Shown in pieces: positions 1-64,000 of a DNA stretch of 64,000 nucleotides (the stretch's first letter is position 1; each line of letters starts with the position of its first letter). The notes under the pieces are model-generated. The model was given only the letters and a program-made list of their open reading frames with translations. It had not been told where the DNA came from and searched no databases. Source of the DNA: Candidatus Latescibacterota bacterium (GTDB lineage: Bacteria > Latescibacterota > UBA2968 > GCA-2709665). The stretch lies in assembly GCA_965226795.1 (NCBI GenBank), contig CBDDDZ010000005.1, forward strand, positions 768,001 to 832,000. The letters are read 5' to 3'. Position numbers and translations under genes: made by a program.

Positions 1-1
1 G

Positions 2-160
2 GAGGAGGTTTCGCGTCGGTCTTCCGAGGCCGATCTGGTGATCGCCGGCTTAACCGAAGACGAAGTCAAATCGGATGAGGTGGAACGGGCGCTCCGGCGC
101 TACGACGGCGCTAACGACGTTTTGTTCGTACATGCAAACGAGATGATCGCGATCGAATGA
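2..160 (+). CDS. 3' end of an upstream gene (partial); resembles the C-terminus of amino-acid permease/cation-chloride cotransporter family proteins
   Basis: Open frame EEVSRRSSEADLVIAGL...NDVLFVHANEMIAIE ending in TGA at 158-160. The family guess rests on a short fragment. Confidence 0.4.
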   Translation, partial: EEVSRRSSEADLVIAGLTEDEVKSDEVERALRRYDGANDVLFVHANEMIAIE

Positions 161-243
161 CTGACCGTCCGCTGGTGAAGTCCCCGGTTGTCGATGTCAG
201 TATTCACGGCGGCACCCCGCCCGGTTTACAAGGAGCGCCTGCG

Positions 244-1059
244 ATGAAGACGACAAATGAAGACACAAATGTCCAGTTACACGACCATCCCGCTCAGATC
301 CACCCGATGTCGGATTACGAAAAGTTCCTCTTCGACCTGAAGGGTTTTCTCGTTATTCCAGCAGTGCTCACGAACGACGAAGTTCAAACGGTGCGGGAGC
401 ACCTGGAAATACTATTGAGAAATCCGGAGAGTCTGCCCGCACACCGCCGTGCACCCATCGCCGGGCCCGCGGAATTCCTCATCGATCATCCGAGAGTCAT
501 GGGTCTTCTGCAGGAGGTGATTCACCCGGAACGCGATCGCATTCGCCTCGAAAGCGTGTTTATCTCCGGTAGATCGGCCGAGACCACCCAGAATCAATGG
601 CGGCCCCACGTGGGCGGGACGAATCTCGATCCGTCCTTGTCCTACCGTTTTCACAACGGCAGGATTTACAGCGGCATGACACGCATCGTCTGGGAACTGA
701 ACGAAGTCAGAAAGGGGCAGGGCGGCACGTGTCTGGTGCCCGGTTCGCATAAAGCGAATCTGTTTTCGGCGCAGGATGGAACGTGGCCGGAGCAGGCCGA
801 TGATCCCGACTCCGGTGTCTGGGAGACCTATGGATGTCCGCCGGGGAGTCTCATCATGTTTTCGGAGGGGGTACGGCATACCGGATCGACGTGGACAAAC
901 CCCGACAATCCCCGCCGCGCCATTCTCATCGCGTACAACCATGTGACGGTCCGGTTCCACGAACCCAAGCCCTGTATGAATCCCGACGTGATCGGCGGTA
1001 TGTCCAGTGCGCGCCAGGCGTTCTTCAGGGAGGTCTGGTACCTGCGCAACAAGAGATAA
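244..1059 (+). CDS. Phytanoyl-CoA dioxygenase (PhyH) family Fe(II)/2OG enzyme
   Basis: Motifs FDLKGFLVIPAVL, GGTCLVPGSHK, distal GVRHTG and PRRAIL; SD AAGGAG precedes ATG 244. The first metal motif reads H-V-G. Confidence 0.8.
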   Translation: MKTTNEDTNVQLHDHPAQIHPMSDYEKFLFDLKGFLVIPAVLTNDEVQTVREHLEILLRNPESLPAHRRAPIAGPAEFLIDHPRVMGLLQEVIHPERDRIRLESVFISGRSAETTQNQWRPHVGGTNLDPSLSYRFHNGRIYSGMTRIVWELNEVRKGQGGTCLVPGSHKANLFSAQDGTWPEQADDPDSGVWETYGCPPGSLIMFSEGVRHTGSTWTNPDNPRRAILIAYNHVTVRFHEPKPCMNPDVIGGMSSARQAFFREVWYLRNKR

Positions 1060-1094
1060 CGGGCGATTCAAGTCGAATCCGGATGCCGGGAATA

Positions 1095-1228
1095 CCGGGA
1101 TCAAGAGCGGTCCGAACGTGAAAAACGGAAAGCCAGGGAATCCTGCACCGCAGGCGTCCGTTCGCCCACGGGAGTGAAGACACCGGCGAGCCACAATCCC
1201 GCGTGTTCGGTGCGGTATCTGATCCCGG
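1095..1228 (+). ncRNA. Candidate structured ncRNA (rod-like, possibly 6S-like)
   Basis: Nested stems 1095-1103/1220-1228, 1112-1117/1205-1210, 1124-1129/1157-1162 and 1142-1146/1150-1154, followed by a terminator. Strand is uncertain. Confidence 0.3.
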
Positions 1229-1240
1229 CGGGGAGAATGG

Positions 1241-1274
1241 AAAAGCCCGGCCAATAACCAACGCCGGGCTTTTT
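1241..1274. terminator. Bidirectional intrinsic terminator between convergent PhyH genes
   Basis: AAAAGCCCGGC...GCCGGGCTTTTT inverted repeat with flanking A/T tracts. Confidence 0.75.
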
Positions 1275-1333
1275 CGGTTTCCAATTCTCGTTTCGGATTT
1301 TGACCTGAACAATTTCGTGTCAGGCGGCGGCGA

Positions 1334-2206
1334 TCAGTTCTCCCATCGCCCCGGATCGATAGCGGGTGCGTCGGTTTTCATGCCCCTGGGTTTGTGTGGT
1401 TGGTTCCAGTCCAGTCCGGTTGTGTTGGGGCTTTGCAGAAAACGCCTCGTCTGGGCCGGGGCGCCGGCCACGAGTTCCGGATCCCATTCCGGCATCGGTT
1501 GTATGGGGCCCGCCCAAGCCGGGCGGTATCCCAATTGAACCAGCGTGCGCTGGGAGCCGGTTCTGTTTGGATGGGTGCCGTGGAACAGATTGATGGGGAT
1601 CACGAGCGCCGTACCGGCCCGAACGCAAAGCGTCACCTCGCCCGGATGATATTTGTAGCGTACGTAGGGATTCGCTTCGGCGTGAAACGACAGGTGGGAG
1701 CGAGGGACGAGCCGGAAGGGCGCCCGGTCAGGGGTCAGGTCGTCAAGGTAATAAAGGACGCGGAGCAGACGCGGGGAACTTCCTTCGTAACCGAAGATGG
1801 ACGACCCGAACGGCTGTCCATCGGTGTGTAAGGAAATGGGTGGTGAACCGGAAAGCGTCTGGGTAAAGAGTCCTCGTGTGAACACGATGTCCTCGCCGAG
1901 CAGTGTCTTCAGGAACTCGATCATCGGCGGGTGCGCGATCAGTTCGGCCACGGCCCGGCTGCGCCATTGAGGCTCCAGGCAGAAGGTTTGGGCGTCGCTG
2001 TAGTCTTTCGTCTGCATCGGCGCGTTGGCCATTTCGCGTCTGATGCGATCCATGAATTCCGCATCGAGTACATCCGGAAAAACGACGTAACCTTCCACTT
2101 CGAGGTGGCGGATTCGCTCGGCCGGCGTGAAGCTCTTGAAGTCGGTTTCGTCCACGTTCATGAAACCGATCTCTTCATTCGGGTCGATTCGTTCGACGGC
2201 TTGCAT
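1334..2206 (-). CDS. PhyH family Fe(II)/2OG dioxygenase
   Basis: EGYVVFPDVL, canonical H-T-D (SLHTDG), RLVPRSH, LFHGT; SD AGGAG upstream of ATG 2206. Confidence 0.85.
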   Translation of the reverse strand: MQAVERIDPNEEIGFMNVDETDFKSFTPAERIRHLEVEGYVVFPDVLDAEFMDRIRREMANAPMQTKDYSDAQTFCLEPQWRSRAVAELIAHPPMIEFLKTLLGEDIVFTRGLFTQTLSGSPPISLHTDGQPFGSSIFGYEGSSPRLLRVLYYLDDLTPDRAPFRLVPRSHLSFHAEANPYVRYKYHPGEVTLCVRAGTALVIPINLFHGTHPNRTGSQRTLVQLGYRPAWAGPIQPMPEWDPELVAGAPAQTRRFLQSPNTTGLDWNQPHKPRGMKTDAPAIDPGRWEN

Positions 2207-2398
2207 CGCGGTTCTCCTTTTTCCAACGGCCGCCGCGGCCGCGGAAATCCCCCTCAGGGAGTGCCTGATCCTGGAAATCATGCATTTCGGGACGACCCAT
2301 GACCGGGTTAAAGGATCCGTCTTTGGCATCCAGACCGCAGCGCGACGACCCTACCCAAGTTAGTCGGCCAAAGATAGTCATTTCGATCGGATAGGGCA

Positions 2399-5105
2399 AT
2401 GGATGGATTGGGTGTCTTGTTCAGCCTTCTCGTACTGTGCTGGCTCTGGCCCGGGAGGTCCGGGGCCGCAACGGTTTCCCACCCGGTTTACAGCGTTTCG
2501 CTCCCGGCTGGATCACTGAAGAAACTGCGGTTTGTCGTCTCGCCGTTGATGGCAATGTCCGAGGACGAGTTGGTTGCCCTGGTGCCGGATCGTACCGGCT
2601 TCAGGTATGTGGCCTGCGCCTGCTGTGGTGAGGGAGTCAGAGAACGGCAACTCGACTGGTCAGTCGAGGATCCTCTACGAGTCCGTTGCCGGCACTGCGC
2701 AACGGTTTTTTCCGGAAGTGAATTTGCCGAGAATCGGACCTTGCGCATATTGAATCCTCTGGGGATCGAGGTCGAATACCCTTTTTACGAAGATCCGTCG
2801 GGAAGAAGATATTTCCTCCGCGCCAGGGTCTGGTGGTGCGCCCGCTTTTATCTTGCCGATCGTGCGCGGGATCTCGGGCGATTGTACCGGGCGACCGACC
2901 AGCGGCAATATGCCCGGCGGTCGGCGTTGATTCTGGATACATTTGCGCGGTATTATCCGGGTTTTCTCGTCTGGACGGACGTGGCGAATTCAGCAAAGCG
3001 GGTGTGTATGGACCCGCCTTTTCCCCGCAGGGGCGGAAAGTGGGGAGAGTGGCGCTACGCCGAAATCCCTACGGAGATGATTTACGCGTACGATTCGATA
3101 CGGGATAGCGGCGAACTGGAACGGCTTTCGGAAGAACGCGGTGTGGATGTCAGTCGCCGCATAGAGGACGGATTTTTCAGGGGGGGGAATTCGGCAGGAC
3201 GCCTTCCATGGCCTCCTGTATACCAACGCCAGTCCCGAGACCTACGAGGGATATGCGGTTGCCGGCCGCGTGTTGGGCGAGCCCGCGCTGGTTCACCGGG
3301 CCGTGCGGTGCGCGCACGGGCTCTTCCGGCGTTTTTCCGTGGATGGCTTCTGGTGCCAGGGAAGCCCCGCGTATCATCGGTATACACTGGGAGGCCTGCA
3401 CCGCGTGCTTGAAGCCCTGGCCGGATATTCCGATCCACCGGGTTATCTGGATCCGGAAGACGGCAGGCGCTTTGTCTGTCTGGATCCGGTTCGCGAATTT
3501 ACGGATGTGGAACGATGTACACGGGTTCTGGAGTCTTTCAGGTATCCCGACGGTCGGCTGATACCGGTGCACGATTCCTGGGCGAGGTATGAAGACCTGA
3601 AGCCCCCGGATCGGTCGCGCTCAGCTCTGTTTGCCGGTATGGGGCATGCGTGGCTCGGGCTGGGTGAGAAAAAATGCCAGACGCAGGCGCACCTTCATTT
3701 TTCGGAAGGTGGCCACGGACACGACCAGGCGGACCTCCTGAACTTGATACTGTACGCGTGTGGAGAGGAGTTGCTGTCGGATATGGGATACACCCATACG
3801 CGGTACAGGCCGTGGACCGTGAGCACGCTGGCGCACAACACGGTGGTTATCGACGAGCAGGAACAATCTGCGAGCGGAAATAATGGAGCGTCTCGCGGCA
3901 GGCTCCTGGCGTTCGAGACCGCGCACAATACAGTACAGTGGATGGAAGCAAGTGGTGAGGGCGCGTACCCGGGGTTGGCGCAGGAATACCGACGAATGGT
4001 CATGCTGGCCGACGCGGGTGACGGGAATGTGTATTCGGTGGATATTTTTCGTGTGCGTGGAGGTACCCAGCACGACTGGACGCTGCACGGGAGCGCAGAC
4101 CGTGACGGATGGGCCAGCCTGGACGTGCCGTTGGAGCCCTACGGGCGTCATCTGCTGAGGGGAGTTGCGGTGCGGCTGCCCGAGTACGAAGGGGATGCAG
4201 GTGACGCCGAGGGGCGCAACATAAGCTACGGATTCGTACAGAATGTATCCCACGGTCGGGTTGAAGACGGTCTAACGTTGCAAATTGACCTGGCGGGAGT
4301 GCAAACCGGGCTGCGGTGCCATCTGCCGGGACTCTCAAAGGCCGAGGTATTTCTGGGCGACGCGCCGTCGGTTCGTCGAACAGATGAGAACGAAGGCGAA
4401 CTGAGCCGGTTCAGGATGCCCGTTCTGGTAGCGCGCCGGCGCGGACGTGCACCGGTCGCGAGCGTGTTCGCCGCGATCCACGAGCCCTTCAGCGGATCTC
4501 CGTTCATTGAGTCGATCCGGCAGGTATACGCGGACGATTGGACTGTTGCGCTGGAGGTGAGACATGGGCGATATGTGGACCATATTGTGCATTGCACAGA
4601 ACGGCGCAAGGAGCGGCTGGTAGTTGGGAATCTCAGCTTGAACGGCGAGTTCGGGTTTGTACGGGAACGGGACGGCGCCCCCACGTGTATGGGGTTGTGG
4701 GGCGGAGACGAGTTGATATGGGAAGAAGAGGTAGTTCGGGGCGAGGGGGCCTATAACCTTAAGGTGACAGGTGTTCTCAGAAAGGCGGATGGAGATCCGA
4801 TCGACGGTTTGTGGGTGACCGGAGGATTTCCAGGAGGCGTGGACGTCGCGAAGGCGACGGCAATCGTGAGTTTCGGCGATGGTACGACGATGGGATGCCG
4901 CGTCAAAGGCATGGTCCGCAAGGGGCGCGAACTCACCCTGGAGACAACGGATGATCCTGGATTCTCAATCGTCAGCGGCGGAATGCGACATCTGTTTTTT
5001 CCGCTGTGTGCGATCACCGGGCCGGTGATCGCACACAGCCGGACGTCGGCGTTCGTGTGGTTGCACGGGGAAGGGCCTGAGCGTTCAGCGTTCTCCCGCG
5101 TCTGA
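2399..5105 (+). pseudogene. Secreted heparinase II/III-family polysaccharide lyase-like gene, frameshifted in a G8 run at 3180-3187 (may be an assembly error)
   Basis: Signal peptide in ORF 2399; heparinase II/III motifs QGSPAYH, GHGHDQADLLNL and HNTVVIDE in ORF 3270. Removing one G joins the frames (FFRGGIRQDAFHGLLYTNASP...). Confidence 0.7.
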
Positions 5106-6245
5106 AGCGGCACGGTACACGTCCAGTATCGGAATGTCCTGTTCGCTCGCAATACGGACGCAGTCTTCGTATTCGGGCGCGATACGCGTCCTGCCGCCGT
5201 AATTGGCGACCTTGACGTTCACGGGGCCGAATGCGGTTTCAACGACTTCTATTCGTCGGGAGACGGTCTGCCGCTCAACGCGGCGGAGCCGGACGCCAAG
5301 CGTCGTGGTTTCACGGAAGATAAGATCCGTGGCCGACTGTGCAAGGTCCGGATCGGCGAGCACGCTGAGCATCACCCCCGGCCGTCCTTTTTTCATAATG
5401 AGGGGCGTGAGATACGCGTCTCTGGCGCCTTCGGCGAGCAGGCGGTCGATCAGGTAGCCGTAGATTTCAGGTGTCATATCGTCAATGTTGGTTTCTATAA
5501 GGGTGAGCGCGTCTGTCCGCAGGGAGGACTCGGATTCACCGATTTCCAGACGGAGCAGGTTCGGAACCTGATCCACATCACGACTGCCTGCTCCGTAACC
5601 GATCTGGCGCGTTCGAAAGGGAGGACTGGCGCCGATCTGCTCCGCCAGCGTGGTCAGAATCGCGGCGCCGGTAGGTGTAACCATTTCAAACGGTATGTCG
5701 GTACGTTCGGCCGGTACATCCCTGCAAAGAGCGAGCACCGCGGGAACGGGAATGGGCAGTATTCCGTGACAACTTCGGGTCGTTCCGCGACCGAATCGAA
5801 AGGGTGAGGCGTAGACGTGTTCGACGCCGAGCTGTTCCAGGCCGATAACGGCGCCGGCGATATCCGCGATGGCGTCTGCCGCACCTACTTCGTGAAAATG
5901 GACGCGGTCGACTGAAATGCCGTGAACTTCGGCTTCGGCTTCGGCGAGACGGCGGAAAATGGCGCCGGTCTGCCGTCTGGATTTGCTCGTGATGTCCGCG
6001 GCCTCGATGATTCCCAGCACGTCCTTCAGCCGTCGGTGTATATGCCCCTCTTCGGCGACGACATCGACTTTCGTCGCAGCGATGCCGTGCCTGTGAACCT
6101 TTCCGGCCCGAAGTCGGATTCCCTCCAGGTGGAGTTTGTCGATTTCTCTCTGCAACGTCTCGATACACAGGCCCGCATCCACCAGCGCGCCCAGAATCAT
6201 GTCGCCGCTTACGCCGGCATGGCAGTCGAAATACGCAAGTCTCAA
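5085..6245 (-). CDS. larC: Nickel-pincer cofactor biosynthesis protein LarC
   Basis: YFDCHAGVSGDMILGAL, VHFHEVGAADAIAD, TPTGAA, ETNIDD, MKKGRPG, ETTTLGVR, PEYEDC. Confidence 0.92.
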   Translation of the reverse strand: MRLAYFDCHAGVSGDMILGALVDAGLCIETLQREIDKLHLEGIRLRAGKVHRHGIAATKVDVVAEEGHIHRRLKDVLGIIEAADITSKSRRQTGAIFRRLAEAEAEVHGISVDRVHFHEVGAADAIADIAGAVIGLEQLGVEHVYASPFRFGRGTTRSCHGILPIPVPAVLALCRDVPAERTDIPFEMVTPTGAAILTTLAEQIGASPPFRTRQIGYGAGSRDVDQVPNLLRLEIGESESSLRTDALTLIETNIDDMTPEIYGYLIDRLLAEGARDAYLTPLIMKKGRPGVMLSVLADPDLAQSATDLIFRETTTLGVRLRRVERQTVSRRIEVVETAFGPVNVKVANYGGRTRIAPEYEDCVRIASEQDIPILDVYRAASDAGER

Positions 6246-6473
6246 GATGTCACCTTAATCTGCCCGTGCGACCAGTCGGGCGCAGGCGAAACCCGACAGT
6301 GGCCAAGGAAGGGCGTTATTTTGATTGTACTTTGGAACGTCGATCGAATGGAAACGGGGTTCTATCGCAGACGCGGCTGCTGAGAGCAGGAGTCTCTTTA
6401 CCCGGCGCTTCGCTCGTGAGTTTATCCAGGCTGAGGGTTGGCTATCCTGCGACGAGGCTGGGGATGAGGGGAT

Positions 6474-7835
6474 TTACGGCGAAGCCTGCAGGTTGGTCAC
6501 AATCGACGCCGTCGGGTCGTCGAACAGCACCAGCAGGCGGTCGCGCTGATGCCTGAAGCTGGCAAGCAGATCCGGGGACAGCGGTCTGGCCTTGGAACGA
6601 TTGGCGAAGCTGGCAGGATTGCTGAGGCGATAACCCTTGCCGTTTCTGACAAAGAAGTTGTAATGAAGGTGAGGTCCGGTGGCGCGGCCGGTCGCTCCGA
6701 CGAAACCGATGACCTCCTTTTGGTTGACGTGCGAGCCCTTCTTCAAGCCGCGCCGGAACTTGCTGAGATGGCCGTAGCCGGTCTTGTAGCCGTTTCGGTG
6801 CCGGATTTCGATGTAGTTCCCGAGAGCGCCTTTTCGGCCTTTGAAAACAACGGTACCCGGAGCGGTTGCCCAGACATGTGTACCGTACCCTGAGGCGTAG
6901 TCGATGCCGTGGTGGGGGATGTACTTCTTAAGGATGGGGTGGAACCGGCGGCTGGAAAAACCGGAACTGATTCGCCGGTAGTGGAGCGGGGATTTCAGAA
7001 ACAGGCCGCGCAGCGACTTGCCGTTCGAATCGTAATAGCCCACGTGGCCGTCCGCGGATTTGAACAGAAAGGCCTGATGGTTTTTTCGGGCCGACTGGTA
7101 TTCGGCTGAAAGGATATCTCCATATCGCAGGAACCGGCCGTCTTTGTATATTTTCTCCAGTGCCAGTGCAAACCGGTCGCCGACGCGGCAATCGACCATA
7201 AAGTCGATGTCGTATTCAAAAATTGCGGCCATTTCGACGCTCAGCACGGCATGGTCTTCACCGGTTTCAAACAGTGCGCTCCAGAGGCTGTTGCGGATTT
7301 CACCCGTTACGACCGCGATCTGGAGTTCCAGAGGTATCTGCTCTTTGCGCGCGGTAAGTCTACCGTTCTTCCGTGTTACGACAAAACGGCTCTCGAATGC
7401 TCCTCTTTTGATGAATTCAAAGGACTGAATGGCTCCCAGGCTGTCTATGCGGAGTTCGTAGCGATCTCCGCTCTGGACGATTCTGGGATTGAGTTCCGCC
7501 CGGGAGATCCCTTTCTTGAAGGCGTCCAGCAGTTCGTAAATCTGGGATCGCGCGACGTCTTCCCGATTCAATGCGTCCCAGAATGTTTCTCTGTGTCGGA
7601 TGCGCCCGTCGACTTCCGAGAATTGCGGTTCAGGACTGGCCGGAAGAAGGGCTGGAACCGGGGGCGCTTCGTAGACGACTTCCTGACTCTGCACGGTTTC
7701 AGGCTCAGGCGGCGGGGTGGCCGCGAGCCAGATCAGTACAGCAGCGGGTAAGAAAACAGGAGCAAACTTTGCCAGCCTGAACCGGCGGCCTGTTTGTGGA
7801 GGCCGGTTCGTGCGGTCACATTTGCGAATATGCAT
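6474..7835 (-). CDS. M23 family peptidoglycan DD-metalloendopeptidase (MepM-like)
   Basis: N-terminal TM segment; HHGIDY, YGHLS and ATGPHLHY motifs. Start codon is approximate. Confidence 0.88.
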   Translation of the reverse strand: MHIRKCDRTNRPPQTGRRFRLAKFAPVFLPAAVLIWLAATPPPEPETVQSQEVVYEAPPVPALLPASPEPQFSEVDGRIRHRETFWDALNREDVARSQIYELLDAFKKGISRAELNPRIVQSGDRYELRIDSLGAIQSFEFIKRGAFESRFVVTRKNGRLTARKEQIPLELQIAVVTGEIRNSLWSALFETGEDHAVLSVEMAAIFEYDIDFMVDCRVGDRFALALEKIYKDGRFLRYGDILSAEYQSARKNHQAFLFKSADGHVGYYDSNGKSLRGLFLKSPLHYRRISSGFSSRRFHPILKKYIPHHGIDYASGYGTHVWATAPGTVVFKGRKGALGNYIEIRHRNGYKTGYGHLSKFRRGLKKGSHVNQKEVIGFVGATGRATGPHLHYNFFVRNGKGYRLSNPASFANRSKARPLSPDLLASFRHQRDRLLVLFDDPTASIVTNLQASP

Positions 7836-7947
7836 ATCGGTAGTTGCTTGGAATCCCGGAACGGGTCTGAAGATAATAGGAAGACCCGCCGGATAACAGG
7901 CGGAAAAATGAACGTAACTTCTTGTTCTGAGGGCAGAACAATCTCTG

Positions 7948-7976
7948 AAAATAGGGCAAATTTTTCTTTCTGTCAA
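7948..7976 (-). promoter_or_regulatory. Sigma-70-type promoter for the M23 gene
   Basis: Minus strand TTGACA-17 nt-TATTTT. Confidence 0.55.
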
Positions 7977-8062
7977 CCACTAATTTCGCTTGCGTTTGGA
8001 ACGGCGCACCGTTAATCTCATATGTGTACCGTTGTTTACCGTGAAAACAAGGAGTTGGACAC

Positions 8063-9145
8063 ATGGCGGGGGTTTCTGATCCAATCGACCAGGTCGATCT
8101 GAAGGGATTCTATCCCGAGGAACTCGAGGCATTTGTGGCTTCCCTCGGGTTGGAGCCCTATCGTGCCAGGCAGATCGCGGCGTGGATCTACAATCGCGGC
8201 ACAACCGACTTCGCTGAGATGACCGACCTCACTAAGGCGGTTCGCGCAACGCTACGGGAGCGTGCGTCGATTTTGAGTCTGAAGGTGGCGGCAAGAGCGG
8301 GCGCGGATGCCGGCGACACGGTGAAGTACCTGTTTGAACTGCCGGACGGCAAGCGCGTTGAAAGCGTCCTGATGCGCGACGGCAGGCGCCGGACGCTGTG
8401 CGTTTCGTCGCAGGTGGGATGTCCGCTGGATTGTACGTTCTGCGCGACCGGCCGGATGGGGCTGCTCCGCAACCTGTCCGCGGGCGAAATTCTGGATCAG
8501 CTGGTTTGCGTCCGCCGTGAACTGAGAGCACGCGATGACGATCTGACCAATGTGGTGATGATGGGTATGGGGGAGCCGCTGTTGAATTACGAGAATGTCA
8601 TTCGTGCGATCCGACTGATGAATCTGGATTACGGGCTGGCTATAGGAATCCGCAGGATTACGCTTTCGACGGTCGGATACGTGCCCGGTATATTGAGGTT
8701 GGCCAGGGAGGGATTGAAGGTGGGCCTGGCGGTTTCTCTGAATGCGACAGACGATGTACAACGTTCGCAAATTATGTCGATCAACCGGCGTTGGCCGATT
8801 GCCGAGCTTCTTGCGGCGGTCAGGGCGTATCGGCAGCGGATAGACCGGAGGGTGACGTTCGAGTACGTGCTACTGCACGGGTTTAACGATTCGAGCGATG
8901 ACGCCAGACGTCTGGTAGCGCTTGTCCGGGGTATACCGTGCAAAATCAACGTCATACCATGGAATCCGATCGATGACGCACCATATGAACGGCCGCCCCA
9001 GGACGCCGTAAACCGGTTTGTGGAGATCCTCAAGAATGCGCATCTGACAACTACGGTGCGGTACAGCAAGGGAGTGGATATTGCGGCCGGATGCGGGCAG
9101 CTCTATATCCATCCCGAGGCGGCCGCGACGGCGTCCGAAGTCTGA
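8063..9145 (+). CDS. rlmN: 23S rRNA m2A2503/tRNA A37 radical SAM methyltransferase RlmN
   Basis: CVSSQVGCPLDCTFCATG, MGMGEP, AAGCGQL. Confidence 0.95.
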   Translation: MAGVSDPIDQVDLKGFYPEELEAFVASLGLEPYRARQIAAWIYNRGTTDFAEMTDLTKAVRATLRERASILSLKVAARAGADAGDTVKYLFELPDGKRVESVLMRDGRRRTLCVSSQVGCPLDCTFCATGRMGLLRNLSAGEILDQLVCVRRELRARDDDLTNVVMMGMGEPLLNYENVIRAIRLMNLDYGLAIGIRRITLSTVGYVPGILRLAREGLKVGLAVSLNATDDVQRSQIMSINRRWPIAELLAAVRAYRQRIDRRVTFEYVLLHGFNDSSDDARRLVALVRGIPCKINVIPWNPIDDAPYERPPQDAVNRFVEILKNAHLTTTVRYSKGVDIAAGCGQLYIHPEAAATASEV

Positions 9146-9312
9146 ATGGCCCGGCGGGCGGAGGCCGGCGGATTTCGTCGTAGTCGACCCGGTGCGTCGC
9201 GTCGCACATTTCCCTTGATTTTTCTGTAAAGATTTATGATATATTGCAACTTACCGAGATATACACACTATATCCGTTCTCCTGACCGGGAGTCGTCGGA
9301 GCACGTGTTTTT

Positions 9313-10605
9313 ATGGAACAGTTCGTAATTGAAGGTGGTTTTCCACTCTCCGGAACCATCACGCCTTTCGGAAACAAGAATGCCGCGCTCCCACTCCTCG
9401 CGGCGACGCTTTTGACGGACGAGACGGTGGTTTTGAAGAACGCGCCGCCCATCGGAGACGTACTTACCCTTATCAAGCTCCTGCAGGATCTGGGTGTCTC
9501 GGTTCAACACACGAGCCGGGCCGAACTGACCGCGTCCGCGGCTTCCCTGAGCAAGACCGCTCTAAATCCCGATTTGTGCAGAAAGGCCCGCGGGAGTTTT
9601 CTGCTCGCAGGGGCGCTTTTGGCGCGACACGGCCGTGCGACAATGCCCCGGCCCGGTGGGGACAAAATCGGCCGTCGGCGACTGGATACCCATCTCCGCG
9701 CTCTGGAGGCCCTGGGCGCCCGCATCCAAACCAACCATGTCTACGAAATGTGGGCGCCGGACGGATTGGCGGGTGCCGACATTTTTCTGGATGAGCGGAG
9801 CGTAACCGGCACGGAGAACGTGATCATGGCGTCCACGCTGGCGGAGGGCACAACCGTCATCCGGAATGCGGCCTGTGAACCGCACGTACAGGAGTTGTGC
9901 AATCTGCTCAACGCCATGGGCGCCCGGATTTCAGGCGTGGGTACGAATGAACTCACCATTGAAGGCGTAACGACGCTTGGCGGCGGCGAACATACCATCG
10001 GTCCCGATTATATGGAAGTGGGGAGCTTCATCGGCCTCGCGGCGGTAACCAACGGGGAGGTACGGATCAGAGACGCCGCGCCGCATCATATGCGGCGTAG
10101 TCTGATGGTTTTTGAGAGGCTGGGCGTGGAGGTGGTGGTTGACGGAGAGGACATTCTGGTTCCCGACAATCAGAGGCTGGAGATCGTCCGGGACGTCGGA
10201 GACGCGATTCCAAAGATTTTTGACGATCCCTGGCCCGGTTTTCCCGCGGATCTGATGAGCATCGCGATCGTGGTCGCCACGCAGGCACGGGGAACCGTCC
10301 TGTTTTTCGAAAAAATGTATGAGAGCCGCCTTTTCTGGCTGGATCGGTTAATCGAGATGGGGGCCGAGATCATCCTGTGCGACCCTCACCGGGCGGTTAT
10401 CGTGGGGCCGTCGAAGCTATACGGTGAGCGGATTACGAGTCCCGATATCAGGGCCGGGATGGCGTTGCTGATCGCCAGCCTTTGCGCCGAAGGCCAGAGC
10501 GTGATCCGGAACATCGAACAGATCGATCGCGGGTACGATTGCATCGACGAGCGTCTTCGCGCGCTGGGTGCCCGGATCGAACGGGTTCCCGTTCCCTTGG
10601 AATAA
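9313..10605 (+). CDS. murA: UDP-N-acetylglucosamine 1-carboxyvinyltransferase (Asp in place of the catalytic-loop Cys)
   Basis: [44 protein letters not shown]. Confidence 0.95.
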
Positions 10606-10610
10606 ACGCA

Positions 10611-11978
10611 ATGGCATCTGCTCGCGACACGGCAATCGAAGTGGTTCGACGCCTCCACGCGCGGGGGTTCCGGGCGTTGCTGGCCGGTGGGTGCGTCAGG
10701 GATCTCCTGCTCGGGCTGGAACCCCGGGACTACGACGTCGCAACCGATGCCGATCCCCAACAGGTGATCGGCATTTTTCAGCGTGCCCAGCCTGTGGGCG
10801 CGCTCTTCGGTGTGGTTGAAGTGAGGCTGGCGGGGCACGTCTTCGAGGTAGCACGTTTCCGGCGTGATCTGGGCTACAGCGACGGGCGTCATCCCGACGC
10901 TGTCATATTTGCGGACGAAACCGAGGATGCCCGGCGTCGTGATTTCACCGTGAACGGGATGTTCTGGGATCCCCTGTCGGATCGGGTGCTGGATTACGTG
11001 GACGGACAGACGGATTTGAAGGAGAAAGTAATCCGAACCATTGGCCCCCCCGAGGATCGGTTTGCGGAAGACCGCCTGCGAATGATGAGGGCGTTACGGT
11101 TCGGCTGCCGCTTCCACTGGCGGATCGATGGAGCCACGTTTGCGGCGATCGGGCGTTTGAGTGAAAACCTCGCGGAGGTCAGCAGAGAACGCGTCCGGGA
11201 CGAATTTGTTAGAATTCTGACCGAAGGTGGCGCGCCTCTGGGGGTGCGGTGGCTGATCGATTCCGGGTTGATGAACGGTGTCGTACCAGAGGTGCTGGCC
11301 CTAGATAACGTCGCGCAGCCGCCTGAGTTTCATCCCGAAGGCGACGTGTTGACCCACACGTTGATTATGCTGGGGCTGATGCGCAGACCGTCACCGGAAT
11401 TGGCCATGGCGGTGCTGTTGCACGATGTGGGCAAGCCGAGCACGTTTGTATCAGCGGACCGTATTCGATTTGACAATCACGTCCGCGTGGGCGCCGAGAT
11501 GACCGACGCGATATGTCACAGGCTGCGGTTTTCCAGGGAGGCGAGCCGTCATATCGTTCGACTGGTGGCGGACCATCACCGGTTTATGCACGTCCGGCAG
11601 ATGCGGAAGAGCAAATTGAAGCGTTTTTTGCGCACGGAACGATTCGACGAACACCTTGAACTGCATCGGGTCGACTGTTTGTCCAGCCACGGGAATCTGG
11701 AGAATTACCGGTTCTGCCGGCAGGTCCTTGAAACATTGGAACCCGAGGAGATACGTCCGGAACCGTTGATTACGGGCCGGGATCTTATCGAACTCGGATA
11801 TCCGCCGGGGCCGGCTTTCAAGACTGCGCTGAGGGCGGTGGAAGACGGCCAGCTTGAAGGCCGCGTGAGAGATCGGGAAAGTGCGTTGCTGCTCGCCCGG
11901 AGTCTGTTTGAACGGGGCGTGACGTCCGGGTACGGAAGCCCTGCCGAAAACGGATCCGCTGCGGAACAGACGGGTTAG
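10611..11978 (+). CDS. CCA tRNA nucleotidyltransferase / poly(A) polymerase family with HD domain
   Basis: AGGCVRDLLLG..DYDVAT, DARRRDFTVN, EDRLRMMRA, HPEGDV, LLHDVGKP. Confidence 0.9.
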   Translation: MASARDTAIEVVRRLHARGFRALLAGGCVRDLLLGLEPRDYDVATDADPQQVIGIFQRAQPVGALFGVVEVRLAGHVFEVARFRRDLGYSDGRHPDAVIFADETEDARRRDFTVNGMFWDPLSDRVLDYVDGQTDLKEKVIRTIGPPEDRFAEDRLRMMRALRFGCRFHWRIDGATFAAIGRLSENLAEVSRERVRDEFVRILTEGGAPLGVRWLIDSGLMNGVVPEVLALDNVAQPPEFHPEGDVLTHTLIMLGLMRRPSPELAMAVLLHDVGKPSTFVSADRIRFDNHVRVGAEMTDAICHRLRFSREASRHIVRLVADHHRFMHVRQMRKSKLKRFLRTERFDEHLELHRVDCLSSHGNLENYRFCRQVLETLEPEEIRPEPLITGRDLIELGYPPGPAFKTALRAVEDGQLEGRVRDRESALLLARSLFERGVTSGYGSPAENGSAAEQTG

Positions 11979-12140
11979 TGGCGGCCGGAAGCAGAAGCCG
12001 AAGGATATGACCACCCCTCCGGTCTATGGATATGGTGCGTCGGCAGGCACGTTTGGAACCATTGCCGGGCAGGGGCGTTTTTAGACTGAGAAGCCCGCTC
12101 CACTTATCCATTTCACATCCACTTTGCGACAGGTGGTCCG

Positions 12141-12716
12141 ATGTCAGGTCTGATCCGATCCGCTTTGGCCATTGGTGCTATGGCCGTCTGGTTGCCGCAG
12201 CCTCAGGCAACAACCGTGGTACGGTTCGCGTTCGATTCGCTGTGTGAAAAAGCGGAGACGATCGCCCACGTTCAGTGTGTTTCTCGCAATAGTTTTATGG
12301 ATGACGGCCGTGGAGAAATTGTTACACGGCACCGGTTCAAGGTAATCACACCCGTCAAGGGCTATCCGGGAGACGAGATCGTCCTCACGCTGCCGGGTGG
12401 AGCCGCCGATGGCCGTCGGCTTTATATCCCGGGCATTCCCGAGTTCGACGTGGATGAAGAGGTTGTCCTTTTTCTTACCGGCCCGGATATGCATGGATCG
12501 GCGTGGCCCCTGGGACTCGGACAGGGCTGTTATCGCGTGCCCGAAGCGCAGGAGGGCCCCGCCCAGGTCAGGATGCAGCCGGGTACCACGCCCCTGCCCG
12601 CCGGGCCTCTGTTCAAGCCGGCGCTCAACAGGCCCTCTCGACCCTTCAATGTGCCGCTCCAGCGTTTTCTTCATCAGATCCGGCTGACGATTCCGGAACC
12701 CTCTGACGAAAGGTGA
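12141..12716 (+). CDS. Secreted hypothetical protein
   Basis: Signal peptide ending QA-TTV; LPGG...IPGIPEF...EEVVLFL pattern. Confidence 0.65.
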   Translation: MSGLIRSALAIGAMAVWLPQPQATTVVRFAFDSLCEKAETIAHVQCVSRNSFMDDGRGEIVTRHRFKVITPVKGYPGDEIVLTLPGGAADGRRLYIPGIPEFDVDEEVVLFLTGPDMHGSAWPLGLGQGCYRVPEAQEGPAQVRMQPGTTPLPAGPLFKPALNRPSRPFNVPLQRFLHQIRLTIPEPSDER

Positions 12717-13034
12717 AATACCGGACACGGTCCATCGTCGGTTCATGGATTGCCGAAACCCCTTCCTGAGAGCGACAACCGAATTTCCGGGAAGCTTTTT
12801 CCAAAGCAACGATTGTCACAGGATCCAGGGAGCGAATCCTCGTCTTCACCTTCGGATCCTTTTTTATTCCTCTTGACTTTGATCCGGCATTGTTGCATCA
12901 TATTTGCGCGGTTCATGTGCCCGCTTATGCGCGTGTAAGGTTCTGAATTTAAGTGACTTTGGTACTTTCGGCATGCTTCGAGGGCGGCGTAATGCCCTCT
13001 TTTTGTTGGCTCTGAACCGGAAGGAGGGTTTGTC

Positions 13035-14228
13035 ATGTTCAAGCTGCATTTTGACATTCGGGATATCTTTCGAGTGGTTCGGCTCGGATGGTCCGGCAAA
13101 AAGATCTGGGCGGGCTTGTGCGGTACGCTGATCGCCTATGCCGGATATTCCATCCTGGGCATTGTCGACCAGCTTTTGGCAGGGGCCACGCTTGGACAGA
13201 TCTGGCAACGGTACGGACTTTTCCCCGGGCCTGCACCATTTCCTGCCACACTGGCGGGCACGGCGATCGACGTGGTTGCAATGCTGTATGTATGGGTTGT
13301 GGTTTTATTGACGGTGTGCATGATCTGCAAAATCACCTACCAGCAGCTGAAGGGAGACGACTTTTATTCCTCGGGCGACGCATGGGGATTTATCAGACAG
13401 AACTGGGGCGGCGTTGTCTGGGGGCCGGTAGCCATGCTGGCACTGTTGATCTTCTTTGTCGTCGCCGGCATCGTGATCGGGTGGCTGGCCGGGATGATTC
13501 CCTGGGCGGGAGAAGTGGCATTCGGAATTCTCTTCATTCCGATCTTTTTTGCTGCGCTGGTTGCTATTTTTATATCGATTGCGTTTGTCGTTTCCATAAC
13601 GATGTCTCCGGCGGTCGTGGGGACAGTGGGCGAAGACGCGCTCGAGGTGGCCATCCAGTCCTTTTCATTGGCCTGGAGCCAGCCATGGCGGCTGGTACTG
13701 TATATGCTCTGGATGAAGATTTCTGTCTTAATAGGCTCGGTTTTGCTGGGAACCTTTATGGCCTCCGCAATGGGGTTGGTCAGCTGGGCCTGCGGCCTGT
13801 TTATGAAGGAAAAGCTGGCCAATATGGTCTACGTTGCGGGCCGGTATGTTCCGTTTGACTTCACCCGTTGCGATTGGTTGTCCCTGGATATTACGGCGTT
13901 TCTGCCGCCGGCAGGTACCCCTTCCGGCTCCGAACTGCTGGCTGGCGGAATTCTGGCCGGGATGTTGATTCTTCTCACGGTTATCTTCAGTTCATACGTG
14001 TTGTCCGCCTATGCTTCGGGTATCAGCCTGATTTACGTGATTCTACGGAAACGCAAGGACGATGAGAATCTGCTCGAGTGGGAGGACGACGGGGCGGAGG
14101 AAGATGAGGAACAGCCTGCAGAAGCGGAAGCGCCGGACAACGGCGGAGAGGAGACCGGTCACGGCACGTCCGAGGAATCGGAGAATGGAGACGGTGAGGC
14201 GTCGGACACGCAAGCCAAGCAGGAATGA
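13035..14228 (+). CDS. Multi-pass membrane hypothetical protein with acidic C-terminal tail
   Basis: Strong SD AAGGAGG; several hydrophobic segments; Glu/Asp-rich tail. Confidence 0.75.
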   Translation: MFKLHFDIRDIFRVVRLGWSGKKIWAGLCGTLIAYAGYSILGIVDQLLAGATLGQIWQRYGLFPGPAPFPATLAGTAIDVVAMLYVWVVVLLTVCMICKITYQQLKGDDFYSSGDAWGFIRQNWGGVVWGPVAMLALLIFFVVAGIVIGWLAGMIPWAGEVAFGILFIPIFFAALVAIFISIAFVVSITMSPAVVGTVGEDALEVAIQSFSLAWSQPWRLVLYMLWMKISVLIGSVLLGTFMASAMGLVSWACGLFMKEKLANMVYVAGRYVPFDFTRCDWLSLDITAFLPPAGTPSGSELLAGGILAGMLILLTVIFSSYVLSAYASGISLIYVILRKRKDDENLLEWEDDGAEEDEEQPAEAEAPDNGGEETGHGTSEESENGDGEASDTQAKQE

Positions 14229-14259
14229 CAGCCGGCATTCGGGAAATGTAATTGCGGAT

Positions 14260-15243
14260 GTGGCGGCCGATGCGCGCCTAGCCGAAGGTCCGGAAGGCGT
14301 TCGTCGTGTTTTGAGGGCTATTTATCGGGCGGGAACTCTGCCGGTTCGCGACCTGTCGCGGGAAACGGGACTGCCGGTTCCGGTGGTGGCGGCGGTTCGA
14401 GGCGAGTTGGAAACAAGGGGTTGGGTGGAGAGACGAGGGGGCGTCATCCTGTCTTCGGCCGGTCGGAATGCGGTTGAGAAACAGCTGGGTCTGGGTTGTC
14501 GGCGGCGGTTTGAGAGGCCGGTTTTTCCCGTGCTGGACGACGAGATGCGTGCGTTGCAAGTACGGATGGAGGCATTCGGGGAACAGAGGCCTGCCGTCGA
14601 CGTGCGGCTGGATCAATCCCATGCGACGGCGGAAACCGCGTTGCGGCGCGCGGTGTATCTGTATGAAAATGACGGGCTTGAAGGCCGCGACATCCTGATT
14701 CTTGGAGACGACGACCTGACATCTCTGGCAATCGGCCTTCTGGCGGACTTCCTGAGGATTTCAGTGCGTCGTGTGGTCGTGCTCGAATGCGACCTGCGTC
14801 TGGTGGCCTATCTGAACGCCGCGTCGCCTGAAACGGGACAGGCCGTCGAGGCCGTCGAACACGACTTGAGGTCGGATCTGCCGAGCGATTTGTCCGCCGG
14901 TTTCGATCTGTTTTTCACCGATCCACCCTATACGCTTGCGGGGTTGTCCTTGTTCGTTTCCCGAGGCGCCTCCGGGCTTCGACCGGAGGTGGGCAAGCAG
15001 GGCTTTATCTGTTTCGGAAACCGCCGGCCCGAGGAGACGGTAGCCGCCGTAAGGACAATCACGGAAACCGGACTGGCGCCGGTCGAGATCGTTCCGGATT
15101 TCAATCGGTATGTTGGCGCCCAGATGCTGGCCGGTGTCAGTCAGATGATTCGCACGGTCGCCACGGCCCGGTTGACACCCCCGGTCCGTGGCATCTACGA
15201 AGGTTCGCTCTACACGGCCGACCGGACACGGAAAGAGGGATGA
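14260..15243 (+). CDS. Branched-chain polyamine synthase BpsA-like (N4-bis(aminopropyl)spermidine synthase, DUF43 family)
   Basis: LDQSHATAETALRRA, ILILGDDDLTSLA, FFTDPPYT. Start is uncertain (GTG 14260, or an indel after ATG 14225). Confidence 0.7.
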   Translation: MAADARLAEGPEGVRRVLRAIYRAGTLPVRDLSRETGLPVPVVAAVRGELETRGWVERRGGVILSSAGRNAVEKQLGLGCRRRFERPVFPVLDDEMRALQVRMEAFGEQRPAVDVRLDQSHATAETALRRAVYLYENDGLEGRDILILGDDDLTSLAIGLLADFLRISVRRVVVLECDLRLVAYLNAASPETGQAVEAVEHDLRSDLPSDLSAGFDLFFTDPPYTLAGLSLFVSRGASGLRPEVGKQGFICFGNRRPEETVAAVRTITETGLAPVEIVPDFNRYVGAQMLAGVSQMIRTVATARLTPPVRGIYEGSLYTADRTRKEG

Positions 15244-16148
15244 ATCTGCCGTTTGAAGCCGAACCCATCCGCCCCGGGCATTCTGCCCGATTGCAGGGCA
15301 TTTTCGCGTCTGCGTTGAAAAGCGCGTGGTGTTACTACGCCCCTTTCCTCTGCTGTTTCAGCCTGCCACCGGCACGGGAAGTGTTCGTGGCCGAGCACGA
15401 TGGCGCGCTATGGCTTCCGGTGCGCCGCGTCGCCAGGAATGGCCGCGTCTGGTTCGACCTTGTCATACCTCCGATTCCATTGTCGGTTGAACCCCTGGTC
15501 GCCGTGCTGAGCGAGATGCGTGCGGTCAACCGTGGCCGGTGCCCCCGCATCTTGTGGCTGGATGAGGCGGACAGGCGGCGCCTGCCGCCGGATAGACTTG
15601 AAGTTCGGATTAAGTCGAGTGAATATTTGTACGATCCGTCGAAGGTCGTGGCGGCTGTGGGACGGCCGTACCGGGACCTGCGCAAGAAACTGAGGCGCTT
15701 CCGAGAGGAGGCGGATCCGCATTTTCGGGAAATGACGCCCGGCGACGTGCCCGCCTGTCAGGCGCTTTTGCGATATTGGCGGAAACGACAGGGGCGCAAG
15801 AGAGATTTCCTGCTTGACTGGGGGTATACACGGTCGGCGTTATCGATGTATGGACACTGGAGATCCAAAGAAGCTCAGGGCTTTTGCGTGGAGGTGGAGG
15901 GCCGGATAGCGGCCTTCGCCATCGCGGGCCGAATGCACGCGGGGCTGGCCAATTTCTTTATAGCTAAAACGAATCCGGACGTGCGGGGATTGTCGGAATA
16001 TTTGCGAACGGAGGTCTATCGGGCTCTGGTGGATTACGATCTTGTCAATGACGCCGGAGACTTGGGGCTGCCGGGATTGCGGCAGCATAAGCAAAAATTC
16101 CGGCCGGTCGCCCGGATTCCGGTATACAGCGCGTCGTTTTCGGATTGA
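15240..16148 (+). CDS. DUF2156 / phosphatidylglycerol lysyltransferase C-terminal-like GNAT-fold protein
   Basis: EYLYD...G..YRDLRK, KTNPDVRGLSEYL, VNDAGDLGLPGLRQHKQKFRP. ATGA overlap with the upstream gene. Confidence 0.7.
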   Translation: MNLPFEAEPIRPGHSARLQGIFASALKSAWCYYAPFLCCFSLPPAREVFVAEHDGALWLPVRRVARNGRVWFDLVIPPIPLSVEPLVAVLSEMRAVNRGRCPRILWLDEADRRRLPPDRLEVRIKSSEYLYDPSKVVAAVGRPYRDLRKKLRRFREEADPHFREMTPGDVPACQALLRYWRKRQGRKRDFLLDWGYTRSALSMYGHWRSKEAQGFCVEVEGRIAAFAIAGRMHAGLANFFIAKTNPDVRGLSEYLRTEVYRALVDYDLVNDAGDLGLPGLRQHKQKFRPVARIPVYSASFSD

Positions 16149-16245
16149 GGACCGGTGCGTCCGGCTTCATACACCGGCTGAATGGATCGAATTCCGGCAA
16201 GGCTGGTGAGTCGACGTATACGATCCCTAAACATGGAGGCTGTTC

Positions 16246-16869
16246 TTGTCTGCAGCGAAAGCAACCAATATTGTGTGGCATGAAGGCCACGTGGGTCGAG
16301 CGGAGCGGGAGAGGCTGTTGGCGCAGGCGGGGTGTCTGGTGTGGCTAACAGGTCTGCCTTCCTCGGGCAAAAGCACCATTGCGTTTACCGTTGAACACGC
16401 GCTGGTTGCGAGGGGGCGAATGGCCTATGTACTCGATGGAGACAATATCCGGCACGGGTTGAATAAGAACCTGGGTTTTTCGGCTGAGGACAGGGCCGAG
16501 AATATACGCCGTATCGGCGAGGTCGGGAGGCTGTTTGTGGACGCCGGGATCCTTACGATAAGCAGCTTCGTGAGTCCGTACAGGGCAGACAGGGACGGGG
16601 TTCGCGGGCTGCTGGACGAAGGAGATTTTCTGGAAGTTTTCATCGATACGCCACTGGAGATCTGCGAGGAAAGGGATCCCAAGGGACTTTACAAAAAGGC
16701 GCGGGCGGGCGAGATTCCGAATTTCACAGGGGTCTCGGACCCTTACGAGCCGCCGGAGAATCCGGAACTCGTGATCAAGACTGCCGAGTGTTCGCCGCAA
16801 GAGGCGGCGCAAAAGATTCTGGATATGCTTGAGTCGCATGGCAGGATTCTGGAAACGTCCGCGCGATAG
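16246..16869 (+). CDS. cysC: Adenylyl-sulfate kinase
   Basis: WLTGLPSSGKST, LDGDNIRHGLNKNLGFS, RDPKGLYKKARAGEI, FTGVSDPYE. Confidence 0.95.
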   Translation: MSAAKATNIVWHEGHVGRAERERLLAQAGCLVWLTGLPSSGKSTIAFTVEHALVARGRMAYVLDGDNIRHGLNKNLGFSAEDRAENIRRIGEVGRLFVDAGILTISSFVSPYRADRDGVRGLLDEGDFLEVFIDTPLEICEERDPKGLYKKARAGEIPNFTGVSDPYEPPENPELVIKTAECSPQEAAQKILDMLESHGRILETSAR

Positions 16870-16983
16870 TGTGTAATCCTGTGTCCGGTCGCGGCAAACC
16901 GTCTTTTCCATCCCGCTGCCCTTCTTGACGGCAGGAGGTTGGCCTGCGTTGTCGGACCCGAAAGCTGAATAGCGGATACCGCA

Positions 16984-17886
16984 ATGGTTTCGGACGATCT
17001 GAGCAGACGACTCGCAACGCTCAACCGGGGCAGACTTCGGAACGTACCAGAACCGCAGGCCGCGGAATCGGCTGCGGTGCATTCTGGTGATGTTGCGGGA
17101 GAGATGGCAATCGCAGATCCGTACGCGTCGCCCCTGGATGCGGAATTTCCGGTCTCACTGGCCGACGTGGCGGACGGAATCGAGATTCACAACGCGGCTG
17201 GTTGTTTCTTCATGATTCGTCGTTTGCTCCCGGAACTGTTCGACGGGAGCGGCGCGTTTCAGATGCGGTACGCCCAGGCGATCTCATCTGTCGAGGACGG
17301 CGGTGTCCTGGCCCGGGGTAACGGGGTTTCCTCCAAGCTCAAGCACCTGACGCCGGACGACATCCTGTTTGTGGATATCGAAGCGACCGGGGTTGCGGCG
17401 CGGACGCCTCTGTTTCTGGTGGGCGTTTTGGCGTGCGAAGATGGTCGCCTCAATGCTTTTCAGTTGTTCGCGCGAGACGAATCGGAGGAGCCATCGTTGC
17501 TGGCGCATTTGTCCGGTATGCTGGCGGACGCGCGCCTCATTGTGACCTTCAACGGCAAGTCCTACGACCTGCCTTACATCCGTAACCGTTTGACGTTTCA
17601 CGGCTTATCTTGTCAATTTCCACGTTGCCATATCGATATGTTGCATGAGGCCCGCCGGCGCTGGCGTGGCCGGTTTCCCGATTACAGGCTCCAGACTCTC
17701 GAACGATGGATCTGCCGTCGGGCCAGAACGGGCGATATTCCCGGCGCCGAGATTCCGGGCGCATACCGATCGTACATGCGGACGGGTAACGCGGTCCATA
17801 TTGGGCAGATATTGCGCCATAACGCGCTGGATCTGATCACGTTGGCAGAACTGACGGTAACGATGTTGGAAGGGCGTGAGTCGTGA
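16984..17886 (+). CDS. YprB-like RNase H-like (RNase_H_2) domain protein
   Basis: FVDIEATG, VTFNGKSYDLP, HIDMLH, ILRHNALDL. Confidence 0.8.
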   Translation: MVSDDLSRRLATLNRGRLRNVPEPQAAESAAVHSGDVAGEMAIADPYASPLDAEFPVSLADVADGIEIHNAAGCFFMIRRLLPELFDGSGAFQMRYAQAISSVEDGGVLARGNGVSSKLKHLTPDDILFVDIEATGVAARTPLFLVGVLACEDGRLNAFQLFARDESEEPSLLAHLSGMLADARLIVTFNGKSYDLPYIRNRLTFHGLSCQFPRCHIDMLHEARRRWRGRFPDYRLQTLERWICRRARTGDIPGAEIPGAYRSYMRTGNAVHIGQILRHNALDLITLAELTVTMLEGRES

Positions 17887-19259
17887 TGCCGTTGGAAGGG
17901 CGTCGGGTGCTCGTAATGGGCCTGGGCCTGTTCGGTGGCGGCGCGGGTGCGGTGCGGTTTCTGTGCAGGGAGGGTGCGCGGGTGACCGTTACCGATTTGC
18001 GACCCGCCGAGGCGCTTCGGGAGTCGCTGCAGGCACTGGAGCCGCTGCCTGTTGTCTACCGGCTGGGCGGACATGAGGCGTCGGATTTCGGGGAGGCCGA
18101 TCTTGTTGTGGCCAATCCCGGCGTTCCCCGGGCATCCCGGTTCCTGAAGATAGCCGAGAAAAGGGGAGTCCCCGTAACAACGGAAATATGCCTGTTTGTC
18201 GAACGTTGCAGAGCCCCGGTCGTGGGAGTTACGGGCAGCAGCGGAAAGACAACGACCACGTCTCTGGTCGGAGAGATGATGCGCCGCAAGACGCCAGGGA
18301 CGATGGTAGGCGGAAATATCGGGGGGTCTTTGCTGGATCGGTTGGAGGAAATCACGCCGGCCACGCAGGTCGTACTTGAACTTTCCAGCTTTCAGCTCGA
18401 CCGTCTGACCGATTTGAAATGGAGCCCGAAAACTGCGGTCATAACGAATTTTGCCCCCAATCACCTGGATATCCACGGTTCATTGGAGGCCTATAAACAA
18501 GCGAAACGGCAGATAATCGCCCATCAGGGTGTGAATGATGTCGTGGTGTTGAATGGAGACGACCCGGAAATCCGGCAGTGGTCCGGGGACGGTCGCCGCG
18601 TTGTTTTCAGCACGAAACGGACGTCGGGTTGCGACGTCTACCTGGACGACGGAAAAATTCGGCACCGGGTTGGCCATTCCGAAAAAACCGTTTGTCCCGC
18701 CAACGCCTTGGCTCTGCCAGGCCGGCATAACCTGGAAAACGCGCTGGCCGCCTGCGGGGCGGCGCTTTACAATGGCGTAACCGAAGCGGATATTGCAACC
18801 GTCCTCCGCACGTTCAAAGGCGTGCTCCACCGGCTGGAGCGGGTGGCAGAAATAGGAGGCGTCACGTACTATAACGATTCGATTGCGACAAGTCCGGATC
18901 GCACGCAGGTGGCGCTTGCAGCCCTGCCGCCGGGTGTGGTGTTGGTTGCGGGGGGGTACGACAAGGGTTTGGCATACGACGCGCTTGGATTCCATATTGG
19001 GCGGAGAGTGTCGCATCTGATCCTGACGGGCCAGACGGCGGACGCGATATCGGCTTCGGTACCGGCAGGATCCCCAACACGTGTTTTGCGGGTGGATTCA
19101 CTGGACGACGCCGTGTCTGCCGCAGCGCGGCGGGCAGGATCGGGCAATACCGTGTTGTTCTCTCCGGCATCTGCCAGCTATGACTGCTTTCGCAATTTCG
19201 AGGAGCGCGGTGACCGGTTCAGAAAACTCGTTTTGGATATGAGGGCTTGTGATGGCTGA
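17883..19259 (+). CDS. murD: UDP-N-acetylmuramoyl-L-alanine--D-glutamate ligase
   Basis: VTGSSGKTTT, GGNIG, ELSSFQL, NHLD, YYNDSIAT, SPASASYD.FRNFEERG. Confidence 0.95.
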   Translation: MMPLEGRRVLVMGLGLFGGGAGAVRFLCREGARVTVTDLRPAEALRESLQALEPLPVVYRLGGHEASDFGEADLVVANPGVPRASRFLKIAEKRGVPVTTEICLFVERCRAPVVGVTGSSGKTTTTSLVGEMMRRKTPGTMVGGNIGGSLLDRLEEITPATQVVLELSSFQLDRLTDLKWSPKTAVITNFAPNHLDIHGSLEAYKQAKRQIIAHQGVNDVVVLNGDDPEIRQWSGDGRRVVFSTKRTSGCDVYLDDGKIRHRVGHSEKTVCPANALALPGRHNLENALAACGAALYNGVTEADIATVLRTFKGVLHRLERVAEIGGVTYYNDSIATSPDRTQVALAALPPGVVLVAGGYDKGLAYDALGFHIGRRVSHLILTGQTADAISASVPAGSPTRVLRVDSLDDAVSAAARRAGSGNTVLFSPASASYDCFRNFEERGDRFRKLVLDMRACDG

Positions 19260-20091
19260 AATAATCGACTTGCGGGCTGTCGCTCCGACGGTCGCCCGTG
19301 TGCTCAACGTGCCTGCGCCTGGTGGCGCAGAGGCTGAACCGATTGCGGAGGTTGTCGAGACTCTGCATGCCGCCGACCGGCTTGCGTTGGTGTTGGTTGA
19401 CGGTTTCGGCTCGTCGTTGTGGCAGTATGTCCGCGATGCCGTTCCGGTGTTGAACCGGATCGCGGCGCTCCGGCATCTTGAGATCCAATCCGTGCTGCCG
19501 TCGATGACCTATATCTGCATTTCGACGATGTTGACCGGTGTGTCTCCATCCTCGCACGGCGTGACGGATTTACAGACCTTGATCCGGGCTACCCGTTCCG
19601 CCGATATGGATACCGTCTTCAACCGGGTGAGAGACGCGGGCGGGCAGACGTTGATGGCCGTGCACAAACGGGATGTGGAGGGGCTGGACATCGAGCGATT
19701 TGCCGACCGAACGGTACTGGCCGAGGAACGGAACGACCTGGAGATATACGGCCGGGTTCCCGGTTTAATTGTTGAAAACTTGCCCACGTTCGCGTTTGTG
19801 CATTTGCTGGACATCGACGAAGCCGGCCACAGGTACGGTCCTTACACGCCGGAGGTCCGGCAGTCCGCCAGGGCGATGGACCGGCGTCTGAAGGGCCTGC
19901 TGGCCTGCCTTGCGACCTCCGGATACGCGGCGGTAATCCTGGCGGATCACGGAATGCACGAGGCTCCTCGGGAAACTCCCGATACGGAGGGGAATCGGGG
20001 AATGCACGATGGCTCGGTTCCGGAGGATTTGCTCATTCCGCTGCTGTGGGCGACGGCAGAAGAACTGGGTGATATTGTGAAAGGGAGTTAG
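19252..20091 (+). CDS. Alkaline phosphatase superfamily (nucleotide pyrophosphatase/phosphodiesterase-like) protein
   Basis: LVLVDG, PSMT, TGVSPSSHG, DEAGHRYGP, LADHG, MHDG. Confidence 0.75.
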   Translation: MAEIIDLRAVAPTVARVLNVPAPGGAEAEPIAEVVETLHAADRLALVLVDGFGSSLWQYVRDAVPVLNRIAALRHLEIQSVLPSMTYICISTMLTGVSPSSHGVTDLQTLIRATRSADMDTVFNRVRDAGGQTLMAVHKRDVEGLDIERFADRTVLAEERNDLEIYGRVPGLIVENLPTFAFVHLLDIDEAGHRYGPYTPEVRQSARAMDRRLKGLLACLATSGYAAVILADHGMHEAPRETPDTEGNRGMHDGSVPEDLLIPLLWATAEELGDIVKGS

Positions 20092-20160
20092 AACGAAATC
20101 AAGGAAGCACGTTCCAGTCGTTCGGCCTCGAATTTTTCCTGGATGTTTTTCGGTCTCTGT

Positions 20161-21024
20161 TCAGGCGCCTTCGGAATAGGGCATGAGTTTGCGCACCCTG
20201 GTGGGATGGCGGAGCTTTCGGAGCGCCTTTTCCTTGATCTGGCGGATGCGTTCACGGGTGAGCCTGAACCGGATGCCGATTTCTTCAAGGGTCATCTCGG
20301 CATCACCGCCCAGGCCGAAATAGAGTCGAATGACTTCGCGTTCCCTTTCTTCCAGTGTATCCAGCGCCGCGAAGATCTCATCTTCAAGTGAATTCTGCAT
20401 GAGAAGATGGTCGGGCGATTCCTGATTTTCGTCCGTCATGATATCGAGCAGGCTGTTTTCATCGTCTTCGCCGAAGGTCATGTCGAGCGAGAGGATGCGT
20501 TGCCCGCTGGCGAGGGTATCGACTACCTGTTTGACCGAGATGCCCAGTTCCTCTGCGATTTCTTCTTCCGGAGGTCGCCCGGACGTCTCCTGTTGCCGGT
20601 TGTTCACATAGCGGGAGATGCGCCGTAGAAGGTCCACCCGGTTGAGCGGAAGACGCACGACCCGTGAATGTTCCGCCACGGTTTGCAGGATAGACTGGCG
20701 AATCCACCAGACCGCGTAGGAAATAAACTTGAACCCCCTGGTCTCGTCGAATCGCTCCGCTGCCGTGATGAGCCCCAGGTTGCCCGCACTGATTAAATCT
20801 GCCAGCGGTACGCCCTGGTTCTGATACTCGCGGGCCACGGTAATGACAAATCGAAGATTGGCCTCGACAAGCTTCCTGCGTGCTTCGAGGTCTCCCTTCT
20901 TGATGCGGCGGGCGAGAAAGACTTCCTCCTGGGCCGTCAGCGGCTTGGACGAGGCAACGTCTTTCAGGTAGCGGTACAATGAATCTTTCACCTCATCGCG
21001 GTAGATTCCGCTCTTTCTGGCCAC
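20161..21024 (-). CDS. RNA polymerase sigma-70 factor, RpoD/SigA family (short form)
   Basis: LVEANLRFV, DLISAGNLGL, GFKFISYAVWWIRQ, TRERIRQIKEKAL; SD GAGGTGG before GTG 21024. Confidence 0.9.
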   Translation of the reverse strand: MARKSGIYRDEVKDSLYRYLKDVASSKPLTAQEEVFLARRIKKGDLEARRKLVEANLRFVITVAREYQNQGVPLADLISAGNLGLITAAERFDETRGFKFISYAVWWIRQSILQTVAEHSRVVRLPLNRVDLLRRISRYVNNRQQETSGRPPEEEIAEELGISVKQVVDTLASGQRILSLDMTFGEDDENSLLDIMTDENQESPDHLLMQNSLEDEIFAALDTLEEREREVIRLYFGLGGDAEMTLEEIGIRFRLTRERIRQIKEKALRKLRHPTRVRKLMPYSEGA

Positions 21025-21291
21025 GATGACCACCTCGAATGGATGTGCGATCGGTGGATGGGATTCTGTAACCGGCGGGAGGACGTATGACCTGATACCA
21101 ACTTGAATATTCGGCGTTCCCATTAAGTTGTCAAGCGAAATTTCCGAAGCGTACTGCGGATATCCTTTTCTGGTTCCAGTTGTGCTTTCTGCCGGCGCCA
21201 AACGGTGGAAATTCCCGGTCGCTTCGTTGCCATTTCAGCATGTTCGACACCCGAAGTCAGCCGCAATACAGGCTGTACGACCGGGCCTGGC

Positions 21292-21320
21292 TTGACTGTG
21301 TATTTTGTTTGGCATAAATT
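21292..21320 (+). promoter_or_regulatory. Sigma-70-type promoter upstream of the M42 peptidase
   Basis: TTGACT-17 nt-TAAATT. Confidence 0.5.
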
Positions 21321-21448
21321 GCGCGTCGCTCTTCCGGATCACGGTTTCTTACATCACTAATGTCTCGTCCTATGCGGCGCTGCACGGCGGGCATCGGTAG
21401 AGGCGCAGGGCCGCGGCGTGGCGAATGACGGCGTGTGGAGGCATTCCA

Positions 21449-22508
21449 ATGGATGTGCCAATTGATCGTTCACGTTTATTGAAGTTGCTGGAAAAACTCC
21501 TGATGGCCCATGCCCCTCCAGGCGCCGAAGGCGAAGTCGACGCCATTGTGATGAATGAGGTACGACCCCTTGCGGCGTCGGTCTGGCAGGATGCCGCAGA
21601 GAGTATCGTGGTCCACATCAGCGGCCGTGAGGATGGCGCGCCTGTCGCCGTCACGGCGCACAAGGATGAGATCGGCCTTATAGTCAAGCGTGTCCAGGAC
21701 GATGGACGTTTGCGCGTCCGTCCACTGGGCGGCCTCCATCCATGGGCGGTGGGAGAGGGGCCGGTTGACGTTTTGACCGAAGGTGAACCGGTGGCGGGCA
21801 TCCTGTCTGTAGGGTCCAAGCATGTCTCCGAAGAAAGTCCGGCTGGTACTCTGAAAACGGGCAAGGCGATAAAATGGGAGACGTTCTGGATCGAGACCAA
21901 GCGCTCCGCCGGGGATCTGCGGGAACTCGGCGTGCATCGCGGCAGCAAGGCCGTCCTGGCGCGGTCCAGAAAACAACCCATGTTCATAGGGGATTTCATT
22001 TGCGGTTACAATCTCGACTGCAGGGCCGGACTGGCCGTCCTGCTCGAGGCGGCCAGGCAGCTGGCCGAAACGCCGCCGCCGCGCGATGTATATCTCGTTG
22101 CAAGTTCCGAGGAGGAGATCGGCGCACAGGGCGCCGCCTTTTCGATCGGGCAACTGCCCGCTCAGACGGTGATCGCTCTGGATATCGCACCGGTGGCGGA
22201 AGAATATCAGATTGAGAATTGCGGCAATCCGGTTCTGCTTTGGGGCGATGCGTCGGGGGTTTACCACGAACGCACATTGCGTCACCTGGACGGGACTGGC
22301 GGCCCGGATGGGATTCGAAACGCAGCCGGCGGTCGTGACTTCCTATGGGAGCGACGCCAGTATTTCGAAGCGGATCGGGTCGGCCGGCCGGGCGGCCTGC
22401 ATTGCGTATCCGGGAGAGAACACCCACGGGTACGAGATCTGTTCTGTGGAAGGAATTCTGAATTCGGCGCGGCTGCTGATGGCGTATCTGATGCATCCTC
22501 TGGATTGA
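21449..22508 (+). pseudogene. M42 family aminopeptidase, frameshifted by an extra G at 22292-22294 (may be an assembly error)
   Basis: TAHKDEIG, NLDCRAG, SEEEIG, ALDI. The C-terminal motifs YGSDAS and ENTHGYE lie in the 22212-22508 frame; deleting one G gives HLDGLAARMG. Confidence 0.75.
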
Positions 22509-22688
22509 GTGTCGATACGCAGGCGCCAGGGGTACCCGGTCAGCGGAAGGGCGGGTACGGACTCGGCGTTTAATTGTGGAACCCATCATGGGCAACGCGC
22601 GCAACGAACTCGACTGAACCGTTCCCCTGAGCTTGCGCCGTGAGACCGTCGAAGGGTGTCGAAGTGTCGCGAAGAATTCAAGGCTTCT

Positions 22689-23438
22689 ATGCTAATCGAC
22701 AATAAAAAAGGACAATATCAATTCCTGGAAGGAATTGATCCCTATTCATGCGGCGTCGTTGCCGCCCCCGGATACGAGGTCGTACACGCGACGTTCAAGG
22801 ACGCGCTGCCGTGGCTGGCCGGGTTTGAGAAGGTCGATATGCATCTGTGTGACTCGGGTCGGGACCGGCATGCGCTTTGCGGGGTGGAACTACGCTGCTC
22901 GAAACCGCATCCAATGGACGGGTTCATCAGGTTCAACGAGGCCTATTGCGACCTTTTGAGATCCTGGAGCTTGCATGTGGACGGGATGAACCCGGTGGCG
23001 CGAACCAATGTTTCGCCGGTGTGCAATCCGCCGGGCGAGACCGTGATGCACGGGTTTTCATATACAATGCCCCACCGCGAAGAAAGCAGCGGCACGTTCG
23101 TAATCGCGGGTGCGGGTGAATTGCTTGAAGGCGAGTTGGTGAACGACGGCATCGTCAGGCGGGGTGAGACAGGCCCGGACGCGATGCGCGAGAAAGCGGC
23201 GTACGTGGTGCGGGTGATGGCGGATCGGCTTGCGGGCGTGGGCGCGAACTGGAACCAGGTAACGACGGTGGAGGTATACACTGCCCACCCGTTGGATGGT
23301 ATTATGGATGACGTCGTGCTTCCGGGAGTCGGAATGGCGCAGCGGCACGGCTTCAGGTTGTACCGGGCGCGACCGCCGGTGTGCGGGATTGAATTCGAGA
23401 TGGATATCAGGGGAATCAGACGGGAACTCTGCGTCTGA
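22689..23438 (+). CDS. CnbZ-like (2-amino-5-chloromuconate deaminase-like, RidA-related) protein
   Basis: PYSCGVVAAPGYE, ELRCSKP..GF..FN, NPVARTNV, FVIAGAGE, RPPV..IEFEMD. Confidence 0.6.
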   Translation: MLIDNKKGQYQFLEGIDPYSCGVVAAPGYEVVHATFKDALPWLAGFEKVDMHLCDSGRDRHALCGVELRCSKPHPMDGFIRFNEAYCDLLRSWSLHVDGMNPVARTNVSPVCNPPGETVMHGFSYTMPHREESSGTFVIAGAGELLEGELVNDGIVRRGETGPDAMREKAAYVVRVMADRLAGVGANWNQVTTVEVYTAHPLDGIMDDVVLPGVGMAQRHGFRLYRARPPVCGIEFEMDIRGIRRELCV

Positions 23439-23573
23439 CAACCTGAGGCGGGCCAGCGGATGCGCGCGCTTTCACAAACGTTTTTGTCGCGGCGCATCTG
23501 GTCGTCCGGGAGAGGACTCGGGCAGAATACGGGTCGGACGTTGAGTTCGCCCCGTGTATATATTTCAGGTATT

Positions 23574-24542
23574 CTATGGGGTCAGGAGCACCTTGCCCTT
23601 CGTCTGCCTGCCTTCCAGAAGCCGGTGCGCCTCGTGGGCATCAGAAAGGGGAAGCGTACGGTCAATGCGCAGTCTGAGTTTGCCGGTTTGCAGCCAGCCA
23701 AGCACGTCCCCGGCGCGAAGATGCAGTTCCTCCCGGGTCGCGGTGTAGTCGACAAGGGTGGGGCGCGTCATGAATATCGAGCCGTGACGGGTGAGCAGCA
23801 GCGGGTCTACGGGCGGCACGGGGCCGCTGGCATTGCCGAAGAGCACGAGGCACCCCCGGGGCCGCAGACAACTCATGCTTTTTTCCCAGGTGGTTTTCCC
23901 CACCGAGTCGTATGCGACGTGCACGCCCCCGCCGTTCGTGAGGCGATTGACTTCGGCTTCGAAATCCTGTTCGGTGTATCTGATAGTATCATCCGCTCCC
24001 GCGTCCCGTGCCAGTTGTGCTTTTTCTTCCGTTGACACGGTGCCGATGACCCGCGCCCCCCGCAATTTCGCCATCTGAACCAGGATGAGTCCCACGCCGC
24101 CCGCGGCGGCGTGGATGAGAACGGTGTCGCCTTCCGCAACGACATACGTGCTGTGCACGAGATAATGGGATGTCATTCCCTGGAGCATGGCAGCCGCGCC
24201 GGCGGCTGCGTCCACGCCATCGGGAAGTCTGACGAGTCGCTCCTGTGGCGCGGCCACGAATTCGGCATACGAGCAGGGCACCCCGGCGTAGGCCACGCGG
24301 TCCCCCAATTGGAATTCGGTGACTTCAGAACCCAGAGCCGCCACCGTGCCGGCGGCCTCGAGGCCGGGAATAAAGGGCAAGTCGAGCGGATAGAGGCCCG
24401 TGCGGTGGTAGGTGTCTATATAGTTCAGACCAATGGCTTCGATTTCGACCAGTACTTCACCCGGGCCGGGCTCCGGATTCGGGACTTCCTTATAGCATAG
24501 GACTTCCGGACCGCCGGTGCGGGAAACTTGAATCGCTTTCAT
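23574..24542 (-). CDS. qor: NADPH:quinone oxidoreductase (zeta-crystallin/MDR family)
   Basis: GGPEVL, GLNYIDTYHRTGLY, HAAAGGVG, YDSVGK, FGNASG, TKGKVLL. Confidence 0.88.
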   Translation of the reverse strand: MKAIQVSRTGGPEVLCYKEVPNPEPGPGEVLVEIEAIGLNYIDTYHRTGLYPLDLPFIPGLEAAGTVAALGSEVTEFQLGDRVAYAGVPCSYAEFVAAPQERLVRLPDGVDAAAGAAAMLQGMTSHYLVHSTYVVAEGDTVLIHAAAGGVGLILVQMAKLRGARVIGTVSTEEKAQLARDAGADDTIRYTEQDFEAEVNRLTNGGGVHVAYDSVGKTTWEKSMSCLRPRGCLVLFGNASGPVPPVDPLLLTRHGSIFMTRPTLVDYTATREELHLRAGDVLGWLQTGKLRLRIDRTLPLSDAHEAHRLLEGRQTKGKVLLTP

Positions 24543-24561
24543 GGAAATCTCCTTGTTGGGT

Positions 24562-26775
24562 TCAGTGCCTGGCCGTAATGCCGAGAGAGATGCGTCTGGG
24601 CGACCCCAGATTGCGTTCCACAACGGCATAGTTGTACGCCAGGGCGTTATGTGCCTTCAGGACCACCAGGACTTGTCCGAGCGTGTACGCGGCCGAGAGG
24701 TCGAGCAGATAAACCGGTATGAGATCGCGGTTCCCTTCCGGCAATATTCCGGATGCGCGCAGGATTCGGCTTCTGAACTTGAATCGGCCTTCCAACGTGA
24801 GACCGCGGAACGTGGTCTGTAATCCGGCGGTGGCAATGTGCCGGGGGCGATAGGGAAGCGGCTGGTCACCCTCGGGCAGGTTTTCAATCGCGCTGATGAA
24901 GGTATAGTTCCCTTCGAGGCGCAACGGATCCAACGCGGCGGCCAGGCCCGCTTCGACGCCGGCGGTTCGGCCTCTGGCGACGTTCCTGAAACTGACCACG
25001 CCGCCGACGTCCGGCCGTGCCTCGACGAGATCCTGATAGCGGCTCCAGAATGCCGCGGCGTTGAGGTGAGACCAGGGAGTCGGACGGTGATCCAGGGCGA
25101 CTTCGGTGGAGATGCTTTTTTCGGCCACCAGGCCGGTATTGGGAACGATAGGAATCGCGGAGAAAGTGGCGTCGGTGTAGATTTCGGCAATTGAGGGTCC
25201 TCTGAAGCCCCATCCCAGGGTCGCGCGCAACGTGGTACGCCTGGATGGCCGATAGGAGAAACCCAGCTTGGGGCTGAGACGATTTTCCGCGCCGCGGTCG
25301 TCGGTACGGTAACGGTCGTAGCGGCTGCCCCCGGACAGCGCAAACCGATCCGCGGCTTCGATTTCGGCCTGGACATAGGCGGCCAGGTTAAGCCCGGTGT
25401 GATTCCCGAAGAGGTGATCCGAAGAATGCACGGTGTCATGGATCCACTGCGTTCCGACGGTTAGCGCAACCTTTGCGGCGGGCTGGAGGTCCAACTGGAG
25501 TTCCTGGCCGAATTTGTAGGCTTCCGACCGGGTTCGCCCGCTAATTTCGTTGTCAAATTCCGTGCGATACACAAAGGATTTGAGTCGATAGCCCGATTGC
25601 GGATTGAGCAGGTGATAGAAGTCGACGTTCAGATTCAGCTTCTGAGATACGGTTTTGTCGTTTTTTGCGCTCTCAGGTACTTCCAGGGGTTCGTTTCTGT
25701 CTTTCCACAGGACGAAGGTACCGTGATCGTCCAGGGCCCAGTTGCAGGTTGCGGTAAACGTCGCCGCAGCCTTGAAGCGATGCCTGAGTTTGCCGAAGAG
25801 TTTGTATCTCCTGTGCCATGCATTTTCTCTGAATCCGTTGGTCCACTTCTGTCCGGCGCCCAGAATGAAACCCGTGTTACCGGACTGCAGGGAATGGCTG
25901 ATGTCCGTTCCCTCGAAGTACCGCCCACGCGACGACCAACGCCACTCCTGATGGCTGGGTTGGCTGTATCGCCCGCCCAGAAACCGGAAGTGCGTCTCCG
26001 GATCGGGCGACGGATTCCGGGTGATGACGTTGATGATGCCGCCAAGCGCGCCGGTGCCGTATAGCGCGGACCCGGCGCCCTTAATGATTTCCACGCGAGC
26101 GATCTGATCGATGGGAATGGCGTCCCACTTGACGTCGGCGTTGTCGGCGGATAGCGCGGGAAAACCGTCGATCAGCATAAGGACGCGGCTTCCCGTTCCC
26201 CTGGAATAACCGCTGGACCCCCTTATGTTGACCTGGCCCCCCACCATATTGACGCCGGGCACGTATTCCAGTGATTCGTTCAGGGAGACGGAATTGTCGG
26301 ACTGGAGTTCCTCCGCGCCGATGAGCGAGACGCTTGTTGGCGCGTCGACGGCGTTTCGTGCGCGTTTGCTCGCGGAGACCACAATGGCGGGCAATTCGAT
26401 GGGCGTGGAAGAGAGTCGAACGTACAGCCGGAGGGTATCGTTCGCGGTAACGCGAACGTCTTCCGCCAAGTGGGGTGCGAAACCCAGCATGGAGACGGAG
26501 ACGGTGTAGACACCCCGCGGTAAACCGGTCAGGCTGAATTTGCCGTCCACGCCGGTTTCCGTTCCGATGCCGGTGCCAAGCAATACGATGTTGGCGCCCG
26601 GCAACGGTTCACCGGTCTTTTCGTCGTTTGCTCGTCCGACCATCGTGCCGGAGGTTTCCGCCCGCAGGGTTGAGCCCGGACAGAGAAGGCAGAGGAGGCA
26701 GAAAGCCTGTGCAAACGCGGCGATCCGGCCGATCGGCGCCTTGCACGAGGTCGAAATAGGTTTGGATATCGACAT
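24562..26775 (-). CDS. TonB-dependent receptor with N-terminal carboxypeptidase-regulatory-like domain
   Basis: GEPLPGANI, VVSASK, NIRGS, RVEIIKGAGSALYG..ALGGIIN plug motif; barrel-like C-terminus. Start is uncertain. Confidence 0.9.
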   Translation of the reverse strand: MSISKPISTSCKAPIGRIAAFAQAFCLLCLLCPGSTLRAETSGTMVGRANDEKTGEPLPGANIVLLGTGIGTETGVDGKFSLTGLPRGVYTVSVSMLGFAPHLAEDVRVTANDTLRLYVRLSSTPIELPAIVVSASKRARNAVDAPTSVSLIGAEELQSDNSVSLNESLEYVPGVNMVGGQVNIRGSSGYSRGTGSRVLMLIDGFPALSADNADVKWDAIPIDQIARVEIIKGAGSALYGTGALGGIINVITRNPSPDPETHFRFLGGRYSQPSHQEWRWSSRGRYFEGTDISHSLQSGNTGFILGAGQKWTNGFRENAWHRRYKLFGKLRHRFKAAATFTATCNWALDDHGTFVLWKDRNEPLEVPESAKNDKTVSQKLNLNVDFYHLLNPQSGYRLKSFVYRTEFDNEISGRTRSEAYKFGQELQLDLQPAAKVALTVGTQWIHDTVHSSDHLFGNHTGLNLAAYVQAEIEAADRFALSGGSRYDRYRTDDRGAENRLSPKLGFSYRPSRRTTLRATLGWGFRGPSIAEIYTDATFSAIPIVPNTGLVAEKSISTEVALDHRPTPWSHLNAAAFWSRYQDLVEARPDVGGVVSFRNVARGRTAGVEAGLAAALDPLRLEGNYTFISAIENLPEGDQPLPYRPRHIATAGLQTTFRGLTLEGRFKFRSRILRASGILPEGNRDLIPVYLLDLSAAYTLGQVLVVLKAHNALAYNYAVVERNLGSPRRISLGITARH

Positions 26776-27175
26776 TTTTTGTGGTTTCACCCAGGTGAAC
26801 CTGCACCGGTGTGGGAAGAGTGTCGTTGCCAACGTGGTAACAGCCGAGCAAGGAGTCGAAATTCCAGAAGCCGCCCTCGGGACGCCAGGCCACCACAATC
26901 CATTCGTAGGTACCCGGCTCTTCCAGTGGAACGAAATATTCGTAACGGTCCGCACCGATGGTCACGGTTGTGTCCCAGCCCGCAATGTTGAAGAAATCGG
27001 CCAGGGTTTGCGGGCGACGCCGGTAGACCGCCACGGCGACGTCGTTGGTTTCCGGCGGCCACTCGCCGTTGAATATGAGGGTTCCCTTGATGCCCGTTCC
27101 GTCGGGCGGCCCGGGACCGAGGCCGCGGCCGCAGGCGATAAGCACGAGAAGGATCGTTGGAATGAAGCGTTTCAT
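26609..27175 (-). CDS. Lipoprotein associated with the TonB-dependent receptor
   Basis: MKRFIPTILLVLIA-C lipobox; sits immediately upstream of and overlaps the receptor gene. Confidence 0.65.
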   Translation of the reverse strand: MKRFIPTILLVLIACGRGLGPGPPDGTGIKGTLIFNGEWPPETNDVAVAVYRRRPQTLADFFNIAGWDTTVTIGADRYEYFVPLEEPGTYEWIVVAWRPEGGFWNFDSLLGCYHVGNDTLPTPVQVHLGETTKNVDIQTYFDLVQGADRPDRRVCTGFLPPLPSLSGLNPAGGNLRHDGRTSKRRKDR

Positions 27176-27244
27176 GTCGGATAAGCGGCGGGCAAGCGGC
27201 GTTTCAGAGTTCGTGCGGAATGGGTGTCGCCACGCTTGTTTTCC

Positions 27245-27273
27245 TTGACATGGCCTAGGGTTCAGAATAAGTT
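27245..27273 (+). promoter_or_regulatory. Sigma-70-type promoter for the GcvT/YgfZ-family gene
   Basis: TTGACA-17 nt-TAAGTT. Confidence 0.55.
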
Positions 27274-27322
27274 TCATCAGCACGTAAACATGTCTTTTCG
27301 GCGTTTAATAGGGAGGTCGCCA

Positions 27323-28384
27323 ATGACTGTTTCAGCGCTACATGCAGCCAAACTGGCGGCGGGCGCGGTATTCGAACGGATTGACGGCAGGGCGGCGGCG
27401 GCGCACTACGGCGATGCCGCATCCGAGTACGCTTCAGTTCGTGAGGCCGTGGGTCTGGTCGATCGGAGCGACCGGGGCCACCTGCTGGTTACCGGATCGG
27501 ACCGTGTACGTTTTTTGCACGGGATGTTGAGCAATACGGTCGAGGGGCTGGAAACAGGAGGGGGCAATTATGCGACAATGACGACGCCTCGGGGTCAGAC
27601 ACTGACCGACGTATGGGTGTATCACCGTGCGGAAGGGTTCCTGCTGGAGACGGAGCCGGGATTGCAGGAAAAATTGATGGCGTCCCTGGATAAATTCCTG
27701 ATCGCGGATGACGTCGATATCAAAGACGTTACCGGGGAACAGGCGATATTGGGCGTACACGGATACGGCGCTCGCGCGCTTATCGTGCCTTTGGTGGGTG
27801 ATGTGCCCGCCGATCTTGCGGATTGCCATACCGTCGTCCGCACGATGGATGGCGTGGATGTGTCCGTGACCGCGCGCTCCTATACGGGAGAGCCCGGCTA
27901 CGATCTCCGGATAACCGCTGACAAGGCCCCGCACCTGTGGAATGCCCTGATTTCTGCGGGCGCATCCCCCGTGGGGTTTCAGGCATTGGAAGCGTTGCGA
28001 ATAGAGTCCGGAATTCCACGTTACGGAGTGGACATGGACGAGCGGGTTGTACCGCTGGAAGCGGGCCTCTATCACGCGGTCGATTTCGAAAAGGGATGTT
28101 TTATTGGCCAGGAAACGATCGCCAAGATGCATAATTTGGGCAAGCCTAGGCGGTATCTGGTTGGTCTCCGCCTTGAGACAGAGAAAGTTCCGCCGGCTGA
28201 AACACCCCTTCGAGACGGCGAAAAACAGATCGGGTGGATTACAAGCAGCCTGCGTTCCCCTGCCCTGGGGCGGGTGGTATCGCTCGCCTCCGTCCGCCGG
28301 GGGTACGAACAGCCCGGCGGATTCCTGTCTGTCGATGGGGGAGGCCGGGCCGAGGTCGTCGAACTGCCGTTTTTTCGACGATAG
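27323..28384 (+). CDS. GcvT/YgfZ family folate-binding protein (YgfZ-like)
   Basis: LVDRSDRG, LRIESGIP, KGCFIGQE YgfZ signature; SD GGGAGG. Confidence 0.85.
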   Translation: MTVSALHAAKLAAGAVFERIDGRAAAAHYGDAASEYASVREAVGLVDRSDRGHLLVTGSDRVRFLHGMLSNTVEGLETGGGNYATMTTPRGQTLTDVWVYHRAEGFLLETEPGLQEKLMASLDKFLIADDVDIKDVTGEQAILGVHGYGARALIVPLVGDVPADLADCHTVVRTMDGVDVSVTARSYTGEPGYDLRITADKAPHLWNALISAGASPVGFQALEALRIESGIPRYGVDMDERVVPLEAGLYHAVDFEKGCFIGQETIAKMHNLGKPRRYLVGLRLETEKVPPAETPLRDGEKQIGWITSSLRSPALGRVVSLASVRRGYEQPGGFLSVDGGGRAEVVELPFFRR

Positions 28385-28409
28385 GCAGCACGACCCGATC
28401 CATCAACCT

Positions 28410-28438
28410 AGAATACAGGCGGATATCGGTGATGTCAA
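28410..28438 (-). promoter_or_regulatory. Near-consensus promoter pointing antisense into the ygfZ-like gene
   Basis: Minus strand TTGACA (28438-28433)-17 nt-TATTCT (28415-28410). Confidence 0.45.
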
Positions 28439-28440
28439 GG

Positions 28441-28500
28441 TCTTTTTGTCCAAAAAGATCCCAACGGTACCGGGCGGTCTTTTTGGCCGGTACCGTTGGG
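28441..28500. repeat. Two adjacent inverted repeats between divergent promoters
   Basis: TCTTTTTG-TC-CAAAAAGA (28441-28458) and a perfect 14 bp pair CCCAACGGTACCGG/CCGGTACCGTTGGG (28460-28473/28487-28500). Confidence 0.7.
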
Positions 28501-28503
28501 TTG

Positions 28504-28532
28504 TTGACTCTGCACATTTGTTCATTTATATT
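28504..28532 (+). promoter_or_regulatory. Sigma-70-type promoter of the folB operon
   Basis: TTGACT-17 nt-TATATT. Confidence 0.6.
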
Positions 28533-28647
28533 GATATTAATGAAGGGTCGGGAGTGGGGCTTTTCCCGTCGGCGCCGGTGTCGTTACAAGAGGCAATTTG
28601 AGATGTGCAAGGTAGCCCGTATCCGCTGGGAGTGGCTGAGATAGGCA

Positions 28648-29004
28648 ATGGGAAACGACGTGTTGCGCCTGAAAAATATGAGGTTCTTTGCCTACCATGG
28701 GCTGTTTCCCGAAGAGGCGAAATTGGGGCAGTGGTTTGAGGTGGACGTGGAAGTCTTCTCGGACTTTCGGGGTTATGCCCGCGACGGCACCGCCGACGCC
28801 GTCGACTATTCGCGGATCTATGAAACGACACAGGCGGTTGTAACGGGGGAGCGTTTCGGTCTGGTGGAGGCCCTGGCGGATCGCATTGCTGAGGTGCTGC
28901 AGTCGAACCTTCATCTGAAGCGCCTGCGGGTCAGGGTGCGCAAACCCAATCCGCCCATACAGGCGGTATTTGACGGCGTAGAGGTCGAAGTGGAGCGGGG
29001 ATGA
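28648..29004 (+). CDS. folB: Dihydroneopterin aldolase
   Basis: FFAYHGLFPEEAKLGQWF, VDYS, LVEALA, VRKPNPP. Confidence 0.93.
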   Translation: MGNDVLRLKNMRFFAYHGLFPEEAKLGQWFEVDVEVFSDFRGYARDGTADAVDYSRIYETTQAVVTGERFGLVEALADRIAEVLQSNLHLKRLRVRVRKPNPPIQAVFDGVEVEVERG

Positions 29005-29007
29005 CCG

Positions 29008-29520
29008 ATGGCGCTCTCTTACATCGGTATGGGGGCGAACCTTGACGACCGGGCGGCCGTATTGCGCCGGGCGACGGCCACGCTGGACGCGCACGACAGA
29101 CTTAAGGTGAAGGCTGCCTCTCCAATCTATGAAACTGCGCCTATCGGGGTAACCGAGCAGCCGATGTTTCTGAACGCGGTGCTTGCCCTGGAAACAGACC
29201 TCGATGCGCGTGCGCTGCTGGAATGTTTGTTGGACGTGGAAAGACGGTTCGGAAGAGTCCGCAGACTGAGGTGGGGTCCACGGCTCCTGGATCTGGATAT
29301 CCTGCTCTACGGGAATGAGGTTATCCGAAGTCGCGGTTTGCAAATACCCCATCCGAGGTTACACAAGCGGGCTTTTGTTCTGGTACCCCTTTGCGACTTG
29401 ACGCCGAGAGGCCGCCATCCCGTGTTCAACAAGACCTTTTCGGAACTGGCCGAATCGATCGTTCCAACGCAGGAAGTGCGAAAACTGGACGGGGTTTCGC
29501 TGTTGGCGGTTTGCACATAA
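29008..29520 (+). CDS. folK: 2-amino-4-hydroxy-6-hydroxymethyldihydropteridine pyrophosphokinase
   Basis: IGMGANL, YETAP, FLNAV, RWGPRLLDLDIL, IPHPRLHKRAFVL. Confidence 0.95.
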   Translation: MALSYIGMGANLDDRAAVLRRATATLDAHDRLKVKAASPIYETAPIGVTEQPMFLNAVLALETDLDARALLECLLDVERRFGRVRRLRWGPRLLDLDILLYGNEVIRSRGLQIPHPRLHKRAFVLVPLCDLTPRGRHPVFNKTFSELAESIVPTQEVRKLDGVSLLAVCT

Positions 29521-29531
29521 AGGCGTGATTC

Positions 29532-30173
29532 GTGGCCGTACGTTATCTCGCAATCGAAGGTCCCCCTTGTGTGGGCAAGACCGAACTCGCCCGCCTCCTC
29601 GGCAGATCCATACAGGCACGCCTGGTCCTTGAAGAGGCGGAGGAGAATCCGTTTCTGCGCCTGTTTTACGAGAACCCAGAGCACTACGGGTTTCAGACAC
29701 AGGTCTTCTTTATGCTGCACCGGTACCGGCAGCAGCAGGATTTGCACCAGATGGACCTGTTCGAGTCCACTGTGGTCAGCAACTATCTGTTCGCCCGGAG
29801 CGGTATATACGCCCATGTCTGCCTGAACGACGCCGAACTTTCGTTGTACGAGCGTGTGGCCGAGACGCTTCAGGAGAAGGTGCCGAATCCCGATCTGGTA
29901 ATATACCTCCACAATTCGACCGAAGATCTTCTGCAACGGGTTCGAAAGCAGGCACCGGCGTACGAACGTCTGATGACTGAAACGTACCTCGCACGGCTCG
30001 TAGAGGCGTACACCCATTTCTTCTTTCACTATACCGAATCGCCTTTGCTCATCATCAACGTTTCACAGGTCGACTTTGTGCGGAATCCGGAGGGCTTGGA
30101 GGAACTGCTTCAACAGGTGAAGGCGCCACCAGCAGGCACCCGCTATTATAGTCCGTTTCAAATTGAGGCCTGA
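29532..30173 (+). CDS. Deoxynucleoside kinase
   Basis: IEGPPCVGKT, ENPFL..FY, PDLVIYL; typical position after folK. Confidence 0.88.
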   Translation: MAVRYLAIEGPPCVGKTELARLLGRSIQARLVLEEAEENPFLRLFYENPEHYGFQTQVFFMLHRYRQQQDLHQMDLFESTVVSNYLFARSGIYAHVCLNDAELSLYERVAETLQEKVPNPDLVIYLHNSTEDLLQRVRKQAPAYERLMTETYLARLVEAYTHFFFHYTESPLLIINVSQVDFVRNPEGLEELLQQVKAPPAGTRYYSPFQIEA

Positions 30174-30188
30174 CGACGGAATACGGTT

Positions 30189-31067
30189 ATGGAATACGGC
30201 TTTACGGATAAGGGAGTTCCGGGCGTGTCCGACGAGGAATTGCGCGCAGCCCCCGGTTTTCTGGCGGAGATGAAGAGGCGGGGCGAACCGATCGCCATGC
30301 TGACGTGCTACGATTTTCCCACCGCCATCCTGCAGGATGCGTCGAACGTGGATGTCATCCTGGTCGGCGATTCGGTGGGGATCAATATACTCGGATACGA
30401 GAGTCCCCAACAGGTTACCATGGCGGATATGCTTCACCATACCCGCGCAGTCAGGCGGGGTGTCCAGAAGGCAATCCTGTTGGCGGATCTGCCTTACCGG
30501 TCCTACGAGACAGATTCCCAGGCGGTCAACAACGCCCGGGTGCTCGCGGACGCGGGGGCCGATATGGTAAAACTCGAGGGCGCAGAGAATGTGGCCGGAC
30601 GGATCGCGGCGATCACGGCCGAAGGCATTCCGGTGGTGGGCCATGTCGGCCATTTGCCACAGACCTGGAAGGGAAACCGGCATGTCTACGGAGACCGTGC
30701 GGACGAGGCCGCGCTGGTCCTTGCGGGCGCGCTCGCGCTCGAGGCCGCCGGGGCGGTTGCCGTGGTGCTGGAATGTGTTCCCGAGCAGGTGGCCGGCGTT
30801 GTTTCGCGCGCACTGAGCATACCCACGATCGGTATCGGGTCGGGTCGCCGGTGCGACGGACAGGTGCTCGTGGCGCCGGATCTGCTGGGCCTCAACGACT
30901 TTTCATTTCGGTATTCCAAACGCTACGCGGAACTGGGAAACACAATCTGCAAGGCCTTTTCGGCGTACGTCGACGATGTGAAGGCGAAGCGGTATCCTGC
31001 CGACGAGCATCGATATCGAATCAGGAACGAAGAGTTACGGAAGTTCAAGGCCCTCGCGGAAGGCTGA
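30189..31067 (+). CDS. panB: 3-methyl-2-oxobutanoate hydroxymethyltransferase
   Basis: MLTCYD, LVGDS, VKLEG, GHVG.LPQ, TIGIGSG..CDGQVLV. Confidence 0.95.
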   Translation: MEYGFTDKGVPGVSDEELRAAPGFLAEMKRRGEPIAMLTCYDFPTAILQDASNVDVILVGDSVGINILGYESPQQVTMADMLHHTRAVRRGVQKAILLADLPYRSYETDSQAVNNARVLADAGADMVKLEGAENVAGRIAAITAEGIPVVGHVGHLPQTWKGNRHVYGDRADEAALVLAGALALEAAGAVAVVLECVPEQVAGVVSRALSIPTIGIGSGRRCDGQVLVAPDLLGLNDFSFRYSKRYAELGNTICKAFSAYVDDVKAKRYPADEHRYRIRNEELRKFKALAEG

Positions 31068-31156
31068 ACACAAGGCCCGTTCGTAACAGCGACAACGCCG
31101 CGGGGCGGGGATCTCTCGCCCTGCTGTTTCGTGTGGAGAAAGGCCGCCGGCGTAGA

Positions 31157-32014
31157 ATGGGAACGGTCAGGGTCATACGGACGGTGGAGGAAATGCACCG
31201 CATTGCAGACGGGATGCGCAGTGCCGGTTTGCGGATCGGGCTGGTTCCTACCATGGGCTATCTGCACGCTGGCCATTCAAGTCTGATACGTCAGGTGCGG
31301 AGGGTGTCTGACCGGACGGTCGTCAGTATATTCGTCAATCCCGCACAGTTCGGTCCCGATGAAGATTTCGCGACGTATCCGCGCGATTTCGAACGAGACA
31401 GGGAAATCGTCCGGGGAGAGGGCGGCGACCTGATCTACGCACCTCCGCCGGAGGAGATGTACAAAGACGGCCATGCGTCGTACGTCGAGACGGTACGGCT
31501 GGCGGACCACCTGTGCGGGGCATCACGCCCAGGTCATTTCAGGGGTGTGGCCACGGTGGTGACGAAGCTCTTCGCGGCCGTCAAACCGCACGTGGCCATA
31601 TTCGGACAGAAAGATGCCCAGCAGGCAGGCGTCGTCCGCCGGCTGGTAAGGGATCTGAATCTTGACGTTGACATCTTGATAGCACCGACGGTGAGAGAGG
31701 CGGACGGGTTGGCCAGGAGTTCCCGAAACGTTTACCTGACGCCCTGCGTTCGCCGGTGCGCCACGGTGCTTTACAGGGCCCTGCAGGAAGGAAGGGATAT
31801 GGCGCTGGCGGGCGAAAAGCGCGCATCCGTGGTGGTTGACGCCATGAACCGCCGCGTGCGCCAGAGATCGGGCGCGGAGGTCGATTACATCGCGGCGGTC
31901 GATGCCGAGGATTTTCAGCCCGTAGACAAGATGGCAGGCCGGGTACTTCTGGCGGTGGCCGTGCAGTTTGGGCAATCCAGGCTCATCGACAATATCGTGG
32001 TGGAAACCGAATGA
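31157..32014 (+). CDS. panC: Pantoate--beta-alanine ligase
   Basis: VPTMGYLHAGH, SIFVNPAQF, RPGHFRGV, FGQKDAQQ, SSRN, RLIDN. Confidence 0.95.
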   Translation: MGTVRVIRTVEEMHRIADGMRSAGLRIGLVPTMGYLHAGHSSLIRQVRRVSDRTVVSIFVNPAQFGPDEDFATYPRDFERDREIVRGEGGDLIYAPPPEEMYKDGHASYVETVRLADHLCGASRPGHFRGVATVVTKLFAAVKPHVAIFGQKDAQQAGVVRRLVRDLNLDVDILIAPTVREADGLARSSRNVYLTPCVRRCATVLYRALQEGRDMALAGEKRASVVVDAMNRRVRQRSGAEVDYIAAVDAEDFQPVDKMAGRVLLAVAVQFGQSRLIDNIVVETE

Positions 32015-32078
32015 ACGGCGGTACAGGAAATGCGATAAGTGCAAGTTTTTGTTATAAGTAAGGGTGGGTGGAAATCGC

Positions 32079-32107
32079 TTGACGTTGAGCCGTGAGTACG
32101 TTATATT
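32079..32107 (+). promoter_or_regulatory. Sigma-70-type promoter of sodA
   Basis: TTGACG-17 nt-TATATT. Confidence 0.6.
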
Positions 32108-32178
32108 TTGTTTCCTTGATTCTTCGATTATAATGTCTGGATTTGTCGTCCATCCTCATTTAACAAGGAGTGTAATCA

Positions 32179-32793
32179 ATGGCCTATTCACTGCCCGACC
32201 TGCCGTACAGTTATGATGCTCTGGAGCCCCATATCGACGCCCGGACAATGGAGATTCACCACAGCAGGCATCATAACGCCTATGTCACGAATTTGAACAA
32301 CGCACTTGAGGGGCACGCCGATCTGGCCGCCCAGAGTGTTGAAGATCTCATCAGTAATCTCGATAGTGTTCCAGAGGCAATCCGAACGGCGGTCCGGAAC
32401 AATGGCGGCGGCCATGCCAATCACAGTCTTTTTTGGACGGTGATGTCGCCCGGCGGCGGCGGAGAACCCTCGGGAGATCTGGCCGATGCGATCAACGACG
32501 CGTTTGGCAGCCTCGATGCGGCACGCGACCAGTTCGTCCAGGCGGCGACCACCCGTTTCGGTAGCGGATGGGCGTGGGTGGTCGTGAAGGACGGCAAGCT
32601 GGAGATTCTCAGCACCCCGAATCAGGACAGCCCGCTGATGACGGACGACGGCACGCCCATACTCGGGCTGGACGTCTGGGAGCACGCCTACTATCTGAAT
32701 TATCAGAACCGGCGCCCCGATTATATCGTGGCCTGGGGCAACGTGATTGACTGGGACGCGGTAGCGGCCCGATTCGCGGACGCGACCTCCTAG
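32179..32793 (+). CDS. sodA: Fe/Mn superoxide dismutase, Mn-type signature
   Basis: [32 protein letters not shown]. Confidence 0.93.
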
Positions 32794-32893
32794 CCCGGAC
32801 CGCCGAAACCACGCGCCGGGCTTTAGTTGACGATTGTGGTCGTTTTTTTGTATACAGGGCCGGAATTTTGGAATTTCACGAAAGGATTATCCG

Positions 32894-33370
32894 ATGGGGC
32901 TCAATGTAGGCGATCAGGCGCCCGACTTCACGTTAAAGAGCAAACGCGGCGACCTGGAAGATGTTATGTTGAGCAGTTTCAGGGGAGGCAAGAACGTCGT
33001 GTTGCTGTTTTTTCCATTGGCGTATACCTCGGTTTGTACAGACGAAATGTGTTCGGTGAGCGGAGGTCTTTCGGATTACGATGACCTTAATGCGCAGATG
33101 TTGGGCATTAGCGTGGACAGCCCGTTCGCGCAGGAGGCCTGGGCGGACCAGAATAACCTGTCTTTTCAGCTGCTGAGTGATTTTAACAAAGAGGTGAGCG
33201 CCGCCTACGGAGCTCAATATCAGGATCTTTTGGGTTTCAAGGGTGTCGCGAAACGCGCGGCATTCGTTGTAGACAAAGAAGGGATCATCCGGTACGCGGA
33301 AGTTTCGGAAGACGCTACCGTATTGCCCGACTTCGACGCTGTAAAACGCTGTCTTTCCACGATCGGTTGA
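32894..33370 (+). CDS. Peroxiredoxin (AhpC/TSA family, AhpE-like)
   Basis: [39 protein letters not shown]. Confidence 0.88.
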
Positions 33371-33410
33371 ACGGTAGCGTTTAGAGATCTCCCAGAAGGT
33401 TGAGGGCACA

Positions 33411-33734
33411 ATGATTACGGTTACCGAGGCTGCGGCGGTAAAGATCAAAAACCTGTTGGAACGCGAAGACGTTCCCGAATCCGGCCTCCGAATGAAAGTG
33501 GTCGGAGGCGGATGTTCCGGGTTGCAGTATCAGTTGGGCTTCGAAAACGGGCCCGGCGAAGATGACGACACCATCGAAAGCCACGGCGTCAGGGTGTTTG
33601 TGGACATGAAAAGTGCGCTCTTTCTCGCCGGGTCCGAACTGGATTACGACGATGGGCTGATGGGTGCGGGCTTCCGGGTAGTGAATCCCAATGCCAAGAA
33701 TCAGTGCGGCTGTGGGGAGTCGTTTGGTGTATGA
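33411..33734 (+). CDS. iscA: A-type Fe-S carrier protein (IscA/ErpA)
   Basis: GGGCSGLQY, NPNAKNQCGCGESF. Confidence 0.9.
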   Translation: MITVTEAAAVKIKNLLEREDVPESGLRMKVVGGGCSGLQYQLGFENGPGEDDDTIESHGVRVFVDMKSALFLAGSELDYDDGLMGAGFRVVNPNAKNQCGCGESFGV

Positions 33735-33880
33735 TGAAATGAACCGGCTTGTTTTTCTGAAGCGGTCGGTTTGTTTCCGGATTAAGGGAGGGAGGGGTCC
33801 GGGTCGGATGCCTCCCTTTGTTGTCCGATCGATCAGTTGAACCGGAGTCTTATGTTGTTCTTGTTGCACATTGCAAGCCT

Positions 33881-33963
33881 GCTCCTGCACGGGTGCCGGC
33901 TGCAATTGGCTCTATTAGGGAATTCCCGAGAACCGGCGTCGCATTGCTGCAGCGTGCAGGAGC
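33881..33963 (+). ncRNA. Candidate structured RNA upstream of rny
   Basis: Perfect 11 bp stem GCTCCTGCACG/CGTGCAGGAGC enclosing a GCCGG/CCGGC inner stem. Confidence 0.3.
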
Positions 33964-34039
33964 GACAATTCACAGTGGGGCCAAATGTGCGTAAATCGAA
34001 CGACCTGGATCTGAATTCTATCGAACACGGGAGGCTTCA

Positions 34040-35839
34040 ATGGCGCTGGATGCATACTCAGTTTGTCTTGCCATTGCATGCGCGTTTCTCCTCTTCGCTG
34101 CCGGGTGGTTTTTATGCGCGAGGCTCAAAGCCCGCAAGATTCAGGAAATTGAACACCACACCGAGCGTCGGATTTCAAAAATGGTTGAGAAGGCGGGCCG
34201 GGAGCGCAGAGCCACATTTCTCGAAGAGAAGAACAAGTGGTACGACGCCAAGACGACGTTCGAGCGCGAACTGGATGGCAAGAAGCGCGAAATGGAACGG
34301 CGGGATGAGGACCTCAACGAAAAAGAGAACGGCATACAGGAACAGCACGGAAACCTCAAACTGCGAAACAAGGAGCTGAATCGCTCGGAGCGGGACGTAC
34401 GGCAGCGGGCGGTACGTCTGGATCAGAATCAGCAGGAACTCGAACAGGTGCTGGTTGAGCAACGCGCCCAATTGGAACACATATCGGGCATGAATGTGGA
34501 TCGCGCCCGGGAAATGCTTCTGGAGACTATCGAGACCGATCTCCGGCATACGGCAACCGCGATGGGTATGGAGATCATCGATCAGGCCAGGGAGCGGTCC
34601 GAGCGGGAGTCGAAAAAGATCATTGCGCAGGCGATTGAACGATGTTCAACGGATCAGACCGTGCAATCGTCAATTTCGGTCGTGGCACTGCCCGACGACG
34701 ATATCAAGGGTAGGATAGTTGGTAAGGAGGGGCGGAACATTATCTCCTTCGAGGCTGCGACCGGTGTGAAGGTGATCGTTAACGATACGCCGGAAGCCGT
34801 TGTACTCTCCAGCTTCGATCCGGTAAAGCGGGATGTGGCCAGGCTGGCAATGGAGCAATTGGTCAAGGAGGGACGAATCAATCCCAGCCGGGTGGAAGAG
34901 GTTGTGGCCGATTGTGAGAATCGTATCGAGACCCTCATCGAAGAGGAGGGGCGGCGCGCGGTCAAAGAAGTGGGCATCGACAACATGCACCAGGAACTGG
35001 TAACGATGTTGGGACGCCTCAAGTATCGAACCAGTTACGGGCAAAGCGTGTTGGGGCATTCCAAAGAAGTTGCATTCCTGGCAGGCGCAATGGCTGCGGA
35101 ACTGCGAATGGACGAGATGTTGGCGCGGCGGGCCGGATTGTTGCACGACATCGGTAAGGCGGTAGATCAGGAACAGGAAGGAACGCATACGGACATCGGC
35201 GTGGCGATGGTGCGCCAACATGGCGAAGGGCCCGAGGTGGGGAATGCTATTCTTTACCATCATGGAGACGCCGAAGCCAGTTCTCCAATATCCTTCCTGG
35301 TAAAGGCTGCGGACGCCATTTCGTCCTCCCGGCCGGGGGCCCGCAGGGATGACGCGGAAGGGTATGTTCGAAGGGTGCGCGATCTGGAGGATATTGCGCG
35401 GGGCTTTAATGGCGTACGCGACGCGTATGCCATTAATGCCGGCAGGGAAATCCGGGTGATGGTGAACGCGGGCCGGGTCGACGACGAACACGCCAAGAGT
35501 CTGTCATTCGAAATTGCACAGCGCATCCGGGAGGGAATGACCTATCCCGGCGAGATTCAGGTTACGATAATAAGACAGACGGTCGCCACCCAGTGGGCGG
35601 GCCGTTCCAATAAACGGCGCAAGGGCAGATCCAGAAACAGGAGAGGAGAACGCCGATATGAAAAAGGTCGGTCACGAAATGACGCTGACCGAAAAAATGT
35701 ACCTTCCGGCAATCACAAAGGGTCTGTCTCTGACCTTCAGGCACCTGCTCGGCAAGAAGATCACGATGCAGTATCCGGAAGAAACCTGGACAAAGCCCAG
35801 CGGATACCGAGGGCTGCACAAACTAACGAAGGACGATAG
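34040..35839 (+). CDS. rny: Ribonuclease Y, with a C-terminal extension overlapping nuoI
   Basis: N-terminal TM, coiled coil, KH motif KGRIVGKEGRNI, HD motif LLHDIGKA, SRPGARR, YPGEIQVTIIR. Confidence 0.93.
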   Translation: MALDAYSVCLAIACAFLLFAAGWFLCARLKARKIQEIEHHTERRISKMVEKAGRERRATFLEEKNKWYDAKTTFERELDGKKREMERRDEDLNEKENGIQEQHGNLKLRNKELNRSERDVRQRAVRLDQNQQELEQVLVEQRAQLEHISGMNVDRAREMLLETIETDLRHTATAMGMEIIDQARERSERESKKIIAQAIERCSTDQTVQSSISVVALPDDDIKGRIVGKEGRNIISFEAATGVKVIVNDTPEAVVLSSFDPVKRDVARLAMEQLVKEGRINPSRVEEVVADCENRIETLIEEEGRRAVKEVGIDNMHQELVTMLGRLKYRTSYGQSVLGHSKEVAFLAGAMAAELRMDEMLARRAGLLHDIGKAVDQEQEGTHTDIGVAMVRQHGEGPEVGNAILYHHGDAEASSPISFLVKAADAISSSRPGARRDDAEGYVRRVRDLEDIARGFNGVRDAYAINAGREIRVMVNAGRVDDEHAKSLSFEIAQRIREGMTYPGEIQVTIIRQTVATQWAGRSNKRRKGRSRNRRGERRYEKGRSRNDADRKNVPSGNHKGSVSDLQAPARQEDHDAVSGRNLDKAQRIPRAAQTNEGR

Positions 35840-36155
35840 GGGTCGCCCGAAATGCGTCGCATGCTACATGTGCGCCACGGCCTGTCCGGCGGAATGCATC
35901 GCCATCGAGGCCGAGGAAGCGCCGTGGGAGGATCGGGAGAAACATCCCAAGCGGTTTGACATCGATATGCTGCGGTGTATTTTCTGCGGCATGTGTGTCG
36001 AGGCCTGTCCCGAAGACGCGATCGTAATGACGGAGCGGACCGAACTGGCAGCGGAAAGCCGCGCGGAACTGATCTATTCCAAAGAGCAACTGCTGGCCGT
36101 GGAAGACCGGGTGACGCTTACGCCGCCTCGAAGGCCACTTGAAAATACCCGATGA
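35658..36155 (+). CDS. nuoI: NADH-quinone oxidoreductase subunit I-like 2[4Fe-4S] protein (outside a nuo operon)
   Basis: TMQYPEE, YRGLHKL, CVACYMCATACP, RCIFCGMCVEACP; SD AGGAG. Confidence 0.85.
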   Translation: MKKVGHEMTLTEKMYLPAITKGLSLTFRHLLGKKITMQYPEETWTKPSGYRGLHKLTKDDRGRPKCVACYMCATACPAECIAIEAEEAPWEDREKHPKRFDIDMLRCIFCGMCVEACPEDAIVMTERTELAAESRAELIYSKEQLLAVEDRVTLTPPRRPLENTR

Positions 36156-36176
36156 GTCGACGGGTGGTTGGGCTCC

Positions 36177-36557
36177 ATGGCCGAGACCTATAGTGAAATA
36201 GCCCTCGATCATTTCAGGAATCCGCGCAACGCAGGCACCATACACGATGCGGACGGCATCGGCTCCGTCGAGAATCCGGCATCGGGCGCGGTGGTATCGC
36301 TTCAACTGAAAATCGTCGATGAGCGGATCGTACGGGCTGTGTTTCAGGCCCGGGGTTGCACGGCCACAATCGCCGCCGCTTCCGTATTGACGGAAATGGT
36401 GGCGGGCCTGTCGGTTTCGGCTGCGGAGGTGGTTAACCGGGCGGATGTCGAGGCCGGGTTGGGCGGACTGCCGCCCACAAGGAAACATGCGGCCGCGCTG
36501 GCCTGCGATGCGGTCAGGGCGGCAGTAGCGGATTTCAGGGCCCGGGTGAGGGCCTGA
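36177..36557 (+). CDS. IscU/NifU-N-like scaffold with degenerate Cys ligands
   Basis: YSEIALDHFRNPRNAG, F..RGC..TIAAAS, LGGLPP.RKH. Confidence 0.8.
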   Translation: MAETYSEIALDHFRNPRNAGTIHDADGIGSVENPASGAVVSLQLKIVDERIVRAVFQARGCTATIAAASVLTEMVAGLSVSAAEVVNRADVEAGLGGLPPTRKHAAALACDAVRAAVADFRARVRA

Positions 36558-36630
36558 TGGCTTTGATGTTATCGAACAGTAAAGGACAGGGTACGTCCGT
36601 TCCCTGTCCTTTTGGGCTTATTTAGCGGCC

Positions 36631-37881
36631 ATGGCGACGGATCTGGAAGCCGAACAGCGGAAGTTGACCGAGCAAATCAAGCGCAAGGCGCGAGGTATGG
36701 GTTTCAATCCGGTTGGGATTGCGCCCGCGGGGCCGCCGGAGCACTGGGGCTTTTATCTCGACTGGCTGGCGCGGGGGTATGCCGGCCAGATGGCTTATCT
36801 TGGCCGGAATCTCGAACGCAGGTCGGATCCACAGCAGGTGCTCCCGGGCGCCCGAACAGTCCTATGTGTGGGGATGAATTACAATCAGGGGACAGGCGCG
36901 CCTCCTGCGGATGGGCGGCCAAGGGGAAAGGTCTCCAGGTATGCCAGGGGCGACGACTATCACGACCTGATGACCGCCCGCCTGAAGCGTCTGCTGGAGT
37001 GGATTCAGCGTCTGCAACCGGAGGTAAGGGGACGGGTCTACGTGGATACGGGACCTGTGCTGGAGCGGGATTTCGCCGCCCTAGCCGGCCTGGGGTGGTT
37101 CGGCAAGCACACAAACCTTATCCATAAGCGCAGAGGGTCGTGGTTTTTCCTGGGAGAAATTCTGCTAACCATACCTCTGATCTACGACCGTCCCGTTGCC
37201 GACCATTGCGGGACCTGTACGCTATGTATGGATGCCTGCCCGACCGCGGCGATTCCACAGCCATTTGTGCTGGATTCCAATCGTTGTATCTCGTACCTGA
37301 CAATTGAGTTGAAAGGCGCGATTCCCAGGCCTTATCGGGAAAAAATCGGGGATTGGATCTACGGATGCGATATATGCCAGGAAGTCTGTCCGTGGAACCT
37401 GAAACATGCCAAGCCGACCGACGAGCCGACGCTGAAAGCCCGCGACGGTCTGGACGCGCCCGACCTCTCCGAATTACTGGCCATGGATCAGCCGACATTC
37501 AGCCGGAGGTTTCGCGGAAGCCCCATCAAACGCGCCAAACGGCGCGGGATCTTGCGGAACGCCGCCGTGGCTCTGGGTAATCGCGGTACGGCGGCCGATA
37601 TTCCCGCTCTTGCGGCCGTGCTATCCGATCCTGAACCCCTTGTCCGCGGGCATGCGGCCTGGGCACTGGGCCGCATCGGCGGGCCTGAAGCGCGTCGTGC
37701 GCTTTCAGTGGCCCTTGGCGCCGAGACGGACGCCGACGTCAGCGAGGAAATCAGGCTGGCGATGGACGAGATCGACAGGGGGCGCGATTCAAGCGGGCTC
37801 CACGAAATGAAGCGGGAATCTCCTAAGTCATCGAAGACGGACAATCATCCTGGAGTACCGCATGCGGCTTCTGGACATTGA
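36631..37881 (+). CDS. queG: Epoxyqueuosine reductase with C-terminal HEAT repeats
   Basis: SRYARGDDYH, VDTGPVLER, CGTCTLCMDACPT, CISYLTIE, GCDICQEVCPWN. Confidence 0.93.
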   Translation: MATDLEAEQRKLTEQIKRKARGMGFNPVGIAPAGPPEHWGFYLDWLARGYAGQMAYLGRNLERRSDPQQVLPGARTVLCVGMNYNQGTGAPPADGRPRGKVSRYARGDDYHDLMTARLKRLLEWIQRLQPEVRGRVYVDTGPVLERDFAALAGLGWFGKHTNLIHKRRGSWFFLGEILLTIPLIYDRPVADHCGTCTLCMDACPTAAIPQPFVLDSNRCISYLTIELKGAIPRPYREKIGDWIYGCDICQEVCPWNLKHAKPTDEPTLKARDGLDAPDLSELLAMDQPTFSRRFRGSPIKRAKRRGILRNAAVALGNRGTAADIPALAAVLSDPEPLVRGHAAWALGRIGGPEARRALSVALGAETDADVSEEIRLAMDEIDRGRDSSGLHEMKRESPKSSKTDNHPGVPHAASGH

Positions 37882-39238
37882 ACGACAGTCTGACATTTCC
37901 GAGGCGGATGAGGTGAACCTGCCCGTCTCCGTCGCAGGGCGTCGGGTCTATATCGAAACCTATGGCTGCCAGATGAACGTGTCCGATACGGAACTTATGA
38001 TGGGTGTTCTTAAGAAGGCCGGATTCCGTCGGGCGCTCGGTTTTGAAGACGCGGACGTGGTGCTGTTGAATACGTGCGCCATTCGAGAGCGGGCGGAGGA
38101 ACGGGTGGTGGGCCGACTTTCTCAGCTGAGCCACGCGAAGCGGACGCGCCCGGACCTCGTGCTCGGCGTGAGCGGATGCATGGCCAAGCACCTTGCCGAG
38201 CAACTTCTGAACGAATTGCCGTACGTCGATCTCGTGGTCGGTCCCGATTCCTATCGTCGACTGCCCGAGTTGATCGAAGAGGCGGCCGGAAATCCCGCAC
38301 TGGACGTGCGGCTCGACCGGCGCGAGGATTATCTGGAACTGGATCCCGTTCGACAGGAAGGTACAAATGCCTGGATTACAATCATGCGCGGTTGCGACAA
38401 GTTCTGCACCTTCTGCATTGTTCCCTACGTGCGGGGTCGGGAGCGGAGCGTGCCTGCCGCCGACCTGTTGCGGCAGGTCCGGATGGCTGCGTCGGAGGGA
38501 TTCCGGCAGGTGACCCTGCTCGGGCAGACGGTGAATTCCTACTACGACGGCGAAACGGATTTCGCCGATCTCTTAAAGATGGTGGCCGGTGTGGACGGTA
38601 TACGGCGGATTCGCTTCACGTCGCCGCATCCGAGCGATTTTTCGGAAAAACTGATCGGTACCATGGCGGAAGAGAGCAAGATCTGCCGTTTCATCCATCT
38701 GCCGGTGCAGTCCGGTTCCGACGCGGTATTGAAGGCCATGAAGCGAACCTATTCCATGGAACAGTACCTGGACCTGGTCGCGCGTCTGCGAACGGCCCTG
38801 CCGGGGCTCTGTCTGTCCACGGATGTCATCGTGGGATTCCCGGGAGAGGCGGAGCCCGATTTCGAGTCAACAATGAAGCTCATGCGGCACGTCCGGTACG
38901 ATTCGGCGTTTATGTTTAAATATTCGCCCAGGAAGGGTACGGTGGCCTACCGGGAGATTCCCGATACGGTATCGGAGACCGAAAAGGCACGGCGTCTCGA
39001 GGCCGTAATTGCCCAGCAGACAAGGATCTCAGGTGAGATCAACCGGCGCTATGTCGGACAATTACAGTACGTGCTCGTGGAGGGTGATGCGAGGCGGGGA
39101 CGAGGACAGGCGGTAGGAAAATCGGACGGATTCAAAACGGTTGTGTTTCCGAGAAACGGAATCAAAACCAATACATTCGTGAATGTCCGAATAACAGATG
39201 CAACGTCACACACGTTAATAGGTCAACCCGAACACTGA
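37862..39238 (+). CDS. miaB: tRNA-i6A37 methylthiotransferase
   Basis: [37 protein letters not shown]-terminal TRAM domain. Confidence 0.95.
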
Positions 39239-39282
39239 GCGGTCGTGCACGATTTCGCAAGAGATTGCGTCGGCATGCCTTT

Positions 39283-40170
39283 ATGATGCTACAAATCGAA
39301 AACCAGAACCCGAAGAAAAACCGGCGGTTGCCGGACTGGTTCCGGGTACCCGCGCCCGGTAGGGCCGGGTACCGGGAATTGAAGCGCCTCATGCGGGAAC
39401 TGGATCTGCACACCGTTTGCGAAAGTGCGAAGTGTCCGAATATCGGTGAATGCTGGGGGGCCGGTACGGCCACGTTCATGATTCTGGGAGACATCTGTAC
39501 TCGCAGCTGCGGGTTTTGTGCGGTGAAGACCGGGCGGCCCGAAGGTCTCGACGTGGAAGAACCCGGCCGGGTCGCCGAAGCCGTCCGGCGGCTGGGGCTG
39601 AGACACGCCGTCGTGACATCTGTGAACCGCGATGAATTGCCGGACGGGGGCGCGTCGATATTTTCAGCCACCATCCGGGCGATCCGCCGGCTTCGTCCTG
39701 AAGCCCGGGTGGAAGTGTTGATTCCTGATTTTCGGGGAAACTGGCGCGCGTTGGAGGCGGTGATGTCCGCCGGTCCGGATATTCTGAACCACAACGTGGA
39801 GACGCCGCCCAGACTGTATCGCACGATGCGCCCCCAGGCGAATTACGTGCAGTCCCTCGAATTGCTGCGCCGCGCCGGCGTGGCCAATGCCGATATCACA
39901 ACGAAGTCCGGCATTATGGTTGGCGCGGGCGAGACCATGGAAGAGGTTTACCAGACCATCGACGACATTGCTGAACAGGGAACCGATATTCTGACCGTGG
40001 GGCAATATCTGCAGCCCTCGCCCGCCCACGTACCCATTGCCAGATTTTACCATCCGGAAGAATTCGAGAAGATCCGGGTTTTTGCGCAGATGCGAGGATT
40101 CCGCCACGTGGAGTCGGGTCCGCTGGTACGGAGTTCCTACCACGCCGCAAACCACGTCGTTGCAGGGTGA
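39283..40170 (+). CDS. lipA: Lipoyl synthase
   Basis: [41 protein letters not shown]. Confidence 0.95.
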
Positions 40171-40174
40171 GACC

Positions 40175-40567
40175 GTGTTCAAGTTGAATCGATGGCGTCC
40201 GAAAGGCCAGTGCCGGACCGGTCAGTACGCCCCCGGCGGCTCTGGGCGAAACCAGCGGTTTTTTCGGGTGGCTTCGATGCGTGAAGTCCCCCCCGGCACC
40301 GGCAAGCTGGTGATGATGATGGGCCGCGAAATCGGGCTTTTCAACGTGGGCGGCAGAATTGAGGCGATTGACAATATCTGTCCACACAACCAGCGCCCCA
40401 TCGGGACAGATGGGATCAGGGGCGGCACGCTAACCTGTTTCTGGCACAACCTGAGGTTCGATCTTGAATCCGGCGCTTGTCCCGAGGCGCCGCATTTCAA
40501 AATCAGAAAATACCCGGTGCGTATCCGGCAGGATGAGATTTTCATTTCTCCCGACGCAACGGTCTGA
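40175..40567 (+). CDS. Rieske [2Fe-2S] ferredoxin
   Basis: CPH...CFWH, FDLESG. Start is uncertain. Confidence 0.8.
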   Translation: MFKLNRWRPKGQCRTGQYAPGGSGRNQRFFRVASMREVPPGTGKLVMMMGREIGLFNVGGRIEAIDNICPHNQRPIGTDGIRGGTLTCFWHNLRFDLESGACPEAPHFKIRKYPVRIRQDEIFISPDATV

Positions 40568-40589
40568 CGGGTTGCCGGGCGCTTTGGCG

Positions 40590-40618
40590 TTGACTTGAAT
40601 GTTGGAGTTCAATACATT
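40590..40618 (+). promoter_or_regulatory. Sigma-70-type promoter of the GWxTD gene
   Basis: TTGACT-17 nt-TACATT. Confidence 0.5.
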
Positions 40619-40705
40619 GGCTGTTTCCGCCCGGCGCGGGAGGCTCTCCGCCCGCAGTTGATTCCTGGCCGCGAATAGTACGAACCAATCTCGGAGACCC
40701 TGGAA

Positions 40706-42082
40706 ATGAGTAACACAAAACGGATTTGGATGGGCGTCCTGCTGTTTGTGGGCGCTTCGTTCTGGTTCACGCAGGGGCACTGCGGGGAGGCGCAGCGCGT
40801 GGACCTGCCGCTGATGGGCGAAGGAGATCTGACGTTTTTTACTGACACTGCCGGATTCCAGGCGTCAGTCGGATATACCCGCCAGGAAATTTACGTTCTT
40901 CTCGACGCGAGTCAGTTGAAATTCAGACGAAAGAGAAAACGGTACGAGGCGGAGCTGGAGTTGTCCATCGCACTGGCCGACTCGGGAGGTACCGTTGTCA
41001 ACGAAGAGACCTGGAATCGAAAGGTCTGGGTCGAAAACGCCGACGATGTCGAAAGCGCGGGTTTGCCTTTTCGCGATATGATCGGATTCGACCTGAAGCC
41101 GGGCCCCTATCGGATGACGCTATCGATTCGAGACCTCAAGCAGGAAAACAAGGGTGTGGCAGAAGGGGTTTTGCAGGTCCGGGATTTTGAGAGGCAGGCC
41201 TTGAAATCCAGCGATCTCCTGTTCGCATCCGGGCTATCCAGAACGGACACGGACGGCAGGTTTTCGAGATACGGCTGGCTGGTGACCCCAAACGTGACGC
41301 GGGCCTATCCCGTCGGCGGAGATATCGAAGTCTATTTCGAGATCTATCACCTGTCACCCCCTGTGGAGGAAGCGGACAACACATTCATACTGGGTTACAG
41401 CATGCTGGATACAGCCGGAGCCGCGCTGATGACGTTTGACCACCAGCGGTTGCTGAAGCCAGGTACAAGCGCTGTAAAGACAGAGATCTTCAATACCGGG
41501 GACCTGCCCCCGGGCTCCTATTACCTTCAAGTGGAGGTGCTTGACCGAAGCAACCGGGCCGTTCACAGGGCGAGGCGGATGGTTTCGCTGGCCCGAAAGC
41601 AGGAAGTTGTTGAGTTGACGCAGGAGGAACGGGACAATATTCGCTATTACAAAGGCATTCGATATATCGCCACGGGTTCCCAGTTTAAGGAATACAGGAC
41701 ACTGAAGAATCGACGGGATCAGATGGCGTTTTTGAAGGCATTCTGGAAGGAAATGGATCCGACGCCGGCAACCGACGAGAACGAACGCCTGGTCCAGCAT
41801 ATCCAGCGAATGAGGTTTGCCGAAAACAACTACGCGGCTGGCCGGGGCAAGCGCGGATCGGATACGGATAAAGGGCGAATCTACGTCAAGTTCGGCGAGC
41901 CGAGCGACATTCAATACAATCTGGCGGCTTCCAATGAGAAGCCGTTTGAAGTCTGGACTTACGAAGATCAGCGGGGTGTCAGGTTCATCTTCAAGGATCG
42001 GCGCGGCGCAGGTGTTTTTGAACTTGTGCACTCCACGCATCCCACTGAAACGTATAACCCGCAATGGCGGATGATGGAGTAG
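40706..42082 (+). CDS. GWxTD domain-containing exported protein
   Basis: Signal peptide; FWKEMDPTPATDENE, GSDTDKGRIYVKFGEP, EVWTY. Confidence 0.8.
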   Translation: MSNTKRIWMGVLLFVGASFWFTQGHCGEAQRVDLPLMGEGDLTFFTDTAGFQASVGYTRQEIYVLLDASQLKFRRKRKRYEAELELSIALADSGGTVVNEETWNRKVWVENADDVESAGLPFRDMIGFDLKPGPYRMTLSIRDLKQENKGVAEGVLQVRDFERQALKSSDLLFASGLSRTDTDGRFSRYGWLVTPNVTRAYPVGGDIEVYFEIYHLSPPVEEADNTFILGYSMLDTAGAALMTFDHQRLLKPGTSAVKTEIFNTGDLPPGSYYLQVEVLDRSNRAVHRARRMVSLARKQEVVELTQEERDNIRYYKGIRYIATGSQFKEYRTLKNRRDQMAFLKAFWKEMDPTPATDENERLVQHIQRMRFAENNYAAGRGKRGSDTDKGRIYVKFGEPSDIQYNLAASNEKPFEVWTYEDQRGVRFIFKDRRGAGVFELVHSTHPTETYNPQWRMME

Positions 42083-42133
42083 CGCTCGGGCAGGGGCCGG
42101 AAACCTCGGGGGCGGTTCTAGGTTTGCGGTATT

Positions 42134-45100
42134 ATGTTATCGTCGAGCGGACACCCATTCAAGGGAATCACTGTGGATCCGAGATTTCTCCTGGAAGAAG
42201 GCGTCGGGATCTTTACCGGCAATGAGCTCATTGTCAAAGGCGGACTGGAGCACCGCATGGGTATGCTGACCGGCTACCCCGGTTCTCCGGTCGCGGAGGT
42301 CTTCGACGCGGCGGAACGAATCCGGGAACTGCTGGTTGAGAAGGGTGTGGTGGTGCAGATCGCCAACAACGAAGCGCTCAGCGCCGCGCGGTTGAACGGT
42401 ACCCAGATGACGCCCGTCCGCGCTATGGCGGTGATGAAGAGTGTGGGTGTACATGTGGCGTCTGACGGACTTGCTCTGGGAAATATGGCGGGTACGGCGC
42501 CCGGGGGAGCGGCCGTGGCGGTGTTTGGCGACGATACGTGGTCCGAAGGCACCCAGGTGCCGGCCGATTCCCGGTTTATCGCCAAACATCTTTATATGCC
42601 CATACTGGAGCCGAGTACGTTCCAGGAAATAAAGGACTGGATCGGAGTCGCGTTCGATCTTTCCGAAAAAACCCGCCTTTACGTGGCCCTTCTCATTACC
42701 TCCAACCAGGCGGATGGAGGGGGCACCGTCACGGTAGGGCCGAATCGTTTCCCGGAGCTGACGCCGCATACGCCCGTAACCATCGACAGCAGGTCGATTC
42801 CGCTCGACGACCGGGTGATCATTCCCCCCAGCACGGCCATCAAGGAGGAAGATGTACTTCATCGACGGATGCCGGCGTTACTCGAATACGCCCGCGAATA
42901 CAATCTGAATCGCATTCTGTATCCGCCTGTTTCGGGGAAAAAGCGAATCGGATTCATCAGTTCCAGCCTCGCCTACTGTTACCTGGAGCACGTGATGAAT
43001 ATGGTGGGCCTGGAAGGCAGCATTCCCATTTTGAAATATGGGCTGACGCATCCCGTGGACTCTGAAATTCTGAAGGCCTTCGTGGCCCTGGTCGACGAGA
43101 TATACGTGGTGGAAGAGAAGCGCGGGTTTCTGGAAGGGCAAGTCACGGCCGCGTTGCAGGGATTGTATCAGGATGGAGAAATCGGCGCGTTCCGTATCTG
43201 GGGGAAGCGCTTTCCAAATGGTCAACCGGGTTTTCCGGACAGCAAGGGTATGAATCCATCCATTCTGCTCAAGGCCGTGGCGCCCGTGTTGTTGGGCCTG
43301 AACGACCCCACCGTGCCCATTGACCGGGAGCGGATTGCGCGGGAGGTCGACCTCGTCGACGAGACGGCCAACTTCCAGGTGCAGGCGGCCGTTCGCACCC
43401 CCTCCTTCTGCCCCGGTTGCCCGCATCGGGATTCAGCCAGTGTGTTGAATCGGGTCATCGACGATTTCAGCAGTGCGGATTATATGCGGAAACACCATCA
43501 GAGAGACCCGGCGGACCTGGTGTTTCACGGAGATATCGGTTGTTATTCCCTGTTGAAATACAAGCCCTTTGACCGGCTCATGCACAATTTGTCCGGGATG
43601 GGGTTGGGCGGGGGCACAGGTGCCGGTGTCGATCCCTATATCAACAACAAGCAGCTCGTCTTTATGGGAGACTCGACCTTTTTTCACAGCGGAATGGCGG
43701 CGATTTCCGATTCGATAAAACACGGCCAGGACATTACCTACGTCATCCTGGACAATAAGACAACGGCAATGACAGGGCACCAGCCCACGCCGGGAGTAGA
43801 CGTGGATATCCTGGGCAAGCCGACGTTCGCCCAGGATATCGAACTGATTGTGCGCGGCATGGCAGGGGCGGGGGATAGTGTGTTTATCGCGCGTAGGGAT
43901 CCGGCGGAACGGACATCCTACCGACAGATACTTGAAAGCGCGCTGTTGAAGGATGGCGTTAAGATCGTTATCGCCGACAAGGAGTGTGGAATTACGTTCC
44001 ACCGCAGGCAGCGCGCCCTGCAGAACGAGATTGTGCAGGATAGGGGATACCTGCCCGAGGAACGGCATATCAACATCACGCCGGAGGTCTGCGAATATTG
44101 CCTGGAATGCACGCGGGCAACCGGCTGCAGCGGATTGACGGTCGAGGAGACGTTGCACGGGCCCAAGATCGCCACGGATCTCTCGCTGTGTGTGGCGGAC
44201 GGAGCATGTACAAGAGTGACCGTTTCAGATGGCGATGGCACTTGCCCGTCGTTTGAGGAGGTCATTGTAAAGCGCACCCGGCCAGCGCAAAGACAGACAC
44301 AAGCAGTCGACCTTTCGAATCTGCCTGCGCCCGAAGTAAAAGCATTCCACACCACCTGGTACGCGTACATAGCCGGGGTGGGGGGCATGGGCATAAATAC
44401 CATCGCCGCGATTCTCTCCGTCGCCGGCGCCCGGCAGGGTTATACCGTTCGGTTTACCAACAAAAAGGGGCTGGCCATCCGAAACGGGTCCGTGTATTCC
44501 CATGTGAGTTTTACGAAGGGCGACCGCGTGATTTCTCAAATCACGCCCTACGGACATGCCGACTTGCTTCTCGGCCTGGATATCCTTGAGGCGGTGCGTG
44601 GGCTGGAATCCAAGGGAAACGGGCGTGTCGCCAGCCCGAGACGTACGACCGCTGTGGTCGAGACAGGCAAGCGGCACACGGTACTGACACTTACCGGAGA
44701 GGACGAATTCGATACCTCTGAACTGGAGGACGTGCTGAAGCGGCACACGAAATCCGAGGGGTATTTCGGAATGGACCTGGGGGAGATCTCGGAGCGTTTC
44801 CTGGGCAACAAGATCTATGCCAACAGCATCCTTCTCGGGGTTGCCTATCAGCGGGGCGTGTTACCGCTGAAACTGGAACACGTAAAATGGTCGATGGAGC
44901 GCAACATTAAGCGCATCGACCTCGAGTCCAATTTGAAGGCGTTTGACCTCGGGCGTAAAATCGCCGTCGATCCGGAAGTTGTCGCCGAGGAGAAACCTCC
45001 GCTTTCCTACCGGGAATTGATCGAAGATAAGGCTGGCATTCTCGAACGCGGAAAGGGCAGGAAAGCGCGCGCCCCTTATCTTGAATTGGCGTCCGCGTTG

Positions 45101-45778
45101 GAGCCGTTGGCCCTGGTCGAAGAGGATCTCCGGCAGTTCGCCCTTGGCGTATACGATCTGATGCAGTGGGACGGCGCAGACTACGCCAGGTCTTACGTGC
45201 GACGGGTGCGGAAGGTGTACAAGTACGACCGGCCGGAGGAAGGGTACGAGGCAACCCGCGCCGTCATCAGGTACCTGCCTCGGGTAATGGCTTACAAGGA
45301 TGAAGTGTACGTCGCGCATCTGCTGACGAGCGAAGAGAAGTACCGGCGCGATTGCGAGCGATACAACGTGTGCGCCGAGCGCGGAGACCGGATTGCCTAC
45401 CGCCACTTCAACCGGGGAAATTTCAATATTCTGGGGTTCAACGTTTACCTCAAACTGACAACCCGGGACTGGATGCTGAAGTTGATGAAACGCATGAAGT
45501 TCCTGCGCAAATTGATGCCGTCGTGGCATAAGGAGGAGAAGGCTTACCGCGATTGGTATATCGAGTTTGTCGATCGGTTCGAATACGATCACGAGGAACG
45601 GTACGGGGAATATGTCCGCGTGTTCCGGATGCCGGACGAGGTGCGCGGTTATCGCGAGGTGATCCGTCCCAAAATCAAGGCCGCGTATCAGGCGGCGGCT
45701 GCGATGATGAACGGCGACGGACGTCCCCCGGTTACCGAACCTTATCTTTCCATCGAGCCCGTTGCTGAACGGGTCTGA
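42134..45778 (+). CDS. Fused indolepyruvate:ferredoxin oxidoreductase (IorA-IorB-like)
   Basis: TGYPGSP, ANNEA, RTPSFCPGCPH, GDIGCY, GDSTFFHSG..LDNKTTAMTG (TPP), ferredoxin Cys motifs, GVGGMG gamma-like domain. Confidence 0.85.
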   Translation: MLSSSGHPFKGITVDPRFLLEEGVGIFTGNELIVKGGLEHRMGMLTGYPGSPVAEVFDAAERIRELLVEKGVVVQIANNEALSAARLNGTQMTPVRAMAVMKSVGVHVASDGLALGNMAGTAPGGAAVAVFGDDTWSEGTQVPADSRFIAKHLYMPILEPSTFQEIKDWIGVAFDLSEKTRLYVALLITSNQADGGGTVTVGPNRFPELTPHTPVTIDSRSIPLDDRVIIPPSTAIKEEDVLHRRMPALLEYAREYNLNRILYPPVSGKKRIGFISSSLAYCYLEHVMNMVGLEGSIPILKYGLTHPVDSEILKAFVALVDEIYVVEEKRGFLEGQVTAALQGLYQDGEIGAFRIWGKRFPNGQPGFPDSKGMNPSILLKAVAPVLLGLNDPTVPIDRERIAREVDLVDETANFQVQAAVRTPSFCPGCPHRDSASVLNRVIDDFSSADYMRKHHQRDPADLVFHGDIGCYSLLKYKPFDRLMHNLSGMGLGGGTGAGVDPYINNKQLVFMGDSTFFHSGMAAISDSIKHGQDITYVILDNKTTAMTGHQPTPGVDVDILGKPTFAQDIELIVRGMAGAGDSVFIARRDPAERTSYRQILESALLKDGVKIVIADKECGITFHRRQRALQNEIVQDRGYLPEERHINITPEVCEYCLECTRATGCSGLTVEETLHGPKIATDLSLCVADGACTRVTVSDGDGTCPSFEEVIVKRTRPAQRQTQAVDLSNLPAPEVKAFHTTWYAYIAGVGGMGINTIAAILSVAGARQGYTVRFTNKKGLAIRNGSVYSHVSFTKGDRVISQITPYGHADLLLGLDILEAVRGLESKGNGRVASPRRTTAVVETGKRHTVLTLTGEDEFDTSELEDVLKRHTKSEGYFGMDLGEISERFLGNKIYANSILLGVAYQRGVLPLKLEHVKWSMERNIKRIDLESNLKAFDLGRKIAVDPEVVAEEKPPLSYRELIEDKAGILERGKGRKARAPYLELASALEPLALVEEDLRQFALGVYDLMQWDGADYARSYVRRVRKVYKYDRPEEGYEATRAVIRYLPRVMAYKDEVYVAHLLTSEEKYRRDCERYNVCAERGDRIAYRHFNRGNFNILGFNVYLKLTTRDWMLKLMKRMKFLRKLMPSWHKEEKAYRDWYIEFVDRFEYDHEERYGEYVRVFRMPDEVRGYREVIRPKIKAAYQAAAAMMNGDGRPPVTEPYLSIEPVAERV

Positions 45779-45842
45779 TACGGAAGGCGGTGAAGGCCTG
45801 GCAGTTTTCTCCATGCGGCCTCGCACTGTCTCGGACGGAGAT

Positions 45843-46892
45843 ATGTTGAAGGTCGGTGTAGCCGGTTTGAGGCGTGGACGAAGCCTTGCAAGTACGTTCC
45901 AGAACCATCGGGAAACGCGCTTGGCGGCAATTTGCGAACCGGATGCCCAGCGGCGGGAACATGCGGCTGAGGCATTCGGCGTCGGACAGGCGTACGCCGA
46001 TTTTGACGCATTTCTGTCGGCAGACCTGGATGTGGTTGTCGTCGCGACGCCGGCGCCTCTGCATGCGATACAATCCATTCGGGCAATGGAAGCCGGAGCG
46101 CACGTCCTGAGCGAGGTGCCGGCAGCCTGGACGCTGGAGGAAAGTGACGCGCTGGCCGGGACCGTTCGTCGCACCGGACGGATCTACATGATGGCGGAGA
46201 ATATGAACTTCTACCATTATGTTCAAGACTGGAAGACAAAAATCCAGTCGGGCGCGATCGGGCGTGTTTTCTACGCGGAAGCGGAGTATATACACGATTG
46301 CCGGAAACTGATGCGGAGCCCGGGAGGACAGCTTACTTGGCGGGCGTCGATGCCGCCCATCTACTATTGTACGCATAGCCTGGGACCGGTGCTGGATATC
46401 CTCGACGACCGTTGCGTATCGGCTGTGGGCATGTCAACCGGCACGCATACCGCACCCGAGGTCGGCTCAATTGACATGGAGGTGGGGTTGTTTCGGACGG
46501 AGAAGGGATGCGTCGTCAAGATCCTGTGCGGGTTTACCGTGACCCGGGAGCCCGCGATGCACTGGCAGATTTTCTACGGTACCGAGGGCACCCTGGAAAA
46601 TAGGCGGGCGCCGTGGGAAGAGGCCAAGATTTCCCGTTCGGGGGAGGGGACAATGGTGCCAATCCCGGCGGAAGACTCGGATCCCGATGCGCCCGATGAG
46701 GCGCTTGCGGGCGGGCACGGGACGTCGGAATATTTCATGGTGGACCGGTTCGTGGCGGCGATTACCGGGCGAGGGCCCGTACCGATAGACGTATACCGAT
46801 CGCTTGACTTCTCAACACCGGGTCTGTGTGCGCACCTGTCCGCCGAGCAGGGAAGCGTGCCGGTTGACGTTCCGGATTTCAGGGTCCATTGA
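45843..46892 (+). CDS. Gfo/Idh/MocA family oxidoreductase
   Basis: KVGVAG, VATP..H, HVLSEVPA, MMAEN, YAEAEYIHD, YCTHSLGP. Confidence 0.85.
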   Translation: MLKVGVAGLRRGRSLASTFQNHRETRLAAICEPDAQRREHAAEAFGVGQAYADFDAFLSADLDVVVVATPAPLHAIQSIRAMEAGAHVLSEVPAAWTLEESDALAGTVRRTGRIYMMAENMNFYHYVQDWKTKIQSGAIGRVFYAEAEYIHDCRKLMRSPGGQLTWRASMPPIYYCTHSLGPVLDILDDRCVSAVGMSTGTHTAPEVGSIDMEVGLFRTEKGCVVKILCGFTVTREPAMHWQIFYGTEGTLENRRAPWEEAKISRSGEGTMVPIPAEDSDPDAPDEALAGGHGTSEYFMVDRFVAAITGRGPVPIDVYRSLDFSTPGLCAHLSAEQGSVPVDVPDFRVH

Positions 46893-47095
46893 GTCCTGCC
46901 GTCACCGGCTGGCAGGCGCCGGAGCTGGCGGAGCGGCGTACCGCATTGCGGATCCTTGTTTGCATTCTTGAATCGGTCGACCTGATTGTGTATATTCGAC
47001 GGGTGATCAGGTGGAATTTCTGAGACGGGTCCGGTCGGAGCCACCGCGGGCCGACAGCATCGAACCCAATTTTCAATTTCCAAGGAGGGCGTGTT

Positions 47096-48241
47096 TTGGC
47101 TGCTAAAGATTGGACGACGTTCAATGCTTCGGCGAATCTGCGTGTGGTGGTCACCAAGGAGCTTCCTGGCGACCGCTGGCTGAATATTCTGGAACAGGCG
47201 GGCTGCCGCGTTGAATACAATACCTCCACCCGGATATTGCAGGTGAATGAAATCGAGGCGGCAATCGGTGATCGGTGCGACGGCGTGATCGGGCAGCTTA
47301 CCGAAGATTGGGGCGAGCCTCTCTTCTCCGCACTGAAATCGGCCGGCGGCAAGGCGTACAGCAACTATGCGGTCGGTTTCAACAATGTGGATGTGGATGC
47401 GGCCACGCAGAATGGAATCCCGGTGGGAAATACACCCGGCGTGTTGACGGAGACCACCGCGGAGATGGCAGCTGCCCTTACGTTCTCGGCCGCGCGTCGC
47501 GTGGTGGAGGCCGATGAATACATGCGTGGCGGCAGGTACGAGGGATGGCTGCCTACCCTGTTCCTGGGGCAGTTGCTGAACCGGAAGACCGTGGGCGTGG
47601 TCGGTGCGGGGCGGATCGGCGCGACCTATGCCCGCATGATGGTCGAAGGTTTCAAGATGAACTTTATCTATTACGATCCCTATCCCAACGAGAGGCTCGA
47701 GAACTACATTCGGGATTACGCCGCGTTCCTGGAGGGGCAGGGTGAAGAGCCTGTTGGCGTTACCAGAGCGGACTCCGTGGCCGAGGTGTTGCGCGAGGCC
47801 GACGTGGTCAGCCTGCATCCGCTTCTCGATCCGACGACCCACCACCTGATGAACGAGGAAACTCTGAACCTGATGAAACGTGATGCGATTCTCGTGAATG
47901 CCAGCCGGGGCCCCGTCATCGACGAAAGCGCGCTCGTGGCGCACTGCAGGAAAAATCCCGACTTCCGCGTCGGGCTCGATGTCTTCGAAAATGAGCCGGA
48001 AATGAAACCCGGGTTGAATGAGTTGAACAACGTTGTGATTGTTCCCCACATCGCGTCGGCAACGAGTTGGACCCGTGAAGGCATGGCGACGCTCGCCGCT
48101 AGCAACGTGGCCGGCATTTTGAGGGGCTTTCCCACGTGGGCGGACCAGGACGACATACTGCCGTTTTTGGACGACAAGGCGCCCAACGCGTGTCCGAGTA
48201 TTGTGAATGCAAAGGAACTGGGACTGCCGGTCGCCGGGTAG
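47096..48241 (+). CDS. D-glycerate dehydrogenase / hydroxypyruvate reductase (plant HPR1-like)
   Basis: GNTPGVLTETTAE, GAGRIG, NASRGPVIDE, GLDVFENEP, PHIASA; TTG start with SD AAGGAGG. Confidence 0.88.
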   Translation: MAAKDWTTFNASANLRVVVTKELPGDRWLNILEQAGCRVEYNTSTRILQVNEIEAAIGDRCDGVIGQLTEDWGEPLFSALKSAGGKAYSNYAVGFNNVDVDAATQNGIPVGNTPGVLTETTAEMAAALTFSAARRVVEADEYMRGGRYEGWLPTLFLGQLLNRKTVGVVGAGRIGATYARMMVEGFKMNFIYYDPYPNERLENYIRDYAAFLEGQGEEPVGVTRADSVAEVLREADVVSLHPLLDPTTHHLMNEETLNLMKRDAILVNASRGPVIDESALVAHCRKNPDFRVGLDVFENEPEMKPGLNELNNVVIVPHIASATSWTREGMATLAASNVAGILRGFPTWADQDDILPFLDDKAPNACPSIVNAKELGLPVAG

Positions 48242-48342
48242 TTGAGCTGGTCCAAATGCGGAATATCAGGAGTACAGCGGCGGGGTTCTGCGCAAACAAG
48301 GCGTGAAATCCCGCCGCTCTGTTTATTCTGGCACGCCGTCGG

Positions 48343-49200
48343 TCACTCCGTTATCTTTGCGATTGCAATTCCGGATTCACCGGCAACCGAGTAGAGGAGA
48401 TAGGTGTCGTGGCCCTCCCGGTAGATCCCGGGATCGCGAAGCTGTCGCACCCGCTCGGGGGACCATCCGCGCTTCGAGGGTTGCAAAGGCAGGTCCGTGC
48501 CTTCGTAGACGGTTTCAGGTTCGAGGACGACCTCAGCCTTTGACGCCCGCCAGTTCATCCAGTCCGGTGTCAGGTCGACTCTGGACAGCAGAATGCGTTC
48601 GGGGCAATCGTGCGCGTTGGAATAGAAGACCGAGAGGGTGTTGTCATCCAGTTTCAGGGCGGTGTGGCGCTGGTCTTCGGAAAATAGCACGGGACCCGGC
48701 CGGAAGTCCGTGAGGCCATCCCGCGATCGATAGAAGATGCCGGGCATGCCCAGCGCGTACGTTGCGCCCCGCCATTGAAAGACCCGGAAGTAGGAATTGC
48801 CGAGATCTTCCGGGCGGGCCGTGAAGTGAACGCCGTCGGCAGACAGCGCGACTTTGGACTGTTGGCCACGGCCCGGTACCGGGCCGTGATAATACATTCT
48901 GATTTCACGATTCTCGTTGTCTACGTGGACGTCCGGCGAGGCGAGGTGGCCGGTCGTGTAGGCGTCGTGCAGGTGCAGCACACCCGGTTCGTAAGTGGTC
49001 CATGGGCCGGAGAGACGGTCCGAATAGGCAAGGCGGATGTACTCGCCTCGATGGTGGCCGAAATAGAGATAATACTTACCGAGGGCGTTCGGGAGCCAGT
49101 CGGGAGTCAGGACGAGCGATGGACCGTTGATGTTGGCTCCCATCCGGGAGTCCATCTGCGGGCGGACGATCGGGTTGTTCGGAAGGCGTTCAACGCGCAT
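48343..49200 (-). CDS. Putative five-bladed beta-propeller glycoside hydrolase-like protein
   Basis: NNPIV, NINGPSL, YYLYF, HLASPDVH, QLRDPGIY. Confidence 0.6.
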   Translation of the reverse strand: MRVERLPNNPIVRPQMDSRMGANINGPSLVLTPDWLPNALGKYYLYFGHHRGEYIRLAYSDRLSGPWTTYEPGVLHLHDAYTTGHLASPDVHVDNENREIRMYYHGPVPGRGQQSKVALSADGVHFTARPEDLGNSYFRVFQWRGATYALGMPGIFYRSRDGLTDFRPGPVLFSEDQRHTALKLDDNTLSVFYSNAHDCPERILLSRVDLTPDWMNWRASKAEVVLEPETVYEGTDLPLQPSKRGWSPERVRQLRDPGIYREGHDTYLLYSVAGESGIAIAKITE

Positions 49201-49222
49201 AGACAATGTCTCCCTGAATTCT

Positions 49223-50272
49223 GTGGGTAAATGCCGCCGACCGCGGCGCTCCGGACTGTGCGGTCTTTCACCTGAACCGGGTTTTGAAGTTATCGAAAAT
49301 AGTTTCAACAGACGCCTGTCGGTAGCGCCGATGATGGATTGGACGGACAGGCACGAACGGTATTTCCTGAGGTTGTTCTCCCGGTACATACTGCTTTATT
49401 CCGAGATGATTACCGTGGATGCCGTCCTCCGTGGTCGACGCGAGCAGCTTCTGAAACATCATCGCCGGGAGCATCCGGTGGCGCTTCAACTGGGAGGAAG
49501 CGACCCGGCGGCGCTGGCGCGCTGTGCGCAGATCGGAGAAGACCTCAGGTACGACGAGATCAATCTGAACGTGGGATGCCCGAGCGACCGCGTGCAGGCC
49601 GGGCGGTTCGGCGCGTGCCTCATGGCGGAGCCCGACCTGGTCGCCCGGTGCGTGGCGGCGATGCGCGAAGCGGTTGTGATTCCGGTAACCGTTAAGACAA
49701 GGATCGGAATTGATGGTCGGGATTCATACGCCAACCTCGTAAATTTCGTACGCGCCGTTTCCGGCGGCGGATGCCGGACCTTTGTCATCCACGCCAGAAA
49801 GGCCTGGCTGCAGGGGTTGAGTCCAAAGCAGAACCGTGAGATCCCGCCATTGCGATACGACGTCGTGTATCGGTTGAAACAGGACTTCCCGGACCTCGAG
49901 GTGATTCTGAACGGAGGAATCACGACCCGAGAACAGGTGCGTCTGCACCTCGAAAACGTAGATGGCGTCATGATCGGACGCGAGGCCTATCAGAATCCCT
50001 ATTTCCTGGCTTCCATGGATCAGATGTTCTACGGCGATACGCGTCCGGTGCCCGGGCGTCGGGAGATTCTGGATCGTTTCTGCGAGTACGTCGAAGATCA
50101 GTTGCACCAGGGGATGCCGCTGGGTGGCATGACGCGGCACATCCAAGGCCTCTTCCAGGGGATGCCGGGGGCTCGCGCCTGGCGCCGTCATCTGAGTGAG
50201 AACGCGCACAGGCCGGGATCGGGTGTGGAGGTGATTCAGCAAGCCGCGAGGTTCGTCCAGGGGCCGTCATAG
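49223..50272 (+). CDS. dusA: tRNA dihydrouridine(20/20a) synthase (start uncertain)
   Basis: SVAPMMDWTDRH, LQLGGS, NLNVGCPSDRVQ.G.FGA.LM, HARKAWLQGLSPKQNR. Confidence 0.92.
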   Translation: MGKCRRPRRSGLCGLSPEPGFEVIENSFNRRLSVAPMMDWTDRHERYFLRLFSRYILLYSEMITVDAVLRGRREQLLKHHRREHPVALQLGGSDPAALARCAQIGEDLRYDEINLNVGCPSDRVQAGRFGACLMAEPDLVARCVAAMREAVVIPVTVKTRIGIDGRDSYANLVNFVRAVSGGGCRTFVIHARKAWLQGLSPKQNREIPPLRYDVVYRLKQDFPDLEVILNGGITTREQVRLHLENVDGVMIGREAYQNPYFLASMDQMFYGDTRPVPGRREILDRFCEYVEDQLHQGMPLGGMTRHIQGLFQGMPGARAWRRHLSENAHRPGSGVEVIQQAARFVQGPS

Positions 50273-50317
50273 GTCGCTGAGAACCGCACCGCGTATGAGA
50301 GACCCTTCCCCGTATGC

Positions 50318-51103
50318 TTACTTTCGCACCGCCTGCCGGCAGGCTGCGACCACGTCGCCGTGGGATGTCGTGTATCCGATGTTGACTTCCGTGTCGATTA
50401 CGGCCGCCCGCGACAGGTCCAGGTTTTCGGATGTGTCCGCGACTTCAATGGCCGAGGTGCAGTCCCTGATAAGGATGATGTCGTAGCCGCGGTCCTTCAA
50501 TGCCCTCATACCGTAGTCCCTGAAGGGAACGCACATATTGGCGGCGAAGCCGGCGTAGAACAGGTGCAGGATCCCCCTGTGTTTCAGGAGGCGGTGCAGT
50601 TGGGCACCGCTAACGATAACGTCGTCGCCGTCGCGGGGTTCGGCTTCGGGAATGATGCGGCGGTTCTTGATAATCTCTTCGAAGACCTGATCGTGCGGAT
50701 CCTTTGGCTGTGCGAACACTTCATATTCGCCCGTTCTGGAACGGAATTCCGCGGGCGGCCAGTCGTCGCGGGGCTGCGACGGACGGCCGAAGACTTCCTC
50801 GTCGCCCGCAAAACGGGTCCACGACGCATAGCGTTTGGCGCAGTCCGGGCTGGGCGCGTGGATTACGGCCGCGCCGACGGATCGGAAGGCGTCCGCAACG
50901 GGAAGAATACGTTCAAGTGTGATGTTCCTTCCCCGCTCCAGGTGGGTGGACACAAAGTGGTCGCTCCACACGTCTACCAGCACCAGCGCGATCCGGTTCA
51001 CCGGGTATTCGTGGCGCAGGATTTTGAGATGGAAGTCTTCCTCTTTAACGTAGGCCTTCCTGGTGAGGTGGTAATACCGGACATCCAGTCGAATGGACTT
51101 CAT
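50318..51103 (-). CDS. Isochorismatase/cysteine hydrolase family protein
   Basis: ALVLVDVW, YAGFAANMCV, ILIRDCT. Confidence 0.75.
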   Translation of the reverse strand: MKSIRLDVRYYHLTRKAYVKEEDFHLKILRHEYPVNRIALVLVDVWSDHFVSTHLERGRNITLERILPVADAFRSVGAAVIHAPSPDCAKRYASWTRFAGDEEVFGRPSQPRDDWPPAEFRSRTGEYEVFAQPKDPHDQVFEEIIKNRRIIPEAEPRDGDDVIVSGAQLHRLLKHRGILHLFYAGFAANMCVPFRDYGMRALKDRGYDIILIRDCTSAIEVADTSENLDLSRAAVIDTEVNIGYTTSHGDVVAACRQAVRK

Positions 51104-51332
51104 AGGGGTCCCTTTCGGTACTTGGCGGCGATTATTAACCTCCGAATGCATGTGCAATATGGGAACGATCAACTAACGGTGTCAAGGGTAACCCGCGGCA
51201 GGGCGGTCACCTGCATTGGATTTCCCCCGTGGGCACGGCAGAGTTCAGCGGGCTGGCGCGAATCAGGTGCGACGTGGCTGTACCACTCTGGTCAGGGGCG
51301 GTTTATCCATTGGGAGAAAGGCGGTATCTGCG

Positions 51333-52703
51333 ATGAAGAGAGAACACATATGGGCGCATCATGAGTGGGATGCAACGATTAACTGGAAAGTGATGGAGGG
51401 CGGTTATGCAGACCTGCAGAGCGTGAGACCCGGTGAGGAGATCACATTTCACATTTCAAACTCACGTTCGTACTACGAAATATTAATCTTCCGGGAAGGT
51501 GCCACGCGGGAGTTGGTCAAGACAATCGAGGGACTGCGCGGAACCCTTCAGGAGGTCCCGGAGTTGGGCTATCAGAATGGATACGGGTGGGCGCCCACGG
51601 TGTCGTTCGTCATTCCGGATACCTGGAAGAGCGGAATCTATATTGCAACTTTCCCCACCGGACAGGGGCTGCGGGAGATCCTTTTCGTATTACGCCCCAG
51701 GTCTCCGGAATCGCCAATGTTGCTGACGGTTGCGACAAATACCTACCAGGCCTACAACAACGTGGGCGGAAAGTGTTTCTACGACTATATTTCCACCGAT
51801 CGGCAGCACGCCAAGTTACTGAGTTTCGAACGCCCCCTTCAGATGGAATGTCTGGGCAACTTCTATATCTGGGATCAGTTTTTCACATCCTGGATGGATT
51901 CGGCGGGGTACCGCGTCGATTATTGTGTGAACGGCGACCACGACGCGGAACCCGATATTCTGAAAGACTACCGGGCGAATGTGCGCTTCTGTCACGATGA
52001 GTACAACAGCCGGAACGAGTGCGAACAGTTGCAGCGATTCGTTAAGGATGGGGGCAATCTGATTCTGTTCGGGGGGAATTGTTTCTGCCAGGAGATCGAG
52101 TTGAGGAATCAGGGTAGGCAGATCTATTGTGCGAAGCCCTACTATCACGATCATCCGACGCCGGAACGGCCGGAGACGTCGTTTCTGTGTTTCCTGGACG
52201 ATCTGCGCCAGCGCACGATCGGTGTGTTCTACACGTCGTTTGTCCACACAAAGACACCCGATCCGAATGTGTTTCTGGCGCCCACTACAGAGGACTGGGG
52301 ATACTACCGTGTGTGCGAACCGGACCACTGGGTGTTTGAGGGAACAGGATTGGCCGAGGGGGACGAATTCGGACGTGAGGATTCGATCGTTGGCGTGGAG
52401 GCGGATGCGGCGGACCTGAAATTCGAAAATGGACGGCCGCGGTACACCGGCACGGATGGCGTGTCGCCGGAATATAGAATTGTGGCCATTGCGGATTGTA
52501 TGACGCCCGACGGGCACCGGCTGGTGAAGGAGGGTGGGAAAGAGGGCGTCGCGCGGTGCTACGGCACGGTGGCCATCAACGAAACGGAGTACAAGGGTAC
52601 GGTATTCAATGCCGCGACAATCGAGTGGGCGCACGGGCTGTACCGTGATGGTAGCGTGGTGGCGACGATTACGCGAAACGTACTCGACAGGTTGGCGACA
52701 TAA
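51333..52703 (+). CDS. N,N-dimethylformamidase beta-subunit family protein
   Basis: WKSGIY, TNTYQAYNNVGG, SFERP, HDEY, GGN, HWVFEGTGL, GVEAD, VFNAATIEW. Confidence 0.75.
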   Translation: MKREHIWAHHEWDATINWKVMEGGYADLQSVRPGEEITFHISNSRSYYEILIFREGATRELVKTIEGLRGTLQEVPELGYQNGYGWAPTVSFVIPDTWKSGIYIATFPTGQGLREILFVLRPRSPESPMLLTVATNTYQAYNNVGGKCFYDYISTDRQHAKLLSFERPLQMECLGNFYIWDQFFTSWMDSAGYRVDYCVNGDHDAEPDILKDYRANVRFCHDEYNSRNECEQLQRFVKDGGNLILFGGNCFCQEIELRNQGRQIYCAKPYYHDHPTPERPETSFLCFLDDLRQRTIGVFYTSFVHTKTPDPNVFLAPTTEDWGYYRVCEPDHWVFEGTGLAEGDEFGREDSIVGVEADAADLKFENGRPRYTGTDGVSPEYRIVAIADCMTPDGHRLVKEGGKEGVARCYGTVAINETEYKGTVFNAATIEWAHGLYRDGSVVATITRNVLDRLAT

Positions 52704-52763
52704 CACGGGTCGATTGCGATCCCCGACTCATTTGATCGGAAATCTTCAAACCGGGTATCTCCA

Positions 52764-54431
52764 ATGTCGGATGGCGGCGTCCGGATCCAACTGGACCTGA
52801 AAATCCCCATGAGAGACGGGGTAAACCTTTACGGCGCGGCATATCGGCCGCTGCAAGGAGAGCGTTTTCCCGTTCTGCTGATCCGTTCGCCCTACAGTAC
52901 GCAGCACCCCAGGTACGTGGATTGGGCGGTGCGTTTTGCCAGGTCCGGATACACGGTGATTATGGTGGACAGCCGGGGGCGGTACGAGTCGGAGGGTGAG
53001 TGGCGGGCGTACGTGGACGAGGCGCGTGACGGCTATGACACCCAGCAATGGATCGGGTCGCAGGCGTGGTGCGACGGGAATATCGGAATGTTCGGGATTT
53101 CCTATCCGGGTTTCACCCAGATCCTGCCGGCGCCGTATCGCAGTCCCTACGTCAAGGGGCTCATGCCCATTGCGAATCAGGAGGACAACTACGGTCATCT
53201 GCGCTATAACGGCGTCCTGCAATTGCAGAATGCGATGAACTGGATCTGGCTCGGTGAACGGACCAACCAGAACGCACCCAGGGACCTGCTGGACTGGGAT
53301 CGGATCTACCGCCGGCTGCCGCTGGTTTCGGCAATGGATGGCATCGCGGAACGACCGTTTTTCCGAGAAGTGGTCCGGCACAACGAATTTGACGGGTTCT
53401 GGTCGTCGTACAGCATGAAGGGACGGTACAGGGACGTGCGAACGCCGGCCTATTTCGTGACGGGTTGGTACGACAATCTGGTACACGAGGGGTTCAAGTG
53501 TTTTCACGGGTGGCGAATGGAAGCAGGAGACGTCCGCACCCGGCGACTTAGCCGTCTGATGGTCGGACCCTGGACACACTCGCAGATCGGGAGCGCGGAG
53601 CCGTTCGGGGATATCGATTTCGGGTCGAATGCCGCCGTGGACATTCCCGGCGAACATCTGCGCTGGTACGATCAGCGATTGCGCGGGATCGATACCGGGA
53701 TCGATTCGGAACCGCCTGTACGTATTTTCGTGATGGGCGAGGATGTCTGGCGCTGGGAAAACGAGTGGCCGTTGGCGCGAACGAAGTACACGGCGTACTT
53801 TCTCCACAGCGGCGGCCGCGCCAATTCGCTGCTCTGCGACGGAGAACTCAAACGCGAAGCCCCGGGAGACGAGCCCGTGGATGGGTTCGACTACGATCCG
53901 GAGGATCCTGTACCGACGGTGGGCGGACAGAGCATGTTCCCCGCCAACACAGGTCCGAGGGATCGGCGGCCGGTGGAACGCCGTGAGGATGTGCTGGTAT
54001 ATACAACGGAAGCGTTGGCGTTGGAGGTGGAAGTGACCGGCCCGGTGGAGCTCATCCTGTTTGCCGCAACCGATGCACGGGATACGGATTTTACGGCCAC
54101 CCTTGTCGACGTACATCCGGACGGCAGGGCGATCCACATTACGGAGGGCATCCTGCGGGCGCGATTCCGGGAATCCTATCGCAAACCCAGTCTGATTCGG
54201 CCGGGGGCGGTGGTGGAATACAGGGTCGTTCTCTGGGAGACGAGCAATCTGTTCAGGGCTGGCCATCGGATCCGGCTGGAAATTTCCAGCAGCAATTTTC
54301 CGCGTTTCGACCGGAATCTGAATACGGGAAATACCCCGGGGCTGGACGATGATGTAAGGGTCGCCCGCCAGACAATTCATCATAGCAGCCAATATGCTTC
54401 ATACCTGCGTTTGCCGGTGATTCCCGGATGA
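52764..54431 (+). CDS. CocE/NonD family serine hydrolase
   Basis: IPMRDGV, RSPY, DSRGRYESEG, GISYPG, GWYD, GPWTH, SSSNFPRFDRN. Confidence 0.9.
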   Translation: MSDGGVRIQLDLKIPMRDGVNLYGAAYRPLQGERFPVLLIRSPYSTQHPRYVDWAVRFARSGYTVIMVDSRGRYESEGEWRAYVDEARDGYDTQQWIGSQAWCDGNIGMFGISYPGFTQILPAPYRSPYVKGLMPIANQEDNYGHLRYNGVLQLQNAMNWIWLGERTNQNAPRDLLDWDRIYRRLPLVSAMDGIAERPFFREVVRHNEFDGFWSSYSMKGRYRDVRTPAYFVTGWYDNLVHEGFKCFHGWRMEAGDVRTRRLSRLMVGPWTHSQIGSAEPFGDIDFGSNAAVDIPGEHLRWYDQRLRGIDTGIDSEPPVRIFVMGEDVWRWENEWPLARTKYTAYFLHSGGRANSLLCDGELKREAPGDEPVDGFDYDPEDPVPTVGGQSMFPANTGPRDRRPVERREDVLVYTTEALALEVEVTGPVELILFAATDARDTDFTATLVDVHPDGRAIHITEGILRARFRESYRKPSLIRPGAVVEYRVVLWETSNLFRAGHRIRLEISSSNFPRFDRNLNTGNTPGLDDDVRVARQTIHHSSQYASYLRLPVIPG

Positions 54432-56521
54432 ATGAACTATCGTATCGAATCGGCGCTGATGTCGGCGGAACCTTCACCGATGTGATCCTCATGGATAGTG
54501 AGGGGGATATATGGACGCATAAAATACCCTCAACGCCGCCGGATTTCGAGCGGGCCGTACTGGATGCCATCGGGCGCCTGCTGCTGGAGTCCGCCGTACC
54601 GGGCCGTTCGATCGGGGACGTCTCGCATGGGACAACCGTGGCGACCAACGCCGTCCTGGAGCGTCGGGGCGCCAGGACAGCGCTGATTACCACGCGCGGA
54701 TTTCGCGACGTACTGGAATTGCGGCGTATCAGGGCGCCTCAGATGTACGATCTGTTCTTTGACAAACCCGAACCGCTGGTGGACCGGCACCTGAGGTTTG
54801 AGGTGACGGAACGCATTGCCGCCGACGGTGAAGTGCTTGTGCCCCTGCACAAAGCGGAACTCGGAGCGGTCAAAGCGGCGTTGGAACAGGAGCGGGTGGA
54901 GTCGATCGCGGTATGCACGCTTCACTCCTACGCGTATCCCTGGCACGAACATGCTATCGGCGAGTTTCTCACAAGCGCGTTTCCGGACGTACCGGTGTCT
55001 CTCTCATCGGAGATTCTGCCGGAACGGCGCGAGTACGAACGTACGGCAACCACTGTGCTGAACGCCTACGTGCGACCGGTGATGCAGCGTTATCTCCGGG
55101 CGATGCGGGATGGTTTGCTGGAGGAAGGAATTCTGGCGCCGGTGCTGATCATGCAGTCCGCGGGGGGGTTGACGCCGGAGGGTGATGCGGCGCGGCGACC
55201 GGTCTATGTACTCGAGTCCGGCCCCGCGGCGGGTGTATTTGCGGCCCGTTTCGCCGGAGCCCGGCTGGGCATCGCCGATCTTATCACGTTCGATATGGGA
55301 GGCACCACAGCAAAGGCATCCATCGTCGAAGATGGGGAGATTTCCTACAGCCCGGAATACGAGGTCGGCGCATCCGTGTCGGCCGGAAACAGGCTGGTGG
55401 GCGGGGGCGGCGAGTTGATCCGTGCGCCGAGCATCGATATCGCCGAGGTGGGATCGGGAGGAGGAAGCGTGGCGTATCTGGATCGGGCCGGCGGGTTGCG
55501 GGTCGGTCCCAGAAGCGCTGGCGCCGTGCCGGGTCCCGCCTGTTACGGCCGTGGGGGAGAGGAACCCACGGTAACGGACGCCAACGTGGTGCTCGGATAC
55601 ATCCGGCCGGGTGAACTGGCGGACGGCGAGGTCTCCGTAGACATCGAGGCCGCAAGAAGGGTCGTCCAGGATCGGATCGCAGCCCCGCTGGGTCTGGATC
55701 TGCTCGAGGCCGCGGAGGGCATCCACCGGATTGCCAATGCCCGGTCGATGCGGGCGCTTCGGGCCGTGTCCACGGAGAGGGGGCGGGATCCGAGAGCGTT
55801 CTCCCTGATCGCGTTCGGCGGCTCCGGACCGATTCATGCCGCCGGGCTGGCCACGGAACTGCGCAGCCCGAAAGTCATTGTGCCTCCGTTGCCGGGGTTG
55901 TTCAGTGCGTTGGGGCTTCTGTACTCGGGCGTGGAGCATCACGATGTGTTCAGTTGCCTGCTCTCGGGCAACGGTCTGAGTGCCGAAACGCTGGGTGCCA
56001 TTCAGAAGGATCTGAAAAAGAGGATGCTTGCCCGGTTCAAGGCCGAGGGTTATTCCGCCGAACAGGTGGAGTTGAACGACAGTGTCGACGTGCGCTTCAG
56101 AGGCCAGGCATCGGAAATCCGGATTCCGCTGCCGGAGTCGCCGGCGGCGGATGCCACGGTACAAAGCCTTTGTAAAGCGTTTGAACGTGCACACCGGCAG
56201 CAATACGGGCATTCGTCAGACCCCGATAATCCGGTTGAGGTGGTTGCCGTTCGCCTGATCGGCAGAACCGCCCAACCCGAAAGGAGCGGACGAATAAGGT
56301 CCGCGCGGCGGGGTGGGCGGAAGATGTCCGCACGTCCGGCGTATTTCGGGAAGGCCTGGGGAAGCGTGGAAACCCCCGTAATCGACCGCACGGCGCTGAC
56401 GGAGCCTCGCGATGGACCCCTGCTGATCGATGAATACGATTCCACGATTGTAGTCCCTCCGGACATGCGCGTGTATCGAGACAGGCAGGACTTTGTGGTC
56501 CTGGAATGGGCCGGGGCGTAG
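54428..56521 (+). CDS. Hydantoinase/oxoprolinase subunit A
   Basis: DVGGTFTD, HGTTVATN, ESGPAAG, DMGGTT, GPRSAGAVPGP, PTVTDA. Confidence 0.92.
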   Translation: MNELSYRIGADVGGTFTDVILMDSEGDIWTHKIPSTPPDFERAVLDAIGRLLLESAVPGRSIGDVSHGTTVATNAVLERRGARTALITTRGFRDVLELRRIRAPQMYDLFFDKPEPLVDRHLRFEVTERIAADGEVLVPLHKAELGAVKAALEQERVESIAVCTLHSYAYPWHEHAIGEFLTSAFPDVPVSLSSEILPERREYERTATTVLNAYVRPVMQRYLRAMRDGLLEEGILAPVLIMQSAGGLTPEGDAARRPVYVLESGPAAGVFAARFAGARLGIADLITFDMGGTTAKASIVEDGEISYSPEYEVGASVSAGNRLVGGGGELIRAPSIDIAEVGSGGGSVAYLDRAGGLRVGPRSAGAVPGPACYGRGGEEPTVTDANVVLGYIRPGELADGEVSVDIEAARRVVQDRIAAPLGLDLLEAAEGIHRIANARSMRALRAVSTERGRDPRAFSLIAFGGSGPIHAAGLATELRSPKVIVPPLPGLFSALGLLYSGVEHHDVFSCLLSGNGLSAETLGAIQKDLKKRMLARFKAEGYSAEQVELNDSVDVRFRGQASEIRIPLPESPAADATVQSLCKAFERAHRQQYGHSSDPDNPVEVVAVRLIGRTAQPERSGRIRSARRGGRKMSARPAYFGKAWGSVETPVIDRTALTEPRDGPLLIDEYDSTIVVPPDMRVYRDRQDFVVLEWAGA

Positions 56522-56559
56522 AAATGGCCCGCGGCAGGACAAGGGAGAAACATAGTTTG

Positions 56560-58314
56560 ATGACGGAAATTGATCCTATTACCCGTGAGATCATGCAGAA
56601 TGCGCTTGCCGCGGCCGCCGATGAAATGAGCGCCGCGCTGTATCGCACGGCCTTTTCCACCATTGTGCGCGATTGCCTGGACTATTCCACCTCGTTGTGC
56701 AACGGAAACGGCCAGATGATCGCGCAGGGCGTGACGATTCCACTGCATCTGGGGTCGGTACCGTACGCGATGGCCGCAATGTTTGAACGCTTCGGCGATG
56801 ACATCGACCCTGGTGACGTGTTCATTCTGAACGATCCTTTCGACGGTGGGATGCATATTCCGGACATCTTTATTGTGCAGCCGATCTTCTGGGAAGGCGA
56901 GCGGGTGGCCTTTGCGGTGAGTACGGCACATCATCTTGACCTAGGCGGACGCCTGCCCGGAAGTTCCGCGTGCGACAACACGGAGATCTTTCAGGAAGGC
57001 CTTCGCATTCCGTGGTTGAAGCTCTATCGCCGGGGCGAGCCGGACGAGTCCATATTTTCCCTGATCCGGGCGAATGTGCGGGTACCGCAGATGACGATCG
57101 GGGATATCCGGGCGCAGTTGGCGGCCTGCCATATCGGGGAGCGGGCGGTGCATTCGCTGATTGAGCGGTACGGACGCGACATGTTCCTGGCATGCGCCCG
57201 GGACCTGATCGACTATACGGAGCGGCTGGTACGGTCGGAGATCGCGTCCTGGCCCGATGGATCCCATACCTTTACCGATTATCTGGACAGCGATGGCGTG
57301 GGCGGCCCCCGGGTGCAAATCCGGGTGACCGTGACCGTGCGGGGAGATTCGCTCACTGCCGATTTCACGGGGACGGACCCCCAGGTCTCGGGGGCGGTCA
57401 ACAGCACGCTCTCGTTTACGGCAGCCGTGGTGGCCCTGTGCGTGCGCGCCGTGATGCGGGAGGAGATTCCGAACACGGAAGGCATGTTCCGGCCGCTGGA
57501 GATCATCGCGCCCGAGGGCACGCTCGTGAATGTGCGGATGCCTGGCGCGTCCTCGATGCGCGGCGTGACGGGGTTTCGGATGGCGGACGTGGTATTCGGG
57601 GCGTTGGCCGGGCTGCTCCCCGACCGGGTGCTGGCAGCGGGCGAGGGCGGCAATACGCTGGTGATCATCGGCGGCCAACGTCAGGACCGGTCGCCCTATG
57701 TCTACTATGAGTTGCTCTCCGGAACCTGGGGCGCCCGGCCGGATCGGGACGGAAACGACGGTTTGTGCAATCCGGCGAACGTGGCCAGCAATATTCCCAT
57801 TGAACAGGCAGAGTGCGAATATCCGGTCAGGATCGACCGGTACGGACTGGTTTGCGACAGCGCGGGCGCCGGACGATATCGGGGCGGCCTGGCGATCGAG
57901 CGGGAGTGGACTCTGCTCGCGGGGGAGGCGCACCTGGCAATTCGGTCCGATCGAAGAGACCACCTGCCATACGGATTGTACGGGGGCGGGCCGGCGACAG
58001 GATCGAACAATGTGCTGTATCATAAAGATGGCAGCAAGGTGTTGCCGACCATGATATCAACGACGATGTCGGCCGGTGAGCGAATCTACCACCGCCAGGC
58101 GGGTGGAGGCGGATGGGGCGACCCGATGGAACGGGACCCCGAGGCCGTCGCGCGGGACGTAAAGAACGGGAAGGTATCCGTGAAACACGCGCGGGAGCAG
58201 TACGGCGTGGTGTTGGACCCCACGAACCTCGCGGTGTGCGAGACGGAAACCGCGGACACGCGACAACGGATGGCAGCGCCTCGTGCCCGGCGGGACGGTC
58301 GGGATCCGGATTGA
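56560..58314 (+). CDS. Hydantoinase B/oxoprolinase subunit
   Basis: RTAFSTIVRDCLDYS, LNDPFDGGMHIPD, EIFQEGL, DSAGAGRYRGG, GGGGWGDP. Confidence 0.92.
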   Translation: MTEIDPITREIMQNALAAAADEMSAALYRTAFSTIVRDCLDYSTSLCNGNGQMIAQGVTIPLHLGSVPYAMAAMFERFGDDIDPGDVFILNDPFDGGMHIPDIFIVQPIFWEGERVAFAVSTAHHLDLGGRLPGSSACDNTEIFQEGLRIPWLKLYRRGEPDESIFSLIRANVRVPQMTIGDIRAQLAACHIGERAVHSLIERYGRDMFLACARDLIDYTERLVRSEIASWPDGSHTFTDYLDSDGVGGPRVQIRVTVTVRGDSLTADFTGTDPQVSGAVNSTLSFTAAVVALCVRAVMREEIPNTEGMFRPLEIIAPEGTLVNVRMPGASSMRGVTGFRMADVVFGALAGLLPDRVLAAGEGGNTLVIIGGQRQDRSPYVYYELLSGTWGARPDRDGNDGLCNPANVASNIPIEQAECEYPVRIDRYGLVCDSAGAGRYRGGLAIEREWTLLAGEAHLAIRSDRRDHLPYGLYGGGPATGSNNVLYHKDGSKVLPTMISTTMSAGERIYHRQAGGGGWGDPMERDPEAVARDVKNGKVSVKHAREQYGVVLDPTNLAVCETETADTRQRMAAPRARRDGRDPD

Positions 58315-58388
58315 CTGATAACAGAAAGCAGGATATATTTTAGTTTAATGACCGGGGTTTTCACTGAAATCAAAATCGGAGGTGGTCT

Positions 58389-59888
58389 ATGCCCTGGACG
58401 ATAGGACGGTCTGCTGTGTTGCTGATGCTGTTGGGCGCGGCAGGATGCGGCGCCTCGTTGGTGTGCCGAGCATGATCGACAGCTTGGAGGTGCAAGTCCT
58501 CTATCCAGCCTGATGGCGGCGAAGGATTAGCGAAGCGCAAGGGCGTCGTCGCGAGGCGGTGTCTGAAGGAAGCGTGTAGCAAAGTCGCGACCCGATGGAC
58601 AAGAACCGGATATGAGGCCTACCCGGCGGGACGAGCGAGCCAATGATCGCGAAGTCCACAGCCATCAAGGGCCGGGGTGGTAAATGCGGCGGGTATGCGA
58701 TGAAGGCGGTCGGTCTTACCTCGGGAGGTCTGCGTCGTGTCCGGAAAGTCCGGACTGAGCGGTAACGTAAGGGCCGTGATCGCGGCGCAGAAGTCAGCAG
58801 AGGGCATAGTAGCCGGGCGACCGGCGAAGGCCCGAACGATGGACAGGACAAGTAGGACGATACGCTCATGCGTACCATGCGGCAGAAAATCCAGATGGAA
58901 CTGGCCTTGGCGCCGGTGGCGAAGGGTGAAGCCCGGGACGCCGGTGCTGAAGGGACCGAAGTGCGCGTGGCGCGTGTCGACCCCGAACGCCCTGCGGCCC
59001 AAGCTCGGGCTCGCTCCTCTTTCGCCCGGCTTGACCGCATAAATCCATCGAACCGCCGTGTACGGACCCGTACGCACGGTGGTGTGGGAGGGGCGGAGCC
59101 GCAAGGCTCCCCCCTATCCCGATTTGGAACTGTCGAAACGCGGAGACCTGCAGGCGGTAGAGCAGGCGTTGCAACGTGGAAGCAACGTGAATGCCAGGAC
59201 GGTTCAGGGGCACAGCCCGTTGTCGCTTGCGGCCCGGGAGGGCCACCCGGACGTGGTTCGTGCCCTGATTCAGGCCGGCGCGGATCAGGACGCCGTGGCA
59301 TGGTCCTTAAGCACACATCCGCGCCCCTGTGCATTTCGCCACCAGGGGTCCGAACTCACGAGGGAACGTTTCGTGAACGCCGACAGTTCCGGGCCGCAGT
59401 CCAGGTTCATGGCCGAGAGTACGGAAATCGATGTGGTCTGGGTGCTGAAAGATGGGAAAACACCCCTGATGCTCGCCGCCGAGAGGGGTCACCTGGATGT
59501 GGTTGAAGCGCTGGTCGACAACGGTGCCGATGTGCGGTTGACAAGCGGCGGCTATTGGGCGCTCGACACAAAGCCCGATAGGGAGAGCTTCGACTTTCCT
59601 GCTTACCCGAGTGTTCCCCAGCCTCGAGATCCTGGCGACGTCTCTGGCCATTTCCTTCAACATAGCCGCTATTATAGCCATGAATCTTATGGATACGGCG
59701 ACGACGTTGAAACGGAAGACGCCTCTGGCAAACTCTCCGCCCGTGGGTTTCACGGTTATCCCCGGCGGTTTTACGACTCGCCTGACAGAAAGACCGCAAT
59801 GGATCTGGCGTATGAAAATGGTCATTTGGATATCGTCGATTTTCTCCGTAATGCCATCCGGACGAGGCCTGCATCGAGTTCAAGATAG
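58389..59888 (+). CDS. Ankyrin-repeat lipoprotein split by a group II intron (exon 1 58389-58460, exon 2 59124-59888; 278 aa if spliced)
   Basis: SD GGAGGT. Exon 1 MPWTIGRSAVLLMLLGAAG-CGASL joins in frame to LELSKRGDLQAV..., collinear with the paralog at 61575 (GG-CGASLMELSQRGDIQGV). Ankyrin motifs GHSPLSLAAREGH and GKTPLMLAAERGH. Confidence 0.85.
58461..59123 (+). mobile_element. Group II intron, class IIC, with internally deleted RT/maturase ORF (663 nt)
   Basis: 5' GTGTG; IIC-type blocks TCTGAAGGAAGC, CTTACCTCGGGAGGTCT and CAGAAGTCAGCAGA; short domain V ACCGCCGTGTACGGACCCGTACGCACGGTGGT (59052-59083, CGC triad); domain VI with bulged A 59116; 3' end CCCGAT; IEP remnants 58868-59042. Confidence 0.92.
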
Positions 59889-59916
59889 GACCCTGGAGCG
59901 GTCTTCTCCGTTGGAG

Positions 59917-59989
59917 ATTCGGTCTCGTAAAAGCGTTATCTTGCGAGACCGAATTTTGTGGTATGCGCGAGTTGTGTCCATGAAGTTCG
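59917..59989 (+). repeat. Conserved ~70 nt element, copy 1 (hairpin plus conserved tail) after ankyrin gene 1
   Basis: CGGTCTCGTAA-N10-TTGCGAGACCG, then GTATG.G..AGTTGTGTCCAT.A.GTTCG; matches 62284-62353. Confidence 0.75.
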
Positions 59990-60084
59990 TTATTGCAGGT
60001 TTGTTGGTCTAACCATAATACAATGACTTGAGTAAGAAAACGGCATTTCGTGAATTATTTTGGCTCGGCCAACGGAGCACATTG

Positions 60085-60747
60085 ATGAAATTCGTCCTTT
60101 TTTTCTTGTTCCTATACCTCGGTACCTCCCCCGTTTTTGCACAGGAATCGGACGCGGATTCCACGCGGAGTGAACGGCCGACTTTTTCGATGACGCCTAC
60201 GTGAGTAGGCTGACCCGGCGAAGGCGCACCACTCCGTGGGAGTGGCATCCATACGAAATATACACTTTCGGGGCGGTACGTAGATACCTCTATGGACCGA
60301 CCGCAGTGGCGGTTCACGGCTAATTACCGGCTGCATCATCGCCTCCAGGTCGGGGTTGAGCTGAATCCGAAAGCAAAGGAGGCAGGACCTCTTGTAACCC
60401 TGTTTTTGTTTACCGAGACCGAGACGCGGCCTGCGCTCTTCTTGGGCACGAGTTCGGATCGAATCGGTTCGCCGTCGGGCGAGCAGTCCTACTTCGCGAC
60501 CATAAGTAAATATATACCTCGGTTGCGCATTTCCTTTTACGGCAGTTTGAATTATTCGGAATGGGACGGGAAGTTCAATGTTCCCTTTGGCGCGGGGGTC
60601 GAATTGGGCAAAGGCTTTTCATTTCGACCGATGTACGACGGCGACCGGGGGCACGTGATGCTGAATTATTTCGCGGCGCAATACGGTGTCAGTTTGATGT
60701 ACGTGTGGCTCGAAACCATGGGTATTTCGTTTTCTCTCGGGTTTTAG
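60085..60747 (+). CDS. Candidate exported UxxU double-selenocysteine protein with outer-membrane beta-barrel-like C-terminal domain (220 aa with UGA read-through)
   Basis: SD GGAG; signal peptide MKFVLFFLFLYLGTSPVFA-Q; in-frame TGA at 60202 and 60211 (T-U-V-G-U-P); the same frame continues into the 60292-60747 ORF ending ISFSLGF. Confidence 0.7.
60229..60245 (+). promoter_or_regulatory. Putative bacterial SECIS hairpin
   Basis: CCACTCC-GTG-GGAGTGG, a perfect 7 bp stem with a G-initiated loop 22 nt after the second UGA and 31 nt after the first. Confidence 0.55.
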
Positions 60748-60759
60748 TGTGGAGGTTCA

Positions 60760-61443
60760 ATGCGATTTCGCTATCTCTTATTTCTGATTGTTTTGGCCAG
60801 TTCGGCTTCGCTTATGGCCGAAGCTCAGATTCCCGATAAGGCACTCTGTAGTGTCTGTGCATTGAAGGGCGGCGAGACGGAGTTGGAAAAGGTCAAGGCC
60901 CATTCTGAATATGAAGGCAAGGCGTACTATTTCTGTTCTGAAAACTGCAAAAAGGAATTCGACGCAGATCCCGTGGCTTATTTGCCACCGGTTTTCCCAC
61001 GGCCTGCACCAGCCATCGTCGTTGAAACGCTGGAGGGAGGGGACAGGGCGTTGGCGGAATCGAAAGGCAAAGTCGTACTCGTGGATTTCTGGGCGACGTG
61101 GTGCAATCCCTGTCTTGAGACAATGCCCCGGTTGCAGAAACTCTACAGCGCTTATTCCGGCAGGGGTTTTGACATCTGGGGTGTGTCAATAGATGAGGAC
61201 AGAGATCGGGTTCAAAAGATCAGAAAGATGGTGGGCAAACTGGGCATTTCCTATCCCGTCTTTGTCGATGCGAAACAGACGCCTGCCTGGTATCAGTTCA
61301 AGGTGAAAGCGATTCCGGCCATGTATCTTCTCGATAGAGAGAGTCGGATCGTGGCGCAGTGGTCGGGAAAGATAGACTACGATGAAGTGGAGAAGGAAGT
61401 CTTGAGACTTCTTGAAAACGGGGTCGATGTCGAAGGGCCATGA
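60760..61443 (+). CDS. Exported YHS-domain / TlpA-family thioredoxin fusion
   Basis: SD GGAGG; signal peptide; CSVC...YEGKAYYFCSENCKKEFDADP (YHS); GKVVLVDFWATWCNPC, GVSID, AIPAMYLLD (TlpA). Confidence 0.85.
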   Translation: MRFRYLLFLIVLASSASLMAEAQIPDKALCSVCALKGGETELEKVKAHSEYEGKAYYFCSENCKKEFDADPVAYLPPVFPRPAPAIVVETLEGGDRALAESKGKVVLVDFWATWCNPCLETMPRLQKLYSAYSGRGFDIWGVSIDEDRDRVQKIRKMVGKLGISYPVFVDAKQTPAWYQFKVKAIPAMYLLDRESRIVAQWSGKIDYDEVEKEVLRLLENGVDVEGP

Positions 61444-61574
61444 GCGAATTCGTCGCGGAGAATTCCGGCTATGGTATTTGGGGTCGAGATACGATTTGAC
61501 CTAAAAGGCGAAGGTGGATATATTTTCGATTGGAACGAGCAGGATCGATGATCGACTCACAGCGGAGGAGGCCT

Positions 61575-62252
61575 ATGTTTAGAACGATCAAGCCATTTGC
61601 ATTTCTGCTGATCGTGATGAGCGTGGGGGGTTGCGGCGCCTCGTTGATGGAATTGTCGCAGCGCGGCGACATCCAGGGCGTCCAGCGGGCCTTGCTCCGC
61701 GGAAGCGACGTGAACGCCACGACGCGTCACGGGCACACGCCATTGACGCTGGCGGCCAGGGAAGGGCACCTGGAGGTGGTTCAGGCATTGATCCAGGCCG
61801 GTGCGGATCTCGAAGCCAGGGCGTGGAGGTATATATTCGTTGCACAGGCAGAACAATATCCACGCGATCCCGAGTATGTCCGGGAACAGTTTGTCAATGT
61901 CGACAGTTCCGGTCCTCAGTCGCTGTTCATGGCTGAGCGAACAACCCGTGGTGACGCAATCCAGGTGCCGATAGACGGGAAGACAGCGATGATGTTCGCA
62001 GCTGAGATGGGCCACCTGGAAGTTGTTGAAGCGCTCATCCGGAGCGATGCGGACGTAAGTGCAAAGAGCGGCCGTTCCGGCGAACACATTTACAAGCCCA
62101 TCCGCAATCGTTACCAATCTTTTAACCGGCGGCTTAAACGTTCGAACGAAAGAAAAACCGCAATGGACTTTGCAATTGAGAACGGGCATAAGGATATCGT
62201 GAATCTTCTTATAAAGGCCGACCTGCGGTTGCTTGAAGTGAGCAACAGGTAA
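61575..62252 (+). CDS. Ankyrin-repeat lipoprotein (intron-free paralog of 58389-59888)
   Basis: SD GGAGGAGG; lipobox VGG-C; GHTPLTLAAREGH, GKTAMMFAAEMGH, KTAMDFAIENGH. Confidence 0.88.
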   Translation: MFRTIKPFAFLLIVMSVGGCGASLMELSQRGDIQGVQRALLRGSDVNATTRHGHTPLTLAAREGHLEVVQALIQAGADLEARAWRYIFVAQAEQYPRDPEYVREQFVNVDSSGPQSLFMAERTTRGDAIQVPIDGKTAMMFAAEMGHLEVVEALIRSDADVSAKSGRSGEHIYKPIRNRYQSFNRRLKRSNERKTAMDFAIENGHKDIVNLLIKADLRLLEVSNR

Positions 62253-62283
62253 GTGCTTTCAGTATTGGTGCCAGGTGTCGGGA

Positions 62284-62353
62284 CGGTCTCGTAATGGCGT
62301 TACCTTGCGAGACCGATTTTTTACGTATGGGCCAGTTGTGTCCATCATGTTCG
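62284..62353 (+). repeat. Conserved ~70 nt element, copy 2 (terminator-like hairpin plus tail) after ankyrin gene 2
   Basis: CGGTCTCGTAA-N10-TTGCGAGACCG-ATTTTTT, then GTATGGGCCAGTTGTGTCCATCATGTTCG. Confidence 0.75.
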
Positions 62354-62372
62354 AGAATGGAATGGAACGATC

Positions 62373-63962
62373 ATGGATCTGGTCATTACTGGCGGTACGG
62401 TAATTGACGGCACGGGTGCCGCTCCAGTCTGCGCCGACGTGGCCGTGGCCGACGGCAGGATCGTCGACGTCGGCCGGTTCCGGCGGCCGGAGGGCGTACC
62501 GTGTGTGGATGCGGCCGGCTGCTACGTGGCGCCCGGGTTTATCGATATTCACAGTCATTCCGATTTCACCCTGGTCGTGGACCCGCGGGCGGTGAGTTCG
62601 GTCATGCAGGGCGTAACGCTCGAGGTGGTGGGGAACTGTGGGCATGGGTGCGCGCCGATTGGCGACCCTGCGCGTGCCAGGGCGAACATATACGGATGTA
62701 GAGCCGAGCATAAGATTGACTGGCGCACCATGGGCGAGTACCTGGATCGCCTGGAGGCGCAGCGTCCGGCCGTAAATGTCATGACGCTGGTGCCCAACGG
62801 AAATCTGAGACTGGCGGTCTGCGAGGCGGTGGATCGTCCGTCCACGCCGGACGAACACAGGACGATGAAGCGCCTGCTGGCGCAGGGGATGGAGGAGGGG
62901 GCGGCGGGATATTCCACGGGCCTTGAATACGGTCCGGAGCGGGATTGCCCCGAGAGACAGATTTCCGAGCTGTGCGCGATCGCTGCCGAATACGGCGGGA
63001 TCTACTCGACCCATACCCGCAACCGTGTGGGAGAGGCGGAGGAGACCGTCGCGGAGGCGATTCGCACGGCCGAAACGGCAGACGCGCCCCTGCAGATCTC
63101 GCATATTTCGTCCGTTGCCAGGCTCGCGGAAGACGGTCGGTGGGCGGTCGAACAGGCGCTCGAGCAGGTCGACCGGGCGCGCAGCAGCGGGCTGGACGTG
63201 CAGTTCGATATGCATACACGGCTCTTCGGGACCACCAACTTGAGCGCCGCTCTGCCGCCATGGGCGCTGGAGGGACGTTCAAAAGACATCGCGAGGCGGC
63301 TGCGGGATCCGTCCGTCCGCCGCGAGATTGAAAGCTATCAGAGTATCGTTGCTGCGCTGGCGCAGGGCGACTGGGGACGGATCGTCATCTTCCACTCCCC
63401 CGCGCAGCCCGAGCTTACGGGGAAGCGTATTGCCGAACTCACTGCCGCCGGAACCGGCAATGCGATTGACGCCGTCTGCGATATTTTGTATGCGGGAATC
63501 GACTATCTGCACGAAATTATGGTGATCGCGTTCAGTTATCGCGAGGAGGACGTTCGACCGGCATTTGAACACCCGTTCTGCATGGTCGGATCCGATGCGA
63601 CCGCGCTGGCCGCGGACGGCCCGTTGAAGGATAATACTTTCCACGGCGCCTATACGTGGGCATCATGGTTTTTTCGTCATTTCGTCCGCGAACGGAAGCT
63701 GCTCAGTCCGCAGGAGGCCGTGCGCAGGTTGACGTCGCTGCCGGCCGCGCGGTTGGGGCTGACCGACCGCGGCGCGATACGCACGGGTGCGCGGGCGGAC
63801 CTGGCCATCTTCGATCCGAGTATGTTTGCCGAGAGAGGAACCACGTTAGAGCCCAATCGGACAGCCGTGGGTATGCGGCACGTGCTGGTAAACGGCGGCT
63901 TCACATTAAGGGACGGCGCTCTCACGGGACAGCGGTACGGCCGCGTGCTTCGCCGAGCCTGA
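62373..63962 (+). CDS. N-acyl-D-amino-acid deacylase (amidohydrolase family)
   Basis: GGTVIDGTG, APGFIDIHSHSD, VVGNCG, STGLEY, QISH, VGSD, TSLPAARLGL..RG, ADLAIFD. Confidence 0.9.
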   Translation: MDLVITGGTVIDGTGAAPVCADVAVADGRIVDVGRFRRPEGVPCVDAAGCYVAPGFIDIHSHSDFTLVVDPRAVSSVMQGVTLEVVGNCGHGCAPIGDPARARANIYGCRAEHKIDWRTMGEYLDRLEAQRPAVNVMTLVPNGNLRLAVCEAVDRPSTPDEHRTMKRLLAQGMEEGAAGYSTGLEYGPERDCPERQISELCAIAAEYGGIYSTHTRNRVGEAEETVAEAIRTAETADAPLQISHISSVARLAEDGRWAVEQALEQVDRARSSGLDVQFDMHTRLFGTTNLSAALPPWALEGRSKDIARRLRDPSVRREIESYQSIVAALAQGDWGRIVIFHSPAQPELTGKRIAELTAAGTGNAIDAVCDILYAGIDYLHEIMVIAFSYREEDVRPAFEHPFCMVGSDATALAADGPLKDNTFHGAYTWASWFFRHFVRERKLLSPQEAVRRLTSLPAARLGLTDRGAIRTGARADLAIFDPSMFAERGTTLEPNRTAVGMRHVLVNGGFTLRDGALTGQRYGRVLRRA

Positions 63963-64000
63963 CGGGCTTCAGACCCACATCGCGCTACTCCCGCATATTT

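Follow-up and report, generated by a model that had tools for sequence, protein, structure and literature searches.

Pairs of selenocysteine (Sec, U) residues in the arrangement UxxU are not confined to selenoprotein L, the one example named in the initial annotation of the gene described here, since four or more such families have been predicted in bacteria (PMC13188914, PMC13582414). Table 1 of PMC13188914 lists a Prx-like thiol:disulfide oxidoreductase (PF00578), a metal-binding family (NF041115) and an FmdB-family regulator (TIGR02605), while PMC13582414 predicts a further case in the large subunits of Group 4 [NiFeSe] hydrogenases, for which decoding of both UGA codons by a single SECIS element has already been proposed. 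Sec in outer-membrane proteins likewise has catalogued precedents in the same Table 1 of PMC13188914, namely the GSU2204 family (NF041027, MtrB/PioB-like) and the FCYXU TonB-dependent receptor (NF049945). The bacterial SECIS (bSECIS) model laid out in section 5 of that source comprises a stem of 4-16 bp, a loop of 3-9 nt with G in first or second position, a distance of 16-37 nt from the UGA and a folding energy of at most -7.5 kcal/mol. Among proteins related to metal handling, TlpA is described in PMC6669012 as reducing Cys pairs before Cu loading, and a YHS domain is described in PMC4626032 as behaving like a probable copper sensor.

The locus considered here lies on the plus strand of a 64,000-nucleotide stretch from a Candidatus Latescibacterota bacterium (contig CBDDDZ010000005.1), hereafter the window. 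Positions 60085-60747 hold a single frame of 220 codons, which runs from an ATG at 60085 to a TAG at 60745-60747 and is preceded, 7 nt 5' of the ATG, by a Shine-Dalgarno-like GGAG (60074-60077). Only two internal stops occur, both TGA, at codons 40 (60202-60204) and 43 (60211-60213), in the context T-U-V-G-U-P. Residues 1-19 (60085-60141) were judged by eye to be a putative Sec-type export signal peptide with cleavage between V-F-A and Q; hydrophobic leaders of divergent sequence were seen on inspection at the same place in homologs, and residues 1-30 have low pLDDT in the AlphaFold model. The ORF of 151 aa at 60292 is the remnant of this frame under translation table 11, and lacks both the signal peptide and the first strand. 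The initial annotation had extended that ORF upstream, across two TGAs as its sole interruptions, to the ATG and its Shine-Dalgarno sequence, and the frame stands as it was drawn. Its call to map reads over both TGAs is addressed by contigs of three public runs (X5, 59900-60564; the RNA-library contigs X17, 60086-60404, and X18, 60151-60325), which span both codons with zero differing letters. The agreement is with assembled contigs and not with the reads themselves, and since the best DNA runs could be connected with the source sample, conservation across species is the stronger argument against sequencing error; the RNA-library contigs over the UGA region come from one study, may hold DNA and are not proof of transcription. 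A promoter and terminator scan returned no promoter-like site 5' of the gene on the plus strand.

A protein search returned 887 database relatives at E up to 0.001. Among the 120 relatives listed, 118 are 121-166 aa long and start past the motif, in line with the earlier expectation that standard annotation would cut the gene short. At the DNA level, 131 loci were pooled from GTDB genomes and metagenomes, in sets that overlap and include the window's own locus; one of these sets is the best 80 of 554 matches to the read-through query. TGA stands at both sites in all 126 of the loci that hold the motif region, the other five being cut by contig ends (three) or representing the same broken gene (two). 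The loci are related and were chosen as best matches to the read-through query, so these counts are not independent. The 126 loci collapse to 79 distinct 60-nt segments, over which both TGAs are invariant while wobble positions vary, and protein identity across loci is 51-92%. The segment PT-U-x-G-U-PGEGAPLRGSG is near-invariant, and three further Calditrichota loci read U-x-G-U. Relatives in Armatimonadota carry C-A-G-C in the same register, as evidenced by PTCAGCAGEA in 37 of 38 new matches, and when the Sec columns are masked in an hhalign comparison both still fall over the two Cys, with a probability of 99.9. Homologs therefore show TGA/TGA or, in Armatimonadota, Cys/Cys at codons 40 and 43, one of the outcomes foreseen in the initial annotation, and the N-terminal extension with its putative signal peptide is kept in Sec and Cys forms alike. 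One relative (P0135 / P0297) has C-V-G-W in place of the motif, which may be a CxxU form translated with TGA as Trp. The distribution of the gene and its neighbor is patchy within genera (6 of 14 other genomes of the window's own genus, for example), and decaying copies occur in several related genomes (L016; L025/L055 in G135; L139 in G142; G139). A plasmid collection searched for the family gave zero matches, and among viral contigs none of eight pattern matches was confirmed.

The SECIS-like hairpin is at 60229-60245 (+). It has a 7-bp stem and a G[G/U]G loop at 60236-60238, GUG in this sequence, with an energy of -11.1 kcal/mol. The distance from UGA to loop start is 31 nt for the first codon and 22 nt for the second, which agrees with the bSECIS model, as published in the section cited above, for both codons and bears out the earlier remark that the hairpin lies at the usual distance from each. 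Single-sequence folding gave z-scores of +0.16 to -0.77, not above chance, and a loose genome scan for UGA motifs followed by hairpins returned 218 matches, mostly spurious in this 58% GC background, and was useless as a filter. The hairpin alone is not beyond chance, and its significance comes from conservation. Across the 79 distinct sequences, 73 fold at or below -7.5 kcal/mol, and the full stem and loop are intact in 69, whereas 2000 synonymous resamplings averaged 2.8 and never exceeded 9. Stem codons are restricted in these sequences to those that pairing demands (Leu only CTC or CTT, Arg only CGG or CGT, Ser only AGC or AGT, Gly GGG or GGA), in a gene whose usage is otherwise broad. The covariation check that had been suggested found compensatory changes: two stem pairs covary, one as G-C/A-U (16 times) and the other as C-G/U-A (8 times); 25 cells show a two-sided change, and 0 of 500 shuffles reach the score, with slid registers scoring far lower. 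The sequences are related, and such figures of conservation are not probabilities.

The machinery for Sec insertion, whose presence the initial annotation had wished to see checked, is complete in this genome. The selA and selB genes are over cut-off and next to the gene for tRNA-Sec (selC), and selD, also over cut-off, itself has an in-frame TGA. There is one SelB over cut-off and one clear tRNA-Sec; other matches to RF01852 coincide with ordinary tRNAs, and a low-threshold ARAGORN search for extra Sec or Cys tRNAs gave noise only beyond the canonical ones. No sign of a tRNA-ReC system was found in the genome with the RF01852 model, which could miss a divergent tRNA-ReC. TGA ends 776 of 1515 long ORFs and release factor RF2 (prfB) is over cut-off, which implies that the genome uses table 11. 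Of the 32 genomes in the phylum that match the barrel strongly, 31 have selA and the one exception is 81% complete. This co-occurrence carries little weight, given that selA is present in 131 of the phylum's 168 genomes in any case. In Calditrichota, strong barrel matches were found in 4 of the 86 genomes searched, and all four have selA. Elsewhere in the genome of the window (G000), at least three near-identical frames with an in-frame TGA occur on the plus strand (C2:631474, C3:36900, C4:896293), reading V-D-U-C-G-A-S-S-C-S and with the same hairpin; they look like candidate selenoproteins related to the UGSC family. As judged from sequence comparison, both apparent stops in the 220-codon frame almost certainly encode selenocysteine by way of SelB and tRNA-Sec, and the gene is predicted to specify one exported protein.

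AlphaFold models built with Cys replacing Sec, with pLDDT of 84.3 and 89.3, depict a 12-stranded beta-barrel from residue 59 onward (60259-60744), where pLDDT is above 90. Hydrophobicity alternates in most barrel strands, and the chain ends in Phe, as do 76 of 88 distinct full-length homologs; together with the fold searches, these features agree with the outer-membrane barrel proposed at the outset. VIA-align gives Z 15.5-16.4 to 4rl8, 5o65 and 4pr7, to wit the COG4313 channel 4rl8 (Z 16.1, rmsd 2.6, 164 residues aligned with the barrel model), FapF 5o65 (Z 15.9, rmsd 2.5, 170 aligned) and KdgM 4pr7 (Z 15.5, rmsd 2.6, 152 aligned). These proteins and NanC (2wjr) are also 12-stranded barrels, at identities of 8-14%, and with a tie among the three top matches the fold points to no particular family or substrate. 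At the sequence level, a 108-sequence profile found no match in the PDB at E up to 1, and no Pfam match to PF13557, the family of COG4313 and FapF, was obtained. The mature N-terminal arm (residues 20-58, 60142-60258), placed with the help of conservation, bears the near-invariant Sec segment. The plugged barrels 4rl8 and 5o65, whose plugs are N-terminal, align into the arm and unplugged barrels do not; these alignment ranges, at an arm pLDDT of 52-74, suggest that the arm probably lies in or at the barrel lumen. Conserved lumen-facing residues are mostly Arg, Glu, Asp, Ser and Thr, with one Met and one His, and R64, R76, E92, D125, R126, T139, K142, D185 and H190 are invariant polar residues common to Sec and Cys forms. 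To our knowledge, neither a Sec or Cys pair nor a YHS-TlpA partner occurs with COG4313, FapF or KdgM. We regard it as close to certain that the predicted protein is an exported double-Sec outer-membrane barrel (60085-60747), as frame, homolog conservation and fold would have it, with U-x-x-U on a short arm before the 12 strands.

A gene left out of the first reading proves to be part of the unit. Only 12 nt downstream of the barrel gene, 60760-61443 (+) encodes an exported protein of 227 aa in which a YHS/TRASH domain (60847-60990; PF04945, E 4.9e-11, 42.9 bits against a cut-off of 30.3) precedes a TlpA-type thioredoxin domain with WCNPC (61003-61353; PF00578, E 3.3e-18, which like PF08534 is also over cut-off). 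The YHS/TRASH domain, with its four Cys ligands (C30, C33, C59, C63), is putatively metal-binding. Over the 88 loci with the partner, the four-Cys pattern was found 84 times and the TlpA CxxC 80 times, never with U. This partner adjoins the barrel gene in 88 of 109 loci and is absent from 15 with room downstream, the other 6 being too short. Within the phylum the barrel is present in 32 genomes and the partner in 30, with 29 genomes shared, and in G135 and G142 the two genes are broken together. Since other neighbors vary between loci, the unit amounts to a cassette of two genes. Barrel and partner are separated by an unrelated gene in one close relative (L006:5811-7175). Putting the hairpin and the gene order together, we strongly infer that one downstream SECIS serves both UGAs and that the barrel and the adjacent YHS/TRASH-TlpA protein form one unit, both of which we hold to be very likely.

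The domains of the partner also occur in one chain with Cys-form barrels. Those of Armatimonadota have YHS repeats ahead of a CxxC barrel (for example P0163 and P0274), with no fused thioredoxin. In Acidobacteriota, TlpA is fused to a CxxC barrel whose CxxC is 16 residues before strand 1, as in the window protein; masked hhalign did not place this CxxC over the Sec columns. Two proteins from clusters named as Terriglobia TlpA, P0351 and P0352, are fusions of TlpA, a His-rich linker, CxxC and barrel, and belong to the same family. All of the fusions found, in what was a weak search, are Cys-form, with no Sec-form fusion among them. Such relatives are named for the fused domain only, as 'YHS domain-containing' or 'TlpA disulfide reductase family'.

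Upstream of the barrel, 11 distinct loci (L101, L109, L110, L115, L116, L119, L121, L127, L128, L131 and L132) have an exported ORF rich in Cys and about 105 aa long, in most cases with L-R-N at its end. Three of them were scanned, with zero Pfam or NCBIfam matches; these ORFs are reminiscent of leader peptides of copper operons, for example CruR (PMC9426467). Two distant barrels, L136:3911-4564 and L137:4241-4891, start C-G-P-S-C-P-x-C (CxxxCxxC); one comes directly after a CusA/CzcA RND pump and the other has a YHS gene on one side and a porin gene on the other. These two are remote, with a very long branch in a quick tree and an hhalign probability of 89.5 over the barrel part only, and selA was not found in their genomes, which are incomplete. 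In the close family, neither a metal transporter nor a mer gene is a recurrent neighbor. The window's genome encodes a DsbD/CcdA domain protein. On either side of the cassette in the window are paralogous ankyrin-repeat genes (58389-59888 and 61530-62252, both +), and related ankyrin genes lie near the cassette in 7 loci of close relatives. The upstream one, a lipoprotein-like ankyrin gene, is interrupted by an ORF-less group II intron of about 663 nt (58461-59123, +; Rfam RF02001, RF01998, RF00029), with flanking exon frames that are compatible.

The explanation that we favor joins a double-Sec barrel, a single SECIS, the YHS-TlpA unit and a path for soft metals, and we put its probability as a whole at roughly 55%. 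Under its mechanism, for which the odds seem to us about even, the arm would reach into the barrel lumen from the periplasmic side, and the TlpA domain, fed by DsbD/CcdA, would reduce the diselenide to a diselenol. The two selenolates could then bind a soft metal passing the pore, Cu(I) most likely, or Hg or Ag, and exchange the ion with the four-Cys YHS/TRASH domain; selenium would offer tighter, pH-independent binding than the Cys forms of lineages such as Armatimonadota. In favor of this path are the partner, which is adjacent, co-occurs and degenerates together with the barrel, the fusion of YHS or TlpA domains to Cys-form barrels, and the position of the distant CxxxCxxC barrels beside a CusA/CzcA pump and a YHS gene. 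Against it, the conserved lumen residues are mostly charged or polar, unlike the Met/His-rich lining of copper channels, the partner is missing from 15 of 109 loci despite room for it, there is no steady metal-transporter neighbor, and those metal-efflux neighbors that do occur belong to the remote barrels. In its widest form the proposal, which we advance tentatively, is of an undescribed envelope system in several phyla, in which an outer-membrane channel with a diselenide/diselenol pore switch, a dedicated TlpA that reduces it from the periplasm and a YHS chaperone that gives or takes soft metal would carry metal or electrons across the outer membrane by a redox-gated route independent of TonB, one SECIS serving for both Sec.

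The main rival to a metal path is a redox conduit or redox gate built from the same selenoprotein barrel. Electrons from TlpA would pass to the pore diselenide, which would reduce extracellular oxidants or disulfides (polysulfide, selenite, thiol-disulfides) or gate the pore by redox state, and YHS would be a structural zinc or sensor module. Section 7 of PMC13188914 treats CxxC-type spacing with Sec as typical of redox sites. In the TlpA domain the CxxC does not vary, and Acidobacteriota have this domain fused to the barrel; both the polar or charged lumen, which is not Met/His-rich, and the lack of recurrent metal-resistance neighbors in the close family would suit this reading. It fits poorly with the Armatimonadota forms, where it is YHS repeats and not a thioredoxin that are fused, with YHS cysteines conserved as much as those of TlpA, and with the Cys-rich ORFs upstream in 11 distinct loci, such ORFs being reminiscent of metal-operon leaders; we consider it unlikely, if worth keeping in view. 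An ordinary channel for small solutes or peptides, of the COG4313, FapF or KdgM type, with the diselenide as a plug staple and the partner as a folding or repair catalyst, would match the closest folds, which are solute or peptide channels with N-terminal plugs, and the conserved charged lumen residues common to Sec and Cys forms. This appears improbable, as it leaves the conserved or fused YHS domains unexplained and would spend two Sec on a purely structural bond, which is not the usual role of Sec.

Other rivals concern the decoding itself. One or both UGAs might be read as Cys, by a system of the tRNA-ReC/SelC* type, or as another residue, to give CxxU, UxxC or CxxC. Such tRNA-ReC is enriched in genomes with UxxU hydrogenases, according to PMC13582414; decoding of two UGAs 9 nt apart by one SECIS is only a prediction, and C-V-G-W in P0135 could be a CxxU intermediate. 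Yet the genome has one SelB over cut-off and one tRNA-Sec next to selAB, and both UGAs fall inside the 16-37 nt range, which leaves this reading with little probability. Least probable by far is that the TGAs are true stops in a split gene or pseudogene, sequencing errors, or Trp codons under code 4. Its support would come from the two remaining listed database proteins, P0019 and P0063, which read W-x-x-W, and from a few broken homologs (L016, L025, L139), but DNA matching P0063 (L102) has TGA at both sites, Cys is aligned in homologs, and the 151-aa remnant would have neither signal peptide nor first strand. We rejected a pseudogene on the invariance of both TGAs over the 79 distinct sequences, sequencing error on cross-species conservation together with the agreeing contigs, and code 4 or 25 on TGA as a frequent terminator and the presence of RF2.

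The initial annotation, which recognized no described family of this kind, agrees with the sources compared. The barrel family is absent from the 119 prokaryotic selenoprotein families in Table 1 of PMC13188914 (2026), which includes the families of Haft and Tolstoy 2025 with NCBIfam accessions, and from the passages compared of PMC9312934, PMC12013277 and PMC13326102; no description of it was found in the literature searched. At E up to 1, the barrel protein is matched by no family of NCBIfam (release June 2026) or of Pfam. The 15 database relatives scanned and the two distant barrels likewise gave none, except for YHS domains where these are fused and for weak matches below cut-off. Deng et al. 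2026 (Cell Rep) reportedly present unvalidated novel candidates, among which the barrel family could be listed. As UxxU and outer-membrane Sec each have precedent, the kind of recoding is known, and what is new, as far as the comparison went, is the family and probably also the envelope module. The gene adds a large selenoprotein family, at 887 proteins with E up to 0.001, nearly all of the listed ones cut short by gene callers, from phyla that include Latescibacterota, Poribacteria and Calditrichota, and it puts two Sec into a small pore of the outer membrane, a location missing from the catalogued Sec sites. In its compactness the gene is also suited, as a natural case, to testing if a single bacterial SECIS is able to recode a pair of UGAs at a spacing of nine bases, a point raised for UxxU hydrogenases too, and matched Cys forms and natural fusions allow direct comparisons of selenium with sulfur. 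If metal or redox gating is true, outer-membrane passage would be subject to a new form of control.

Set beside the catalogued UxxU families, the window protein shares two Sec three residues apart, Cys homologs and one 3' SECIS-like hairpin with G in the loop, and all are computational predictions. Those families are thioredoxin-fold, small metal-binding or hydrogenase proteins, whereas the window protein is predicted to be a barrel of the outer membrane that bears the motif on an N-terminal arm, and the HMMs PF00578, NF041115 and TIGR02605 find no match in it. Like NF041027 and NF049945 it would place Sec in an exported beta-barrel, but members of those families have one Sec each and neither HMM matches the window protein, a 12-stranded barrel of 162 residues with two Sec; proteins of the MtrB/PioB family and TonB-dependent receptors are large barrels. 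The Cys-form relatives (P0163 and P0274 in Armatimonadota, P0352 and P0355 in Terriglobia) have the same barrel family and motif position, with Cys in place of Sec, and fuse domains that form a separate gene in the window. Bradyrhizobium TlpA, which acts with ScoI and CoxB, offers a functional analogy in that a periplasmic TlpA keeps a Cys pair reduced for copper, as described in PMC6669012. Its targets are copper proteins anchored in the inner membrane, whereas here the presumed target would be two Sec residues borne by a barrel of the outer membrane, and the predicted reductase, unlike that of the analogy, carries a YHS/TRASH domain.
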